64,000 bases of DNA, from the NCBI GenBank assembly GCA_965116875.1, contig OZ220733.1:4224001-4288000 (forward strand), read 5' to 3'. The notes below the pieces were generated by a model, which was given only the letters and a program-made list of their open reading frames with translations, had not been told where the DNA came from and did no database searches. The stretch comes from Candidatus Latescibacterota bacterium (GTDB lineage: Bacteria > Latescibacterota > UBA2968 > GCA-2709665). This document shows positions 1-64,000 of the stretch, piece by piece. Positions within the stretch are counted from its first letter, which is position 1. Every line of letters starts with the position of its first letter. The position numbers were made by a program, and so were the translations under genes.

Positions 1-283
1 CGCTGTTGGCAATTCTGTGATCGGGGGTGAGCACCTTGCTGATCGCATCCACCAGCGGCGGAAGTTTCGCATAGTCCTGGAAGGGTCTGATATCAATGTC
101 GTAATTTACGATGGGCTGAAGGCGCTGTGCCTGGGGACCACGCACTTCTCGTGCAAAACAGTGTGCCCGGGCCGTGGCTCGACGAAGGTCGCGAATGAGC
201 GCCGGCGGGAGGATTTGCCGGAAAATCACGCACCCTCGTGTACGGTAGTCCCGGATCATGGAATCGCAGAATCTGAATCCCAT
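1..283 (-). CDS. Phytanoyl-CoA dioxygenase-like protein, N-terminal part (runs off window)
   Basis: Translated by hand (not in the ORF track): MGFRFCDSMIRDYRTRGCVIFRQILPPALIRDLRRA..., GGAGG RBS upstream of ATG at 283; the yxxxGxvifrqil-like start is typical of PhyH-family proteins. Confidence 0.55.
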   Translation of the reverse strand, partial: MGFRFCDSMIRDYRTRGCVIFRQILPPALIRDLRRATARAHCFAREVRGPQAQRLQPIVNYDIDIRPFQDYAKLPPLVDAISKVLTPDHRIANS

Positions 284-320
284 TTGCGCCTCCGCCTGTT
301 CGGACCGCCCGTTGCGGCCA

Positions 321-884
321 TCACGCCTTTCTGACGATATCGCCCACCCGAACGGTGCCTGGTTGAATCACGCGCGCGTTGAGACCGCGGAGCCGGAGCC
401 GCTTGCCCTGGCGCGAATTGACGAATTTCATGGCATCCACACCGAAACGGGACACGAACTTCCGGCAACCCGTATGGGGCTGCTCGGACACCCTGATCAC
501 GGCGGTGCCGAGCGACAATCGGGTACCGGCCGGCAGGTTGTCTTCGCTCAGGTCCAGGTCCACGTACAACTGGTCGCCGGCGAACTGCCAACGGCTGTTG
601 TCCTGTGCAACCAGTGCGGCGCACCGGGCGTTCATGACGGTGAGCTGTGTATAGGGATCGGCCGAGCCGTCCGGGGTTCGGGAACTGCCCCGGGACTTCC
701 AATTGTCTCCCACGAGGCCATCCGACGGGTGAAGTTCGCCCTCGGCGATCACTTCGCGCTGTTCGACGTCCGGCCGGCGCACGATCATCTTCAAAACGCC
801 TTCGTCTTCCGGTGAGTTTCGGACGTCGTCCAGACCCTGTTCGAGTTCCTTCGTTGTCAAGTGCCTTACATCGTCCATATTCAC
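321..884 (-). CDS. MOSC domain-containing protein
   Basis: GLVGD, GDQLYVDLDLS, PHTGCRKF and RGLNARVIQPGTVRVGD motifs. Confidence 0.85.
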   Translation of the reverse strand: MNMDDVRHLTTKELEQGLDDVRNSPEDEGVLKMIVRRPDVEQREVIAEGELHPSDGLVGDNWKSRGSSRTPDGSADPYTQLTVMNARCAALVAQDNSRWQFAGDQLYVDLDLSEDNLPAGTRLSLGTAVIRVSEQPHTGCRKFVSRFGVDAMKFVNSRQGKRLRLRGLNARVIQPGTVRVGDIVRKA

Positions 885-951
885 CCTCCGTCGTCGCGGT
901 TGCCGGGTTTGACAACCTGTTGCCGGGACTTTGCTCTGCCCGGATGAAGAA

Positions 952-1635
952 TCAGGTTCGGTCTGAAGGCCAGTCGAATCCGTACCCGACGCCTCTTACC
1001 GTGGAAATCGTACCATTGAAGTCGGCCAGTTTCGCTCTGAGTCGCGCGACGTGTACGTCGACGGTGCGCATTCCGCCGTGATAGTCGTACCCCCAGATGC
1101 GGTCGAGCAGATCCGAACGGGTAAAGACGCGACCCCGGTGTACGATCAGATATTTCAGCAGTTCGTATTCTTTCAACGTAAGGTCCAGGAGGGCGCCATT
1201 GACGCGGACTTCGTAACGGACCGGATTGATGACCAGTTCGTCCAGGCGGATCACGTCGCCACGCTCCGTCCGTCCCAGGTTCAGTCGCAAGCGGGTTTCC
1301 AACTGCTCCAGGGAGTACGGCTGCGTGATGAAGTCTGTGACTCCGGCAGAGAAGTCGATGGTTGAGACGCGGTCTTCGTCAGTGATCAGCAATACTGGCG
1401 TATTGCGCGAGGCGGGGGGCCGCAGCAGGCGTTGAACGCGTTTGGGCAGGTGGCCCGGGAACGTGTGGTCGACAACGAGGAGATCGGCCGGATTGCCCGG
1501 GAGACCGCCGGTGTCGGGCAAGGCAACACGGTCCTGGTTCCAGGCAAGGCGTGAAACGGAATGACCGATCGATTCCAAGTCTGCCTTCAGGCGCAACCCC
1601 TGTGTTTCACTGGCAAGCAGCAGGATGTGGGACAT
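952..1635 (-). CDS. OmpR-family winged-helix response regulator with atypical receiver (GlnR-like)
   Basis: C-terminal LDLTLKEYELLKYL...RVFTRSDLLDRIWGYDYHGGMRTVDVHVARLRAKL; degenerate receiver; start 1635 or 1665. Confidence 0.85.
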   Translation of the reverse strand: MSHILLLASETQGLRLKADLESIGHSVSRLAWNQDRVALPDTGGLPGNPADLLVVDHTFPGHLPKRVQRLLRPPASRNTPVLLITDEDRVSTIDFSAGVTDFITQPYSLEQLETRLRLNLGRTERGDVIRLDELVINPVRYEVRVNGALLDLTLKEYELLKYLIVHRGRVFTRSDLLDRIWGYDYHGGMRTVDVHVARLRAKLADFNGTISTVRGVGYGFDWPSDRT

Positions 1636-1744
1636 AAAATGGGCGTGGCGTCTTGCAGCGGACATGCGGCGGAGCTCGATCCGGACGGCGATCTGTCCGG
1701 TCTGTCCCGTACCGGTTGGACAGGGGCCTGGTTGCGGACGGCGG

Positions 1745-1774
1745 AAATTACAGAGCGCAGGTCAATTCTGTCAA
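1745..1774 (-). promoter_or_regulatory. sigma70-like promoter for the response regulator
   Basis: TTGACA (1774-1769), 18-bp spacer, TAATTT (1750-1745). Confidence 0.5.
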
Positions 1775-1792
1775 GGGATATCTAAATCTGCC

Positions 1793-1916
1793 AAAACCCC
1801 CGCACTACGGGCTCTTTGTGATGAATGGCGGGTCGTTCTTGCGTTGCAGCGGCATTCCGGATGCCTTTTACAACCCGAAAAAGGCCGAAACGCACGGCAG
1901 GCTCGGCCCATTCAAC
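1793..1916 (-). ncRNA. Candidate structured sRNA or attenuator leader
   Basis: Lies between a consensus promoter and a hairpin+T tract; internal stems GAATGG/CCATTC, GGCCGA/TCGGCC, GGCAT/ATGCC. Confidence 0.4.
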
Positions 1917-1922
1917 GGTATA

Positions 1923-1951
1923 AATATAGCAAATTGCCAACACAAAGTCAA
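1923..1951 (-). promoter_or_regulatory. sigma70-like promoter
   Basis: TTGACT (1951-1946), 17 bp, TATATT (1928-1923). Confidence 0.65.
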
Positions 1952-1984
1952 TAAATTTAAATCCTTTAAAAACAGAATTTTATA

Positions 1985-2013
1985 TTGACTTTTCCGTCTG
2001 TGTGCCGTAATTT
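1985..2013 (+). promoter_or_regulatory. sigma70-like promoter for the 2101 operon
   Basis: TTGACT (1985-1990), 17 bp, TAATTT (2008-2013). Confidence 0.6.
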
Positions 2014-2100
2014 TATCCTCAGACGGCTCATTCATTTTCCCGTTCAATCTCTACCAGCGGTTGCTGGAGAGACCTTTCCGCGTTCACGGGAAGGGTTACC

Positions 2101-3117
2101 ATGAAACGGAAACCGGTCATTCGCCGCCGGGATTCCTGTGCGGTCTGCGGGGTGAAGATTCCCGCGGAACGCAGGTCGGAAATGCCCGGCGTGTCGACCT
2201 GCCTGCAGTGCCAGCAACAGCAGGAATTGCGGCGTCCGCCTGTGGATGATCGTAACGAAGCACAACGCGGCGCCCCTGAGCCGGCCGTCCGCGATTCAGT
2301 GGAGGTGAAGGGAAATCTGGTATTGGCCGGGGATTGGTCCGGACGCCTCATCGACCTGGTCGGTCGCGAAAGCGAGGTACGGGGGCTCCTGGCGAAAGGT
2401 GAAGCCGATCAGGCTCGAACGCTGGTGCAGGCGCTTCCCGTGGAGGAGCAGGCCGCGCTCGTGGCGATGAGCGATGCGCCGGAGGAGATGCTCTCGATGA
2501 CGGGCGCCGACAGCTCCGGCGTTCCGGGCTACAGCCCCGGGGTTGTGGCGCTGCTGCCCGCCGAGACACTGGGAAACATGATTTCAATAGACCCCGACGA
2601 ACGGAAGTTCAATACGGAACTGATCCGGGCGATGTCCCCAGCCGTTCTGCAAAGCACGATGGCAGAAACACTGGACAGGGTGGACAATCCTGGCTTGCGA
2701 ACGCGTGTCTCCTGGGAGTGGCTTCAGGCACTGGCGACGCTCAAGGAGTCCGACCGCAGGGCGGAGTTTCTGCGCGCCGTGGATCCGTCCTATCTGGAAG
2801 ACGCGCTGCTGGACAGGCTGGAACATCTGAATCTGAATGAGGTCGTCGGTTTTGGTGGCTTTCAGGTATACCGCTTTCGGCTTTTTTCCTCCGAGGGTCT
2901 CGGCGGGACCCGGCCCAGCGCGTTTATCGACGATCCGGAGACCGGCAAGGTGCTCGATGCGCTCTATGAAGCGGCGCCGGCCCTGCTTTCAAATGCGATT
3001 CGCGGGGCGTGGGAGCGGTCTGACGCCGAAGATGAAGAAGCCAATGCGGGGCGGGAAGCGGAGTCGAATCAGGCAGGCACGGTGGAGCGGTCGAATGAAC
3101 CTTCTGACGGGCGTTGA
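2101..3117 (+). CDS. Hypothetical protein with N-terminal DksA/TraR C4 zinc finger
   Basis: CAVCGVKIPAERRSEMPGVSTCLQCQ matches CxxCG.xIp..R....P....C..CQ; remainder is a helical domain of unknown function. Confidence 0.75.
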   Translation: MKRKPVIRRRDSCAVCGVKIPAERRSEMPGVSTCLQCQQQQELRRPPVDDRNEAQRGAPEPAVRDSVEVKGNLVLAGDWSGRLIDLVGRESEVRGLLAKGEADQARTLVQALPVEEQAALVAMSDAPEEMLSMTGADSSGVPGYSPGVVALLPAETLGNMISIDPDERKFNTELIRAMSPAVLQSTMAETLDRVDNPGLRTRVSWEWLQALATLKESDRRAEFLRAVDPSYLEDALLDRLEHLNLNEVVGFGGFQVYRFRLFSSEGLGGTRPSAFIDDPETGKVLDALYEAAPALLSNAIRGAWERSDAEDEEANAGREAESNQAGTVERSNEPSDGR

Positions 3118-3997
3118 CTTCGACAGACTCAGGGTCGAATCTGAGGGGTTCCTGGGACAGGCCATCACCCTGGGGATCCGGTACGGAAGACTGTCCGAAC
3201 ATACGCCTGACGTTCTGCTGGCCTTTCTGCGCACAGCGGGGATGAGATTCGGCCAACGGTACCGTACCGGGCTCGCCGTTTCACGGGATGTACTGGAGGC
3301 GGGTGTCGGCAAGACGCTGGTCAGCCTTGAACTGGGCCTGAAAGTCATGTCGGAGCAGGATCTCAACCGTGGCGTGGACCTGCTTGCCGAAGGCGATTTC
3401 GAGAAAATTCGCAAACGGGGCTGGGAGGAAGCATACGTGCGTATTGAGGAGATGAACCGCGTATGCCGTTCGATCCAGGGAAGGCCGGAGTCGCGCCTGT
3501 TGCGCGACTACGCGTCTCAAATCGACTGCTGGTCCCGCGTGGTCCCGGAGACCTGGATGGTTTCAGCGGTGGAGGATGAAGACGAACACTTCGTGGACCC
3601 TTTGAAAGACTACGCCGGGTTTCGCGAACTGCACGCACGCCTGTGCTTCATCCGGCTTCTTCCGTCGTCTGTTCTGCAGCCCTTCGCCGAGGCCGTGAAC
3701 GAGTGCGGGTTCAGCGATTTCGTTCGACACCTTATTCTGGCGCTGGCGTTGGACCAGGAGACACTGGTCCCCGGCTCACGTGAAATATCCGTCTTTGAGT
3801 CGGACTGTCTCGGATCGGAAGGCTTCGCGTCCTGGGCGCGCGACAAGGTCCTGGCAAAGGCGAACGAGATGGCGCGCAAGGCGGTGGATGACTCGCAACT
3901 GCGGATGTTGTTGACGCAGGAGGTGGAAGACGAGATGGCCTGCCTGACCGGGCTCAAGGCCGACTCGCTTGCGGGCGCATTCGTAATCGATTCCTGA
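3095..3997 (+). CDS. Hypothetical helical protein overlapping the upstream gene
   Basis: ATG at 3095 (MNLLTGVDF...) with GGAG upstream; 23-nt overlap with previous CDS; coding-like codon usage. Confidence 0.7.
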   Translation: MNLLTGVDFDRLRVESEGFLGQAITLGIRYGRLSEHTPDVLLAFLRTAGMRFGQRYRTGLAVSRDVLEAGVGKTLVSLELGLKVMSEQDLNRGVDLLAEGDFEKIRKRGWEEAYVRIEEMNRVCRSIQGRPESRLLRDYASQIDCWSRVVPETWMVSAVEDEDEHFVDPLKDYAGFRELHARLCFIRLLPSSVLQPFAEAVNECGFSDFVRHLILALALDQETLVPGSREISVFESDCLGSEGFASWARDKVLAKANEMARKAVDDSQLRMLLTQEVEDEMACLTGLKADSLAGAFVIDS

Positions 3998-4043
3998 TCC
4001 GGTTCCGCCAGGGACCTGGTTCGGGGCACATCCCTTCCGGCCT

Positions 4044-4454
4044 TCAGGTCCCGGACTCTTTCTCGGCGGCGCGGCGGCGTGATTCCCGGCCCTTGTCAGG
4101 CGTGGGATCCTTTACGAGACCGTATGACTCCCGGCCTTCGTGACCCTCCGGCAGGTATTCGGTAACGGGCAGGCCATCGGGGGTGACGAAGAGCAGGCAG
4201 TGGCAATATTTGTAGATCTTCATCTCGTCGCAGGCGCAGATCCATTCCCTGCTGCGTTCGAGTTCGGCTTTCTTGTCGGGATAGAAGTTGCACGGGCACA
4301 ATGGACGACCGAGTTCGTCGACGTTGGCCGCCAGGCCGTTGACAACGGCTTCCGTGATTCCCCGGTCGGGATGACCGTTCGTGCCGGTTTTCTCGCAGTA
4401 TTTCTCAAAGTAGACCCACATACGCTTCAGGCTTTTTTCCGATGGCTGGTCCAT
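4044..4454 (-). CDS. Ferredoxin-thioredoxin reductase catalytic subunit-like protein
   Basis: PLCPC...WICAC...YCHCLLF Fe-S/disulfide motifs. Confidence 0.85.
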   Translation of the reverse strand: MDQPSEKSLKRMWVYFEKYCEKTGTNGHPDRGITEAVVNGLAANVDELGRPLCPCNFYPDKKAELERSREWICACDEMKIYKYCHCLLFVTPDGLPVTEYLPEGHEGRESYGLVKDPTPDKGRESRRRAAEKESGT

Positions 4455-4505
4455 TGGTGGTTTCCCGTGTGACGGGGGTTGTCCGTGTAAAGGAAACAGG
4501 ATATT

Positions 4506-5321
4506 CTAACGGAGACCGTCGAGATAGTCCATGGATTTTCTGAGTTCGGCTTTGGGGTCGCTTCCCGGAGGGATGGCGCATTCAAAACCGCTGAAATATT
4601 CGTAACCGATATCGTCCAGGGCCTTCAGGGCCGGCCTGAAGTCGGTGTGCCCGTAGCCCGGTAGGACCCGGTTGCTGTCGGCAAGATGCACGTTCGTGAT
4701 CCGATCTCCGCAGTTGCGGATCGCCGTTGCCATATCGGACTCTTCAATGCTCATGTGAAAGAAGTCCGCCATCAGACTGACCCCGGGGCTGTCTGCGGCA
4801 TCGCAGATCTCGAGCCCGTCCGAGAGGGTACACGGCCACCATTGTTCGTAGCGGTTGAGCGGTTCGATGATGACGCTGCATCCGCAGGCTTCGGCGTGCG
4901 GTCCGATATCGTGTTTCAGGATTTCGGTGAGCAACCTCGATTCCAGGTGCGCGGTGGTCGCAAACGGAGACAGATCCGGAATACGGTGGCCATGCTGGAG
5001 TTTGATCGCGATCAGCGGAGGGAAAATGACCCCGACACCGCCCAGATCGCCGCAAAGTGTGAGCGCGTCCCTGAGGTCTTGCGCAGCCCGCGTGCGTTCC
5101 TCGGGCCTGGCATCCAGGAGGCCCATCGATCCCCTGATCGAAAAAACGTTGGGGATGACGCCGGTCTGTGCGGATGCCCTGCGGATCTCGCCGGCGTGCG
5201 ACGCTGAACTGCTGGTGGTGATTTCGATGCCCTGGATGCCGATATCCGCGAGATTGCGGAATTTCTCCAGAATGGTGTTCCCCGGCGCCATATTTTCGCG
5301 AATGGAGTATTTCAGCGGCAT
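4506..5321 (-). CDS. Sugar phosphate isomerase/epimerase (xylose isomerase-like TIM barrel)
   Basis: IEPLNRYE, ADFFHM, HLADSNR, PGYGHTDF motifs; start MPLKYSIRE at 5321 supported by the promoter at 5412-5440. Confidence 0.85.
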   Translation of the reverse strand: MPLKYSIRENMAPGNTILEKFRNLADIGIQGIEITTSSSASHAGEIRRASAQTGVIPNVFSIRGSMGLLDARPEERTRAAQDLRDALTLCGDLGGVGVIFPPLIAIKLQHGHRIPDLSPFATTAHLESRLLTEILKHDIGPHAEACGCSVIIEPLNRYEQWWPCTLSDGLEICDAADSPGVSLMADFFHMSIEESDMATAIRNCGDRITNVHLADSNRVLPGYGHTDFRPALKALDDIGYEYFSGFECAIPPGSDPKAELRKSMDYLDGLR

Positions 5322-5411
5322 TTCGGGTTTCCTGACGGTTTGGGGCAAGGCTGCCCGATCCACGTTCGTTGGCGGGCATCGGAACAATGCTGACAGGCGC
5401 GTTGAGCGCGC

Positions 5412-5440
5412 AATATAGTGTCTGCTGCAAGGCGTGTCAA
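5412..5440 (-). promoter_or_regulatory. sigma70-like promoter
   Basis: TTGACA, 17 bp, TATATT. Confidence 0.65.
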
Positions 5441-5510
5441 GTGGCGCACCTTCCGTTATTGCGGCGCGGTACGACACCGCCGTGGCCCCGGGGTGGAAGC
5501 CCCCACCGCG

Positions 5511-8063
5511 TCACTCCGATGTTGAAAGCGTCAATCTGGCGCTTTCAATCCTGTCGATCCGGAACGGACGTTCGCCTTTGCGGTGCCTGCAGAAGCCATA
5601 CAGTACCCCGTCATCCACAAGAATCGGCTCAATCGAACGGGACGTGGTTTTGGCGCTGCGTTCGGCCGTGAAGACAATCACAAGGCAGAGGCGATGTTCC
5701 ATGGCGTAGTCGATCAACCGACCGATGTCACCCTCGCCGGTGGCGGGGTTCGCGCCCTTGTATTGGGAGAGCGCCTGGACGTCGTCGCGGTACGGCCCGC
5801 CTCTGAAGAGCGACTCAAAGGACCGGCAACAGTCGTTCAAAACGCTTCTGCATTCGCTGTCAGGTATGCCCTGGAGGCTCCTTCGTACACGTTTCCGGAG
5901 GCTTTCCAGATCCTCCGGAAGCGGAATCGAACGCGCGCTGAAAGACTGAACGGCGGTCTCCAGGAATCCCGCCAGTTGCAGCAGTTCCGACCGCTTCAGT
6001 GAAAGACTGTGCTGTTCATCGTCCGGTTTTCCGCTGGCCACGGTCGGCATATAGCCGCGCCCGTTCAGGGCATCCACGAGTTCGTCGATGCGCGTCGACG
6101 GGTTGAGTGCGGCCGTCGTCGGCGAGAGTCGAACGCCGAGCAGGGAAGCCACCTTGTTCTGTACCAGGAGTTCGTCCAGCAGTTCGGGTCGTTCGCTGAC
6201 CAGATAGCCGGAAGCCGGCGCGATTTCAATCTCACCGTGTTTGCGTTCGCACTCCTGGATCAGGGCGTCCACCATCTCCGGCAAACCGGTGGCGCTGTGG
6301 GTCCGAAAAAACTCCCTGAGAGAAGCTCCATCCCATCCCCTGCTCATTGCCTTGTGGACAGTCTGCGGCGAGACCCGGAATCTTGCCAGTACGTCGACTT
6401 CCCTGAGTTCCGCAATGGAAAACAGCCGGATGTACAGGGCGAAGGACAGGTCCGGCGGAGAGAGGATTTCAAGATTGGGCTGCAGGATAAACCGTCCGTT
6501 GCGACGGGAGGAGGACTCTCCGTTGGTTCTCGCCGGCTCCCGGCCCTGGATGAGCGCCGCGCCGGATCCGGTGAGCTTGAAGACGCCACGGTGATCCGGC
6601 TCGAGGGGTTCGGCGAAAGCGTCAGGGTTTCCGATAACGACAATGCCCATCCATGTCAGCGAGGAAACGAGAATGCGTCTGAGCAGTTCGTCTCCGCCGC
6701 CGCGGACAGGATCTCGCGCCGCCCTTGGACGTCCGTCGAGGCGGGCGAAAGATTCGGATCGGCGCGTGAGCAACGTGTAGAACCGGGGATAGGATATCCA
6801 GCTGTCTTCGGGACAGTTGGCAAGGCAGTCCAGCAGGTCGCGGCGAAGCGCTCTGAGCGTGTCCGTCCTGTTGCGTACCCGCGTGCCGGACCGTTCCGTG
6901 GTCCATTCATTCCAGCGGTCGGTCTCCCGCCAGAGCGCGAAGAGCGCGTTTCGGACGTCGAACGCATGGTTGAGCCGGTCGGCAACGTCAGCGGCCAGAC
7001 GCCATGTACCGGCATCCCGCCGGATGAATCCGGTCGTTTCGGCAAACAGCAACAGGAATTCGGTATAACCCGGATCGATATCGCCCCGGTAATATTTGTT
7101 CACGTCCCTGAGACGTGCCCTGGAAACCCCGCCCTGTTTCAGTACCCGCGGCCTGCGCTGCTCGACGAATCCGAGAAGGGTGCACAGATTGGGTACCAGG
7201 AAGGACGTATGCTCCCGGGTCAGCGAGGGGTCCGGCCCGGTGTTCACCACGTTCTTCTCGAACGTGTCATCGATCTGGTCGCCCAGGGCCTGAATAGCGG
7301 GTTTCAGATCCGTAGCCAGGTGCATCTGCGTATCTGTCAGGAGTCGATCCGTCGAATGGAAAAACAGGGGCGTCTTCCATACCATCTCGTCGAGCGCACG
7401 CAGTCCTTCTTCGCCCATGGCGCTGAGGATTTCACCCTGCGTGACGGCATCTCCGGCCACGGCGAGGTCCAGAATGGCTCTCTTCGTTTCCGGCAGGCTG
7501 TTCATGTAGGCCTTCAGATGCTCCGGATCCAGTAGCCGGATGCGGATGGCGCGCGCCAGTAAAACGCGCCGGGAGTCTTCATACGGGCAGCTCAGTTCCC
7601 TCGCGAATGCGCGAAGGAGCCCGATCGACTGCGACTGCATCAGGCTGCGGAGCCTCCCCCGATCCCCGGCCGGCAGGGGAATGGCCTTCAGGATCGGTTC
7701 CGGAATACCCACGAGATGGACGCCAGTCCCGAGGGTTTCGGCATCTTCGAAGACCAGGCCGATTTCGGAGACCGCGTCCTGCATGGTCTGGAATCGGTGG
7801 GTAAATCCCGCCCCCAACTCGTCTACGGCGTCTTCCTTGAGAAGTTCGCCTCCCTCTGCGGCCAGAGCGACCACATATTCCCTGTGCTGGGGCTTGAGCC
7901 CATCCATGTGTTTGCCCACCAGCGACGGGTTGGAAAGGTGGCTGCACAGCATATCGATCAGCACCGTCTTGTTGGCGCCGGGTTGAATCGGCAGGTCGGT
8001 TGCGTCGGCGATCCGGCGGAGCCTGCTGGTGGTCTGGAGGCTGAGTACGGCTCGCAGCTTCAT
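5511..8063 (-). CDS. Helicase-associated (XPB/Ssl2 N-terminal-like, Helicase_C_3) domain protein with C-terminal WYL domain
   Basis: FILQPNLEILSPP...FRVSPQTVHKAMSRG...HSATGLPEMV (helicase-associated domain); RSIEP...LYGFCRHRKGERPFRIDRI (WYL). Confidence 0.8.
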   Translation of the reverse strand: MKLRAVLSLQTTSRLRRIADATDLPIQPGANKTVLIDMLCSHLSNPSLVGKHMDGLKPQHREYVVALAAEGGELLKEDAVDELGAGFTHRFQTMQDAVSEIGLVFEDAETLGTGVHLVGIPEPILKAIPLPAGDRGRLRSLMQSQSIGLLRAFARELSCPYEDSRRVLLARAIRIRLLDPEHLKAYMNSLPETKRAILDLAVAGDAVTQGEILSAMGEEGLRALDEMVWKTPLFFHSTDRLLTDTQMHLATDLKPAIQALGDQIDDTFEKNVVNTGPDPSLTREHTSFLVPNLCTLLGFVEQRRPRVLKQGGVSRARLRDVNKYYRGDIDPGYTEFLLLFAETTGFIRRDAGTWRLAADVADRLNHAFDVRNALFALWRETDRWNEWTTERSGTRVRNRTDTLRALRRDLLDCLANCPEDSWISYPRFYTLLTRRSESFARLDGRPRAARDPVRGGGDELLRRILVSSLTWMGIVVIGNPDAFAEPLEPDHRGVFKLTGSGAALIQGREPARTNGESSSRRNGRFILQPNLEILSPPDLSFALYIRLFSIAELREVDVLARFRVSPQTVHKAMSRGWDGASLREFFRTHSATGLPEMVDALIQECERKHGEIEIAPASGYLVSERPELLDELLVQNKVASLLGVRLSPTTAALNPSTRIDELVDALNGRGYMPTVASGKPDDEQHSLSLKRSELLQLAGFLETAVQSFSARSIPLPEDLESLRKRVRRSLQGIPDSECRSVLNDCCRSFESLFRGGPYRDDVQALSQYKGANPATGEGDIGRLIDYAMEHRLCLVIVFTAERSAKTTSRSIEPILVDDGVLYGFCRHRKGERPFRIDRIESARLTLSTSE

Positions 8064-8152
8064 CGTTCACCCTGAGTTCTGCGTTTTGAAGGCTTGTATG
8101 GTGCGCAGACACGAAAATACCGACTCTCCACGTCGGTTATCCTGCCTGAACC

Positions 8153-8181
8153 AGTATAGAAAAAACAACAGGTTGTGTCAA
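8153..8181 (-). promoter_or_regulatory. sigma70-like promoter for the WYL protein
   Basis: TTGACA (8181-8176), 17 bp, TATACT (8158-8153). Confidence 0.7.
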
Positions 8182-8311
8182 GCCGCAATACCCGCTTCCG
8201 GTCGGAAGAGAAAAAGCGGGATCTTGAGCATTCAATCCATATATTGTCGCGGCGCCTGCCGGCACTTCGAGCGGGGTCTTCCCCGCATGACGTGAATCTC
8301 TCTGAGTCCCA

Positions 8312-8911
8312 ATGACCCTATTCTACGCTCAACGGGCTGTTGCCAGGGCAATATCGGCGATTCTCAGCCCCCCGCTCACGGCGGGCTGTATGTCGATCCT
8401 GCTGATTTCAGGGATGCAGGCGCCGCCGAATCACCGCGTATTGTGGCTGAGTATCTGTTTGACATTTGCAACCTGTCTCCCGATGCTGTTCGTGGGCTTC
8501 CTGGTGGCGCGCAAGAAGGTGGACGGATGGTATATCGCGGTTCGATCCCGCCGGCTGATTCCGCTACTGGTGAGTTCAACGAGTTGTTTTGCCGGATTCA
8601 TACTGCTGCGCGCCGCATGCGCGCCGCCGCCGATGTGCGCGTTTTTGCTCGGTTACGGCGTATTGGGACTGCTGGCCGCCGCGGTGAACACGCGGTGGAA
8701 GATCAGCCTTCACTGTGCGGGCGTGTTCGGTCCGTTGGCGATGCTCCATCATCTGATCGGTCCTTCGGTCCTGTACTGGCTGCCCGTTCCGCTTGCGGTT
8801 TCGTGGGCGCGCCTGGTTCTTGGCGCGCACTCTGTTACCGAGGTCGTGGCGGGCTGCGGGACAGGCTTTCTCGTTATGTGGGGCGTCGTCGCCCTGTACC
8901 TGGCAGCTTGA
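8312..8911 (+). CDS. PAP2-superfamily membrane protein
   Basis: Hydrophobic; WKISLH and SWARLVLGAHSVTEVVAG motifs. Confidence 0.75.
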   Translation: MTLFYAQRAVARAISAILSPPLTAGCMSILLISGMQAPPNHRVLWLSICLTFATCLPMLFVGFLVARKKVDGWYIAVRSRRLIPLLVSSTSCFAGFILLRAACAPPPMCAFLLGYGVLGLLAAAVNTRWKISLHCAGVFGPLAMLHHLIGPSVLYWLPVPLAVSWARLVLGAHSVTEVVAGCGTGFLVMWGVVALYLAA

Positions 8912-8912
8912 A

Positions 8913-10142
8913 TTAATCGCTATACACTTCCGTGTCCTGCCAGAAGGTGATCCAGGCGAACCAGAACGCGCTGTGCCCGGGGACCTGCTGCAGAACGCTG
9001 TCCTTGAGGGGACCCGCAATCGCACGGCCCTTCAAGTCCCAGGTGGTGAGTGTCTCCCGGTCCCGCAGCATAAAGGGATACGTCTGGGAGAGCGACGAAG
9101 TCCTGTCGAAGACCAGTGTCTGCTGCCCGTAGTCCCGGCTGAAGGCGACAGCCATCTGCTCGACGCCATACCAGACCACAACGATGTTTCTCCCTGCCAG
9201 GGTATCGTTGATCACCGCTTCGTCACCCAGCGCCGACGCGGGATATGCTTTTGGTTTTTCGATAAACCGAACGCCGAACGTCATCTCCTTTGGTGAAAAG
9301 AGACCTGCGAGCGGATTGTCTTCAAGACGCGGGAACACCTGGAACTTTGGCGCGGATTCGGGATCCCGGTACATTCCGTAAGGGTATACGTTATACTCGC
9401 TTGCGTCGTATGCGCCCGGCGTGTTGCTGCTGATGACAAACGTATCGGGATGGAGCTGTTTCCAGTATCGCCAGGTGGTTTCGACGAAGGGTGGGGTATT
9501 CAATACCCATCCCGCCCGTACGCCCGAGATGCCCGTATGGGTCATCTGGGGATAGCGAATCTGGTCGTCGTTCAGATCGTACATGATCAGGTTGTTGTTG
9601 AAGAGTTCTCCGGACGCGCCGAACTTCAGGCGGTTGATTGCGCCCCCGCTCCATGCCGAGAAAACGATGCCGCTGCCGGTTAACGGTGAAAACGTGACCA
9701 CAATGGGTTGCCCGCCAATCCGGTCGTTGACGATGAGATGGTACCACGCCATCTTCTGTGGGTAGGCCTTGGAAACGCCGTTGAGGCGCACGCCGATGAC
9801 CATGTCGTTATCCGACAGATAGCGAGCCTCAGCGGAAGCAGCCGGAACGAATCGCGGGTCGATCAGGGCGCGCGTTGCGTCCTTTTCGTAAACGCTCTCG
9901 ATCCTGTCGTGCGGAAACGTCAGGGGGTTCAGGAAATTGCGCCCGGTGAATTCAACCGCCGCGACACGGCTCGAGTCGGCGCCGCCCCCTGTGTTGTCCT
10001 GAAGTACGGTCCTGAACGTCCGGCCGCCGGAGCCTTCGGATTCGTCCTCTGAGTCCACGGGCGTCTCTTCGCCGCAATTGGAAACGCACAGGAGAAGCAG
10101 GGCGAGTTGCAGGCTGAATGACAATCGTGCGATCCACCGCAT
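8913..10142 (-). CDS. DUF3179 domain lipoprotein (Ser at the usual Cys/Sec site)
   Basis: KAYP, HLIVND, VTFSPLTGSG, GELFNNNLIMYD, FWFAW; signal peptide ending VSNC. Confidence 0.85.
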   Translation of the reverse strand: MRWIARLSFSLQLALLLLCVSNCGEETPVDSEDESEGSGGRTFRTVLQDNTGGGADSSRVAAVEFTGRNFLNPLTFPHDRIESVYEKDATRALIDPRFVPAASAEARYLSDNDMVIGVRLNGVSKAYPQKMAWYHLIVNDRIGGQPIVVTFSPLTGSGIVFSAWSGGAINRLKFGASGELFNNNLIMYDLNDDQIRYPQMTHTGISGVRAGWVLNTPPFVETTWRYWKQLHPDTFVISSNTPGAYDASEYNVYPYGMYRDPESAPKFQVFPRLEDNPLAGLFSPKEMTFGVRFIEKPKAYPASALGDEAVINDTLAGRNIVVVWYGVEQMAVAFSRDYGQQTLVFDRTSSLSQTYPFMLRDRETLTTWDLKGRAIAGPLKDSVLQQVPGHSAFWFAWITFWQDTEVYSD

Positions 10143-10299
10143 TGTCTCGGTCTGTCCCGGGCGCGGATGTCAGGTGGCTCCTGCCGAAAGAGTTCAGCCG
10201 GCCGGCGAAACCGCCGGCCTCGGGAGTCCTCTTCACGCCGCAAATTGCCCGGCCCCGTAGTGACGGGACCGGGCGATGTGTATTTCACTCTGCCGGGGC

Positions 10300-10926
10300 C
10301 TACCTGAAGAACATCGAGACCCCGACCGTGGCGACGTGGCGGTTCAGGCGCTTGCCTTCGTTAAACAGCGCAACGTAAGCGTAGCGTGTGGTGAGTGCCG
10401 TCCGGTTGGATATGGATCTCCTGAACCCGATGCCGCCGCCCACTTCGCTGACGCCGGCCCATCCCCAGTAGTCTCTGGCGGCGAATGCCTCGAGGAACGG
10501 CGACGTGCGCCTGTCCACTTTCAGCGGGATGTTGAGCCTGTAGAAGCCGGACAGCGAGGAGCCGAATCCGTCTTCGGCCGAAACGGGATATCCTGCCGCG
10601 GTCTGCACGGGCGGGACCGGCGTTTCGATCACTTCCGTCCGGTCTCCAAATCGATCGTATGCCCGGTTGCCAACCACGAAGGAACCGCCGATCTGGTGCA
10701 GGCGGCTCAATGCATACCCTACCGACACACCGCCCCGATAGAACACTTCACCACCGTCGTTAACGCCTGCCGACAGTATCGGGATAATCTCCAGACGCCC
10801 CGCCCGAACGGGACTCAGCGCCACTCCCTTTTCTTCTTCCGGTTCTTCTCCAGGAAAAACTTCGGCATGCGCCGGGGTGATCCAGGACAGCATGCCAACT
10901 GCCAGAACGACGATTGCAAATCTCAT
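10300..10926 (-). CDS. Small outer-membrane beta-barrel-like protein
   Basis: Signal peptide (AHA), alternating beta-strand pattern, aromatic C-terminus VGVSMFFR. Confidence 0.6.
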   Translation of the reverse strand: MRFAIVVLAVGMLSWITPAHAEVFPGEEPEEEKGVALSPVRAGRLEIIPILSAGVNDGGEVFYRGGVSVGYALSRLHQIGGSFVVGNRAYDRFGDRTEVIETPVPPVQTAAGYPVSAEDGFGSSLSGFYRLNIPLKVDRRTSPFLEAFAARDYWGWAGVSEVGGGIGFRRSISNRTALTTRYAYVALFNEGKRLNRHVATVGVSMFFR

Positions 10927-11032
10927 GGTGCGGTTCCTTTCGTTAAGAGCACCCCCGGTGGACCGGCCACATGACGCTCAGAATGGTATGTCGGCGATCA
11001 GGCGCTGTTGTCGTCGCCCAACGCCCGCTACT

Positions 11033-11797
11033 TCAGATACAACCTGGAATGGACTCGCCTCTGACCAGCATGGCGTCGTTATTTTCAGCCGGGCCCGTGT
11101 AGCGGCATCTTGCGCTGACATAGTGCGTGGCATAGCCCCGTCGGCGCAGATCGGATCTGTTCGGCCGGCTGCAGTGCAGGATCAGCCCGTGGTGAAAGCT
11201 GCAACTGCCTGCTTTCAATTCTATGGGTCGTTCTTCCGGCAGCCTGCCGTCCAGTGACATTTCTTCATAGTCCGCCCATTTCTCACCGGGTATGATCCCG
11301 AACCGGTGGGTGCCAGGCAGCATCCAGAGGCATCCGTTCTCGATCGTCGCATCATTCAACGCCGCCCAACAGGTGACCATGTCGGGCGGGTCGATGTGGA
11401 ATCCGAGCGGCATATCCTGGTGGTACGGTTGCCGTGACCCAATTCTGGGCGGCTTCATAAACCACTGGTCCTGATAGAGCTTGAGGTCGGGACCGAGCAG
11501 GGACTCGATCACGTCCAGTATCTTCGGATTGCGTGCGTGGAACTCGAATACGTCGTCGAAGAACGCGAGATGACTCATCTTCCTCAGGGTGTCCGCGAAG
11601 GCGCCGGCCGCCGCCTTTCCCGCATTCACATCGGGCTCCTGCTGCAACAGTCGCACGGGGATGTGCCGGGCCCGGCCGCTGGCAACCCATTCGGCCCTGG
11701 CGAGAAGAGCCTCGACTTCATCGGCGTCGAGCAGATCCTCAATCACCAGCACACCGTCTTCGCCAAATTGCGCCACCTGCGCCTCGGACAGCTTCAT
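11033..11797 (-). CDS. Phytanoyl-CoA dioxygenase (PhyH) family 2OG-Fe(II) oxygenase
   Basis: MKPP..G..QPYHQD, DATIENGCLWMLPGTH, FHHGLILHCS. Confidence 0.9.
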   Translation of the reverse strand: MKLSEAQVAQFGEDGVLVIEDLLDADEVEALLARAEWVASGRARHIPVRLLQQEPDVNAGKAAAGAFADTLRKMSHLAFFDDVFEFHARNPKILDVIESLLGPDLKLYQDQWFMKPPRIGSRQPYHQDMPLGFHIDPPDMVTCWAALNDATIENGCLWMLPGTHRFGIIPGEKWADYEEMSLDGRLPEERPIELKAGSCSFHHGLILHCSRPNRSDLRRRGYATHYVSARCRYTGPAENNDAMLVRGESIPGCI

Positions 11798-12819
11798 CTC
11801 GCACCTCTCAACCGAACCGATGATCCCACGCCGGATTCGAAGCCCCTTGGAAATACTTTACCCTGATAGGAAAGGCCGACCGCGGCCATCCATCCGGCGG
11901 GATAGTTGCGGCCGTGGATCGAAATATTCACTGCCGTTTCCAGCGTCAATCGGCGGAACGGTCCCAGGCTGATCACGGGCGAAACATAGGTAATTTTCTT
12001 GACGTCCGACTGAATTCTGGCGCCGAAGACGGTAGCGGCTTTGCCCCTGATTCCGTGGACTTTTACGCCGACCAGCGCAAACCGGCGTACCCGAATGCCG
12101 GTTTCCGCGAGGAAGGTCCACTCGTTACCGGGATCCCGATCGGTCTCCGCGTTCCTCAGGCGAAGCCTGTAACCGACGTCGGCATTGGCATAGACGGGCA
12201 TGGGCCAGAAGGAGCGGCCCAGTTGAACGGCGGCATCGAAGTCCCACTGCCCTTCCCCAACCGGAATCAGACCGTCTTCGTTGACAAATTCGCCGGATGG
12301 GGCCTTGAAACCCAACTTCAACGTGCCCACCGTGCCACGGTTGAACAGGTTGACCTTAAGGAGTCCGCGAATGTCTCCGAATCCGGTCGCCCTCCGCGGT
12401 TCTCCAAAACCGGTGAGGAGCGGCGTGTCCTGATACTCCTGCCGGAAGAAGGGCAACTGAAGGCCGAGGTCGATTCTGTCGGTCGCGCCGTAGAACAGAT
12501 CAAAAAAGACCGCGCGGGAACGGTACCTGCCGTTAAATCGAAACGGGGCGCGGTTTCCGACGTCGTAGATCCTTGTGGGATCCGGCCCTCTTCCCGATCC
12601 CGGCGCGCCGACGTATTCCTCGTGTGTCGTCTGCCCCAGGACGGCAACCTTGCACCAGACGTGATTCCTGGGAAGCGTCCATGCGCCTGCATAAACGTCT
12701 TCAGGAATCTGGCAGGCGGAGGCCGCGAGCAGTGTGAACGCGCAGGACCGGAGAAGCATGTTCTTCATTTTCCGTACCGCGGGTCGGATTCGGGATACGT
12801 GAACTGCGTCATCGATCAC
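11794..12819 (-). CDS. Putative outer-membrane barrel protein (CoxB/transporter-like)
   Basis: Signal peptide, AGAWT, GFGDI, KAPSG, G.GQWD motifs; likely start about 12768. Confidence 0.6.
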   Translation of the reverse strand: MIDDAVHVSRIRPAVRKMKNMLLRSCAFTLLAASACQIPEDVYAGAWTLPRNHVWCKVAVLGQTTHEEYVGAPGSGRGPDPTRIYDVGNRAPFRFNGRYRSRAVFFDLFYGATDRIDLGLQLPFFRQEYQDTPLLTGFGEPRRATGFGDIRGLLKVNLFNRGTVGTLKLGFKAPSGEFVNEDGLIPVGEGQWDFDAAVQLGRSFWPMPVYANADVGYRLRLRNAETDRDPGNEWTFLAETGIRVRRFALVGVKVHGIRGKAATVFGARIQSDVKKITYVSPVISLGPFRRLTLETAVNISIHGRNYPAGWMAAVGLSYQGKVFPRGFESGVGSSVRLRGAR

Positions 12820-12887
12820 GGCGCTGTCGGATCATCCTGTCCCGCTTCCATTCGGAGCCGGCGTGTCGGGGTTTCCACGCGTTTCGA

Positions 12888-14057
12888 TCAGGGCTCGTAA
12901 ACCGAGGTGTCCTGCCAGAACGTCGCCCAGGCGAACCAGAATGCGTTGTGAGCGGGGATCTGATAGAGTTGGCTGTCCCTGAGTTCGCCCGCAAGCGCCT
13001 GGCCAAGCAGGTTCCAGCGGCTACCGGTTTCCCGGTCCTTCAACATAAACGAAAACCGCCGATCCGTAGAGGGTACGCGCTCGAACGTCAGTGTCCGATT
13101 GCCGAGGTCCCGAATAAAGGGCATCGCCATCCGCGCTGCGGCGTCGTAAACGACGAGGATGTTCCGGTCCGCGATCCTGTCGTTGATAACGGCCCGGTCG
13201 TCGCCCATTTGCGAAAAGGGATATGCCCTGGCAACGTTCCCGAATCGAACGCCAAGCACGATTTCCTTCGGAGGGTGATCGAAGAGGATTGGATTGTCGT
13301 CCGGATCCGGAAACAGGGGAAACATGGGCGCCGACGCCGGTTCGCGGTAGCCCGTGTAGGGGTACGTTGAGTAACGCTCCGGGCGGTACATACCCATGGA
13401 ACCCGAACTGACGACCAGCGTGCCGGGGTGGAGTTTTTTCCAGTTGCCCCATGTGGTTTCGACCACGGGCATCAACGTGAGTTCCTGTTCGGTTCCGAAG
13501 CCCTTGATGCCTATATGGGTCATCTGGGGGTAAAGGGTGTCCTCAAAGCGACGGTCGTACATTACGAGATTGTTGTTGAACAGCAGGCCGGAGACGCCGA
13601 GTTCCAGCCGTCCGTTGCCCTCGCCCTGCCCGTCGAAGACCATCCCGGTGCCGGTCAGCGGGCACAAAGTGACAACGAGGTGGCGGTCGCTCGCGGCGTC
13701 GTTGACGATTTCATGGTGCCAGCCGATATTGTGCGGGTAGGCCTTGGCGATGCCGTTGAGGTATACTCCGAGTACGAGATCCTCATCCAGAAGGTAGGCG
13801 GCGCCGGCCGAACCCGCGCGGACAAAATCCGGATCCGTCAGCGCCGGGATGCCGTCTTTGGCAACGCCGCCGCTGATCAGACGGTTCATGGGAAAGCGCG
13901 AAACGTCCAGAAAATTCCTGGAAGGCAGCTGCGTCGTGCCGCCCGCTTCGCTTCCGGATTCCGGGGGAGACTCCCCTGCGGGGGACGCGTTGCCGCCGCA
14001 GGCGGCGAAGGCGCCGGCAATAACGAACAGAAATGCCAGGTGAAGGAGGGGCTTCAT
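12888..14057 (-). CDS. DUF3179 domain lipoprotein (Cys form)
   Basis: GGVAKDGIPALTDP, HEIVND, VTLCPLTGTG, FWFAW; lipobox FAAC. Confidence 0.9.
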   Translation of the reverse strand: MKPLLHLAFLFVIAGAFAACGGNASPAGESPPESGSEAGGTTQLPSRNFLDVSRFPMNRLISGGVAKDGIPALTDPDFVRAGSAGAAYLLDEDLVLGVYLNGIAKAYPHNIGWHHEIVNDAASDRHLVVTLCPLTGTGMVFDGQGEGNGRLELGVSGLLFNNNLVMYDRRFEDTLYPQMTHIGIKGFGTEQELTLMPVVETTWGNWKKLHPGTLVVSSGSMGMYRPERYSTYPYTGYREPASAPMFPLFPDPDDNPILFDHPPKEIVLGVRFGNVARAYPFSQMGDDRAVINDRIADRNILVVYDAAARMAMPFIRDLGNRTLTFERVPSTDRRFSFMLKDRETGSRWNLLGQALAGELRDSQLYQIPAHNAFWFAWATFWQDTSVYEP

Positions 14058-14074
14058 ATGCGTCGTGTCCTAGT

Positions 14075-15938
14075 CTCTAATTAAGCGAGTTATTTCAGAT
14101 TTAAATGTATAAAAGTACCGGAAAGACTTATCTTTGTTGAAGTTAGCAGTCTCGGACGGGAAATTGCTACTCCAACGAAGGGGGCCTTTCCGGTGAAAAG
14201 AATATCGGTAAGAGAAAGCCGCAGGAACAGTACAAAATGTGGGCGCAAGGTACATGTACGGCAGAAGCGCGCGAGTCGCTTTTGTGCGCAAGGCAAGCCG
14301 ATGTTTGGCAGCACGCGTGTACATTACGAGGTCAGCGCAGATGGGCACGCGATGAGCTACGGTGGCATCACGGCGGTGCATCGCCTGGTGACGAAGTTGG
14401 GCTTGGTCAAGGAAATCGACGCGAGGTTGCAGTTGTTGAAGGTGCATCTGCCGTATCACGAGTCGGATCATGTGTTGAACCTTTCCTACAACATCATGTG
14501 CGGCGGCACGCGTCTGGAAGATATCGAGCGTTTGCGACATGACGTGGCCTACATGAATGCCTTGAACGCGGATCTGATCCCGGATCCGACGACCACGGGT
14601 GACTTCACACGTCGCTTCACCGAGGCCGACGTGATCGAGCTGATGGATTGCATTAACGCGGTACGCGCCAAGTTGTGGCGCACACGCGCTACCCGAGACC
14701 TGGCAGGGGTGGCATACATCGACGTGGATGGCACCAGTGCGCCAACGTATGGGCAGAAGAAAGCCGGTATGGACATTTCCTACAAGGGCGTGTGGGGATA
14801 TGCGCCTTTGATCGTGTCGTTGGCCAATACCAAAGAGGTGCTGTATGTGGTCAACCGTCCGGGCAACGCGTCTTCTCACCAGGGCGCCGCATCCTGGATC
14901 GATGCGGCCATCTCCTTGGTGAAGCCCCACGCAGGGCGCGTATGCCTGCGCGGCGACACGGATTTTTCGCTCACCGGTCACTTCGATCGCTGGGCCAAAA
15001 ACGTCGATTTCATCTTCGGCATGGACGCCAACGAGGCCTTGCGAACACGGGCCGAGGCGCTTGACGAAGCGGCCTGGCATCGCCTGCACCGGCCTGTCGC
15101 GCCACAGAAAAGGCACCGACGGGACAATGAGAAGCAGCGCATCGTCAAGGCGCGGGGCTACCTCACCCTGGCGCTCAAGTTCGAAGACGTGGCACAGTTT
15201 GACTATCAGCCCGGCAAGTGCGAACGGACCTACCGCGTCGTGGCCGTGAGAAAAAACATCTCCAAGACGAAAGGCGAGCAGACCCTCTTCGACAATATCC
15301 GGTATTTCTTCTACATCACCACGCGCCACGACCTCACACCTGCCGAAGTCGTCTTTGCGGCCAACAAACGTTGCGACCAGGAAAACGTCATCGAACAACT
15401 CAAAAACGGTGTCAACGCCCTGCGCGTGCCCATGTATGACCTGATCAGTAACTGGGCTTACATGGTCATCGCCGCACTGGCCTGGAACATCAAGTCGTGG
15501 TTTGCCATGATGATGCATCGCATCAAACACCGCCGGCACTATATCCGGATGGACTTTCGCACCTTCCTCAACCACATCATCCTGTTTCCCTGTCGTGTGG
15601 TGAGAAACGCGCGAAGCACCACCGTGCGCATCATCGGCTATCAGCCGTCCCTGAGCAGACTCCTAAGCGCCTGGGCCACCATCGAACGCACCGGCTTCAC
15701 CTGACACCAACTCGAAGGATGACCGCAGATCACCACAGCGTTCGCGTCCATCATCACGCAACGGACCCTTACGCCCAAATCACACACAACCGGTCGCTTT
15801 ACACAGCAAACTCACCTCGACAGACCTCTGTACGACCTCACGCCATCACCATTTGCCAGGCACCATTGCTCTCATCAACCCAAACGCACCAAAATGCGCC
15901 CTTCGGCTCAACAAACAACAATACTCGCTTATTTAAGG
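14075..15938 (+). mobile_element. IS1380-family insertion sequence, copy 1 (1864 bp)
   Basis: Ends CTCTAATTAAGCGAGT / ACTCGCTTATTTAAGG (13/16 IR); flanking duplication CCTAGT at 14069-14074 and 15939-15944. Confidence 0.92.
14193..15704 (+). CDS. IS1380-family DDE transposase
   Basis: IPDPTT.GDF.RRF, IDVDGT, LRGDTDF, RCDQENVIEQLKNG motifs. Confidence 0.92.
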   Translation: MKRISVRESRRNSTKCGRKVHVRQKRASRFCAQGKPMFGSTRVHYEVSADGHAMSYGGITAVHRLVTKLGLVKEIDARLQLLKVHLPYHESDHVLNLSYNIMCGGTRLEDIERLRHDVAYMNALNADLIPDPTTTGDFTRRFTEADVIELMDCINAVRAKLWRTRATRDLAGVAYIDVDGTSAPTYGQKKAGMDISYKGVWGYAPLIVSLANTKEVLYVVNRPGNASSHQGAASWIDAAISLVKPHAGRVCLRGDTDFSLTGHFDRWAKNVDFIFGMDANEALRTRAEALDEAAWHRLHRPVAPQKRHRRDNEKQRIVKARGYLTLALKFEDVAQFDYQPGKCERTYRVVAVRKNISKTKGEQTLFDNIRYFFYITTRHDLTPAEVVFAANKRCDQENVIEQLKNGVNALRVPMYDLISNWAYMVIAALAWNIKSWFAMMMHRIKHRRHYIRMDFRTFLNHIILFPCRVVRNARSTTVRIIGYQPSLSRLLSAWATIERTGFT

Positions 15939-16199
15939 CCTAGTGAAGGAAACCCGCAAACGCGCTGCCCGGTTGAGCGTGTTCGATGCGCGGGGGATCG
16001 CGGCTGTCGTATCAAATCTAACCAGTTTGAACACGAAAAAAAAGTACAATAAGAGCCAGTTCCACGTATTTTCATGGCAGGTTCCGGGATTATCGTGTCA
16101 ACCCGGCTCGCAGTACAGGCAGAAAATATCAATTCCGGCGGGAATGGGATTCACACCATAGTTCTTGCTTTTGCGACGAACCATGTCTACATTATCTGT

Positions 16200-16361
16200 G
16201 AAGCTGTCTTAATATTACCGGTGAGTTCCCGAGCGCGAGCGAAAACGTGTCGGTCAAGGCGGGAGAATCCGCCCATATCTGTCTATACGGGCGGGTTTGA
16301 CCAACGCCGGCCGGCGCTATTGCAGCCGCGCGAAGACCGCCGGGGATTTTAAGACAGCTTC
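16200..16361 (+). repeat. MITE-like element family A, copy 1 (162 bp)
   Basis: TIR GAAGCTGTCTTAA...TTAAGACAGCTTC; homologous to 22163-22324 and 44730-44891. Confidence 0.85.
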
Positions 16362-16399
16362 TATACATTTGGTCACTGTATTCTGGCTGCGAACGTGTC

Positions 16400-18421
16400 A
16401 TGAGGTTGATGATGAATGGATTTAGGGTCCAGGCGCCGTTTGAGCCGGCGGGCGACCAGCCGGAGGCAATTGCTGAGTTGAGCGACGGCATCCGGCGGGG
16501 CGACCGGTTCCAGACCCTCCTGGGGGCGACGGGAACGGGCAAGACGTATACGATCTCGAAAGTCATCGAGGCGATACAGATGCCTACCCTCGTTATCTCG
16601 CACAACAAGACGCTGGCGGCTCAGCTGTATGGCGAATTCAAGACGTTTTTCCCGGACAACGCGGTGGAGTATTTCATTTCCTATTACGACTACTATCAGC
16701 CCGAGGCGTATAAGCCGGTGACGGACACCTTCATCGAAAAGGAAGCCGACATCAACGATGAGATCAACCGGCTGCGCCTGCGAGCGACGAGCGCGCTCAT
16801 GGAGCGCCAGGACGTGATCATCGTGGCCAGCGTGTCCTGCATCTACGGGATCGGCAATCCGGAAGAGTACGAGGGCATGCACGTCATGATCGACCGGGGG
16901 GACAGGGTGGACCGGGACGAACTGCTTCGCCGGCTGGTGGACATACACTACACGCGGAATGACGTGGATTTCGGACCGGGGACATTTCGCGTGCGCGGCG
17001 ACGTGGTGGAGATCTATCGACCCGAGAGGGACGATCCGGTTCGCGTGGAATTCTTCGGAGACGAAGTGGACGCCATCAGTCTGGTGCAACCCGTGACCGG
17101 GGAGGTGCTGGATTCACGGGAACGGGCCGCGATTTATCCCGCGCGGCACTTCGTGACCAGCGGACAGCGGATCGAGCAGGCCATCTGGCAGATCGAGAAT
17201 GACATGGCTGCGCAACTGGAGGCGTTCAAGAGCCAGGGAAAACTGCTGGAGGCCCAGCGGCTGGAGACCCGGACGCGTTACGATATCGAGATGATGCGGG
17301 AGATCGGCTACTGCGCCGGAATCGAGAATTACTCCAGGTACATCGACGGCAGGGAGCCCGGCCAGCCGCCCCACGTGCTGCTGGACTATTTCCCGGAGGA
17401 ATTTCTGATCGTCATCGACGAGTCGCACGTGACGTTGCCGCAGATCCGGGGAATGTGGAATGCCGACCGGTCGCGGAAGACGACACTGGTGGAACACGGG
17501 TTCCGGCTGCCCGCCGCTCTGGACAACCGTCCGCTCTATTTTGATGAATTCGAAGGCAAGGTGAACAGGGCGATATTCATGTCCGCCACACCCGCGGACT
17601 ATGAACTGGAGATGACAAAGGGAATTGTGGTCGAACAGATCATCCGTCCAACCGGGATTCTGGATCCGGAGATGCTGGTGCGTCCCGTGCGCGGTCAGGT
17701 GGACGATCTGATCGATGAGGTCCGCGAGAGGGTGGGCCGCCGGGAACGCGTGCTGGTCACCGCGCTGACCAAGAGAATGTCCGAGGACCTCGCCGAATAC
17801 ATGCGGGACCTGGGTATCCGCGCCCGCTATATGCATTCGGAAATCGACTCGTTGGAACGGGTCGATATCATCAGGGCGCTGCGCCTGGGCGAGTTCGACG
17901 TTCTTGTGGGCGTGAATCTGCTGCGGGAAGGATTGGATCTGCCTGAAGTGTCCCTCGTTGCGATCCTGGATGCGGATAAGGAGGGCTTCCTGCGCTCCAC
18001 GCGTTCGCTGATTCAGACGGCGGGGCGCGCGGCGAGGAATCTGGCCGGCCAGGTCATCCTGTACGCGGACCAGGTAACGGACTCCATCCGACGGGCAATC
18101 GACGAGACCGACCGCAGGCGTCAGGTGCAGCAGGCATACAACGAAAGGCTGGGTGTTGTGCCCGAGACGGTCTACAAGAGCCGGGACGAGATCCTGCAGG
18201 CGACGGCCGTTGCCGATGCCAGGCAGGAGGAGATGCCGGCTGCGGCGGAGGAAACGTCCGGGTACGAGGCCGGCGCCAGTATTACCGACATGATTGCGGA
18301 TCTCGAAGACAAGATGGCCAGGGCTGCGGCGGAACTGGCGTTCGAGCAGGCGGCCGAATACCGGGACCGGATCAACCGGCTGAAATCGGGCGCGCAGGGG
18401 GTCTCCGACGACGCTGCGTAG
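16400..18421 (+). CDS. uvrB: Excinuclease ABC subunit B
   Basis: [53 protein letters not shown]-terminal UVR domain. Confidence 0.98.
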
Positions 18422-18436
18422 GCGGAAAGAGCGACT

Positions 18437-19303
18437 GTGATGTCGGACCTGACGGAATGGCATGGCCTCGACCGCGTGGTCGACGCCGCGATCATGGAAG
18501 ACGTGGGCGACGGCGATATTTCAACCGCCTGGACCGTGCGCCCGGATGCGCGGGCGCGAGCCGTGCTCGTCGCCAGGGAGTCAGGTGTGATTGCGGGTCT
18601 GGCGGTGGCCGGACGGGTGTTTCACCGGGTGGATTCTCGAATTCGGATGACGCCGGGAACGGAGGATGGCGAGCGCGTCGAAGAGGAGGACGTGGTGGCG
18701 GAAGTCGCGGGCCCTGCGCGCGGCATCCTGACGGCGGAGCGGACGGCATTGAATTTCCTGCAGCGCATGTCCGGAATCGCAACACTGGCGGCGGCCTACG
18801 TGGCGGCCGTTGACGGAACGGGCGTCAGGATTCTCGACACACGGAAAACCTCGCCCGGGCTGCGGATACTGGACAAATACGCGGTAGCCGCCGGGGGAGG
18901 AACGAACCACCGCTCCGGCCTGCACGACATGGTGCTTCTCAAGGAAAACCACATCGAAGCGGCGGACGGCATCGGACCGGCGGTCGCGGCGGTGAAATCG
19001 GCGATGGCCAGAGACCGCAGGCGGGTGATGATCGAAGTGGAGGTGAAGACCCTTCGCGAACTGGACGACGCGCTTGCGGTGGGCGTAGACCGGGTGATGC
19101 TGGACAATATGGATCTGAACACGATTCGACTCGCGGTGGCGCGGGTGAGGGCCGCAGGACCCGAAGGCCCGCTGCTCGAAGCATCCGGAAACGTCACCCT
19201 TGAAACCGTTCGAGCCGTTGCCGAGACCGGCGTGGACCTGATTTCGGTTGGCGCACTGACGCATTCGGCGCAGGCCATGGATGTGAGCCTGCTGTTCCAA
19301 TGA
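18437..19303 (+). CDS. nadC: Quinolinate phosphoribosyltransferase (nicotinate-nucleotide pyrophosphorylase)
   Basis: ERTALNFLQRMSGIAT, DTRKT, MLDN, ISVGALTHS. Confidence 0.96.
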   Translation: MMSDLTEWHGLDRVVDAAIMEDVGDGDISTAWTVRPDARARAVLVARESGVIAGLAVAGRVFHRVDSRIRMTPGTEDGERVEEEDVVAEVAGPARGILTAERTALNFLQRMSGIATLAAAYVAAVDGTGVRILDTRKTSPGLRILDKYAVAAGGGTNHRSGLHDMVLLKENHIEAADGIGPAVAAVKSAMARDRRRVMIEVEVKTLRELDDALAVGVDRVMLDNMDLNTIRLAVARVRAAGPEGPLLEASGNVTLETVRAVAETGVDLISVGALTHSAQAMDVSLLFQ

Positions 19304-20322
19304 GCGCGAAACGGGCGTATGGTTTGAAGGGACCTTCAGCCTTCGCGGGTGGCGCCGAAACGCCGGATTCCTATCGGGTTCTCGAGGCGCTTGGCAAACA
19401 ACGGGCAATGCACGTTCCCGTTTCGGAAATTGCCGTCGCGCTTTCGTGCAGACCCGACGACGTGCGCTGCTCGGTTGAAGCGATGCGTCGTCTCGGTTAT
19501 TCTGTTTCGGAACGACCTGGAGAGGGCATTCGCCTGGCCACCGAAACCGACGTGATCGTCCGGAGCCGACTTCGGGAAGGACTCGGTTCCCGTGTTCTGG
19601 GCCGTTCCCTCGCCTGCTTTCTGGAGCTGGATTCGACCAATGCCCTGGCAACCCGGGCCGCGCTGACCGGTGCGGCGCACGGCACGGTTGTGCTTGCGGA
19701 ACATCAGAAGGCCGGTCGCGGTCGCCTGGGCAGAAACTGGTTTTCGCCGCCCGGCGTGGGGCTCTGGTTCTCCCTGATACTCCGTTACGATTTGGAAGTC
19801 GCACGCGCCTGGATGCTTACCCTCGGCGCGGCCGTTGCGCTCGCCGACGCCGTTGAGGCTTCAACCGGTGTATGCCCGGACGTCAGGTGGCCGAACGACC
19901 TGTACCTGAACGATCGCAAGCTGGCGGGCATCCTTACCGAGGTGCGCGGCGGCGACCGCGGTCTGGACTTCGCCGTTCTCGGCATCGGGATAAACGTCAA
20001 TCAGGAGGAGGCTGACTTTCCTCCGGGCCTGCAGAATACCGCGACGTCCCTTCGGTGTGGCACGGGTCGGACACACGACCGGACGGCGATGCTGGTGGAA
20101 GCGTTGCGGGCGTTGGAACAGGTTTACGCCGGGCTCGATGCCGAACGGATCCGGAAACTGTGGACGGGCAAAGCCCGGATGCTGGGCAACCCGGTTTGCA
20201 TCAGGACGGGTTCCGGCCCGGTCCGGGGTGTGGCGGAGGATCTCGGGACCGATGGCGCGCTGCTGGTTCGGGGCGGGGACGGCAGGGTCCGGAGGGTCCT
20301 GGCCGGCGACGTGGGAGTGTAG
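19300..20322 (+). CDS. birA: Bifunctional biotin-protein ligase/repressor
   Basis: N-terminal HTH, DSTN, Q.AGRGRLGRNW, WPND, KLAGIL, GIGINV. Confidence 0.93.
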   Translation: MSAKRAYGLKGPSAFAGGAETPDSYRVLEALGKQRAMHVPVSEIAVALSCRPDDVRCSVEAMRRLGYSVSERPGEGIRLATETDVIVRSRLREGLGSRVLGRSLACFLELDSTNALATRAALTGAAHGTVVLAEHQKAGRGRLGRNWFSPPGVGLWFSLILRYDLEVARAWMLTLGAAVALADAVEASTGVCPDVRWPNDLYLNDRKLAGILTEVRGGDRGLDFAVLGIGINVNQEEADFPPGLQNTATSLRCGTGRTHDRTAMLVEALRALEQVYAGLDAERIRKLWTGKARMLGNPVCIRTGSGPVRGVAEDLGTDGALLVRGGDGRVRRVLAGDVGV

Positions 20323-20393
20323 AGTTTCTTCACGTTGGGACCTTAATCAACGGTTCGCGGTCTTCGGACAGCATGCCGGATTTGCTGACCTGA

Positions 20394-21161
20394 ATGTTTC
20401 TTGCATTCGACATCGGAAATTCCAGTATCGGCTGCGCCGTGTTCGACGGCGAAGAACTGCGGACTCGCTGGCGCATGGACACGGGGCTTGCCAGCACTGC
20501 GTACGCAACGCGCCTTGGCCGCGTACTGGAACGCGCGGGCATAGGGGCCCCGGGGTTGGAAGGCGCCATTGCGTCGTCGGTGGTCAGAGGGTTGACGGAA
20601 GTGATGGGCAGGGCCGTCCGGTCGGTGGCGGGGTGTGATCTGATGGAGGCAAATCCCCATGCCGATCCCGGCATCGACGTCGCCGCCGAGAAGCCCGAGG
20701 CCGTTGGCGTCGACCGGCTTCTGGCTGCCGGGGCCGCGTTCAGACAGGTCGGCGGTTCCGTCATCGTAGTTGACGTTGGCACAGCCCTTACAGTCGATCT
20801 GGTTTCCGCCGCGGGGTGTTTCATGGGCGGAACGATCTCGCCGGGCCTCAAGGCCATGGCAGAAGCGCTTGCGACGGGGGCCAGTTTGCTGCCTCATGTG
20901 GACATCACAGCGCCTGCATCGGCGTTGGGGCGGGACACGCCGGAGTGTATTCGGGCGGGTGTGGTGTTTGGGGCGGCCGGAGCCGTGGATCGGCTGGTCG
21001 AAGAGTTGAAAGACGCAACGGACGGAGCGCCGAGGGTCGTTCTCACCGGCGGCGACGCGCCGATCCTGTCCCCCTATCTCAAATCTCCGCACGATTCCCA
21101 ACCCGACCTGGTTCTGCGAGGGTTGGCTTACGCATTCATGAAACGACAGCTGAAAACGTAG
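20394..21161 (+). CDS. coaX: Type III pantothenate kinase
   Basis: DIGNS, GVDR, DVGTALT, GGTISPG, TGGDA. Confidence 0.95.
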   Translation: MFLAFDIGNSSIGCAVFDGEELRTRWRMDTGLASTAYATRLGRVLERAGIGAPGLEGAIASSVVRGLTEVMGRAVRSVAGCDLMEANPHADPGIDVAAEKPEAVGVDRLLAAGAAFRQVGGSVIVVDVGTALTVDLVSAAGCFMGGTISPGLKAMAEALATGASLLPHVDITAPASALGRDTPECIRAGVVFGAAGAVDRLVEELKDATDGAPRVVLTGGDAPILSPYLKSPHDSQPDLVLRGLAYAFMKRQLKT

Positions 21162-21205
21162 ACGAGCGGAAGAAGAATTCCCGCGGGCTGAATTCCGGAG
21201 TGGGT

Positions 21206-22045
21206 TTACGAAACCGCGTTACCGTTCGGTTCCCTGGCGGCCGATTCGACGAGCGATTTCAGCGTTCTCAGGTTACGTTCCGCGGTTGACAGCGCGTCTT
21301 CCATGGGAGGCGTCTCAAACACGAGCGGGCCGGCGTAGTCCACGTCAACCAGCGCTTTCAGACAGCCCTCCAGGTCGATTTCGCCCTCGCCCACGTAACA
21401 GGGAGTCCGGTCTGTTCGCGGGTCTTTGATATGGACCTGTACAATCCGGTCTCCAAGGCAGCGGATATCCGCGACAGAGTTGCTGCCCAGCATCTGGGCG
21501 TTGCCGACGTCGAAGTAGGCCCCAACGTTCGGATTGTCCACCGCATCGATCAGCTCCATCATTTGCTCACCGGTCACGACGTGGCTGCGCCCCACGTTCT
21601 CCAGGCCGATGCGGACGCCCTGGCCGGCCGCGTGTGTGGCCACGGCGCGGGTTTCGTACGCCCAGCGATGGGCGGCCTCGTGCGGGGGCAATCCCAGCGG
21701 ATTCGTGACCGGAATGAGTATGGTCCCGATGCCCAGGACTCTGCAGGCGTGAATGGCCTGGAAGACGATCTGTTTGGCCATGAAGCGGTTCGCCACGTCC
21801 GGGTCGGCAAAGGTGAAATGCCAGAACGTGTGAAGACATACGGAGAAGACAGGAACGCCGGCCGATTCAGCGCGCCGTCCCAGCGCGTCGATGCCCTCAT
21901 CGTTCCAGAGGTCGGAGGCGCGGTAGGTGCCTGCCCGAACGCCCAGCTCAACGCCGTCGTAACCGAGCGCTTTCGCTCTGGGGAACACATCCACCCAGTC
22001 TGATTTCAGTACGTCTTCCAGGATACCGAATTGAAAACGGTTCAT
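21206..22045 (-). CDS. Sugar phosphate isomerase/epimerase family (TIM barrel)
   Basis: GYDGVEL, GLENV, YFDVGN, VHIKD; start MNRFQF at 22045. Confidence 0.85.
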   Translation of the reverse strand: MNRFQFGILEDVLKSDWVDVFPRAKALGYDGVELGVRAGTYRASDLWNDEGIDALGRRAESAGVPVFSVCLHTFWHFTFADPDVANRFMAKQIVFQAIHACRVLGIGTILIPVTNPLGLPPHEAAHRWAYETRAVATHAAGQGVRIGLENVGRSHVVTGEQMMELIDAVDNPNVGAYFDVGNAQMLGSNSVADIRCLGDRIVQVHIKDPRTDRTPCYVGEGEIDLEGCLKALVDVDYAGPLVFETPPMEDALSTAERNLRTLKSLVESAAREPNGNAVS

Positions 22046-22162
22046 TGCCTTCCTTCCCGAAATCGATGGTTCCGCTTGAACAGGAAGCCCATCTCGCCGC
22101 AATCATAGCGAAAAAGAGAATGGATCGGGTCCGGGCTCCGGGATTCCGCTGTTTCCGGCCAA

Positions 22163-22324
22163 GAAGCTGCCTTAAAATTCCCAGCGGTCTTCGCACGGCT
22201 GCAAAAGCGCCGGTCGGCGTTGGTCAATTCCACCCGTATAGGCAAATATGGGCGGATTTTCCCGCCTTGACCGCCGCTTTTTCGCACGTGCTCGGGAACT
22301 CACCGGTAATTTTAATACAACTTT
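22163..22324 (-). repeat. MITE-like element family A, copy 2 (inverted)
   Basis: Reverse complement aligns with 16200-16361 over 162 bp. Confidence 0.85.
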
Positions 22325-22499
22325 CAAAGTAAAAAAGGTACGGGGCGATGTCAACCGGATCGTTGAATCACGCAAGCGCGGTTTACCGGGTTTCAGTTCT
22401 CGACACTGCGGTCGATCGAATCGCATCGGGATGCCGTCATTCGGATTGACATCGGATCGCGGTCGGGGTATTATGGGTCCATTTCGGAGGAGGCGGGCG

Positions 22500-23276
22500 A
22501 TGAAGACCGCGCTGTGCACGATCGCGTTTAAAGACAGGCCGTTCGAGGACGTCCTGGATCTTGCCGTCAGGGCCGGTTTCGACGGTGTCGAGCCATGGGG
22601 AAAACCGGATCATATGCCCGCTGAGTACAACCCGGATGAAAACCGGCGGATCGCACGGGCCATCCGGGAGCGAGGACTGGAAGTATCGCAGTACGGATCG
22701 TACATCAATCCGGTCTCGGGCGGATTCGAAAGGGAGATGGCGGAAGGTCTGGATACCGCATCCGAACTGGGTACGGACAGAATCCGGGTCTGGGCGGGGT
22801 CCTGCGGTTCGGGCGAAGCCACAGACGAGGACTGGCGAAGGGCGATTTCCGGATTCCGCCGGTTCGCCGACCGCGCGGGTGACCGGGGCGTGAGCCTTGT
22901 CCTGGAGATGCACCTGGGATACTTGTGCGATACGCCCGGGGGCAGTATTAGACTCGTGGAGGGCGTGGACCGGCCCAATTTTCTCCTGAATTTCCAGCCG
23001 ATGTACACGGACGGCGCCTCAAGGGTCATTGCAGTGGCGCGGCAGGTGGCGCCGCACGTGGCAACTGTCCACGCTCAGAACTATACCGCGCCAGGGCGGA
23101 ACGCGCGGAGCCTGATATCGGCCGGTTACGTGGACTACCGTGCGGTCGTCCGGGAGCTTTCCGCGGCGGGTTTCGACGGTTATCTGGAAGTCGAGTTCGT
23201 CACGGAGGACGATCCGGAGGCCGCGCTGAAGGCGGATGCCGCGTTTCTGCGCACGTTGTGCGAGGCAACAGACTGA
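22500..23276 (+). CDS. Sugar phosphate isomerase/epimerase family (TIM barrel)
   Basis: GFDGVEPWG, IRVWAG, LEMH, GYLEVEF; GGAGG RBS before ATG 22500. Confidence 0.85.
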   Translation: MKTALCTIAFKDRPFEDVLDLAVRAGFDGVEPWGKPDHMPAEYNPDENRRIARAIRERGLEVSQYGSYINPVSGGFEREMAEGLDTASELGTDRIRVWAGSCGSGEATDEDWRRAISGFRRFADRAGDRGVSLVLEMHLGYLCDTPGGSIRLVEGVDRPNFLLNFQPMYTDGASRVIAVARQVAPHVATVHAQNYTAPGRNARSLISAGYVDYRAVVRELSAAGFDGYLEVEFVTEDDPEAALKADAAFLRTLCEATD

Positions 23277-23306
23277 CCTCGAAACCCGCGAAAAGGAGGC
23301 CGGAAG

Positions 23307-24062
23307 ATGGAATTTCTGCTGGCGTGTCTTGTTATCGCTGTGGTATTGACGGCGGTGGATTCAGCGCATGCCGAGGGTCGGCCGAGCTACACGATCTATC
23401 GCGCCGGAACGCCGATTACGGTTGACGGACGGCTGGACGAACCGGCGTGGGTCGCCGCGCCCGACGTCGGCGCGTTCGTTTTCCCGTGGTACATCGACGG
23501 CAAAAAGGAGCAGACCGTGGCCAAGATGCTCTGGGACGATACCCATTTGTACGTGTCGTACATTTGTGAAGACGCCCATATCTGGGCGGACCACACCCGT
23601 CGCAACAGCGAGGTGTACGATGACGACTGTGTGGAGGTGTTCGCCGCGCCGGACCCCGACCGACCGCACGTTTATTTCAATATCGAGATGAATGTACTGA
23701 GCATTTTTCTGGACCGGTACAATCCGAAGGGTGCGGGTGAAGTCGTGGACACCGGGTGGCGGGCAAAGGGCGTCCAGGTTTCAACGTGTATCTCGGGTAC
23801 GTTGAACGACGACGAGGATACCGACTCGTATTGGGTCCTCGAGGCTGCCGTACCTTTCGATAATTTCGCCGCCGTTGCGAAGAATACGCCGCCGTCGCCG
23901 GGCGACGTGTGGAACCTGAACCTGAACCGGCTCGGCGGCAAGACCAACGCCCAGTTCAGCCAGTGGCGCCCCAGCCGGACGCCGGAGCCGCAGTTTCACG
24001 CTCCCGATGACTTCGGCCAGGTCAGGTTTTCGGACGCGGCGAGTCCATTCTGGAAGCGGTAA
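23307..24062 (+). CDS. Carbohydrate-binding family 9-like (DOMON-like) secreted protein
   Basis: Signal peptide; ITVDGRLDEPAW, WDDTHLY, DDCVEVF, FHAPDDFG. Confidence 0.85.
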   Translation: MEFLLACLVIAVVLTAVDSAHAEGRPSYTIYRAGTPITVDGRLDEPAWVAAPDVGAFVFPWYIDGKKEQTVAKMLWDDTHLYVSYICEDAHIWADHTRRNSEVYDDDCVEVFAAPDPDRPHVYFNIEMNVLSIFLDRYNPKGAGEVVDTGWRAKGVQVSTCISGTLNDDEDTDSYWVLEAAVPFDNFAAVAKNTPPSPGDVWNLNLNRLGGKTNAQFSQWRPSRTPEPQFHAPDDFGQVRFSDAASPFWKR

Positions 24063-24125
24063 CGACGTGAAGAGAGACTTCAGCGGTCCGGCACGGCCGG
24101 CTGAATCCGCTCGCAGAGGACGTCC

Positions 24126-24881
24126 TTGATGCCTGGCACGCGTACACTGGCACTGGCCGGGCTTATTCTGGCCGGCGCAGACGGCTCTCCCGCAGAAGAG
24201 ATCCGCGATATTCAGGTGCTCGTGGATCGCATGGACCGCCTGTACCGAAGCGAAACCAGTTACGCCGAACTGGAGATGGAAATCCGGACGCCCCACTGGC
24301 GGCGGACGCTTCGGATGAAGATGTGGACGGAAGGGTTGCGCAAGACCTTTGTCACCATTCTGGCGCCGAAGAAAGAAGCCGGTACGTCAACACTGCGCGT
24401 GGGCACGGAAATGTGGAACTATTTTCCCAGAATCAATAAAGTCATCAAGGTTCCGCCTTCGATGATGATGGGATCGTGGATGGGATCGGATTTTACAAAT
24501 GACGACCTGGTGAAAGAAACTTCGCTCGCGGTGGACTACCGGCCCGCCTTCGGGACGCCAGAGAACGACTCCGTGTACGAAGTCGTGTTGATTCCCAGGG
24601 AGGAGACACCCACGGTATGGGGCAAGATCGTACTCACGATACGGAAATCCGACCTGATCCCCGTATCGTACGTATACTTCGACGAGCGCGGCGATCCGAT
24701 GCGGGAAATGACGTTTTCAGGTCCAAGGGACTTCGGTGGACGAACCTTGCCCGCGGTGCTGGAAATGAAGCCCTTGAAGAAGGACGGCCACAATACGGTG
24801 ATACGATACCTGGATGCGCATTTCGACAGACGCCAGGCAAAGGACACGTATACCCATCGGAATCTGCGGCGCCGCAGATGA
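24126..24881 (+). CDS. Outer membrane lipoprotein-sorting (LolA-like) protein
   Basis: MWNYFPRINKVIK, SWMGSDFTNDDL motifs. Confidence 0.88.
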   Translation: MMPGTRTLALAGLILAGADGSPAEEIRDIQVLVDRMDRLYRSETSYAELEMEIRTPHWRRTLRMKMWTEGLRKTFVTILAPKKEAGTSTLRVGTEMWNYFPRINKVIKVPPSMMMGSWMGSDFTNDDLVKETSLAVDYRPAFGTPENDSVYEVVLIPREETPTVWGKIVLTIRKSDLIPVSYVYFDERGDPMREMTFSGPRDFGGRTLPAVLEMKPLKKDGHNTVIRYLDAHFDRRQAKDTYTHRNLRRRR

Positions 24882-24911
24882 TCCGGCTACATCGGAACCC
24901 CCCACGGATTT

Positions 24912-25163
24912 TTCGCATCGTTCGCAGTCTCGTCGTCTCGCCGTTTCGTCTTTTCGTAGTCTCGTATTCTCGTATTCTCGTATTCTCGCAGTCTCGCCGT
25001 TCGCAGTTTCGTATTCTCGTCTTTTCGCAGTTTCGCCTTTCGTAGTCTCGTATTCTCGCAGTTTCGCCGTTCGCAGTCTCGTAGTTTCGTAGTCTCGTTC
25101 CTTCGCCGTTTCGTCGTTCGCAGTTTCGCCGTTTCGTATTCTCGAATTCTCGTATTCTCGTAG
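24912..25163. repeat. Degenerate 7-8-bp tandem repeat (consensus TCGYMKTY), about 30 units
   Basis: Units TCGTATTC, TCGCAGTC, TCGCAGTT, TCGCCGTT, TCGTAGTC read directly. Confidence 0.9.
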
Positions 25164-25188
25164 GCCGTTGCAGGCTGGAAGGCTGTCG

Positions 25189-26403
25189 ATGGTGCTCAGA
25201 ATCTCGTTTCGGAATTGCTTTCGCCAGCGACGGCGGTCGGTATTGACCCTGGCGGCGATGGCGGGGGGGTTTGCGCTGTGCTCGCTCTCCATCGGGATTT
25301 CGGATGGTACCTATCTCGGGCTGATCGAGGCGTTTACCAGGAACCGGACAGGCCACATTCAGATTCATGGTGCGGGGTACCTCGACAAACCCACCCTTTA
25401 CAATACCATCGACGAACCGGATCGGGTGGGGGAGACCATCGAATCATTGGACGTTGTCGCGGCATGGACGCCGCGGGTGTACTCTCCGGTACTGGCTGCT
25501 GCAGGAAACAGGACCGCCGGGGCGCGGATCGTTGGCGTGTTGCCCGGCCGCGAAGCACGTACAACCCGTCTCAAATTGCAAGTGTCCGCGGGTCGGTATC
25601 TGACGAACCGCTCCGTTGCGGAGGTTATGCTTGGCCATGGACTGGCAGAGGCGCTGGGTGCAACCACTGGCGGTGAGGTGATCCTGATCGGGCAGGCCGC
25701 GGACGGATCCATTGCCAACGACGTCTACCGCGTAGTGGGAATCGTGGGCGACGCCAGGGACCCGTACCAGCGCGCAGCCCTGTATATGCACCTCACGGAG
25801 GCGCAGCGTTTCCTGGAGTTGGGACGTCGTGTCCACGAAGTTGCGGTCGTGATTGCGGACGCATCGGCGTCGAAGCGTATCGCCGGTCAACTGGATGGCA
25901 TCCTGGCCGGCAACCCGGTGGAGGTCTCGCCGTGGCAGGTGGTAGAGAGGGCGTTCTACCGGGCGATGCAGGCCGACCTCCAGGGGATGTGGATATCGCT
26001 CGGTATCATCAACCTGATCGTGGCCATCGGCGTGTTGAATACCGTACTCATGGCCATTATGGAGCGTACCCGGGAATTCGGCGTGCTGCGGGCGCTGGGC
26101 ACGCGACCGGCTACCGTGTTTGTCCTGATTCTGGGCGAGACCGCCCTGCTATCGGTTTTCGGCGTACTGTTCGGCGGTGCGTTGGGCGTAATCTTCAACA
26201 CCGTCCTGGCGAAACACGGCATCGTCTACCCGACGCCCGTGGAATACGGCGGCTATGTTTTCGATCGGCTGGTCAGTATGGTTTCGTTCCGGTCGGTCTG
26301 GATACCGGCGGTGCTGACCTTTGGCACCGCCATTCTTGTGAGTCTGATCCCCGCGACACGCGCGGCCAGAGTCGCCCCCGCGAGGGCGATGCGGACGCAT
26401 TGA
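25189..26403 (+). CDS. ABC transporter permease (LolE/MacB/FtsX-like)
   Basis: FRNCFRQRRRS, GHIQIH, ERTREFGVLRALG. Confidence 0.92.
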   Translation: MVLRISFRNCFRQRRRSVLTLAAMAGGFALCSLSIGISDGTYLGLIEAFTRNRTGHIQIHGAGYLDKPTLYNTIDEPDRVGETIESLDVVAAWTPRVYSPVLAAAGNRTAGARIVGVLPGREARTTRLKLQVSAGRYLTNRSVAEVMLGHGLAEALGATTGGEVILIGQAADGSIANDVYRVVGIVGDARDPYQRAALYMHLTEAQRFLELGRRVHEVAVVIADASASKRIAGQLDGILAGNPVEVSPWQVVERAFYRAMQADLQGMWISLGIINLIVAIGVLNTVLMAIMERTREFGVLRALGTRPATVFVLILGETALLSVFGVLFGGALGVIFNTVLAKHGIVYPTPVEYGGYVFDRLVSMVSFRSVWIPAVLTFGTAILVSLIPATRAARVAPARAMRTH

Positions 26404-26491
26404 GGAGACCCTGCACGCGTCCGAAACCGGGAGTCCCCGGTGCGCCGGGGCGGGCGCAGGCAATCCGGGTCGCACGCTGGAAGAACCCAAC

Positions 26492-27718
26492 ATGCTGTTT
26501 TTTATAAAAATGGCCTGGATGAATTCCTTTCGAAACGCACGACGGACGTTGCTTGCCGGGCTCGCCATCGGAATCGGACTGGCGGCTTTGATCTTTACGG
26601 ACGGTCTGATGATCGGGATGTCCGGCTCCATTGTACGAATTGCGACGGACACCTTCATGGGGCACGGCCAGGTACACGCGGAGGGATTCAGGAGCACGCG
26701 CGACGTGGCGCGGGTCGTGAGGGGGCTGCCCGGCGTCCTGGAACGCCTGAGGACCGACCCGCAAGTGGAACGCATTGCACTGCGGGTGCAGACGCCCGGA
26801 ATGCTGGCTTCGCCGGCCACGTCCGCTACGGTGCTGCTTTACGGGGTCGACCCTGGCCTGGAAAAGGCGTTCTCCAGGGTGGACGAGGCCATCGTAGAGG
26901 GCTCGTTCCTCGAGCGGAGCGACCGGCGAAAGATCCTGCTGGGATCGAAACTGGCGGAAGCGCTGGAGATTGGCCCGGGCGACCGGGTTGTGGTGACCGC
27001 GGCTGAGGCGCAGTCCGGTGAATTGGCCCAGGAGATGTTCCGCGTGGGGGGGATATTTCACTTTGATGTCCGCGAACTGGATGGCGGAGTGGGTTTCGCG
27101 CATATCGAGACCGTGCAGGGGCTGCTGGGACTTCCGGGTGAGGTGCACGAGATCGCCCTCCATTTCAAGTCGTTTTCGGGAAACGAGGCAGCGGATGCCG
27201 GTTTCCGGTCGCGATTCTCGCGGGACGGAAACGAAGCCAGAAGCTGGCGGGAACTGATGCCCCAGCTCAGCGCGGTTCTGGATATGTCCGGGTTCTCATC
27301 GTTGATTGTCGGCGTCATCCTGTTTGCGGTGGTTTCACTGGGCATTGTCAACACCCTGTTCATGTCGCTGCACGAACGGATGTTCGAGTACGGGGTGCTC
27401 AGGGCCGTGGGCACGCGTCCGGGGCGCATGGCGATGATGATCCTGTTCGAAGCCGGCGCACTCTCGTTGTTCAGCATCCTGATCGGATGCTGTATCGGAT
27501 TCGCTGTGACTCTTCTGTTTTCCATTCATGGAATCGACTACGCGGGCATCGAGTTTGCCGGCGTGACCATGAAGGAGATGATCTATCCGGTGCTTCGGCT
27601 GGAGCAGTTCGTCCTGTTTCCGGTGTGTGTTTTTCTCTTTACACTTGTCGCCGGAATCTATCCTGCCGTCTACGCTGCGCGGCTGAAACCAGCACAGGCG
27701 ATGAAGACGTACGAGTGA
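26492..27718 (+). CDS. ABC transporter permease (LolE/MacB/FtsX-like)
   Basis: AWMNSFRNARRT, ERMFEYGVLRAVG, YPAVYAARL. Confidence 0.92.
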   Translation: MLFFIKMAWMNSFRNARRTLLAGLAIGIGLAALIFTDGLMIGMSGSIVRIATDTFMGHGQVHAEGFRSTRDVARVVRGLPGVLERLRTDPQVERIALRVQTPGMLASPATSATVLLYGVDPGLEKAFSRVDEAIVEGSFLERSDRRKILLGSKLAEALEIGPGDRVVVTAAEAQSGELAQEMFRVGGIFHFDVRELDGGVGFAHIETVQGLLGLPGEVHEIALHFKSFSGNEAADAGFRSRFSRDGNEARSWRELMPQLSAVLDMSGFSSLIVGVILFAVVSLGIVNTLFMSLHERMFEYGVLRAVGTRPGRMAMMILFEAGALSLFSILIGCCIGFAVTLLFSIHGIDYAGIEFAGVTMKEMIYPVLRLEQFVLFPVCVFLFTLVAGIYPAVYAARLKPAQAMKTYE

Positions 27719-27746
27719 ACGTAAACCGGGGAAATCGGAGTGTTGC

Positions 27747-28451
27747 ATGCCCGGAGATTCCGTGTTAATTGAAGCGGAAGGCGTGAGCAAGACCTACCGC
27801 GTGGGGGAGGTGAGCGTATCCGCGTTGAAGACCGTAGACCTCAAGATTGGACGGGGTGAGTTCACCGCGATTGCAGGCCCCTCGGGATCCGGGAAATCCA
27901 CGTTGTTGAATATTCTGAGTGGACTGGATTCGCCCACCACCGGCCGGGTGAGCCTGGCCGGTACGCCGATCAGTGAAATGGGTGGACGCGCGCTTTCGGA
28001 TTTTCGACGCGACCATATCGGGTTCATTTTTCAGGCTTTCAATTTGATCCCGGTACTCACGGTGCTCGAGAACATCGAGTACGTTCTGCTGCTGCAGGGC
28101 GTGTCGCGCCACGACCGCCGCGAACGCGTGCGGGAAATGTTGTCTACCGTTGGTCTGGAGGGGATGGAAGACAGGCGTCCTCCCCAGCTTTCGGGCGGGC
28201 AGCAGCAACGGGTGGCGGTCGCCCGGGCTATGGTATCGCGGCCGGACCTGATTCTGGCGGACGAGCCCACGGCCAATCTGGATTCCGCCACCGGCGGCGC
28301 GCTGCTGGATCTGATGAGGGAGTTGAACGAGCGCCGCCGGATGACCTTCCTGTTTTCTTCGCACGATCGAATGATCATGGATCGGGCCAAACGGCTGGTG
28401 GTGTTGAAGGATGGAAGCCTTGTACAGGATATTACCCGGAGCGGGGCGTAG
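27747..28451 (+). CDS. ABC transporter ATP-binding protein (LolD-like)
   Basis: [28 protein letters not shown]. Confidence 0.95.
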
Positions 28452-29691
28452 AAGCTCACGCACGCCTGCGCATGGGTTGTACCTGTGTTTACCGGTTCTC
28501 CTGGTTTTGATTCCGACGAGGGGGTCAACGGAAGAAGACCGATTCAGGCTGAGCGGATACGCGAAGACCTTCGCCATGTACCAACAGCCGGCATCCGTCC
28601 CTGAATTCCGGAATGAGGAATCCCCGCGGATATGGTTGAACCGTGTTCGCGCAAAGTTGCTCTGGCGTCCGGCGCACGTCGTTTCCGGAGAGTTCGCGTA
28701 CGAATTGTCCGTTCGAGTGACGGGGGCGTCTTCCTCAGGCGCGGCGTGGCTGGCGGCGCCCTCGCTGTTCGATTACCGGGTGAGAGACCTCGAAACCAGA
28801 CTGTTTCCCCGCGGCGACGCCACGGCCCGCGGATTTACCGCAAGTCAAAATCTGGACCGTGCGGTGGTGACGGTATCACTGCCGCGCGCGGATATCTACG
28901 TTGGCCGGCAGGTCGTCGCCTTCGGTTCGGCGCGTACAGTGAATCCGACCGACGTCGTTGCGCCTTATTCTCCGGAAGTGCTGGACAAGGAAGAACGCGT
29001 TGGGGTGGATGCCATCCGGTTGCGGGTGCCGGTTGGAACCATGGGGGAGTTGGACGCCGGTGTGGTTCCAGGGTGGGATGTTTCGACACGAAGCGGGGCC
29101 GGCTTCGTTCGCGGCGGGTTCATTTCGCACGGCGTCGACGTCTATATGATGGCAATGGGGTTCAGGGATCATCTGCTCCTCGGCCTGGATCTCGCGGGAT
29201 CGCTGGGGGACGCGGGGGCCTGGCTGGAGGCTGCGTGGACCAGGCGCCCGGACGGCCGGTCGTTTCTGCGGATTTCGACAGGACTCGATCATCAATTCCC
29301 GAACGGAATCTACGGAACCCTTGAGTATCACCTGAACGGCGCAGGTGTTTCCCGCGCACGCGACTATGCCACGCTTCGTGACGACCGGACCTATACAGCC
29401 GGAGGCGTGTTCCTGTTGGGAAGGCATTATGTGGCGCCAGGTCTGGCGTGGCAACTTACACCGCTCTGGTCGGTTCATCTGCCGGTTCTGTGGAACCTGA
29501 CGGACCGGTCCGCGTTTCTGTCGCCCGCGTTTGAGTACGGAATTCTTCAGAATGGATCCGTCTCCGGCGGCGTGCTTTTCGGGCTTGGCAGGAGTACCGG
29601 CGCGTCTCCAATGTCGGATTCAAGGGACGCTCGGTCGGAGTTCGGACCGTTTCCGACGCTGGGTTTCGTGTCCATGAGCTATTATTTCTGA
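28411..29691 (+). CDS. Putative outer-membrane barrel protein associated with the LolA-like/ABC module
   Basis: [21 protein letters not shown]-terminal YYF; start uncertain. Confidence 0.7.
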
Positions 29692-29722
29692 AAACCGCAG
29701 CGCGAAATGCGGCGTGAATTGC

Positions 29723-29796
29723 GGCGCGAATTACCAATTCGCGTTACGGGATCCGGCGCTATTGTGCGGCCGTAGCGCGAAATGGCATTTCGCGCC
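29723..29796. repeat. Pair of REP-like palindromes in inverted orientation
   Basis: GGCGCGAATTACCAATTCGCGTTAC (29723-29747) and GTAGCGCGAAATGGCATTTCGCGCC (29772-29796). Confidence 0.6.
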
Positions 29797-29831
29797 AAAT
29801 GATCACGTCGAACCTTGAACTGGAGAGATTC

Positions 29832-30875
29832 ATGACTGACCGGAGCGACGCTGCACACGTTCACCGGGATGCGCTGGTGATCGATTCGCACAACGATTCG
29901 ATCGTCAACCACATTCGCCGCGGGAATCTGGGGTTTTCCGGGCGTCCCCCAACCGACGGAGACCGCAGGAACGCCAGCGTGGCCGGATTGCGAGGGCTCC
30001 TGGACCGGCCGGCCCTCGAGGCCCCGGTGCAGATCGATTTTCCGAAAATGCGAGAGGGAGGCCTGGACGCCGCTTTCTTCGCCGTTGACGTCACACTTGC
30101 CTTGAAGAACCATCTGACGTACGCGCTGGATGCAATCGGGTATTTCGACTCGGAAATGGAGATGCACAGTGACGACGTCGTGTTGGCGAAGTCCCCGGTC
30201 GATATCATTCGCGCAAAGCAGGACGGCAAACTGGCCGTGATTCTGGCGATCGAGAACAGCGACGGAGTGGAGGGAAGCATAAATGTGCTTCGCATGCTGC
30301 ACAGGGTGGGCGTGCGTTCGATCGGACTGACGCACGATGTGAGCAGCCTTGCCGCGGATGGAAATGCCGAGGCGCGCAGCCGGGGCGGACTCACGCGGTT
30401 CGGCGTGCGGCTTGTGGAGGAGATGAACAGCCTGGGGATGCTGGTGGACGTTTCTCACATCAGCGAAACAGGCTTCTGGGACGTGATGGACGTTTCACAA
30501 AAACCGGTGATCGCTTCGCACAGCAACTGCAAGGCGCTCTGCGACCACCCGAGAAACCTGAGCAACGAGCAGATCAGAGCGCTGGCGAAGAACGGCGGGT
30601 CGATGGGCGTAACGTTCGTGCCCCGATTCGTGGATTCGACTGCGCCCACGTTCGCCCGTCTTCTCGACCACGTCGATCACATCGTGCAACTTGTGGGCGC
30701 GGACCATGCAGGCATCGGATCGGACTTCGACGGCGGGGGAACGCTGCTGGAGGATGCGACCTCGTTTCCGCGGATTACCGACGGATTGCTTGCCAGGGGA
30801 TATTCGGATGCCGACGTGAGAAAGATTCTCGGCGAGAACCACCTCAGGGTCTTTTCCGAGGCGACCGGGGATTGA
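29832..30875 (+). CDS. Membrane (renal-type) dipeptidase, peptidase M19
   Basis: IDSHND, VDVSH, ASHSN, HPRN, GIGSDFDG, KILGEN. Confidence 0.93.
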   Translation: MTDRSDAAHVHRDALVIDSHNDSIVNHIRRGNLGFSGRPPTDGDRRNASVAGLRGLLDRPALEAPVQIDFPKMREGGLDAAFFAVDVTLALKNHLTYALDAIGYFDSEMEMHSDDVVLAKSPVDIIRAKQDGKLAVILAIENSDGVEGSINVLRMLHRVGVRSIGLTHDVSSLAADGNAEARSRGGLTRFGVRLVEEMNSLGMLVDVSHISETGFWDVMDVSQKPVIASHSNCKALCDHPRNLSNEQIRALAKNGGSMGVTFVPRFVDSTAPTFARLLDHVDHIVQLVGADHAGIGSDFDGGGTLLEDATSFPRITDGLLARGYSDADVRKILGENHLRVFSEATGD

Positions 30876-30952
30876 ATCCGGCCTGCGGATTTCAATTGAC
30901 CGGATCGCGCGGCTATCCCGTGCCCAGGCGAGTCACTTCCGTTGAGTTCCGC

Positions 30953-31822
30953 CTATCCGACAGACGGGACCTCGATTTTCTTTTTCTCGTCGATTGATTT
31001 TTCCAGCGCTTCCAGCACGGCGACCGGTTTCAGCATGGACTCCCGGGTTTCATCCGTCTTGCCGGTCTTGAACATGTCACAAAAGGCCCTCGCGCCGCCC
31101 AGATAAGGATTCTCGTCGTAGCCGATGGTGCGGTCGACGCGTCCTTTTTCGCAGATGACCGACACGTGGAATGCGCTGTGCCCTTCCGTGAAGAGATTGA
31201 GGGTGGAAACGGCGCCGCTCGACGAGTAGAGCGTGCCGGTATGGTTCTTTCCGCCCAGATTGACCTGCGCGTGAGTAACGTCGTTATCGAGCAGTCGCAC
31301 GGCCATGTCCACCTGGTGGATTCCATAGAAGAAGACGCCGCCCCACTCGGATTCGACGTCGCAGGGCCCGGTTGTAACCACCGAGACAACCCGCCCCAGA
31401 TCGGCGATGTCTTCCTTGAGCCGGCTGAAGGACTCCTGTCTGGGTAACACCGAGAAGGAGCAGACGGGGACTCCGAGTTCCGACGCGCGATCCAGGAAGC
31501 GCCTGCCCTCCTCGACCCGGTAACAGAACGGCTTGTCCACGAATACCGGGATTCCGGCCTCGATCAGCGGCCAGACCGCCGGCAGGTGATATTTCGCATC
31601 GCGATGATCCACGCAGGCGGCGTCAACCTGACCGATCATATCTTCGGGGCGCTCGACGACATTCGGAATCTGTCCCCGGTCCTGGGCGTCTTCGGCGTAT
31701 TGGGCGGCTTCGCCCCATACGTGGGTGACGCGGCAGCCCGGTACTTTTTTGTCGATGTTCAGCGTTTTCGAAATGGCGACGGTGTGGCTGTTTTCCGCTC
31801 CCACGATTCCAATGTCAATCAT
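30953..31822 (-). CDS. Gfo/Idh/MocA family oxidoreductase
   Basis: IGIVGAENSH, FVDKP, FYGIH. Confidence 0.85.
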   Translation of the reverse strand: MIDIGIVGAENSHTVAISKTLNIDKKVPGCRVTHVWGEAAQYAEDAQDRGQIPNVVERPEDMIGQVDAACVDHRDAKYHLPAVWPLIEAGIPVFVDKPFCYRVEEGRRFLDRASELGVPVCSFSVLPRQESFSRLKEDIADLGRVVSVVTTGPCDVESEWGGVFFYGIHQVDMAVRLLDNDVTHAQVNLGGKNHTGTLYSSSGAVSTLNLFTEGHSAFHVSVICEKGRVDRTIGYDENPYLGGARAFCDMFKTGKTDETRESMLKPVAVLEALEKSIDEKKKIEVPSVG

Positions 31823-31855
31823 CCTGCTCCTCCTTGGCTGGGTTCACGTCTGCGG

Positions 31856-33055
31856 TCAGGGTCGGGCAGGCGAGCCGTCGGGCAGGCGGGCCTGGGTCCA
31901 GTCGATGATTTCATCCTGACAGGGATACTTCGAGGCGAGATCTTCGTTGATATCGATTCCGAGGCCGGGCCGGCTGTTGGGAACCATGTAACCGCGTTTG
32001 ACTTCGGGCGTTCCGGGGAAGATTTCGCGTACGCGTTCGTCAAACCGGCACCACTCCTGGATTCCGAAGTTGGGCGCCCAGAGGTCCAGGTGCAGATTGG
32101 CGGCGTGCCCGACCGGAGAAACGTCCCCCGGTCCGTGCCAGGCGGTGCGGATGCCGTACATGCCGGCGAATGCCGCCACGTTGCGGGCGGGCGTCAGGCC
32201 GCCCATCTGGCTGATGTGCATTCGGATAAAGTCGATCAGCCGGTCCTGGATCAGCGGCGTCCACTCCCGCGGATGGTTGAAGAGTTCCCCCATGGCGATC
32301 GGCGTGGCGCATTGCCGCCGGATATTGCGGAACCACTCCAGGTCTTCCGGCGCGAGCGGGTCCTCCAGAAAAAACAGCTTGAAGGGCTCCGCGTCTTTCG
32401 CGAACTGTACCGCGTCTATCGGTACGAGGCGTTCGTGAATGTCGTGGAGGAGCTCGACGTGCGGGGCCGTGTTTGAACGGACATGCCCGATCATGTCGAG
32501 GACCCCGCGCGCATATTCCCGCGGGTCGTAGTACGCCCCTTCCCGTGCTCCTTCCGGGGCGCGCAGCCTGGACGTCCGGCCTCCATACCCGCCCATCTGC
32601 ACGCGGATGTGCTGATAGCCCTGCTCCTGGTATTTCTGGACGTTGTCCAGGACTTCGTTCCTGTCTCCACCGTCGGCGTGCGCGTAGCAGGCCGCGGCTT
32701 CCCGGCATTTGCCGCCCAGGAGCTGGTAGACGGGCATCCCCGCTCGCTTGCCCTTGATATCCCACAGTGCGATATCGACCCCGGAAATCGCATTGTTGAG
32801 AACGGGGCCGTTACGCCAGTATCCATTGACCATGGACGTCTGCCAGATGTCTTCGATGCGGTCGACGTCGCGTCCGATGAGAAAGGGTTTCAGGTGGTCT
32901 TCGAGGGCGGTATGGACGGCGCGAAACCGCTGGGTGAACGTGGCGCAGCCGAGACCGTAGAGCCCCGGTTGGGACGTGACGATTTTGACCACGATCAGGC
33001 GCGATCCGGCGGGCTGGGTGAGGATGGTTCTGACGTCGCGTATGGTGATGGGCAA
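31856..33055 (-). CDS. Enolase-superfamily sugar-acid dehydratase (RspA/D-mannonate dehydratase-like)
   Basis: YWRNGP, DIALWDIKGK, LHDIHE, FLEDP, MGE, TAWHGPGD, GIQE. Confidence 0.9.
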   Translation of the reverse strand: MPITIRDVRTILTQPAGSRLIVVKIVTSQPGLYGLGCATFTQRFRAVHTALEDHLKPFLIGRDVDRIEDIWQTSMVNGYWRNGPVLNNAISGVDIALWDIKGKRAGMPVYQLLGGKCREAAACYAHADGGDRNEVLDNVQKYQEQGYQHIRVQMGGYGGRTSRLRAPEGAREGAYYDPREYARGVLDMIGHVRSNTAPHVELLHDIHERLVPIDAVQFAKDAEPFKLFFLEDPLAPEDLEWFRNIRRQCATPIAMGELFNHPREWTPLIQDRLIDFIRMHISQMGGLTPARNVAAFAGMYGIRTAWHGPGDVSPVGHAANLHLDLWAPNFGIQEWCRFDERVREIFPGTPEVKRGYMVPNSRPGLGIDINEDLASKYPCQDEIIDWTQARLPDGSPARP

Positions 33056-33123
33056 GGATCGACTCCGGGTGAATGGAGATGGATATGGACGCCCCGGGCT
33101 TCTTTAATAAAGTCCGTCCGGTG

Positions 33124-33141
33124 AAATGTCCAAGGACATTT
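33124..33141. promoter_or_regulatory. Perfect inverted repeat, candidate operator
   Basis: AAATGTCC-AA-GGACATTT upstream of the dehydratase gene. Confidence 0.4.
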
Positions 33142-33206
33142 TCGGGGGTTGCCCGCTGATCGAGCCGAACCGATGCCCGCACGGGCGCGTCGGCTTGTCC
33201 GGAGGT

Positions 33207-34511
33207 CTACAGCAGTCCTTCCTTTTGCAGAATGTCTCCCGCGATCGCGTAGGTCGTGCCGTGCATGCCGATGACGACGAGACCCAGCCCCTCCGCCAGG
33301 TATCCGCCGGGGTACATGTTCGGGATGGCGGCGCATTCATAGTTGTGCGGGTGCGTGGGTAATTGATGGACCTGGAAGCGGTAGTTGTCGTATTTCTCCA
33401 CAAGGGGAAGGGGCGGAAATCCATCGAAAAGGGAATAGTCCGCGATGCCGCCGATTTCGAGGAGGGCGTGATCGACTTCCAGCGTTTCGCAGTTGCCGTT
33501 GCGGCCAAGCGTGGCAATGCCTCCGGATTCGTGCTGCTCGAAACCCTGGACCCGGGTTTCGTAATGTGGTTTCAGGCGCGGGGACCGGCTCTCCATGATT
33601 TCGGCGATCCGCGCGTAATAGGGGAGGCCCCGTCGGCTGTCCGAAATGAGGCGCCAGTGACGGTCGAATGGTTGACGCATGACGTAGTGGACGTGCCTGC
33701 CCGCGTCGTGCAATTCGGTCGCCGCCCAGTCGGCGGAGCGGCCGCCGCCCACGACGAGGATGCGCTCTCCGGGATAGGTCCCCGGTTGATCGTAGCCTGA
33801 AGTGACGAACGGCAGGTGTTCGCCGGGCACGTTGAGTTTCCGGGGAATGCACCGCTGCCCCACCGCGTAGACCAGGTATTTACACGTGTAGCGTCGGGTG
33901 CTTTCCGTTCCGAGGACGCGGGACGTGAGCAGAAAGCCGGCGTCGTGGGGCTGGATACGGGTCACGCGCTCGTGTGTGCGGATATGGTCTTCGACGTCGA
34001 AAAGGCCCGGTACGGCGTGGTAATAGTCCAGGAGGTGTCGTTTCGAAATCAGGGCGTTGGCGTCCAGTTGCACCTGCCGTTCACGGCAGTGACGGCTGAG
34101 CGGATAGAAGGCGAATTCCATCCATTGCCCTGGAGACAGGGTGAGCATGTTTTCCGGGACATTGTTCCACACGCCGCCAACCTCTTCCTGCGTGATCAGC
34201 AACACGTCGACGGGTTCGCGCCGGCGGAATTCCAGAGCGATTTCACCCTCGCCGCGGAACTTCTGTCCCGGATGGTGCAGTATGCGAAACAGGTCCACGG
34301 GACGGATTCCGAGGTTCACCAGAGATCTGAAATCCAGGCCCAACAGCGTGCCGTTTTCGCTGCGAAGAAATCGATCGATCTGCCCGTATCGATTTCGGAA
34401 CAGGTCGCCGCCCCGGTAATAGGGGTGCCACCCGCCGAGTACCACGGCCAGCGGCAGACCCGCCGGGCCCCCGCCCACGATGACAACGGTATGGTGCTCG
34501 GGTTTACCCAT
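33207..34511 (-). CDS. FAD/NAD(P)-dependent oxidoreductase, OSGIN-like
   Basis: Two Rossmann motifs (IVGGGPAG, VVGGGRSA); GGVW..V..NMLTLSPGQWM segment. Confidence 0.8.
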   Translation of the reverse strand: MGKPEHHTVVIVGGGPAGLPLAVVLGGWHPYYRGGDLFRNRYGQIDRFLRSENGTLLGLDFRSLVNLGIRPVDLFRILHHPGQKFRGEGEIALEFRRREPVDVLLITQEEVGGVWNNVPENMLTLSPGQWMEFAFYPLSRHCRERQVQLDANALISKRHLLDYYHAVPGLFDVEDHIRTHERVTRIQPHDAGFLLTSRVLGTESTRRYTCKYLVYAVGQRCIPRKLNVPGEHLPFVTSGYDQPGTYPGERILVVGGGRSADWAATELHDAGRHVHYVMRQPFDRHWRLISDSRRGLPYYARIAEIMESRSPRLKPHYETRVQGFEQHESGGIATLGRNGNCETLEVDHALLEIGGIADYSLFDGFPPLPLVEKYDNYRFQVHQLPTHPHNYECAAIPNMYPGGYLAEGLGLVVIGMHGTTYAIAGDILQKEGLL

Positions 34512-34619
34512 GGAGTCCTGGTGAAACCGGTCGGAAGGCCTGCGCCCTGGGCACGGAATCCTCGAAATGGGGGCGGACAGATGCGCGGGTGGTCCGGCCG
34601 GGAACCAGGGGTGTAGACC

Positions 34620-34648
34620 TTGACTTCAACGGTTGAATGACGTATGAT
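34620..34648 (+). promoter_or_regulatory. sigma70-like promoter with embedded palindrome
   Basis: TTGACT, 17 bp, TATGAT; TTCAAC-G-GTTGAA at 34625-34637. Confidence 0.65.
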
Positions 34649-34733
34649 GGTGCTTTTGAAGGAGCGGCTACAAAGTAGATCTGATACCCTGGGGAGTCAA
34701 GCCGAATATCATTGACCGGAGGGTGAGAAGTCT

Positions 34734-36101
34734 ATGGCGGACGAAAACCAGCTGGACGTTGGGGAAATTCGGGCGCAGGACCGCGCGCACGTGTGGCATC
34801 CGATGATGCAGCATCGGACGCTGGAGCACCGGGACCTGATGGTGGTCCACAAGGGAAAGGGAACCACGGTCATGGACGCGGAGGGTCGTGAGTTCCTGGA
34901 TGCGTACGCGGGGCTCTGGAACGTCAACGTCGGATACGGCCGCAGGGAAATCGCGGAGGCCGTGTACGAACAGATGCTGCAGCTTTCGTACTATCCCCAT
35001 CTGCACGTAAATCTGCCCGCCACGAAGCTGGCTTCAAGGCTCGCCGATCTGCTCCCAGGGGACCTGAACCATCTCTTCTTCTCCAACAGCGGTTCCGAGG
35101 CGAACGAAACCGCTCTGAAAATCGCGAGGCAGTATGGCCGGCAGAAGTACCCGGGCCAGAACCGGTTCAAGGTGATTGCCAGATACCAGGGTTATCATGG
35201 GTTTACCTTCGGTGCGATGTCCGCGACGGGACAGGTTGCCAGAAGGGCCGGGTTCGAACCCCTGATGCCGGGTTTTCTGCACGTGAACCCGCCCTGGTCT
35301 TTTCGTTTCGGTTCGAAAGTGACCTATCCCGACGGCGGTGTGGCGTGTGCGAACCAGGTCGAAGAGGTCATTGTCCGGGAGGACCCGACAACGATTGCGG
35401 CGGTCATTGTCGAACCCATTATCGGCGGCGGCGGGGTGATCGTCCCGCCGGACGGGTATCTGCCGCGCCTTCGTGAAATCTGTGACCAATACGGCGTGCT
35501 TCTGATCCTCGACGAGGTGATCACCGGGTTCGGCCGGACTGGCAAGCTGTTTGCCGCCGAACACTGGGGCGTGGTTCCGGACATGATGACCATGGCAAAG
35601 GGCGTGTCCAGCGGATATCTGCCCCTCGGAGCGTGCGCGGTGACGCCGGAGGTGTTCGAGACCTTCATGGGCGAACCCGACGAGCACCGGGAATTTTCCT
35701 CGGTGTCCACCTATGGCGGACATCCGGCCTGCTGCACAGCGGCCCTGGCGAATCTGGACATTCTGACGTCCGAACGTCTTTGGGAGAATTCCGCGGAAAT
35801 CGGCGCTTACCTTCTGGATGCGTTGGAACGACTGGATTCTCCGTTCATCGGAGAAGTGCGGGGCAAGGGGCTGATGATCGCCGTAGAGCTTGCCGCGGAG
35901 AACGGAGATATGCTGGACCCGGAGCGGGTCGCGGCGGTGCAGGCCGGCATCCTTGAACAGGGCGTGATCGTGGGGCGAATGAGCCACGTGATGCACGGAC
36001 CCGAGAGTATTTTCTTCCTGGCGCCGCCTCTGATACTCACACGAGACGAAGCGGACCGAATCGTCTCGGCGTTCGATTTCGGACTAAAACGTATATGCTA
36101 A
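34734..36101 (+). CDS. Class III PLP-dependent aminotransferase
   Basis: LWNVNVGYGR, SGSEANE, YHG, DEVITGFGRTG, AKG. Confidence 0.93.
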   Translation: MADENQLDVGEIRAQDRAHVWHPMMQHRTLEHRDLMVVHKGKGTTVMDAEGREFLDAYAGLWNVNVGYGRREIAEAVYEQMLQLSYYPHLHVNLPATKLASRLADLLPGDLNHLFFSNSGSEANETALKIARQYGRQKYPGQNRFKVIARYQGYHGFTFGAMSATGQVARRAGFEPLMPGFLHVNPPWSFRFGSKVTYPDGGVACANQVEEVIVREDPTTIAAVIVEPIIGGGGVIVPPDGYLPRLREICDQYGVLLILDEVITGFGRTGKLFAAEHWGVVPDMMTMAKGVSSGYLPLGACAVTPEVFETFMGEPDEHREFSSVSTYGGHPACCTAALANLDILTSERLWENSAEIGAYLLDALERLDSPFIGEVRGKGLMIAVELAAENGDMLDPERVAAVQAGILEQGVIVGRMSHVMHGPESIFFLAPPLILTRDEADRIVSAFDFGLKRIC

Positions 36102-36102
36102 C

Positions 36103-36162
36103 GCGGCCGGCATCCTGATCTACCTGGGGCTGGCGACGTTGCTGCTGCAGACACTCTTGTAG
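36103..36162 (+). pseudogene. Possible 3' remnant of a deleted membrane-protein gene
   Basis: Startless frame AAGILIYLGLATLLLQTLL* with coding-like codons. Confidence 0.35.
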
Positions 36163-36169
36163 ACCGCAT

Positions 36170-37732
36170 ATGCAGGCCTGTTTTCGACACTATGCCGCCC
36201 TCAGGAAGGAGATGGACGCCTGGCTGGGGCAGAGCCGGCGTATGGACCCTCCGGGCAGACACGGCGGCGGCGAGGACGAAGCCAACTACGCTCTGGCGTG
36301 GTTCCCGCACTTTCTTGTGACGGGCAATCCGGCGGTCGCGGAGCACTTCGAGTATCTCCGGGATCAACTTGCGGGGTGGGTCCGGCGCGAATGCCTGCAC
36401 GGCTACGAGCCTGAGGCGGAGGCGCATCATGGCACCGAGCCGTTCCTCCTCTTTCTCCCGCGCTATCTGGGTCTGTTTCCGGATGACGGGGTCGCCGCGC
36501 AACTGCTTGCGGATGCGGCCGAACACATCGGAAACTGGGTGAAGGGGATTCCGGCGTGGTTCGACTGGGACCGGAACCGGTTCTTCGGATACCACATTGG
36601 TACGCGGACCGTCGGGCGGGACCCGGAGCACGCGGTGGAACTGGCGGAGCACTTCCGGTTCATCCACATCGCCCTTGCGGCTTACCGTGTGTTGAAGCAG
36701 GATCCGTACCTGGACTGGGCGTTGCGGTACGGCAGGCGTCGCGCGGAGATGATCGTGGCGGCGCAGGACGGGGAGTTGCCGGTGATGTGGGGGCCTGACG
36801 GACGGCCTCTGAGCGAATGCGAGTATACGGAATCGCAGCGTCGGATGAGCGCCGCAAGCCACCATTTGCCGGACGATCCGGCCAGGGGCGTGGAGGTGCT
36901 GCTGGCATCCGGCGCGGTCCATGCGCTGGGCGATCTGTTTCGGCTGTCCGGCGAGAAGGTCTTTCGCGACGCGGGATTCCGGATCGTCGAGCCGCTCGTG
37001 TCCATGCTTCACGACCCCTATTGCGATCCGGGCGCCGCTGCCGTTTCCTTCTACCGTTGCGCCTTTGGCGACGACACCCTGGATGGCCGCATCCTGGAAA
37101 TGGTGGGGCGGCTCCCGGAAGAGGAGCCTGGCGAACTCGTGCTGATGGCGCCCGAGATTCCAAGGATGGTCTTTCCCGGCGTCGGGAAGCGCGCGGATAT
37201 GCTGCATTGGGGCGTGCAGTCGGACGGTATGGACATCGTTGCGCCAACGCGCGAGCCGTGTACGGCCACGTTGACACTTGCCTTCCAGATGACCGGAGAC
37301 GAGTCGTTTGCATCGCGGGCACTGAAGCAGGCGGCGCGGAAGCTGAAGGTGGCGCGGCGCGTACTGAGAGGCGGAAGAGAGCACGCGGACATGGGCGGGG
37401 CGGTCTGCTCCGTGGCCGCCGGCCACGGTCGAAACTGGGGTACGGGAGCGGTAACCGGATGCTACGGTCCGCTGCTGATCGGCGCCAGGGAGCAACTTGG
37501 CGCGCTGGCGTCCGCGTTGGAATTCCGCCGTCCGGGAGGCGGGTCCGGTCTGCCGGAAGAGGTGGTTTCACTGGTCGTACCACCCATTCGATCCGCAGGA
37601 AACGTCCGGATCTTCAACGGCGGTGACGCGGACGTGGACGTCTGCTGGAGGCGGCCCGGGGACACGTGGCAGGAGGTCTCGCTCCCGCCCGGCGGTCAGG
37701 CGAAGACGGTGTTGAAGGAGGATGTGCGATGA
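36170..37732 (+). CDS. Hypothetical protein (possible alpha/alpha-barrel carbohydrate-active enzyme)
   Basis: 520-aa ORF with coding-like codon usage, overlapping next gene (ATGA); HHGTE and EHFR motifs. Confidence 0.7.
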   Translation: MQACFRHYAALRKEMDAWLGQSRRMDPPGRHGGGEDEANYALAWFPHFLVTGNPAVAEHFEYLRDQLAGWVRRECLHGYEPEAEAHHGTEPFLLFLPRYLGLFPDDGVAAQLLADAAEHIGNWVKGIPAWFDWDRNRFFGYHIGTRTVGRDPEHAVELAEHFRFIHIALAAYRVLKQDPYLDWALRYGRRRAEMIVAAQDGELPVMWGPDGRPLSECEYTESQRRMSAASHHLPDDPARGVEVLLASGAVHALGDLFRLSGEKVFRDAGFRIVEPLVSMLHDPYCDPGAAAVSFYRCAFGDDTLDGRILEMVGRLPEEEPGELVLMAPEIPRMVFPGVGKRADMLHWGVQSDGMDIVAPTREPCTATLTLAFQMTGDESFASRALKQAARKLKVARRVLRGGREHADMGGAVCSVAAGHGRNWGTGAVTGCYGPLLIGAREQLGALASALEFRRPGGGSGLPEEVVSLVVPPIRSAGNVRIFNGGDADVDVCWRRPGDTWQEVSLPPGGQAKTVLKEDVR

Positions 37733-38709
37733 GATACCGTACGCTTGGACAGACCGGATTGATGGTCTCGGAGATCGGCCTCGGCGCGTTTCCGATATCG
37801 GGGATGCAGCGGCAGGCCGACGGCTCCCGGTTCGGATGGACCGGGACCGGGGACGCGGAGTCGATCGCGCTGATACATCGCTGTGAGGACCTGGGCGTCA
37901 ATCTGATCGATTCCGCGGAAAGTTACGGCGACGGGCACAGTGAGGTTCTCACGGGCAAGGCGCTGAGGGGTCGGAGAGACAAATGGATCGTGGCCACGAA
38001 GGTGCAGCCGAACGCGGGCATCGATGCTGAAGCCAGGGATGCATCCGCGGTTCGGCGTCGAATTACAGAGGCGTGCGAGCTCAGCCTGAAGCGTCTGGCG
38101 ATGGACCACGTCGACCTCTATCAGTTGCACGCCGTTCCGTTCGAATGGGCGATGCCAACGGTAATGGACGCGCTGGCGGAGCTCAAACAGGCAGGCAAGA
38201 TACGGTGGTACGGGATTTCCACCAATGACCGGCAAGCGGTGGAAAAACTGCGTGCTTTCGGTCCTGTACACATGCTGCAGATCGGCTACAATCTGCTGGA
38301 ACGTTCAGCGGATGGATTTTTGCACTGGGCGAAGGCCGAGAATATCGGCACGCTGATTCGGGTGCCGCTGGCAAAGGGGCAGCTGACGGGCAAGTATTTC
38401 GGCGCGGAAGCGCGGACCATCCCCGAAAACGACGTGCGATACGAACGATTCAACACGCCCGAGACGGTCGATGGGCTGAAACGCCTGCCGCAACTGCTGT
38501 TCCTGCGGAACCGGACGCGGACCATGGCGCAGGCGGCGCTGCGTTTCGTTCTGGATCACCCGGGCGTGTCGTGCGTGATCGCCGGCGCAAAGAACCGCCG
38601 CCAGGTGGACGAGAACGCCGGCGCCGTTGAAATGCCACCGTTGACCGACGGCGAGCTCGAACGCGCGATCCCGATCGCCGATACCATCGGTACGCCAGGT
38701 TGGATTTAG
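37729..38709 (+). CDS. Aldo/keto reductase
   Basis: YRTLGQTGLMVSEIGLG, DSAESYG, DLYQLH, GKIRWYGIS. Confidence 0.93.
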   Translation: MRYRTLGQTGLMVSEIGLGAFPISGMQRQADGSRFGWTGTGDAESIALIHRCEDLGVNLIDSAESYGDGHSEVLTGKALRGRRDKWIVATKVQPNAGIDAEARDASAVRRRITEACELSLKRLAMDHVDLYQLHAVPFEWAMPTVMDALAELKQAGKIRWYGISTNDRQAVEKLRAFGPVHMLQIGYNLLERSADGFLHWAKAENIGTLIRVPLAKGQLTGKYFGAEARTIPENDVRYERFNTPETVDGLKRLPQLLFLRNRTRTMAQAALRFVLDHPGVSCVIAGAKNRRQVDENAGAVEMPPLTDGELERAIPIADTIGTPGWI

Positions 38710-38722
38710 CAGGAGGAAGTTG

Positions 38723-39985
38723 ATGTCTTCCGCGGTTCGAATTGGCGTTGTGGGTTGTGGGAGAATCCTGAACGCACACTTGCGCGGGTTCCGCGTGCTT
38801 CAGGAAAATGGGTTCGGGGATCTCTTCCGGGTTACGGCGCTTTGTGCAAGGAAACGTGAGGACGCCCTTCGATTTCGAACGCGGGGCGAAGGCCCCGGAC
38901 CCAGACCGGCGCCGGTGGAGGCCCCGGGGGACCCGCTGAACGCGCCGCACGCGTACATCAGCGACCTGCATCCCGGGCAGGACACGGCGGTTTTCACGGA
39001 CTACCGCGAGATGCTGAAACGCGGCCCGGTCGACGCGGTGTGCATCCTGACGGGACACGATACGCACCACGCCATCGCCATCGATGCCATGCGCGCCGGC
39101 AGGCACGCGATTGTCGAAAAGCCGATGGCGATTTCGGTAAAGGCCGCCCGGCGGATGTGTGAAGCGGCTTCCGAGACGAACACGTTGTTGAGCGTTGCGG
39201 AAAACGTGAACTTCACGCCTGCCGTGCGTGCGAGCCGGTGGGCTGTCAGGGAGGGACTGATCGGCGACGTGCAGATGGTCTACCGCGGGGCGATCGGGTT
39301 CCGGTCTCACCGTCCTGATCTGGTGGCCGCACGCACGCCGTGGCGGCAGTCAAAGCTGGGCGCGGGGGGCGGGGTGTCGATCGATCTGGGGGTGCATCTC
39401 TTCAACGGCGTTCGGACGATCTGCGGACCGGTGCATTCGGTGCAGGCGTTGTGGCGGGTCCTGGAGCCGGTCCGGGTGCTGATGTCGGACGACGACAGTG
39501 GGGTCGAGGACGAGGTGGAAAACCAGGTCGACGACGTGTTCTTCACCAATTTCAGGCTGGAGAACGGAGCGATCGGGCACATGGCGGTGGCACGCAGCGC
39601 CAGGGGAACGCAGATCGGGGTGCCGGGAGGGACGAATGTATTCGGCAGCAGAGGCGCGCTGTCAGACGGAAAGATCTTTGCACAGGACGGGAACGGAGAA
39701 GACGTCCTGCGGCGGTTCCGGAGAGAGGCCGCGGAACGGGAGCGGGACGAAGCGATGCCCGCCGGGATTACGGATGCATTCGCGCTGGAGAACCTGGACT
39801 GGCTGCGCGCGATCCGCAACGGTTCGCCCTTGCGGATGTCCGGCGAGGAGGGGACGATCGATCTGGCCCTGAGCTACGCGATCCTGGAGTCGGGGCTGCT
39901 GGGCAGGGAGGTTGCCCTGGACGAGATGCTGCGCGGCGACGCGGATGGATACCAGAGGCCCATCAACGCGCACTACGGGTTGTAG
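38723..39985 (+). CDS. Gfo/Idh/MocA family oxidoreductase
   Basis: IGVVGCG, VEKP, GGGVSIDLGVH. Confidence 0.9.
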   Translation: MSSAVRIGVVGCGRILNAHLRGFRVLQENGFGDLFRVTALCARKREDALRFRTRGEGPGPRPAPVEAPGDPLNAPHAYISDLHPGQDTAVFTDYREMLKRGPVDAVCILTGHDTHHAIAIDAMRAGRHAIVEKPMAISVKAARRMCEAASETNTLLSVAENVNFTPAVRASRWAVREGLIGDVQMVYRGAIGFRSHRPDLVAARTPWRQSKLGAGGGVSIDLGVHLFNGVRTICGPVHSVQALWRVLEPVRVLMSDDDSGVEDEVENQVDDVFFTNFRLENGAIGHMAVARSARGTQIGVPGGTNVFGSRGALSDGKIFAQDGNGEDVLRRFRREAAERERDEAMPAGITDAFALENLDWLRAIRNGSPLRMSGEEGTIDLALSYAILESGLLGREVALDEMLRGDADGYQRPINAHYGL

Positions 39986-40064
39986 GGCCGCTGCCCGCGC
40001 GTGGAATGCGATCTCTGCCACAGCCCACCGGCCCCTGGGCGGGTGGGTTCTGGGTTCGGGGGCG

Positions 40065-40643
40065 TCAGCGTTTTTCGATTTCGAGGTTGCGGAACCAGAT
40101 CCGGCTGTCGTGGTCCTGCAGGCCGATGTACCCGGTTTCGGTCATTTCGCAGTACGCGCGGTTGAATTTGTTGGGGGCGCCGTCGGGGTTCCGTCCCGGT
40201 GCGGTCCAGCGGCTCAGGTCCATTTCGGTGACTCGCTCACCGTTCAGGTCAACCCGGATGCTGTTGTCCACGGCGCAGACGACCATCCCATTCCATTCGC
40301 CCGCGGGTTTGCAGGCGTTGTGCGTGGGGGCCTGGACGTCATAGACGGCGCCGCAGCACTTGGCGGTTGCGGGGCTCCGGCCGTGCGTGTCCAGAATCTG
40401 GATTTCGATGCCGGTCTGCACGGGGTCGTCCAGATCGGTCCATCGGAAGAAAACGCCGCTGTTGGCGCCGGGCGGGTGTTTGAACTCGAGTGACAGTTCA
40501 AAATTTCTGAACCGGTCGTTCGCATAATACAGGTATCCCCCTTTTTCCCCGGTGCAGAAGATACAATCCTGATCCACCGTCCAGCCGTCCGGATTGCCGG
40601 TGGCTGCCCATCCGTTAAGGGTTTCGCCGTCGAACAGGTGCAT
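40065..40643 (-). CDS. DUF1080 (3-keto-disaccharide hydrolase-like) protein
   Basis: LFDGETLNGW, ANSGVFFR, EIQILD, GEWN, GYIGLQDH, WFRNL. Confidence 0.92.
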   Translation of the reverse strand: MHLFDGETLNGWAATGNPDGWTVDQDCIFCTGEKGGYLYYANDRFRNFELSLEFKHPPGANSGVFFRWTDLDDPVQTGIEIQILDTHGRSPATAKCCGAVYDVQAPTHNACKPAGEWNGMVVCAVDNSIRVDLNGERVTEMDLSRWTAPGRNPDGAPNKFNRAYCEMTETGYIGLQDHDSRIWFRNLEIEKR

Positions 40644-40804
40644 TTTTCGTCCCTTCAATGATTGTGTTGTGGAAACCGGCCGCCACGGGGTTGATCCCTT
40701 CTGCCGCGGCCGACTGCCGGAATGCGGAAACCATCGCCGGCAAATATCTGTCAAACGGACTGAAAATCAAAGCGAAACTCACACTCGATCGAGGAGAAAC
40801 AAGA

Positions 40805-42106
40805 ATGGTGGGCCGAATTTCGCGCGGGCTTTGTCTGCTGGTTCTCTTTCCGGCTGCCATTCACGCGGACAACTGGCCGCAGTGGCGCGGTCCGCAGCAG
40901 AACGGGGTGAGTTCGGCCCGAAATCTTCCCGCTTCGTGGAGCCTGGAAGAGAACGTCATCTGGAAAACGGAATTGCCCTCGTGGAGCGGAAGTACGCCGA
41001 TTGTCTGGGGAGATCGCATTTTTCTGATGTCCCCGTCGCCGGCGCGTACGCCCGAGCAGAGTGAACCAGGCGGTCCCGAGATATTCATTCTGTGTCTTTC
41101 CAGAAAGGAAGGCAGTGAACGCTGGCGTCGCAAACTGGACGAAGGCAACGATCTCTGGCGCAAGCACAACAATACGTCGCCTTCGCCTGTCACGGACGGT
41201 GCGCACGTGTGGGCCGTAACCGGGAATGGGGTTGTGGCGTGTCTGAACGTGGACGGCAAACTGATCTGGACGCGCGACTTGCAAAGGGACTACGGAGAAT
41301 TCGGCCTGAACTTCGGTTACGCCTCGTCTCCGATTCTGTTCGACGGCAAGCTCATCCTGCAGGTACTTCACGGATCGTACACGGACGAACCCTCGTATAT
41401 CGTCGCGCTGGACGCCGGAAACGGTAAGGAAGCGTGGCGCGAAGAACGCGCGACCGATGCCATACGGGAGTCTCCGGATTCGTACACGACGCCGGCTCTG
41501 TTGAAACAGGGAGGAAAGACTCAGATCGTGATTACGGGCGGGGATTGCGTGACGGGGCACGATCCGGTTACGGGACGCGAGATCTGGCGAGCCAACGGGG
41601 TGAACCCGGAGCGACGGGGAAATTTCCGGATTGTGGGCTCGCCCCTGGTGGTGGACGGCATGATCTATGCGCCCACCCGGCGGCGTCCCCTACTCGCCCT
41701 GACCGCGGGCGGGACCGGCGACGTCTCCGGAAACGTGAAGTGGAAGTGGGAGGGCGCCGCCGCGCCGGACGTGCCTACGCCGGTCTGCGACGGAAGATAT
41801 TTCTATATGGTTGACGATCGCGGTCTGGCAACCTGTCTCGACGCGAAGACCGGCGCCGTTGTCTGGGGTCCCGAGAGAACGGCACAGGGTACGGTGAGCG
41901 CTTCGCCGCATCTGGCGGACGGCAAGTTGTTCCTGCTGAACGAATATGCCGTGACGACCGTCCTTGCCGCCGGCCCGAAGTTCAAAATCCTCGCGACGAA
42001 TGAACTGGACGATACGTATACACTCTCGTCTCCCGTGTCCGCCGGATCTCAGCTCTTCGTGCGATCGGCAACCCATTTGTATTGCATCGGACACCGGGCC
42101 GAGTAA
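40805..42106 (+). CDS. PQQ-binding-like beta-propeller secreted protein
   Basis: DNWPQWRGP, repeated SP/W blade motifs. Confidence 0.88.
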   Translation: MVGRISRGLCLLVLFPAAIHADNWPQWRGPQQNGVSSARNLPASWSLEENVIWKTELPSWSGSTPIVWGDRIFLMSPSPARTPEQSEPGGPEIFILCLSRKEGSERWRRKLDEGNDLWRKHNNTSPSPVTDGAHVWAVTGNGVVACLNVDGKLIWTRDLQRDYGEFGLNFGYASSPILFDGKLILQVLHGSYTDEPSYIVALDAGNGKEAWREERATDAIRESPDSYTTPALLKQGGKTQIVITGGDCVTGHDPVTGREIWRANGVNPERRGNFRIVGSPLVVDGMIYAPTRRRPLLALTAGGTGDVSGNVKWKWEGAAAPDVPTPVCDGRYFYMVDDRGLATCLDAKTGAVVWGPERTAQGTVSASPHLADGKLFLLNEYAVTTVLAAGPKFKILATNELDDTYTLSSPVSAGSQLFVRSATHLYCIGHRAE

Positions 42107-42138
42107 TCATCGGCCTTCGTTGCGAATTCCGTTAGGCG

Positions 42139-42166
42139 TTGACACGGTAATGCAGAATCATATATT
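42139..42166 (+). promoter_or_regulatory. sigma70-like promoter
   Basis: TTGACA, 16 bp, TATATT. Confidence 0.55.
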
Positions 42167-42190
42167 GGTGCCGTTTCTAAGGGGGATTCT

Positions 42191-43360
42191 ATGGCCACGC
42201 GACTGAACATCGGCCTTCTTGGATATTCGTTCATGGGCAAGGCGCACAGCAACGCGTTCCGCAAGGTACCGATGTTCTTTCCGGATACCGGCGTCGAACC
42301 GGTCATGAAGGTGATCTGCGGTTCGAACAGGGAAAACGTGGCGGAGGCCGCGGGGACGTTCGGATGGGAGGAATACGAAACCAACTGGGAAAACGTGGTC
42401 GCCCGCGACGATATCGACGTCATCGACATCTGTACGCCCGGGAATCTGCATATGCCGATGGCGATCGCAGCCCTCGAGGCCGGCAAACACGTCATCTGCG
42501 AGAAGCCGCTTGCAAACAACCTGGACGAGGCCAGGGCCATGTTGAGGGCCGCGGAGGATGCCGGAGCGAAAACCATGGTCGCGTATAACTACCGGCGCGT
42601 TCCTGCGGTCGCACTGGCCAGACAGTTGATCGAAGAGGGCCGGATCGGGCAGATCTATCACTGGCGAGCGGTGTATCTTCAGGACTGGATCATCGACCCG
42701 GAATTCCCGATGGTGTGGCGTTTCGAGAAGGACAAGGCGGGCTCGGGGCCGCACGGGGATCTGAATGCGCACATTATCGACCTCGCGCTGCATCTCGTGG
42801 GAGACATTCAATCGGTGGTTGCCGCCGATACGACCTTCATCAGGGAACGACCGCTGGCGGAATCGATCGACGCGTCGCTGGGCGCCGCCGGCGGAAAATC
42901 GGATCGGATGGGTACGGTCACGGTGGACGACGCAACGCTGTTCCTGGCGCGATTCGCAAACGGCGCGCTGGGTTCGTTCGAAGCCACCCGGTTTGCGGCC
43001 GGCAGGCGCAACCACAACCGGTTCGAAATCAACGGAAGCAAGGGCAGTATCGCGTTCAATCTGGAAAAAATGAACGAACTGCAGTTTTATTCCCGCGAGG
43101 ACGAGGGACACATTCAGGGTTTCCGCGAGATCATTGTGAACGAAGGGGTGCATCCTTACATGTCGGCGTGGTGGCCGCCCGGCCATATCGTCGGGTGGGA
43201 GCATACGTTCGTGCACGAGGTCAAGGACTTTTTCGAAGCGATCGAAAATGACCGGGAGGCTTCACCGAATTTCAGCGAAGGGGCGCGGGTCCAGGCTGTG
43301 CTGGAAGCTGCCAGCGATTCAGCGAAATCGGACCGGTGGCGGGAGGTCCCGGAAGTGTGA
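42191..43360 (+). CDS. Gfo/Idh/MocA family dehydrogenase (levoglucosan/glucoside 3-dehydrogenase-like)
   Basis: GYSFMGKAHS, CEKP, YLQDW, AGSGPHGDLNAH, WWPPGH. Confidence 0.92.
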   Translation: MATRLNIGLLGYSFMGKAHSNAFRKVPMFFPDTGVEPVMKVICGSNRENVAEAAGTFGWEEYETNWENVVARDDIDVIDICTPGNLHMPMAIAALEAGKHVICEKPLANNLDEARAMLRAAEDAGAKTMVAYNYRRVPAVALARQLIEEGRIGQIYHWRAVYLQDWIIDPEFPMVWRFEKDKAGSGPHGDLNAHIIDLALHLVGDIQSVVAADTTFIRERPLAESIDASLGAAGGKSDRMGTVTVDDATLFLARFANGALGSFEATRFAAGRRNHNRFEINGSKGSIAFNLEKMNELQFYSREDEGHIQGFREIIVNEGVHPYMSAWWPPGHIVGWEHTFVHEVKDFFEAIENDREASPNFSEGARVQAVLEAASDSAKSDRWREVPEV

Positions 43361-43429
43361 TTTCCCGCATCCGTCTGTGGGCATCGCATCACAGGCAGGG
43401 GCCGGGAGCATCTGGAAGGAGCATTGGGT

Positions 43430-44428
43430 ATGGCGAGACCATGTACTTTGTTTACGGGTCAGTGGGCCGACCTCCCCCTCGACGCGATGGCGGAGAAAGC
43501 GGCCGGATTCGGATACGACGGCCTGGAGCTGGCCTGCTGGGGAGACCATCTGGACGTCCGGGAAGCGGCCTCCAGCGACGGCTACTGCCGGAGCCGGCAC
43601 GAGATTCTGGAAAAACACGGGCTGAAGTTCTGGGCGATCAGCAATCATCTCGCGGGGCAGGCGGTTTGCGACAACATCGACGAACGCCACGAGTCGATAC
43701 TGCCCCCACACGTATGGGGCGATGGCGATCCGGAAGGCGTGAAACGCCGGGCGGCCGAAGACATGATGACGTCGGCGGAAGCGGCAAAGGCGCTGGGCGT
43801 CAGCGTGGTGAACGGCTTTACGGGTTCGTCCATCTGGCATCTGCTGTATTCGTTTCCGCCGGTGTCCCCGGATGCGATCGACGCGGGTTTCAGGGACTTC
43901 GCGGATCGATGGAATCCCATTCTCGATGCGTTTGCAAGGCACGACGTCCGATTTGCCCTCGAGGTGCATCCGACGGAAATCGCGTTCGATATCGCCTCCG
44001 CCGCACGGGCGGTAGCGGCGCTTGGCGGGAGGAGCGAGTTCGGCTTCAATTACGATCCGAGCCACCTCGTTTATCAAAACGTGGACTACGTGGCGTTCAT
44101 CCGGGAATTCAGGGACCGCATCTATCACGTGCATATGAAAGACGCGTACCTGTCGCCGCTGCCCACCCGGGCGGGGATTTTCGGCGGCCACACCGAGTTT
44201 GGCGACCCCGATCGCTCCTGGGATTTCCGGTCCCTGGGCCGCGGAAGCGTGGACTTTGAAGAAATCATCCGCGCCCTGAACGACATTGGCTACGGCGGGC
44301 CCCTGTCCGTGGAGTGGGAAGACTCGGGAATGGACCGGGAACACGGAGCAGCGGAAGCATGCGCCTTTGTGAACAGCGTGGATTTCGAACCGTCGGCCGT
44401 AGCTTTCGACGCGGCGTTTGCCGAATAG
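43430..44428 (+). CDS. Sugar phosphate isomerase/epimerase (TIM barrel)
   Basis: [38 protein letters not shown]. Confidence 0.92.
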
Positions 44429-44729
44429 TTGACGGATGCAGGCTTCATGCGTCCCGTCCCGGTAGCCGATTCGACTCGTGTCCTATCCCGAAAATTCCTC
44501 ACCATTCGACCGCCGATTCATCCCGTCTCGCTGCGTTCCCGTCGCTCGCCGACCATACACAGGTCTCCTGCGCTCCGGCGCTGGTTCCTGAGCTTGTCGA
44601 AGGATGCGAGCCGGGCGACTCGACGGTCGAATTCAGGCAACTTATTTCCGGGACAGAACACCCGCTTTCGGGACGCGGGACCCGCGGTCAGCAGGACGTG
44701 TCATCAGGCCTGCCGACCGCGTTTTATTA

Positions 44730-44891
44730 GAAGCTGTGTTGGAATTCCCGGTGCGTTCCCGAGCGCGAGCGAAAGCGTGTCGGTCCAGGCGGGCGAATTC
44801 GCCCCTATCTTTCGATAGTGGTGGATTTGACCAACGCAGACCGGCGCGTTTGCAGCCGCGCGAAGACCGCTGGGAATTTTAATACAGCTTC
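44730..44891 (+). repeat. MITE-like element family A, copy 3
   Basis: GAAGCTGTGTTGGAATT...AATTTTAATACAGCTTC, 162 bp, aligns with copy 1. Confidence 0.85.
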
Positions 44892-44906
44892 GGAGGGAGA
44901 TCATCA

Positions 44907-46469
44907 ATGCGGATGCGTATTTTTCTTCTCTTCCTGCTGTCTGCCGTCTTCGCCTGCGAGGCGGAGCGCCCCAGGACTCTGGTGTTCGGCAGGGGCGGCG
45001 ACACCGTGGGGCTGGATCCCGCACTGGAAACCGATGGCGAGTCATTCAAGGTCTGCGACAATATTTACGACAACCTTGTCACGTTCAGGCCGGAAAACAC
45101 CGAATTGGCGCCCGGTCTGGCGGAGTCCTGGGCGGCGTCGGACGACCTGAAAACGTGGACCTTCAAGCTCAGGCGGAACGTCGTGTTCCATGACGGGAGT
45201 CCTTTCAACGCGGACGCGGTGGTGTTCTCGCTTGCCCGGCAGTTCAAACCCGACCATCCGTTTCACCGGGTGGAAGGCGCGTTTCAGTATTGGAACAGCA
45301 TGTCGATGAGCGAGATTGTCAGCGACGTGAAAAAGGTGGACGATCATACGGTTTCCATAGAGCTGACGCGTCCCAACGCGCCGTTTCTGTCGAATCTCGC
45401 GATGAATTTCTGCGGGATCGTGAGCCCGTCCGCCGTACGGAAGCACGGAGCGGACTTTCCCAGGCACCCGGTGGGCACGGGTCCGTTCCGATTTGTGCAG
45501 TGGATCAAGGACGACCGCGTGGTGCTGGAGCGAAATCCCGACTATTGGGGCGATGCGCCTGAGATCGACAGGCTGATCTTCAGAAGCATTCCGGAGAATT
45601 CCGTGCGCCTGATCGCGCTCATCCAGGGTTCGATTGACGGAATGGACCATCTGGTGCCCGATTTCATTCCGAATATCGAAGAACACCCACACCTTCGGCT
45701 CCTGACCCAGCCGGGTATGAACGTTGGGTACATGGCCATGAATATGGATCGGGCGCCGTTCCACCTTCTGAAGGTGCGAAGGGCGGTGAACCACGCCATC
45801 AACAAACAGGCGCTGGTGGACAATCTGTATCAGGGTCTTGCGCTGCCGGCTGTCAACCCGATTCCACCCTCGATGTGGAGCTATCACGAAGGGATCGAAG
45901 GATACGCCTACGATCCGGAAAGGGCCCGGGAGCTGCTGGTCGAGGCCGGCTATGCGGACGGATTCGAGACCACGCTTTGGGCCATGCCGGTGCCGCGCCC
46001 GTATATGCCGCAGCCAAGGAAAATCGCCCAGGCCATCCAGGCCGACCTGCAGGCCGTCGGTATCCGGGCCGAAATCGTGAGCTATGAATGGGGGACCTAT
46101 CTGGACAAGGTTTCCCGGGGGCAGCACGATATGGCGCTCCTGGGCTGGACGGGCGACAACGGCGACCCCGACAATTTCCTGTACGTCCTGCTCGACAAGA
46201 GCGCGGCACAACATCCCGCCAATAACATCGCGTTCTACCGCAGCGACGAACTGCACGAAGTGCTGGTGCAGGCGCAACGGGAAGTGGACGTCGCCGTCAG
46301 GACCGGGCTTTACCGGAAGGCGCAGGAGATCGTGTTCCAGGATGCGCCATGGGCGCCTCTCGTACACGCGGCGCAGACCGCCGCGTTCAAGAAGACGGTA
46401 ACCGGATTCACGCTTCATCCTACCGGCAGCAAGTGGTTCCAGAACGTGCGGATCCTGGAAACGGATTGA
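44907..46469 (+). CDS. dppA: Dipeptide ABC transporter substrate-binding lipoprotein
   Basis: Lipobox FAC; PVGTGPF, WAMPVPRPYMP, GWTGDNGDPDNF. Confidence 0.9.
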   Translation: MRMRIFLLFLLSAVFACEAERPRTLVFGRGGDTVGLDPALETDGESFKVCDNIYDNLVTFRPENTELAPGLAESWAASDDLKTWTFKLRRNVVFHDGSPFNADAVVFSLARQFKPDHPFHRVEGAFQYWNSMSMSEIVSDVKKVDDHTVSIELTRPNAPFLSNLAMNFCGIVSPSAVRKHGADFPRHPVGTGPFRFVQWIKDDRVVLERNPDYWGDAPEIDRLIFRSIPENSVRLIALIQGSIDGMDHLVPDFIPNIEEHPHLRLLTQPGMNVGYMAMNMDRAPFHLLKVRRAVNHAINKQALVDNLYQGLALPAVNPIPPSMWSYHEGIEGYAYDPERARELLVEAGYADGFETTLWAMPVPRPYMPQPRKIAQAIQADLQAVGIRAEIVSYEWGTYLDKVSRGQHDMALLGWTGDNGDPDNFLYVLLDKSAAQHPANNIAFYRSDELHEVLVQAQREVDVAVRTGLYRKAQEIVFQDAPWAPLVHAAQTAAFKKTVTGFTLHPTGSKWFQNVRILETD

Positions 46470-46527
46470 GGGCGCCGAAACGTCCGTATAACGACCCGTA
46501 TCCGGCACCTTTGAGGCAAGTCGCGCG

Positions 46528-47541
46528 ATGGGCGTCTACATCCTGAAACGCTTGTTTCTCCTTGTCCCCATGCTGCTGGGAATCGTCGTCCTGGTTTTCC
46601 TGATGGTACACTTCGTTCCGGGCGATCCCGCGCAGGTGATGCTGGGTGAACGGGCCAGCGCGGAACAGGTGGCTGAATTGCGCAGGCAACTGGGACTGGA
46701 TCAGGAGTTGCACGTCCAGCTCGGCCTGTACCTGTGGGGGCTGGCCCAGGGCGACCTGGGACGTTCCTTCAAGTCCCATGCGAAAGTCTCCTCCGAGTTG
46801 CTGGCCAGGTTTCCCGCGACGCTCGAACTCACGTTGATCAGTATGTTGCTGGCCTGCGGGGTCGGGATCGTTGCGGGCGTGGTTTCGGCATCGCGCAAGG
46901 GTTCCGTCATGGATTACCTCGGCATGACGGTTTCCCTGGCCGGGTTGTCGATGCCGATTTTCTGGCTGGGCCTGATGGTTATTCTGGTGATGTCGGTTTT
47001 TCTCGGGTTGTTTCCCGTGTCGGGACGGCTCAGCACCCATATTTTTATTCCGGAGGTCACCGGACTCTATCTGATCGACAGCCTGCTGGCAAGGGACTGG
47101 AGGGCTTTCGCAGACACCGCCTGGCATCTCGTGCTGCCCGGCATTACGCTGGGCACCGTGCCGATGGCGGTGATCGCGCGGATGACACGATCCAGCCTCC
47201 TGGATGTACTCAAGGAAGATTATGTACGTACGGCATGGGCGAAGGGGCTGTCGGAACGGATCGTCATCTTCCGGCATGCGCTCAAGAACGCGTTTATTCC
47301 CGTGTTGACCGTAATCAGCCTTCAGTTCGGATTCCTGCTCGGGGGCGCCGTCATTACGGAGACGATCTTCGCGTGGCCGGGGGTGGGACGGTGGCTCCTG
47401 CTGGCGGTATATTCGAGGGATTTCAGGGCCGTTCAGGGAGGGGTGCTGCTGGTTGCGCTGATGTTTGCACTGATCAACCTCATTGCAGACGTGATGTACG
47501 CGTGGCTGGACCCGCGCATCAGACACCGGAACCGTGCATGA
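46528..47541 (+). CDS. dppB: Dipeptide ABC transporter permease
   Basis: PGDPA, FPATLEL, DYVRTAWAKGL, LDPRI. Confidence 0.9.
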   Translation: MGVYILKRLFLLVPMLLGIVVLVFLMVHFVPGDPAQVMLGERASAEQVAELRRQLGLDQELHVQLGLYLWGLAQGDLGRSFKSHAKVSSELLARFPATLELTLISMLLACGVGIVAGVVSASRKGSVMDYLGMTVSLAGLSMPIFWLGLMVILVMSVFLGLFPVSGRLSTHIFIPEVTGLYLIDSLLARDWRAFADTAWHLVLPGITLGTVPMAVIARMTRSSLLDVLKEDYVRTAWAKGLSERIVIFRHALKNAFIPVLTVISLQFGFLLGGAVITETIFAWPGVGRWLLLAVYSRDFRAVQGGVLLVALMFALINLIADVMYAWLDPRIRHRNRA

Positions 47542-48440
47542 ACCGATCATTCCATCCGGCCGCGGGAACAGGTGTCGAAGTCGACGGATCACAGGGCCTG
47601 ACGGACGCGGGCTGGGGCGGGTTGTTCTGGAAACGGCTTCTGAAGAACCGGTTGGCTGCCGCGGGCGGCGTCCTGCTGCTGGGATTCCTGTTGCTGGCGA
47701 TCGCCGCGCCCCTGGCCGCGCCGCACGATCCCTATGCCCAGAATCTCTATGAACGTCTCCAGCCGCCGTCACTGGCGTATCCGTTCGGTACGGACGACTT
47801 TGGACGGGACGTTCTGAGCCGTGTCATTTACGGCGCGCGAATTTCGCTGCGTGTCGGGGTTGCCGCCGTGCTGATCGCACTGGTCCTGGGCGTTCCGATC
47901 GGGCTCGTTTCGGGGTACTGGGGCGGCGCGCTGGACCAGGTTCTGATGCGGGCGATGGATCTGATGCTCGCATTTCCCAGCATCCTTCTGGCCATCGCCA
48001 TCGTGGCGATCCTGGGACCGGGGTTGGAGAATGCGATGCTGGCGGTCGGGATCGTCGCGGTGCCGCAGTACGCCCGTCTGGTGCGGGCATCCGCGCTGAC
48101 CGTGCGTGGACAGGACTACGTTCAGGCTGTACGGGCGCTTGGCGCGGGGGATTTCCGTATCCTGTTTTTTTCGATTCTTCCGAACTGTCTGACGCCACTG
48201 ATCGTGCAGTCCACGCTGGGTCTGGCAACCGCTATCCTCGATGCCGCGGGCCTGAGCTTCCTGGGATTGGGCGCGCAGCCGCCCACGCCGGAGTGGGGCG
48301 CCATGTTGACCGGTGGAAGGGAACTGGTGCTGCGTGCGCCGTGGGTATTGACGTTTCCGGGCGTGGCGATTTTCCTGACCGTATTGGCATTCAACCTGGT
48401 TGGAGACGGATTGCGCGACGCCCTGGATCCAAGGACCTGA
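47538..48440 (+). CDS. dppC: Dipeptide ABC transporter permease
   Basis: GTDDFGRD, LSFLGLGAQPPTPEWG, GDGLRDALDP; ATG 47538 overlaps dppB stop. Confidence 0.9.
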   Translation: MNRSFHPAAGTGVEVDGSQGLTDAGWGGLFWKRLLKNRLAAAGGVLLLGFLLLAIAAPLAAPHDPYAQNLYERLQPPSLAYPFGTDDFGRDVLSRVIYGARISLRVGVAAVLIALVLGVPIGLVSGYWGGALDQVLMRAMDLMLAFPSILLAIAIVAILGPGLENAMLAVGIVAVPQYARLVRASALTVRGQDYVQAVRALGAGDFRILFFSILPNCLTPLIVQSTLGLATAILDAAGLSFLGLGAQPPTPEWGAMLTGGRELVLRAPWVLTFPGVAIFLTVLAFNLVGDGLRDALDPRT

Positions 48441-48458
48441 CCTGGCCGGAGAAAGCCT

Positions 48459-48487
48459 TTGACTTCCGCATTCCGGTGGCGTATATT
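48459..48487 (+). promoter_or_regulatory. sigma70-like promoter
   Basis: TTGACT (48459-48464), 17 bp, TATATT (48482-48487). Confidence 0.7.
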
Positions 48488-48493
48488 CCGCTT

Positions 48494-48756
48494 ACACGGA
48501 AAGGAGGTGGTCAAATGATCGAATCGACCAGTGGAGGTGGCTGTAGTTAGGTGCGCTGCCGGGTGCGGGAGAACATCTCGTCTGGTAACGCGCCTGGCGA
48601 ATCTAGACAGCCATCGAAAGACAGGCGATCCGTCGGTTTGACGGGCCCCGGCCACTCGGACGGGGCGCTGTGAGATGGAAGCCGTCTCAAGAGTTGCGCC
48701 GTGAGGAGATGTGGCCGGAGGATCGGCTCCCGAATCGCGGCGCATTTTTCTGTCTT
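48494..48756 (+). ncRNA. Candidate structured RNA with extended SD and micro-ORF
   Basis: Two long GU-rich hairpin domains (48535-48615, 48618-48756) downstream of a consensus promoter. Confidence 0.5.
48515..48550 (+). CDS. Candidate micro-ORF MIESTSGGGCS
   Basis: Preceded by AAAGGAGGTGGTC (48500-48512). Confidence 0.3.
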   Translation: MIESTSGGGCS

Positions 48757-48770
48757 ATAAGGGTTTGTGC

Positions 48771-48799
48771 TTGACAAAATCACGCATGCTCTATATCTT
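48771..48799 (+). promoter_or_regulatory. rplM promoter
   Basis: TTGACA, 17 bp, TATCTT. Confidence 0.65.
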
Positions 48800-48880
48800 C
48801 TGAGGCTTGACAATGCGTGGAATTGTCACGGAGAGGGGGTGAGTTCGAATTCGGCGTCGATGTGGACGCCGTTCGGATTT

Positions 48881-49315
48881 ATGAATACGCCAAGCGCTAA
48901 AAGATCTGACGTCGAACGCAAATGGTTTCTGGCTGATGCCGACGGTAAGGTGCTGGGTCGTTTTGCAAGCGAAGTTGCACGGATCCTGATGGGCAAACAC
49001 AAGCCGTATTATACGTCCCACGTGGATACCGGTGATCATGTCATCGTGGTCAACTCCGACAAGATCATGGTCAAAGGCGCAAATAAGCCCGACCAGAAGC
49101 TTTATACACGATTCAGCGGATATCCTGGAGGTCTGAAAACCAAAACCCTGAAGCGGGCGCTCGAAACGCAGCCGCAGTTCGTGCTGGAACATGCGATACG
49201 GGGAATGTTGCCGCGCACGAAACTCGGGCGGAGGATGATGAAGAAGGTCCGGATTTACACGGGTTCCGATCATCCGCACGACAGTCAGGCGCCCGAAGCG
49301 ATCGACCTTGCTTGA
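48881..49315 (+). CDS. rplM: 50S ribosomal protein L13
   Basis: RKWFLADA, LMGKHKP, DTGDHVIVVN, SGYPGG, GMLP. Confidence 0.97.
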   Translation: MNTPSAKRSDVERKWFLADADGKVLGRFASEVARILMGKHKPYYTSHVDTGDHVIVVNSDKIMVKGANKPDQKLYTRFSGYPGGLKTKTLKRALETQPQFVLEHAIRGMLPRTKLGRRMMKKVRIYTGSDHPHDSQAPEAIDLA

Positions 49316-49328
49316 ATCCCGCCGCATC

Positions 49329-49525
49329 CAACTTCAATACGAAAGAAACAACGGTGCGGCATCGCGACAGCGGCTTCCAGAATGGTATGTAAACGTCGTC
49401 CGGAAGGGCATTTTTTCGGTTCCCGTCCAGCGACTTGGTGTATCCTGGTAATCAGCCTTCTAATCGCCTTTATTAACTTGCACATATTCGAATTTACGTC
49501 CACGAAAACTTACGAATCAAAGTGA
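49329..49525 (-). repeat. MITE-like element family B, degenerate copy in the rplM-rpsI spacer
   Basis: Reverse complement aligns with 57153-57349 (shared GCTGATTACCAGGATACACCA and AATTCGAATATGTG). Confidence 0.8.
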
Positions 49526-49554
49526 AGAATCGTTGAACGAGAGGAGGTAGGGTC

Positions 49555-49947
49555 TTGGCAGAGATCCTTGCTTCTGCCAGAGGCCGGCGCAAGTCGGCCA
49601 CGGCAAACGTGAAGCTGTTTCCCGGATCCGGGGAAATTACCATCAACGGCAGGCCCATTCTGGATTATCTGAAGCGCGAGACGCTGGTGATGATCGTGGA
49701 ACAGCCGCTGACGGTTACGGAAACGACCGGACAATACAACATCGTCGCCAGCGCCAAGGGCGGTGGTCTCAGCGGACAGGCCGGGGCCGTTCGGCTGGGT
49801 ATCGCCCGGGGCCTGCTTGCCCTGAACGATGATCTCAAGACGCCGCTGCGCGAGGCCGGGCTGTTGACCCGCGACGCGCGAGAGGTGGAACGAAAGAAGC
49901 CTGGCCGACCGGGCGCGCGAAAACGGTTCCAGTTTTCCAAACGCTAG
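49555..49947 (+). CDS. rpsI: 30S ribosomal protein S9
   Basis: GRRK, GGGLSGQAGA, LTRDAREVERKK, FQFSKR. Confidence 0.98.
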   Translation: MAEILASARGRRKSATANVKLFPGSGEITINGRPILDYLKRETLVMIVEQPLTVTETTGQYNIVASAKGGGLSGQAGAVRLGIARGLLALNDDLKTPLREAGLLTRDAREVERKKPGRPGARKRFQFSKR

Positions 49948-49997
49948 TCGACTGTTGTTTTGCAATTGGCGTGTTGGGCACGTGGCGACACGCCTAT

Positions 49998-50101
49998 TTC
50001 ACATGTGTCCCGACCTCAGACCCGGTGCCGGTTTCCGGCTGGTCTGCGGAATGACGGTCACAGAGGACGAACCGGGGGTAACAGCTTCAATGGAGGATTG
50101 A
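49998..50101 (+). promoter_or_regulatory. Probable rpsB (S2) 5' leader structure
   Basis: Position, CACA...GGTGCC...GAGG...AACC layout resembling t44/S2 leaders; hairpin GCCGG-TTT-CCGGC. Confidence 0.4.
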
Positions 50102-50866
50102 ATGGCTGTCGTTGAAATGAAAGCCCTGCTGGAGGCAGGTGTCCACTTCGGGCACCAGACCCGCCGCTGGAACCCGAAGATGAAAAAGTTCATCTTCATC
50201 GAACGCAACGGCATTTACATCATTGATCTGCAGAAGACGCTTCGGCAGATCGAGGAAGCCTACCGTGTTATCGGCGAAGCCGTGGAACAGGGCGAACCGA
50301 TCCTTTTCGTGGGGACCAAGAAACAGGCGAAAGACGTCATTCTTCGTGAAGCGAAGCGCTGCGAGATGTTCCACGTTACCGAACGTTGGCTTGGGGGCAT
50401 GCTGACGAATTACCAGACCATTCGTCAGAGCATCCGGCGTCTCGAATCGCTCGATAAGATGGGCGCGGACGGAACCTACGAAAAGTTGACGAAGAAAGAG
50501 GTATTGCGGCTGGAGCGCGAGCGTGAGAAGCTGGAGAGGTCCCTGAGCGGTATCCGAAGTATGGGCCGGCTGCCCGGACTGGTTTTCGTGGTAGACATTA
50601 AGAAGGAAAAGATCGCCGTCCACGAAGCAAGACGACTCAATATACCGGTCGTGGCCATCGTCGACACCAACTGCAATCCGGACGACGTGGACTATCCGAT
50701 TCCCGGCAACGACGACGCCATCCGGTCTATCGGACTCATCACACGCCTGGTCGCCGACGCGGTGCTGGAGGGGCAGAGGATCCAAAGAGAAGGTCCCGAT
50801 CGTTCAGACGACGAACCCCGGAAGCTTGGACCCGAGATTACCGAAATCACCGAAGTCAACGAATGA
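50102..50866 (+). CDS. rpsB: 30S ribosomal protein S2
   Basis: [34 protein letters not shown]. Confidence 0.98.
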
Positions 50867-50900
50867 CGTCCGGAAGGCGCTACGCCTGCGGGGAGAACAA

Positions 50901-51500
50901 ATGGCTATTTCTGCGAAGATGGTTCAGGAACTGCGGGCAAAGACCAACGTGGGGATGATGGATTGCAAGAAGGCCCTCGTCGAGAGCGACGGAGATATGG
51001 AGAAGGCCGTTGAGCTGCTGCGGACGCGTGGCGTCGCCAAGGCGGAAGATCGTGCCGGCAGGACGGCGAAGGAAGGTTTGATTGCGTCTTACATTCACAC
51101 CGGCAGCAAGCTCGGCGTGATGCTGGAAGTCAACAGCGAGACCGATTTTGTCGCCAGGACGGACCAGTTCCAGACATTCGCCCGGGACCTTGCAATGCAC
51201 ATTGCCGCCAGCGCGCCGATCGCGGTGAGCCGGGATCAGCTGGAAGAGGCGAACATCGAGCGGGAACGAAGGATCTTCAGGCAGCAGGCGCTGGATGAGG
51301 GCAAGCCCGAGAGGGTTCTCGACCGGATCGTGGAGGGGCGTCTGGAGAAGTATTATCAGGATGTTTGCCTGATGGAACAGCCTTTCGTAAAGGATCCGGA
51401 CAAGACTGTCAGAGACCTGTTGATGGATCTGATCGCCCAGTGCGGCGAAAACGTGACCGTCAGACGGTTCGAGCGGTTCGTCCTCGGAGAGGAGAGCTGA
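50901..51500 (+). CDS. tsf: Elongation factor Ts (short form)
   Basis: GMMDCKKAL, NSETDFVA, AMHIAA; about 199 aa. Confidence 0.97.
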   Translation: MAISAKMVQELRAKTNVGMMDCKKALVESDGDMEKAVELLRTRGVAKAEDRAGRTAKEGLIASYIHTGSKLGVMLEVNSETDFVARTDQFQTFARDLAMHIAASAPIAVSRDQLEEANIERERRIFRQQALDEGKPERVLDRIVEGRLEKYYQDVCLMEQPFVKDPDKTVRDLLMDLIAQCGENVTVRRFERFVLGEES

Positions 51501-51565
51501 GCGCCATCCGTGACGGCGCGGCGAACAGTGCCGGGAGCCCGTTTTTTCACGAAGGGACGAATCAG

Positions 51566-52123
51566 ATGGTCGACGAAATTCTTTCAGAGACCAGGCAATC
51601 GATGACAAGATCCGTGGAAGCGTTTCAGCACGAAATGTCGACGGTTCGTACGGGGCGGGCAAACACGGCATTGCTGGACAATATTCGCGTTGAATACTAC
51701 GGCGCCCAGGTGCCGCTGAACCAGGTCGCGACCATTGGCATACCGGAGCCGAGGCTGATTGTACTTCAGCCGTGGGACAAGAGCGCGATTCCGGCCATCG
51801 AAAAGGCCATCCAGACGTCGAACCTGGGTCTTGCGCCGTCCAGCGACGGGACCGTTATCCGCTTGCCGATACCCCACCTGACGGAGGAACGCCGCACCGA
51901 ACTCGTACGCGTGGTACGCCAGATGGCGGAAGATAGCAAGGTCTCTGTAAGAAATGCCCGGCGGGACGCCAACGAGATGTTGAAAGACGGTCAGAAAGAG
52001 GGCGAGATACCTGAAGACGACTCCAGAAAGGGTCAGGACCAGGTGCAGAAGCTGACCGACGATTTCGTGGAGGAAATCGACAAGCTGCTGGTGCGGAAGG
52101 AAGAGGAGATTATGGAGGTCTGA
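51566..52123 (+). CDS. frr: Ribosome recycling factor
   Basis: VRTGRA, YYG, LTEERR, VRNARRDA. Confidence 0.97.
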   Translation: MVDEILSETRQSMTRSVEAFQHEMSTVRTGRANTALLDNIRVEYYGAQVPLNQVATIGIPEPRLIVLQPWDKSAIPAIEKAIQTSNLGLAPSSDGTVIRLPIPHLTEERRTELVRVVRQMAEDSKVSVRNARRDANEMLKDGQKEGEIPEDDSRKGQDQVQKLTDDFVEEIDKLLVRKEEEIMEV

Positions 52124-52257
52124 GTCCCCTATCAGTCCGCCGCCAATCGCTGCTTTCCGGTCTTCCGAAGGTGGCGGTTTTTGTTTGCGCGTAAAGGGCG
52201 ATTCGGTTTCGGGACCGGAACCCCGAGAATCTCTGAAAGGAATGCTCGGTAACCCAG

Positions 52258-53130
52258 GTGCTCATGGGCTTTGTGGGTGACTTGCACGGGCGTGTGCTTC
52301 ATGCGCTCGCCCTGATTGTTACGTGGCAGAAACGAAACGGCCGGCGTTTCGACCTGCTGATCCAGGTAGGGGACATGGGGGCCTTTCCGGACATGTCCAA
52401 CCTCGAACGGACCGCCAATCGTCACTTCGCCACGGATCCTTCGCAACGCGACTTCGTTCGCCTGATGCAAGCTGACGCCGGTCTGGCAGAGGCGTTGTCG
52501 TCGCTGGGTCGATTCATTGGTACGCCGGTCCATTTCATTCGCGGCAATCACGAAGATTTCGAATGGCTGGAAGACCTGCCGCGGGATCCGGTTTCCGGTA
52601 CAGCGACAGTCGATCGTTTCGGGCTGTTGCGTTACGTACCGGACGGCACACTGATGACGTTCGGCGGGCTGCGAATTGCCTTCCTCGGCGGCGTCGGGGA
52701 ACGGAATGATGCGGCAGGAATAGATCGGGGAACATATGAAGCGCTGTTGGCCCGGGAACCTGGAAGTATCGACGTACTTGTGACCCATCAGGGTCCGTAC
52801 GGCAGCAGCACCGGATTCAGCGGCGACATTCACGGATCGCAGATGATTTCTCAACTGATCGAGAGGATCCGTCCGTCATATCATGTGGCCGGTCACGCCC
52901 ATGTCCTCTCCGGGCCCACCCGGTATGGCCAGACGACGTATCTTGGACTCGACGGAATTGTGGCCCCTACGCTGTATCACCCTGATGCGCGAGGATTTCA
53001 GCCCGGCAGTCTCGGCGTCCTGGATACCTGCCACGGCAAGCTGGAGCCGGTTGCCGACGATTGGCTTGCCGAGTTCAAAACGCCGTTCGATTTTCGCGAT
53101 TGGTTCGACGGGTTTCGGGCCGCTTCCTGA
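52258..53130 (+). CDS. Calcineurin-like metallophosphoesterase
   Basis: GDLHG, VGD, GNHE, THQ, GHAH. Confidence 0.85.
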   Translation: MLMGFVGDLHGRVLHALALIVTWQKRNGRRFDLLIQVGDMGAFPDMSNLERTANRHFATDPSQRDFVRLMQADAGLAEALSSLGRFIGTPVHFIRGNHEDFEWLEDLPRDPVSGTATVDRFGLLRYVPDGTLMTFGGLRIAFLGGVGERNDAAGIDRGTYEALLAREPGSIDVLVTHQGPYGSSTGFSGDIHGSQMISQLIERIRPSYHVAGHAHVLSGPTRYGQTTYLGLDGIVAPTLYHPDARGFQPGSLGVLDTCHGKLEPVADDWLAEFKTPFDFRDWFDGFRAAS

Positions 53131-53141
53131 CGATTCACAAT

Positions 53142-53876
53142 ATGCTATCTTTGACGGTGATCGCGATCGTTTTTGTGGCGGCGCTGGTCCATTCGACGCT
53201 CGGGTTCGGGACGGCCCTGGTGGCGATGCCGATGCTGGTGATGGTCCTGGATGCCAGGGTGGCGACGCCATTGGTCGCGCTGACGATGCTGACGACAATC
53301 GCCCTGCTTCTGGCCGGGTCCTGGCGGGAGCTGGACGTCAGGTCCGCTTTGCACCTGCTCGCAGCATCCATTCCTGGGATTCCCGTGGGTCTGATGATCC
53401 TGCGTTTTGTTCCCCAGGATGGCTTCAAGGCCGGGCTGGGCATCCTGCTCATCGCCGTGGGTCTCTATAACTTGCGTTCGTCCGTAATGCCGAGGCTGGA
53501 ACATATCGGTTGGGCCCACGTGTTCGGTTTCGTGTCCGGCGTACTCGGCGGCGCGTATAACGTCAATGCGGCGCCGGTGGCCGTTTACGGGATCATGCGG
53601 CGTTGGCCGCCGGAACACTTCAGAGCGACGCTGCAGGGGTATTTTTTCCCGTCGACCTTGCTTATTGTGGCCAGCCACGGATTGGCCGGACTCTGGACGG
53701 GGGACGTATTCGGATTCTATCTGCCAGCCGTTCCCGCCGTCATTCTAGCCGTTCTGCTTGGCCGTTTCATCGGCGCGCGAATTGCACCCGATCGATTTCA
53801 GCGTGTTCTGTACATGGCCCTGTTGGCGTTCGGGGTGATGCTCCTGTTGTCGCCCTTATTGGCGACCGTCAATTGA
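53142..53876 (+). CDS. Sulfite exporter TauE/SafE family membrane protein
   Basis: GFGTAL..P, G..SGVLGGAY...AP, FRATLQGYF. Confidence 0.88.
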   Translation: MLSLTVIAIVFVAALVHSTLGFGTALVAMPMLVMVLDARVATPLVALTMLTTIALLLAGSWRELDVRSALHLLAASIPGIPVGLMILRFVPQDGFKAGLGILLIAVGLYNLRSSVMPRLEHIGWAHVFGFVSGVLGGAYNVNAAPVAVYGIMRRWPPEHFRATLQGYFFPSTLLIVASHGLAGLWTGDVFGFYLPAVPAVILAVLLGRFIGARIAPDRFQRVLYMALLAFGVMLLLSPLLATVN

Positions 53877-53903
53877 CCCATCGCGAAGTACATATTTCCG
53901 TTG

Positions 53904-54032
53904 ATTCGCGCTTTTTGGTTTTTTCGCAGTCTCGCAGCTTTCACGCCTTTCGTATTTTTCGAAGTTCGTAGTCTCGTATACTCGTAGTTTCGTGCCTTTT
54001 GTTTTTTTCGTAGTCTCTTGCCTTTCGCAGTT
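53904..54032. repeat. Degenerate TCGYMKTY-type tandem repeat
   Basis: TCGCAGTC, TCGTAGTC, TCGTAGTT units as in 24912-25163. Confidence 0.7.
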
Positions 54033-54053
54033 GATTTCGGAAAGGAGAGTATA

Positions 54054-54416
54054 GTGAACGCTACAGAACCCATGGTCGTCCATTATGTCGAGGACATGGA
54101 AAAGGCGTTGCCTTTTTACCGCGACGTCATCGGGCTGAAGGTGGAGTTCGAATCGACGGGATGGAGTACGCTGCGCTGCGGAGGATGCATTGTGGCGCTG
54201 CACATCCTTTCCCCGGGGATGAGCGAAGGCGCGGTCGCCCACGCGGGGTTGAATCTCCACGTGGACGACCTCGATGCGGCGGTGAAGGAAGTCGCGGCCG
54301 GTGGAGGAGAGGTCAGAAACGTCCGGGAGGCCGGGGGCGGCATACCCGTGCGAATTGCCGTCATCGCCGATCCGGCAGGCAACGTCTTCGAACTCCGCCA
54401 GTACGTCGGCGACTGA
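54054..54416 (+). CDS. VOC (glyoxalase/bleomycin resistance) family protein
   Basis: FYRDVIGL, VDDLDA, DPAGNVFEL; AAGGAG RBS. Confidence 0.88.
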   Translation: MNATEPMVVHYVEDMEKALPFYRDVIGLKVEFESTGWSTLRCGGCIVALHILSPGMSEGAVAHAGLNLHVDDLDAAVKEVAAGGGEVRNVREAGGGIPVRIAVIADPAGNVFELRQYVGD

Positions 54417-54450
54417 ATCCGGAACCACTCCCCCCGCCCGCCCGATCACC

Positions 54451-54616
54451 GGGTGAGACGTAAGACGGGAGAGGGGAGAGATTGACTGCCTCGTGAGGAT
54501 TCTTTTCGTGCCGAAGGAGATGAGGTTAGACATACCTGGCAAGGGCTTCTTCTACCGTCTACCCTCTTCCGTCTCCCCGCATTTCTTCTACCGTCTACCG
54601 GCTCCCGTCTACCCGT
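54451..54616. repeat. Heptamer-like repeats in inverted arrangement
   Basis: GAGACGT/AAGACGG purine arm (54451-54480) and CTACCGT/CTCCCGT pyrimidine arm (54551-54616). Confidence 0.55.
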
Positions 54617-54691
54617 ATTCAGGCTCTACGTGGCCAATTGAGAGGTTGCCTTTTTTTTAATCGAGTATAACCACTTGAAGGAGGTCTCTCC

Positions 54692-55219
54692 GTGAAGAAC
54701 TGTATACTCGCCGTCGTTCTGTCCGCCGTTGTCCTGTTCGTCTGGGGGTATGTCTCGTGGACGATACTGCCCTGGCACAATGCGGTAGCGAACAAATTCG
54801 CGGATGAATCGGCTGTTGCATCGGTCCTCAAGGAACACGCGCCTTCCGCCGGAATCTATTATCTTCCGTTTGCGCAGGAGGACCTCAAACCGGGCGCCGT
54901 ATTCGCAATGGCGAACGTCTTGCCCGACGGCGTTGAATCGGGCATGGGAGGGATGATGGTCCTGGCCCTGCTCGGGCAGGCGGTCTCCGCGCTGCTCGTC
55001 CTTCTTCTTCTGTGCAAAACGTCGAACCTGGATTACTGGGGGCGGGTTCGTTTCGTGGCGCTCGCGGGCGTGGCCATCGGATTCGTAAGCCACTTTCCTT
55101 ATTGGAACTGGTTCGGCTTCTCCACGTCGTACACGCTCGTCATTATCCTGGATACGCTGATCGCATGGACGCTTGCCGGACTGGTCCTTGCGAGATTCGT
55201 CGAAGGGAAATCAGAGTAG
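54692..55219 (+). CDS. Hypothetical membrane protein
   Basis: AAGGAGG RBS; about four TM segments; GIYYLP and WNWFGF motifs. Confidence 0.8.
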   Translation: MKNCILAVVLSAVVLFVWGYVSWTILPWHNAVANKFADESAVASVLKEHAPSAGIYYLPFAQEDLKPGAVFAMANVLPDGVESGMGGMMVLALLGQAVSALLVLLLLCKTSNLDYWGRVRFVALAGVAIGFVSHFPYWNWFGFSTSYTLVIILDTLIAWTLAGLVLARFVEGKSE

Positions 55220-55265
55220 ATCGTTGCTGCAAATGAGGTGTCGAGTGGCTCCACAACAATCCGGA

Positions 55266-56144
55266 ATGTCATCGCAGGCGCACAGGGCCAGCAGAACGGC
55301 CAACCTGGCTGCATGCGTGCGCGCGTATCACTGCCGCTGGCACCCGGCGCCGATCTTCTCCGACACCTACGCTTTCGCGATGATATCGGGTTTCTGGCGG
55401 GCGATTGCCAGGCATCGTTTGTCCAGCTGGATAACCGTTCACACGCTTTTCCGCGCATTCCGACCCATACACACCGAAATCATCCTGCGTTCCCGGTATG
55501 CCGAAGACCGTCTCAGGGACGCTGTGCGCGCGGGCGTTGCGCAGTACGTCATTCTCGGGGCCGGACTCGATACGTATTCCATGCGCCAGGATGAGGGTTC
55601 GGACGGGTTGCGGATATTTGAGCTGGATCATCCCGCAACCCAGGAAATGAAGCGCTCACGGGTGCTGGATGTGTATGGCAGGATTCCGGCCAATCTGGTG
55701 TTCGTTCCCATCGACTTCGAAACCGATCGCCTCGACGAAGCGCTCGCGAAGGCCGGATTCGATCCTCACACGCCATCGTTTTTTTCCTGGCTGGGTACGA
55801 CCTATTATCTCTCCAAAGACGCGATACACGAGACGCTGGATCGTGTCTCCGGCGTTGTTGCTTCGGGAAGCCGCATGGTTCTGGACTATAAGCTTGACAG
55901 GGATCTCGTTCCTGTGGAGAGCCTCCCGTTCGCTGACAAGCTGGACCGCTTTGTGGCGCGGCGAGGAGAGCCGATGCTCTCCACGTTCACGCCGGAGGAG
56001 TTGAAAGACGTGATGTCCGGGTTCGGTTTTGCGCATCTGGAAAACCTCCCGGCCGGCGAGCAGAAACGCCGGTACCTGAACGAGAGATCCGGTCTGGTGG
56101 ATCCGGCGCCGAACTTCTCATTCGCCTTATATGGCGTGCCTTGA
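55266..56144 (+). CDS. SAM-dependent methyltransferase (LCM-like)
   Basis: QYVILGAGLDT, FELDHPATQ, FSWLGTTYYL. Confidence 0.9.
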   Translation: MSSQAHRASRTANLAACVRAYHCRWHPAPIFSDTYAFAMISGFWRAIARHRLSSWITVHTLFRAFRPIHTEIILRSRYAEDRLRDAVRAGVAQYVILGAGLDTYSMRQDEGSDGLRIFELDHPATQEMKRSRVLDVYGRIPANLVFVPIDFETDRLDEALAKAGFDPHTPSFFSWLGTTYYLSKDAIHETLDRVSGVVASGSRMVLDYKLDRDLVPVESLPFADKLDRFVARRGEPMLSTFTPEELKDVMSGFGFAHLENLPAGEQKRRYLNERSGLVDPAPNFSFALYGVP

Positions 56145-56193
56145 CCTGAAGGTCGGGCGACACTGACATTACTTGTCGTCCCGATAACGGATT

Positions 56194-56679
56194 GTGAACC
56201 CGAAACGAAGAGACTGGAAATTGACTGACACAAAGCGACGAATCGGCAAAGTCAGCTTACGCCAGGGTCTCCTGTTGATCTTCGTCCTGGGAAGTGTCGG
56301 CCTGGGCGCTGAGTTGTTGCTGTTGGAGCATTTCAAGGAGTGGCGGCAACAGGTGCCCCTGGCGCTTCTGGTATTGGGTCTCATTTTGCTGGCGGTCCAT
56401 CTGGTCTATAAGGGGCCCGTTGTCCTGCGGTTGTTCCGGCTGATGATGCTGGAGTTTGTCCTCGGCGGGATCGTGGGTGTCTGGATTCACTTCGACGCGA
56501 ACCTGGATTTTGAATTGGAGATGTATTCGAAATTGAGCGGCTGGGATCTGATATCCAGATCTGCGCACGGCGCCCTCCCGGTCCTGGCGCCCGGCGCCCT
56601 CATTCAGCTTGGTCTCATCGGCTTGCTATATACCTACCGGCATCCGGGTCCGGGCTTGGGACAACCTGAATCGGATTAG
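56194..56679 (+). CDS. Hypothetical membrane protein
   Basis: ELLLLEH, NLDFELEM, PVLAPG motifs; about four TM segments. Confidence 0.75.
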   Translation: MNPKRRDWKLTDTKRRIGKVSLRQGLLLIFVLGSVGLGAELLLLEHFKEWRQQVPLALLVLGLILLAVHLVYKGPVVLRLFRLMMLEFVLGGIVGVWIHFDANLDFELEMYSKLSGWDLISRSAHGALPVLAPGALIQLGLIGLLYTYRHPGPGLGQPESD

Positions 56680-56764
56680 CGAATTCAGGGAGCATGCGCT
56701 AAGCATGACCTCCCTCAGGTCCGCGGAAGTCCGATCTCCGGACCGAAAACCGGGTAATAGCAAA

Positions 56765-56801
56765 GAGCGGCGCGCCTTCCGGCGAATGCGCCGCTCCTTT
56801 T
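56765..56801 (+). terminator. Hairpin + T tract
   Basis: GAGCGGCGC...GCGCCGCTC-CTTTT. Confidence 0.5.
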
Positions 56802-56920
56802 CATGTACTGCTGGCGGTTGTCGGCAATTGAGAGTCTCTGAAGATACCATCGCGTGGCTTCGCTTTGTTCAGCCGTAACCGAACCGATGGGAATCAACGC
56901 GCGAGCCCGTTCGAAGGTTC

Positions 56921-57080
56921 GATCACTCCCCCCTTGAGGGGGAGTCGCAGAAGCCGAGCCCGCCCCCTGAGCCTTGTCCTGCTTGTGCTGCTTGCACTGA
57001 GCCTGTCGAAGTGGCCTGTCGAAGCAAGCTTTTCGAAGGATTGTCGAAGGGCGGGCGACGGCTGATGCGGTGGGGGGATT
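56921..57080. repeat. REP-like mosaic
   Basis: CTCCCCCCTTGAGGGGGAG palindrome plus repeated CTGAGCCTGTCGAAG-type motifs; same motif at 44587-44604. Confidence 0.6.
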
Positions 57081-57152
57081 ACGACACCATACCGTATGCA
57101 TGCAACATAGTCAGACATATACGCATATTGCGGTGAGATGTTGTTGTAGGAT

Positions 57153-57349
57153 CTAACCTTGATTCCTCATTTTTCGGGGACGTTAATTCGAATATGTGTC
57201 AGTTAAAAAAGCGATTTAACTGCTGATTACCAGGATACACCAGGACACTGTACGTGAACGGAAGAAATGTCCTTCATGACGACCATTTCGGCCCATTTCG
57301 AAAGGTTTCGTCGCGGTGCCGCGTTGCGGCTTTCGCGGAATTGAGGCTA
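57153..57349 (+). repeat. MITE-like element family B (about 197 bp)
   Basis: Ends TAACCTTGATTCC...GGAATTGAGGCTA (10/13 IR); homologous to 49329-49525. Confidence 0.8.
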
Positions 57350-57351
57350 AT

Positions 57352-59215
57352 CTCTAATTAAGCGAGTTATTTCAGATTTAAATGTATAAAAGTACCGGAA
57401 AGACTTATCTTTGTTGAAGTTAGCAGTCTCGGACGGGAAATTGCTACTCCAACGAAGGGGGCCTTTCCGGTGAAAAGAATATCGGTAAGAGAAAGCCGCA
57501 GGAACAGTACAAAATGTGGGCGCAAGGTACATGTACGGCAGAAGCGCGCGAGTCGCTTTTGTGCGCAAGGCAAGCCGATGTTTGGCAGCACGCGTGTACA
57601 TTACGAGGTCAGCGCAGATGGGCACGCGATGAGCTACGGTGGCATCACGGCGGTGCATCGCCTGGTGACGAAGTTGGGCTTGGTCAAGGAAATCGACGCG
57701 AGGTTGCAGTTGTTGAAGGTGCATCTGCCGTATCACGAGTCGGATCATGTGTTGAACCTTTCCTACAACATCATGTGCGGCGGCACGCGTCTGGAAGATA
57801 TCGAGCGTTTGCGACATGACGTGGCCTACATGAATGCCTTGAACGCGGATCTGATCCCGGATCCGACGACCACGGGTGACTTCACACGTCGCTTCACCGA
57901 GGCCGACGTGATCGAGCTGATGGATTGCATTAACGCGGTACGCGCCAAGTTGTGGCGCACACGCGCTACCCGAGACCTGGCAGGGGTGGCATACATCGAC
58001 GTGGATGGCACCAGTGCGCCAACGTATGGGCAGAAGAAAGCCGGTATGGACATTTCCTACAAGGGCGTGTGGGGATATGCGCCTTTGATCGTGTCGTTGG
58101 CCAATACCAAAGAGGTGCTGTATGTGGTCAACCGTCCGGGCAACGCGTCTTCTCACCAGGGCGCCGCATCCTGGATCGATGCGGCCATCTCCTTGGTGAA
58201 GCCCCACGCAGGGCGCGTATGCCTGCGCGGCGACACGGATTTTTCGCTCACCGGTCACTTCGATCGCTGGGCCAAAAACGTCGATTTCATCTTCGGCATG
58301 GACGCCAACGAGGCCTTGCGAACACGGGCCGAGGCGCTTGACGAAGCGGCCTGGCATCGCCTGCACCGGCCTGTCGCGCCACAGAAAAGGCACCGACGGG
58401 ACAATGAGAAGCAGCGCATCGTCAAGGCGCGGGGCTACCTCACCCTGGCGCTCAAGTTCGAAGACGTGGCACAGTTTGACTATCAGCCCGGCAAGTGCGA
58501 ACGGACCTACCGCGTCGTGGCCGTGAGAAAAAACATCTCCAAGACGAAAGGCGAGCAGACCCTCTTCGACAATATCCGGTATTTCTTCTACATCACCACG
58601 CGCCACGACCTCACACCTGCCGAAGTCGTCTTTGCGGCCAACAAACGTTGCGACCAGGAAAACGTCATCGAACAACTCAAAAACGGTGTCAACGCCCTGC
58701 GCGTGCCCATGTATGACCTGATCAGTAACTGGGCTTACATGGTCATCGCCGCACTGGCCTGGAACATCAAGTCGTGGTTTGCCATGATGATGCATCGCAT
58801 CAAACACCGCCGGCACTATATCCGGATGGACTTTCGCACCTTCCTCAACCACATCATCCTGTTTCCCTGTCGTGTGGTGAGAAACGCGCGAAGCACCACC
58901 GTGCGCATCATCGGCTATCAGCCGTCCCTGAGCAGACTCCTAAGCGCCTGGGCCACCATCGAACGCACCGGCTTCACCTGACACCAACTCGAAGGATGAC
59001 CGCAGATCACCACAGCGTTCGCGTCCATCATCACGCAACGGACCCTTACGCCCAAATCACACACAACCGGTCGCTTTACACAGCAAACTCACCTCGACAG
59101 ACCTCTGTACGACCTCACGCCATCACCATTTGCCAGGCACCATTGCTCTCATCAACCCAAACGCACCAAAATGCGCCCTTCGGCTCAACAAACAACAATA
59201 CTCGCTTATTTAAGG
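57352..59215 (+). mobile_element. IS1380-family insertion sequence, copy 2
   Basis: Same ends and identical internal ORF translations as copy 1; flanking duplication GCTAAT at 57346-57351 and 59216-59221. Confidence 0.92.
57470..58981 (+). CDS. IS1380-family DDE transposase
   Basis: Translation identical to 14193..15704. Confidence 0.92.
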   Translation: MKRISVRESRRNSTKCGRKVHVRQKRASRFCAQGKPMFGSTRVHYEVSADGHAMSYGGITAVHRLVTKLGLVKEIDARLQLLKVHLPYHESDHVLNLSYNIMCGGTRLEDIERLRHDVAYMNALNADLIPDPTTTGDFTRRFTEADVIELMDCINAVRAKLWRTRATRDLAGVAYIDVDGTSAPTYGQKKAGMDISYKGVWGYAPLIVSLANTKEVLYVVNRPGNASSHQGAASWIDAAISLVKPHAGRVCLRGDTDFSLTGHFDRWAKNVDFIFGMDANEALRTRAEALDEAAWHRLHRPVAPQKRHRRDNEKQRIVKARGYLTLALKFEDVAQFDYQPGKCERTYRVVAVRKNISKTKGEQTLFDNIRYFFYITTRHDLTPAEVVFAANKRCDQENVIEQLKNGVNALRVPMYDLISNWAYMVIAALAWNIKSWFAMMMHRIKHRRHYIRMDFRTFLNHIILFPCRVVRNARSTTVRIIGYQPSLSRLLSAWATIERTGFT

Positions 59216-59216
59216 G

Positions 59217-59684
59217 CTAATACTCTATGCGGTCGTCCATATTGTGCCATTCCCGAAACACCGGCAGCGCTTCGTCCCGCATGAACTGGTGGGAAGGGAT
59301 TCTCCGTTCGGCCCTCGGCAATTGTACTTCCCGGTAGAAAAATTCGTCGTCAAAACCGATTTCCGCCGCGTCTTCGGCGGCACTGGCGAAGTAAATCTTC
59401 TCGATCCTTGCCCAGTAGATGGCGGCCAGGCACATCGGACATGGCTCGCAACTGGCGTAGATTTCGCACCCGGTCAGGCGAAACGCGTGGAGTCGGGATC
59501 CCGCTCTCCTGATCGCCATCACCTCCGCGTGGGCGGTCGGGTCGTTGCGCGCGATGACCTCATTGTATCCTTCCGCGATGATCCTGCCGTCCTTCACGAT
59601 GACGGCGCCGAAAGGGCCGCCTTGCCGGGACCGCATCCGAATTCGCGAGAGTTTGATCGCTCTTTCCATGAATTCCCGTTGCAT
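59217..59684 (-). CDS. guaD: Nucleoside/guanine deaminase (Bacillus GuaD-like)
   Basis: GGPFGAVIV, DPTAHAE, CEPCPMCLAAIYWA, GFDD. Confidence 0.85.
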   Translation of the reverse strand: MQREFMERAIKLSRIRMRSRQGGPFGAVIVKDGRIIAEGYNEVIARNDPTAHAEVMAIRRAGSRLHAFRLTGCEIYASCEPCPMCLAAIYWARIEKIYFASAAEDAAEIGFDDEFFYREVQLPRAERRIPSHQFMRDEALPVFREWHNMDDRIEY

Positions 59685-59832
59685 CTCGATTCGCTCCTCA
59701 TCTTTTTCAACTGTTCTGAAGGTATCCCGCTACCTTGTGATTGGGATCGTCGGGTAATCCAGCGTGGTCGCGATGCACCTTCTCGCCGCCGGAAAGCGCC
59801 GTCGATGGATCATGAAGACAATATACCCGGTC

Positions 59833-59861
59833 TTGACAGTGACGCGACAGAGACCTATGTT
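59833..59861 (+). promoter_or_regulatory. sigma70-like promoter
   Basis: TTGACA, 17 bp, TATGTT. Confidence 0.55.
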
Positions 59862-59910
59862 CCAGACACCCGTTCAATGTGTCGTTTCAGCATTTCGGGC
59901 GAGGTAGAAT

Positions 59911-61248
59911 ATGCAACAGATGACGTCATACGCAACCGATACACCGCTGCCCCGCGTACGCAACGTTGAGGTGATCCCGATCGATCAGGGTGGCAGCCGC
60001 ATGTTCTACGTTCGGGATCCAATGGAGATCGCGCCGCAGCCTCTGATGCTCGGACCGGCGGGGATGCTCGTTTTGTCGCATCTGGACGGCCGGCGCACCA
60101 TCGATCAGATTCTCGAGTCCTTGCAAAAAGCGTTTCCGGGTGGCGAGGTGGGGGATCGCGAGGTCCGTCATGTGCTGAGCAAGTTGAGCGAGGGCTGCTA
60201 CCTGGACGACCCCGTGGCCGCGGCCCGGATCACCCGGATACGCGAGGAATTCGACCGCACCGACGTTCGGCCGGCATGGCACGCGGGCACCGCCTACCCG
60301 AACGACCCTGGAGAACTCGCCGGGATGCTCGACGGGTTCTTCGGAGCCGCCGCTTCGTCCGTGAAGGCGCAACGTGGAGACGGGAACAGGGACCGGAAAG
60401 CGCGGCTTGCGGCCATCATGTGTCCTCACATCGATCTGCGCGCAGGCGGTGAGACGTATCCGCCTGCCTTCAATGCGCTGGCCGCGGCCTCCGCCGGTTC
60501 GCGGCCCTGCGAGCTCTTTATCATTCTCGGTGTGGCGCACAATGGCGGAACGGAACCGGGAGCGAGCTTTGCCATTGCGACCGGCAAACACTACGAAACG
60601 CCGTTTGGACGAGTGCCGACAGCCGCTGACGTAATCAAGGACTGGTCCGGCCGCGCCGGGCGCGACGTCGCGGAGCAACAGTGGATGCACCGGACCGAGC
60701 ACTCGGTCGAGTTCGCTCTGCTGTTTCTTCAGTATATCCAGGCACGGGAGGAATTGGCGCCGTTCCGGGTGGTGCCGGTCCTGCTTGGTAGCGTCGATCA
60801 CTGCCTGCAGGAAGGACGGAATCCCCTGCAGGCCCCCGAGGTGGCCAACGAACTCGATGCGCTGAGCGAGGCGGTGTCTGCGAGCGGAAAGCGTGCCCTG
60901 TACGTGCTCAGCGTGGACCTGGCGCACGTCGGTCCGAAATTCGGCCATCCGGACCGGATCGACGATGCTGCAGCTGCGGCCTGCGAGACGGCCGACCGCG
61001 AACTGCTGGGCTATGCGCAACGGTTCGACGCGGCCGGCCTCTACCGGTCGCTGCACGCGGACGGAAACAGCCGGAACGTGGACGCCGTCGCGGGTCTGTT
61101 TTCGCTCCATTCGCTTCTGGACGGCGCAGATTGCCGCGGCGACCTGCTCAGCTACGGGCAGAACCGCCAGGGCGATACCGGTTCCCTGGTCAGCTACGCC
61201 AGCATGGCCTTCTATACAACGCCGTCGAAGCCCGCTCCAGGCGGTTGA
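59911..61248 (+). CDS. AmmeMemoRadiSam system protein B (MEMO1 family) with N-terminal extension
   Basis: RPAWHAGTAYP, PHID, YETPFG, HRTEHSVE, VDLAHVGPKFG, VSYAS. Confidence 0.88.
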   Translation: MQQMTSYATDTPLPRVRNVEVIPIDQGGSRMFYVRDPMEIAPQPLMLGPAGMLVLSHLDGRRTIDQILESLQKAFPGGEVGDREVRHVLSKLSEGCYLDDPVAAARITRIREEFDRTDVRPAWHAGTAYPNDPGELAGMLDGFFGAAASSVKAQRGDGNRDRKARLAAIMCPHIDLRAGGETYPPAFNALAAASAGSRPCELFIILGVAHNGGTEPGASFAIATGKHYETPFGRVPTAADVIKDWSGRAGRDVAEQQWMHRTEHSVEFALLFLQYIQAREELAPFRVVPVLLGSVDHCLQEGRNPLQAPEVANELDALSEAVSASGKRALYVLSVDLAHVGPKFGHPDRIDDAAAAACETADRELLGYAQRFDAAGLYRSLHADGNSRNVDAVAGLFSLHSLLDGADCRGDLLSYGQNRQGDTGSLVSYASMAFYTTPSKPAPGG

Positions 61249-61365
61249 CCGGCAGAACAACCCGCCTGTCAGTGCATTCTCCCCCTCTCCTTGCCGCTCG
61301 CGCCAATCCCCCTTACCCGTTATATTGGACGAGTTCAGCGACATTCGATCGTGAAGGAGGTCGTC

Positions 61366-62211
61366 ATGCCCCGAAGATGGTTGCGTGTGGCCGCGGTTCA
61401 GATGCACGTCAATGACGACGTCGAGAAGAATACGCGCGGGATCGTCGACCGGTTGAACGCGTGCGCCCGTGAGAAGGTCGACGTGGCCGCGTTCCACGAG
61501 GGCGTTCTGTACGGCTATTGCGACCGACCGGATTTCTGGGCGGACCTGGATCAATCCCGCATCGAAATTGCGGAACGGCAGATCGTCCGGGCCTGCCAGG
61601 AGACAGGCATCGCTGCCGTCGTTGGTTCCACCCATCAGGAAGACGGACGCCAGTTCAACAGCTTGCTGGTTGTGGACAGAGACGGCACGGTTCGGGGCCG
61701 TTACGGCAAGATCCACCTTGCGGGCGAGCAATGGTTCGAGCCGTCCCGGCACCTGCCCGTTTACAGACTGTGCGGCGTTCCGTGTTGTTTCCTGATCTGC
61801 CACGATATCCGCTATCCCGAACTCGTGCGGCTGCCCGCGGCGGCCGGCGCGCAGGTCTGCTTTTTCTGCAGTTGCGAGAGTTCCGTCACTTCCGAGCATA
61901 AATTGTCGGCCTACAGGGCGATGCCCATCAGCCGCGCGACCGAGAACGGCATCTACGTGGTTATGGCCAACGCGCCTGCCGATCCAACGGATATCGACCG
62001 TGCGGGGTCGTCCCATGGCGAATCGAAGATCATCCATCCTGACGGGAATGTGAGTGCGGAAGCCGGAATGTTTACGGACGAGATCGTCATCCGCAGGCTC
62101 GATCTCCACGCGGCGTCACGAAATATCGCGATGCGCGCCGTAAACGACGTCACGTGCATCAGCGATTGGATGAAGGAAGGCGTGAAGCTTGTAGAAGGGG
62201 GAGTCGCCTGA
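61366..62211 (+). CDS. Carbon-nitrogen hydrolase (nitrilase superfamily)
   Basis: E-K-C triad: FHEG, YGKIHL, ICHDIRYPE; RATEN. Confidence 0.9.
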   Translation: MPRRWLRVAAVQMHVNDDVEKNTRGIVDRLNACAREKVDVAAFHEGVLYGYCDRPDFWADLDQSRIEIAERQIVRACQETGIAAVVGSTHQEDGRQFNSLLVVDRDGTVRGRYGKIHLAGEQWFEPSRHLPVYRLCGVPCCFLICHDIRYPELVRLPAAAGAQVCFFCSCESSVTSEHKLSAYRAMPISRATENGIYVVMANAPADPTDIDRAGSSHGESKIIHPDGNVSAEAGMFTDEIVIRRLDLHAASRNIAMRAVNDVTCISDWMKEGVKLVEGGVA

Positions 62212-62242
62212 CCGATCGCTTCATCGAACCTGGGGAGTATGA

Positions 62243-63700
62243 ATGAGAGGGTCCAGACCGAATATCCTGTGGATCTGCACGGACCAGCAGCGGTATGACA
62301 CCATCGGCGCGCTGGGGAACCCGCACGTGGACACGCCGAAACTCGACCGCCTCGTCGAGGAGGGGTTCGCCTTTACGCAAGCGTACTGCCAGAGTCCGAT
62401 CTGCACGCCCAGCCGCGCGAGTTTTCTCACCGGACAATACGCGAGCGCCGTCCACGTGAACGGCAACGGCAATTCGCACTTTCCGGATACGCCCCCGCTT
62501 GTTACGAAGTTGCTCGCAGACAGCGGGTACGATTGCGGACTGATTGGCAAATTGCATCTGTCCAGCGCGTTCGGGCGCGTGGAAGCGCGGGTGGATGACG
62601 GGTACCGGTACTGGCAATACAGCCACGCGCCGAGGGACGACTGGGAGACTGGACACGACTACGCCGACTGGGTGCGATCAAACGGGGAGGTGCTGGGGGA
62701 ACTGACAAAGAGTCCGGATGGCGTGCCGGCGGAACTGCACCAGACCACCTGGTGTGCGGAAAAGACCATCGACTTCCTGAGCGAAACACGCGACGGCCCC
62801 TGGCTGGCCTCGGTGAATATCTACGATCCGCATCCGCCGTTCAATCCGCCACGAACGTACCGCGACCTGTTCGATCCCGCCCGGGTGAACGGTCCACTGT
62901 TCAGAGACAGCGATCTCGCACAGCAGAAGCAACTGGAAGCCGTCGACTTTCAGTCCAAAGGGCGGCATCCCAACGACCTGGACATCAAGAGCCCGGTGAT
63001 CCCCTGGACGCAGACCCACGGGCTGGTGGAGCCGGAAACGGCCGGAAAGCGGGACGCCGGAACGCTGATCGCCGCGTATTACGCCATGATCAAGCTGATC
63101 GACGACCAGGTGGGGCGGATCATGGCCGCGCTGGATGCCACCGGCCAGCGTGAGAATACGCTCGTGATCTTCACCAGCGACCACGGCGAGATGCTGGGAG
63201 ACCACGGGCTGATTCAAAAGGGATGCCGATTCTACGAAGGGCTGGTGCGGGTGCCGCTGATCTTCTCGTGGCCGGGATACGTGAAGTCAGGACAGAGAAG
63301 CGACGCGCTGGTGGAACTGCGCGACGTCGCCCCGCTCCTGCTGGAACTGGCGGGGTTGCCGGTTCCGGAGCGGATGCAGCCGCGTTCTTTGGTTCCCATG
63401 CTCAGCGGCGGGAAACCGGCCGGCGAACATCGTGAATACGTCCGATGTGAATTCTACGATGCGCTGGACCAAGCCGACGGGACGTTCGCCACGATGTACC
63501 GCGACCGCCGGTACAAGCTCGTCGTCTACCACGGGCACGGTCTTGGCGAACTCTACGACCTCGAGGAGGACCCGGGCGAGTTCGATAACCTGTGGGACAG
63601 CCCCGGTCACGCAGAGGTAAAAATCGACCTCATGCAGCGCAGCTTCGATGCGTCCATGCTCGCCATGGACCGGGGCCCTGAACGCATCGGGCCGATGTGA
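62243..63700 (+). CDS. Sulfatase (Cys-type, formylglycine-dependent)
   Basis: PNILWICTDQQR, CTPSRASFLTG, GKLH, SDHG. Confidence 0.93.
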   Translation: MRGSRPNILWICTDQQRYDTIGALGNPHVDTPKLDRLVEEGFAFTQAYCQSPICTPSRASFLTGQYASAVHVNGNGNSHFPDTPPLVTKLLADSGYDCGLIGKLHLSSAFGRVEARVDDGYRYWQYSHAPRDDWETGHDYADWVRSNGEVLGELTKSPDGVPAELHQTTWCAEKTIDFLSETRDGPWLASVNIYDPHPPFNPPRTYRDLFDPARVNGPLFRDSDLAQQKQLEAVDFQSKGRHPNDLDIKSPVIPWTQTHGLVEPETAGKRDAGTLIAAYYAMIKLIDDQVGRIMAALDATGQRENTLVIFTSDHGEMLGDHGLIQKGCRFYEGLVRVPLIFSWPGYVKSGQRSDALVELRDVAPLLLELAGLPVPERMQPRSLVPMLSGGKPAGEHREYVRCEFYDALDQADGTFATMYRDRRYKLVVYHGHGLGELYDLEEDPGEFDNLWDSPGHAEVKIDLMQRSFDASMLAMDRGPERIGPM

Positions 63701-63751
63701 GGGCGGGAGACAGATGAAAACATACAACTCCCACAAATGTCAGGAGGAATA

Positions 63752-64000
63752 ATGGGAAATCCGGTAGTCCACTTTGAAATCGCAGGCCCCGATGGTCCCG
63801 CCTTGCAGCAGTTCTACCAAGACCTCTTCGGATGGAATGTACAGACGCAGGGACAGGAGATGGGTAACTACGGGTTGGTACAGACCAATGAAGGAGGCAT
63901 CGGCGGCGGAATCATGGAAACCACCGAGGACATGCATGCCAGCAACTACGTGACGTTCTACATCCAGGTCGACGACCTCCAGGCAGCCCTGGACAAGCTG
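63752..64000 (+). CDS. VOC family protein (runs off window)
   Basis: Translated by hand: MGNPVVHFEIAGPDGPALQQFYQDLFGW...GIGGGI...YIQVDDLQAALDKL; AGGAGG RBS. Confidence 0.85.
   Translation, partial: MGNPVVHFEIAGPDGPALQQFYQDLFGWNVQTQGQEMGNYGLVQTNEGGIGGGIMETTEDMHASNYVTFYIQVDDLQAALDKL

Follow-up and report, generated by a model that had tools for sequence, protein, structure and literature searches.

A small RNA gene beside rplM-rpsI in a Latescibacterota genome: a candidate ribosome-engaging mini-mRNA related to Ms_IGR-5

Judged by analogy, the closest functional counterpart of the RNA described here is rreB of alpha-proteobacteria. According to the original report, rreB and rreR are small mRNAs that match the 16S rRNA 3' end with perfect complementarity over 16-17 nt; rreB binds the 30S subunit, is weakly translated and becomes stabilised when its start codon is removed, its overexpression had no effect on growth, and its authors do not consider simple ribosome sequestration to be its main function (PMC5711450). 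Synthetic RreB and RreR peptides were described there as unstructured, with no function found (PMC5711450). A literature search for citations of rreB returned nothing beyond this original paper (PMC5711450). The closest relative by sequence and structure appears to be the actinobacterial Ms_IGR-5 (Rfam RF02471). RNA-seq validated Ms_IGR-5 as an sRNA in S. lividans, and in S. avermitilis it was found to match an sRNA transcription unit. For its homologues in M. abscessus and M. smegmatis, ribosome-protected reads are reported to be significant (PMC4974804). Our search of the Ms_IGR-5/RF02471 literature found no mention of an extended Shine-Dalgarno (SD), of a mini-ORF or of a range beyond Actinobacteria; a search for the name of a mycobacterial sRNA at the Rv0812 locus also found none. 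A third point of comparison is the frameshift site of RF2 (prfB), in which an internal SD-like motif lies a few nucleotides upstream of the stop codon, so that pairing by the anti-SD of an elongating ribosome is possible with the stop in the A site.

The window analysed in this study is the whole 64,000-nt stretch of Latescibacterota DNA, and all features named in the following lie on its forward strand. Judged from comparison with its relatives, the region 48494-48751 is a real, conserved and stand-alone small RNA gene of ~255 nt, reaching from a conserved ACAC to a U-run, and nhmmer matches run over its full length in the loci of all 20 relatives. The sigma-70-type promoter (48459-48487) proposed earlier by a sequence-only reading was borne out: TTGACT (48459-48464) and TATATT (48482-48487), separated by a 17-nt gap, reach 10/12 matches in a consensus scan, which placed two promoter-like sites in 48000-49400 compared with 0.7 +/- 0.8 expected, and both hexamer regions are kept in 21/21 aligned sequences of the order. 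At the other end, an intrinsic terminator (48696-48751) is formed by a long hairpin, GCGCCG...CGGCGC (48696-48743), followed by ATTTTTCT. Within the 21 order sequences its helix of 18 pairs is paired in 97.1% of cells with 6 compensatory pairs, and the U-run is present throughout (21/21). The terminator was recognised from the consensus fold, since its loop is too long for the terminator scan, which did not flag it. A repeat element with many dispersed copies was ruled out, because the RNA gene is single copy in its own genome and the family is represented by one copy in each of five genomes from other phyla.

Parts of the stretch are contained in 22 of the 24 sequencing runs listed; six are RNA libraries. 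Four RNA runs were examined in the form of contigs, which carry no information on ends or strand and may include DNA. A 232-nt metatranscriptome contig covering 48494-48718 can be taken as a weak hint only, and a second one of 196 nt covers 48537-48732, contigs being unable to show ends. Two contigs reach further upstream than the proposed start, one of them with a promoter-like loose end (X22 record 13) and the other bridging from the upstream gene (X20 record 3). In the same sense, the gap in contig cover at 48777-49016 and the contig ends are no evidence of transcript boundaries.

The 5' region of the RNA carries an extended SD (SD1, 48498-48512). Its claimed complementarity to the 16S 3' end was confirmed on the genome's own 16S tail: GGAAAGGAGGTGGTC pairs with ...GGATCACCTCCTTTCT over 15 contiguous positions, two of them G-U, with a computed duplex energy of -26.2 kcal/mol versus -10.7 kcal/mol for a plain AAGGAGG. 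Within the order, SD1 is invariant from its second G onward (48499-48512), and the first G (48498) is an A in 19 of 21 sequences; SD1 is also conserved in 120 cross-phylum loci, which were themselves selected with the SD1 motif. Genome-wide, 73 sites offer at least 12 contiguous pairs to the 16S tail, SD1 ranking fourth; they include a seven-copy leader family and, as one site, the complementary strand of the 16S gene itself. The extended SD is unusual and not unique in this genome. Given these 73 long SD-like sites, a strong SD alone is therefore no proof of a special ribosome-binding role.

Only part of this SD is freely accessible according to the consensus folds. Hairpin 1 (48508-48530) pairs TGGTC (48508-48512) with GACCA (48526-48530) and thereby keeps the 3' part of SD1 masked in its stem and the AUG in its loop, leaving 48498-48506 unpaired save for one isolated predicted G-U pair at 48506. 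This hairpin, likewise part of the sequence-only reading, recurs in the consensus folds of 15 and 21 relatives and shows compensatory changes in 5/5 pairs across phyla. The computed energy to free SD1 amounts to only ~6.7 kcal/mol; for a ribosome footprint at the stop codon of the mini-ORF, ~27.5 kcal/mol of structure would have to be opened.

The mini-ORF (48515-48550) starts with the ATG at 48515 and ends with the TAG at 48548-48550, its 11 codons reading MIESTSGGGCS. As had been seen from the letters alone, it contains a second SD-like motif (SD2, GGAGGTGG, 48533-48540), located 7 nt before the last sense codon, for which a duplex of -15.0 kcal/mol with the 16S tail was computed. In 132 of 141 loci an in-frame mini-ORF stop lies 9-18 nt past the GAGG of SD2. 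Eight of the remaining nine also have a mini-ORF once CTG is accepted as a start, and the ninth has one with a start 16 nt downstream, which brings the count to 141/141. The spacing is narrower still for most of them, with the stop 10-11 nt past the GAGG in 128 of the 133 listed ORFs (including one extra candidate in locus L056) as well as in all nine remaining loci; UAG is the stop codon in 113 of the 133. An SD-like motif in an ORF shortly before the stop is shared with prfB and other internal SD-like pause sites. Unlike prfB, however, the RNA has no slippery sequence and no frame continuing downstream, and its stop is mostly UAG rather than UGA. A long ORF reading through the UAG was ruled out by domain-1 indels among the relatives that are not multiples of 3.

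A strong SD at correct spacing, an ATG and a stop are also what would be expected of a micropeptide gene, with the 11-residue peptide as product and the RNA structure merely tuning expression. In line with this, 21/21 order sequences retain the pattern M-x-[ED]-x-TSGG[GD]C[SR], leaving room for a peptide function in this lineage, and the actinobacterial versions have ..R-T-R-E-V-A.. in common. Across phyla, however, the invariant GAGGTGGCTG is read in three frames, giving ..EVA.., ..SGGGC.. or ..QRWL.. in different phyla; thus, the RNA sequence and its transit by ribosomes appear to be conserved rather than a peptide. Within the order, codons 5-10 are nucleotide-invariant including third positions, except for a covarying GGC/GAC position, and the one amino-acid change in these codons (Gly to Asp, GGC to GAC) is paired with a compensating change of ACAGCC to ACAGTC in the RNA. 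The peptides of the analogues RreB and RreR, as mentioned, are also reported to be unstructured, with no function found. The check on whether peptide or RNA is conserved, as suggested in the sequence-only reading, hence returned conservation at RNA level across phyla and a peptide pattern kept within the order; the micropeptide idea of that reading comes out weak, and we regard it as very unlikely.

As regards the overall fold, the whole 277-nt stretch folds better than 200/200 shuffles (z = -4.03), and its opposite strand folds less well (z = -2.66). Domain 1 (48536-48615) is closed by an outer helix of GGTGGCTGT (48536-48544) with the anti-SD-like ACAGCCATC (48607-48615) and continues with an inner helix of 48546-48556 with 48588-48598, the unpaired GCGAATC between both being conserved. 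Both helices had been predicted correctly; they are found in the consensus folds of 15 and 21 relatives and covary across phyla, with 97.9% of the helix 3 cells paired in the cross-phylum alignment and compensatory changes in 11/11 pairs of helix 4. In total, 89.9% of cells pair in the cross-phylum alignment of 97 sequences and 28/33 pairs are compensatory, a level of pairing reached by 0/500 shuffles and compared with 30-44% in slid controls, in an alignment that was fitted to the covariance model and thereby favours the structure. A lack of covariation in homologs, named beforehand as an argument against the RNA, was hence not observed.

Domain 2 (48619-48687) is a lineage-specific, long irregular hairpin (e.g., TCCGTC with GATGGA) which is absent in short forms from other lineages; within the 21 order sequences, 100% of cells are paired in its helices 1-3 and 9/15 pairs are compensatory. 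This fold replaces the one suggested earlier. The helices CGATCC/GGATCG, CCGGCCAC/GTGGCCGG and TGAGATGG/CCGTCTCA are complementary in one sequence and not conserved, since only 55.6% of cells pair in 21 relatives against a shuffle mean of 54.5%. For the alternative domain-2 fold together with the terminator hairpin, 98.4% of cells pair in the same number of relatives, and 15/33 pairs are compensatory. The proposed closing helix AAGACAG/CTGTCTT was abandoned as well, for part of it lies past the U-run and the alignment shows no conservation of its 3' arm.

At gathering thresholds, Rfam gave no match over the whole window, 6S RNA included. Below threshold, RF02471 (Ms_IGR-5) matches 48494-48633 with 26.9 bits (E = 3.8e-4; cut-off 45 bits), covering model positions 1-184 and aligning the blocks GGAAGGAGGUGGUC, GAGGUGGCUG, GCGAAU and CAGyCA, which are also visible in the 120 cross-phylum loci. 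Other matches in 48300-49000 at E up to 10 were dismissed as chance (Scr1601, E = 1.1; CC2171, E = 1.5; Six3os1_3, E = 4.6). Sub-threshold RF02471 matches occur in 39/41 genomes of the order versus 0/14 control genomes; the cut-off itself is passed in 0/41, with best scores of 23-41 bits, and two further Latescibacterota records (L062 and L099) fall below it, too. A covariance model built from 15 order sequences (R1) matches 47/48 other genomes of the order (17/18 in f1 and 30/30 in f2) and 97 of the 100 cross-phylum loci tested out of 120 fetched. Among this tested set, 15/16 actinobacterial loci pass the RF02471 cut-off with 48.8-185 bits. Since one and the same model also aligns loci that pass the cut-off, the RNA can be joined to Ms_IGR-5 and represents, on the basis of sequence comparison, a divergent and previously unrecognised relative whose homology is demonstrated here. 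A scan with one model found matches in 74/151 Latescibacterota, 71/151 Actinomycetota, 28/151 Acidobacteriota and 10/151 Planctomycetota genomes sampled. Consequently, the RNA cannot be called undescribed, as the sequence-only reading had it: the RF02471 match is sub-threshold but real, and rreB and rreR with their 16-17 nt of complementarity had already been published.

The likeness to Ms_IGR-5 covers the 5' ACAC-N-GGAAGGAGGUGGUC, the start-codon hairpin and GAGGUGGCUG, followed by an identically placed stop. Also common to both are the helices of domain 1, the GCGAAUyC junction and the closing strand CAGyCACC. Both are single-copy, stand-alone genes, and the two groups can be aligned by a single covariance model, with strong covariation. 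In contrast to Ms_IGR-5, one extra G shifts the frame of the mini-ORF (SGGGC here, EVA there), domain 1 is shorter and a 70-nt domain 2 is added. Furthermore, the host phylum Latescibacterota lies outside the described range of the family, Actinobacteria, and the RNA is linked to rplM instead of the actinobacterial neighbours, which in ORF clusters presumably resemble nitrobindin (FABP family), YgfZ, Fur and PabC. An RNA that binds RNA polymerase in the manner of 6S or Ms1 would be of similar size and likewise highly structured, and homologues are, as far as described, expressed in Actinobacteria. Yet Rfam finds no 6S match in the window, and the consensus fold consists of a 5' hairpin and two branched domains instead of a long rod with a central bubble, making such a function extremely improbable. 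Ms_IGR-5 is also not identical to Ms1, because available descriptions place Ms1 one gene from 6C RNA, and in S. lividans Ms_IGR-5 at 3.70 Mb lies 0.8 Mb apart from 6C at 4.53 Mb.

Downstream of the RNA gene follow rplM (48881-49315), encoding L13, and rpsI (49555-49947), both taken from the ORF list. This position beside a translation operon, part of the sequence-only reading, holds within the order, where tblastn found rplM-rpsI downstream of the RNA in 19/20 loci (the contig of the twentieth being too short to tell), but neither outside the order nor for its member G038. Two Latescibacterota records, L062 (L13 match with E = 2.5e-85) and L099, likewise have the RNA directly upstream of rplM-rpsI. 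In addition, the SD of rplM is weak (-6.0 kcal/mol, computed). These observations would suit a cis-acting leader or attenuator of rplM-rpsI, i.e., a new L13/S9 autoregulatory element or a ribosome-sensing attenuator. However, the conserved terminator hairpin with its U-run ends the RNA, and a separate promoter-like site of rplM follows (48771-48799, TTGACA-17-TATCTT), its TTGACA aligning in 19/21 order sequences. The stop codon precedes the terminator by ~145 nt, and two stable domains separate them. L13 or S9 was found near the RNA in 0/118 other cross-phylum loci and in 0/7 loci of other Latescibacterota groups, including G038 of the same order; in other phyla, the neighbours are unrelated enzymes and transporters, and neither ORF clustering nor Pfam searches of 19 flanking proteins found a protein neighbour common to the phyla. 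The L13 leader of Rfam (RF00555) shares the position upstream of rplM, but differs from the RNA here, which has its own terminator and family members elsewhere not linked to rplM; it gave no match in the window at the gathering threshold, nor in 48300-49000 at E up to 10. With a conserved promoter and terminator of its own, and with relatives elsewhere that lack an adjacent rplM, the RNA is considered a stand-alone gene, and a leader function quite unlikely. The earlier view of a stand-alone structured RNA whose design points to ribosome engagement is thereby supported by promoter, terminator and neighbours.

In respect to this design, the RNA resembles rreB and rreR as they are described (PMC5711450): a stand-alone small transcript with promoter and terminator contains a very short ORF, complementarity of its 5' region to the 16S 3' end reaches well past the canonical SD, all but the first few, single-stranded SD nucleotides are held in a conserved hairpin, and the genomic context differs between lineages. 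Differences are nevertheless apparent. The complementarity of the rre RNAs spans the first base of their GTG start, and the 15 pairs found here, two of them G-U, end 2 nt before the ATG. The 165 nt of rreB, in the accessible description, come with no second SD-like motif or anti-SD-like closing strand. Beyond the 16S-complementary stretch there is no demonstrable sequence homology, and the Caulobacter family CC2171 aligns only with the chance-level E value given above.

Combining these lines of evidence, we propose that 48494-48751 is a stand-alone sRNA gene and divergent Ms_IGR-5 relative that probably works as a ribosome-engaging mini-mRNA. Its single-stranded 5' end would pair with the 3' tail of the 16S rRNA over 15 nt, far beyond a normal SD. 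As the small hairpin holds the 3' part of SD1 and the AUG, the 30S subunit would dock on the free 5' nucleotides and then melt the hairpin. Translation would proceed over the 11-codon ORF, the peptide of which is presumably not the conserved entity, and cross the second SD-like motif, which in the free RNA is predicted to pair with the anti-SD-like ACAGCCAUC closing domain 1. The stop is positioned 10 nt past the GGAGG of this motif, at the foot of the inner helix. Since the ORF runs through SD2 to this foot, a ribosome reaching the stop would have unfolded domain 1, and its anti-SD could re-pair with SD2 at an initiation-like spacing. The RNA may thus capture ribosomes, and their passage would switch its fold and probably its lifetime. 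Both the binding of ribosomes to the RNA and their parking at the stop are inferred; the most likely role would be reporting or buffering free ribosome or initiation capacity.

Instead of the ribosome, other RNAs might be the partners, if the SD-like motifs or an unmasked ACAGCCAUC pair with them as a trans-acting base-pairing sRNA, ribosome contacts and mini-ORF being secondary. A stand-alone gene with promoter and terminator and conservation at nucleotide rather than peptide level would be typical of such an sRNA. Rfam files the actinobacterial relatives as sRNA, and their source, Li et al. 2013, reportedly found Ms_IGR-5 by means of heterologous Hfq, as named in its title. Moreover, short family forms pair SD2 with a strand containing CCACCT, an anti-SD look-alike. 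This explanation, however, accounts neither for a start spaced correctly from the SD, a frame that stays open and an unvarying stop position in 141/141 loci and three frames, nor for a complementarity that follows the 16S tail past GGAGG. We consider it unlikely, and prefer the ribosome-engaging mini-mRNA.

A more far-reaching version of the latter, which we put forward as a long shot, sees an ancient ribosome-sensing riboregulator family in many phyla, in which translation of a mini-ORF of dispensable sequence switches the helix that an SD copy forms with an anti-SD mimic. If true, the terminating ribosome would be held on SD2 and the anti-SD-like strand freed. In cis, this strand could close off SD1 and limit each RNA to a single reading; alternatively, it could act in trans against the SDs of other mRNAs. 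The expression of genes would in this way be tied to the availability of free ribosomes, and in this order the adjacent rplM-rpsI could be among them.

Until now, Ms_IGR-5 has been listed as an sRNA of Actinobacteria whose function is unknown, and rreB/rreR have passed for a curiosity of alpha-proteobacteria. The relatives found here indicate that the design of Ms_IGR-5 is far older, and far more widespread, than its listing suggests, and that the RF02471 cut-off of Rfam misses its non-actinobacterial branches. The invariant features of the family are those of a ribosome trap: the SD is 14-15 nt long, the start codon lies in a hairpin, the stop keeps a fixed position behind a second SD, and the RNA contains a look-alike of the anti-SD. 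For a whole class of "orphan" sRNAs, this provides a concrete model that can be tested in cultivable hosts such as Mycobacterium smegmatis and Streptomyces.

The 440-nt gap between a dppC-like ABC permease gene (ending at 48440) and rplM hosts an RNA gene which is a divergent variant of the Ms_IGR-5 sRNA, adds a new phylum to this family and appears to work along the same lines as the rre small mRNAs. According to the ORF list, rplM occupies 48881-49315 and rpsI 49555-49947. A consensus scan placed one sigma-70-type site at 48459-48487 (TTGACT-17-TATATT) and a second one upstream of rplM at 48771-48799 (TTGACA-17-TATCTT), i.e., two promoter-like sites around the RNA gene compared with 0.7 ± 0.8 in shuffles. 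On the forward strand, the gene starts with a conserved ACAC at 48494, followed by the extended Shine-Dalgarno stretch SD1, GGAAAGGAGGTGGTC (48498-48512), and a mini-ORF of ATG (48515), ten further sense codons and TAG (48548-48550), encoding MIESTSGGGCS and hosting SD2, the second occurrence of GGAGGTGG, at 48533-48540. The upstream genes (44907-48440) read as resembling an oligopeptide/dipeptide ABC transporter with a 520-aa substrate-binding protein and two permeases; the listed ORF 46734-48440 starts too early, the true permease start probably lying further downstream within it.

A 361-nt region comprising the gene occurs once in the 5.45-Mb genome, and an nhmmer search with it matched all 20 fetched relatives' loci (E = 6e-80 to 3e-25) over essentially its full length. 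Within the resulting 21-sequence alignment, both promoter hexamers, ACAC, the ATG, the TAG, the 11-codon frame and the U-run are conserved, as are the 14 nt GAAAGGAGGTGGTC, while the preceding G (48498) is an A in 19 of 21 sequences; the downstream TTGACA is aligned in 19 of 21. R1, a covariance model built from 15 sequences of the order and limited to the 5' 126 positions, yielded a single copy in each of 47 of the 48 other genomes of the order (17/18 in f1 and 30/30 in f2) and a match in only one of 102 genomes of the same phylum outside these families.

The sequence-only reading had described the RNA as novel. At gathering thresholds, the scan of the whole window against Rfam indeed gave no match, but a relaxed search aligned 48494-48633 to the whole model of RF02471 ("Actinobacteria sRNA", Ms_IGR-5) with a sub-threshold 26.9 bits (E = 3.8e-4; cut-off 45 bits), the blocks GGAAGGAGGUGGUC, GAGGUGGCUG, GCGAAU and CAGyCA matching the RNA gene. 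Of 41 genomes of the order, 39 contain one such sub-threshold match (23-41 bits), and 14 control genomes contain none. Of the loci scored against this family, 15 of 16 actinobacterial ones exceed the Rfam cut-off (48.8-185 bits), two of 10 non-actinobacterial ones come near it (43.3 and 42.5 bits) and the other eight show no match at E ≤ 0.01; the two Latescibacterota loci fall below the cut-off. Conversely, R1, originating from the window's order alone, matched 97 of 100 cross-phylum loci supplied, out of at least 120 found. In this 97-locus alignment, 89.9% of cells are paired (slid controls 30-44%) and both-side changes occur in 337 cells compared with 107 in shuffles; fitting to the model biases the alignment toward structure, the margin over the controls being large. 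The covariation proposed earlier as a check is thus present, with compensatory changes in 28 of 33 pairs of the model-fitted alignment. Based on the cross-phylum matches, the covariation and the RF02471 scores, we therefore conclude that the window RNA is a homologue of Ms_IGR-5 and that RF02471 as curated represents the actinobacterial branch alone. "Undescribed" hence overstated the novelty of the RNA.

The cross-phylum loci were collected by scanning one genome per species for the pattern AAGGAGGTGRTC-N(8-38)-GAGGTGRCTG, which yielded at least 120 loci. By record title, the matches listed are mostly Actinomycetota, accompanied by Acidobacteriota (Pyrinomonadaceae, Blastocatellia, Terriglobales), single MAG contigs labelled Eisenbacteria, Zixibacteria, Sumerlaeota and Heliobacteriaceae, and two with the labels Syntrophobacter and Deltaproteobacteria; at least three Planctomycetota and at least two Candidatus Latescibacterota loci were also found. 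Binning errors may lie behind the phylum labels of the single MAG contigs, and multi-genome support exists in four phyla alone. A second model, R2, built from the cross-phylum alignment and applied with stricter filters at E ≤ 0.001 (E-values of both models being rough), matched 74/151 Latescibacterota, 71/151 Actinomycetota (six of them unpublished), 28/151 Acidobacteriota and 10/151 Planctomycetota genomes. Nearly all positive genomes carry one match each (72 matches in the 71 Actinomycetota genomes), as do five genomes of other phyla with exactly one apiece. Beyond the window's order, R2 matched Latescibacterota genomes of the families f3 (22/64), f4 (2/2) and f8 (2/5). Loci from other families of the phylum (L155-L160) represent a short form of ~82 nt located away from rplM, in which SD2 reads GGGAGGTGGATCACCTGA, containing GGATCACCT as in the 16S tail itself, and is paired directly with CAGGTGATCGCCACCT, a strand containing CCACCT. 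The short form appears as a very plain SD/anti-SD-mimic helix, followed by a further hairpin and a terminator.

Folding of a 277-nt stretch gave -124.9 kcal/mol (z = -4.03), equaled by none of 200 shuffles, with weaker folding of the opposite strand (z = -2.66). In the consensus fold of the order, hairpin 1 (TGGTC paired with GACCA) carries the AUG within its loop, and domain 1 is built of an outer helix, GGTGGCTGT against ACAGCCATC, plus an inner one joining 48546-48556 to 48588-48598. Domain 2 is a long irregular hairpin (48619-48687), and the fourth part is a terminator, a long hairpin (48696-48743) with ATTTTTCT after it. The 5' half hardly varies within the order; in three sequences GGCTGT/ACAGCC is replaced by GACTGT/ACAGTC, keeping the pair and changing a Gly of the mini-ORF to Asp. 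In the consensus domain 2 and terminator, 98.4% of cells are paired (slid controls 30-51%) and 15 of 33 pairs are compensatory. The sequence-only reading had thus found a real gene and described its 5' half accurately (extended SD, AUG hairpin, mini-ORF, domain 1), whereas its domain 2 is mis-folded: the helices it proposed there are paired in 55.6% of cells compared with a shuffle mean of 54.5%, CGATCC/GGATCG in just 27.8%.

The single 16S gene of the genome ends in ...GGCTGGATCACCTCCTTTCT; SD1 can therefore form 15 uninterrupted pairs with this end, including two G-U pairs. Duplex energies with this tail amount to -26.2 (SD1), -15.0 (SD2) and -10.7 kcal/mol (plain AAGGAGG), in contrast to -6.0 kcal/mol for the weakly pairing SD region of rplM itself (48855-48883). 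Long SDs are not unique to this gene, as 73 genomic sites pair over ≥12 nt with the 16S tail, one of them being the complementary strand of the 16S gene; SD1 ranks fourth. Outside the window, at ~147.7-167.3 kb of contig C1 in the same genome, a 12-14-nt stretch able to pair with the 16S tail (GAAAGGAGGTGAT, with variants) occurs seven times, and a conserved sequence of the ATATTGGAATCCACGTCGC type comes after every copy. Five lie ~140-270 nt upstream of members of a tandem array of paralogous ORFs (~570-724 aa, signal-peptide-like N-termini). The reading frames immediately after the motif are all short, and the set therefore resembles another class of 5'-leader that begins with an extended SD-like stretch.

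A micropeptide gene had been considered as an alternative. Among the loci listed, ATG, GTG or TTG follows AAGGAGG by 7-14 nt in 132 of 141, and the mini-ORFs have 11-17 codons (11 or 12 in 124/133), end 9-18 nt past the GAGG of SD2 (10 or 11 nt in 128/133) and stop with TAG in 113/133. The other nine fit with a start 16 nt downstream (one) or a CTG start (eight: L036, L042, L048, L059, L108, L120, L135 and L142, mostly Acidimicrobiia records), the CTG being the sole in-frame start at the usual place, 8 nt after AAGGAGG, of 13-14-codon ORFs with the common stop. ORF length and SD-to-start distance vary between lineages, yet the ORF stays in frame with the common stop. Depending on the lineage, the invariant GAGGTGGCTG is translated in one of three frames, as ..E-V-A.. 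in Actinomycetota, Acidobacteriota and others, ..S-G-G-G-C.. in Latescibacterota and the Eisenbacteria contig, and ..Q-R-W-L.. in Planctomycetota. Conservation thus resides in the RNA nucleotides and not in the peptide, which is probably irrelevant: the pattern is unlike that expected for a functional peptide and is the one expected if a ribosome must start, cross SD2 and stop at a fixed place. What is conserved is probably ribosome passage.

The location would fit a leader or attenuator of rplM, as the RNA precedes rplM-rpsI in 19 of 20 order loci (the twentieth contig being too short) and L13 and S9 lie just downstream in both Latescibacterota records, L062 and L099. The L13 of L062 matches that of the window at E = 2.5e-85, a closeness that assigns the window's organism to Latescibacterota. 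However, L13 or S9 was found near none of the 118 other cross-phylum loci listed and none of seven loci of other Latescibacterota groups, including one genome of the same order (G038), and neighbours elsewhere differ by lineage. Those in Actinomycetota seem to resemble nitrobindin (FABP family), YgfZ, Fur and PabC; amidohydrolases are found in Pyrinomonadaceae, DAHP synthase in Planctomycetota, and OPT transporters and glycosidases in other lineages. Together with the RNA's own terminator and the conserved TTGACA site of rplM, which bear out the earlier view that the RNA need not be its leader, these varying neighbours make such a role unlikely; a lineage-specific link to r-protein supply may exist. 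Two actinobacterial loci, L129 and L035, have a tRNA gene (at 1209-1283 and 1465-1538, respectively) 1-5 kb or less from their Ms_IGR-5 gene, and Bradyrhizobium rreB adjoins a tRNA-Gly gene, as stated in PMC5711450; this proximity may be coincidence.

Such passage would proceed as follows, ribosome binding, the halt at the stop and any later effect being inferred for this RNA. The free 5' nucleotides would dock onto the 16S tail, the opening of SD1 costing ~6.7 kcal/mol versus a duplex of -26 kcal/mol, and hairpin 1 would melt, exposing the AUG. With the stop codon in the A site, the last sense codon lies 7 nt after the GGAGG of SD2, and the anti-SD of the terminating ribosome would sit on SD2 at initiation-like spacing. 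A ribosome footprint at the stop removes ~27.5 kcal/mol of domain-1 structure, and this unfolding would free the anti-SD-like strand ACAGCCAUC. Published observations on relatives and on the rreB analogue fit this mechanism. According to PMC4974804, ribosome-protected reads are significant for the Ms_IGR-5 homologues of M. abscessus and M. smegmatis; in S. lividans the sRNA is described as validated by RNA-seq, and an S. avermitilis sRNA transcription unit as corresponding to it. In PMC5711450, Bradyrhizobium rreB is an mRNA of 165 nt whose complementarity to 16S spans 17 nt and whose ORF has 14 codons; it co-sediments with 30S subunits, is weakly translated and is stabilised by start-codon removal. 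Its authors depict the same layout, a free 5' seed and the remaining SD in a hairpin; the paper also records no growth effect upon overexpression and calls the function elusive.

Parts of the stretch were contained in 22 of 24 public runs, six of them RNA libraries. Four RNA runs were compared as contigs, in which ends and strand are not visible and DNA may be present; those inside the RNA gene measure 232 nt (48494-48718, 3 differences), 196 nt (48537-48732) and 148-175 nt. Another contig has a promoter-like loose end that lies upstream of 48489, and a relative's 1305-nt contig spans the upstream gene into the RNA gene. These contigs weakly hint at expression in nature. Compared with the literature searched, three points appear to be new: the multi-phylum range of the Ms_IGR-5 family, a mini-ORF that stops at a fixed place past a second SD which an anti-SD look-alike masks, and the evidence for the irrelevance of the mini-ORF peptide. 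The function of the whole class is now testable.
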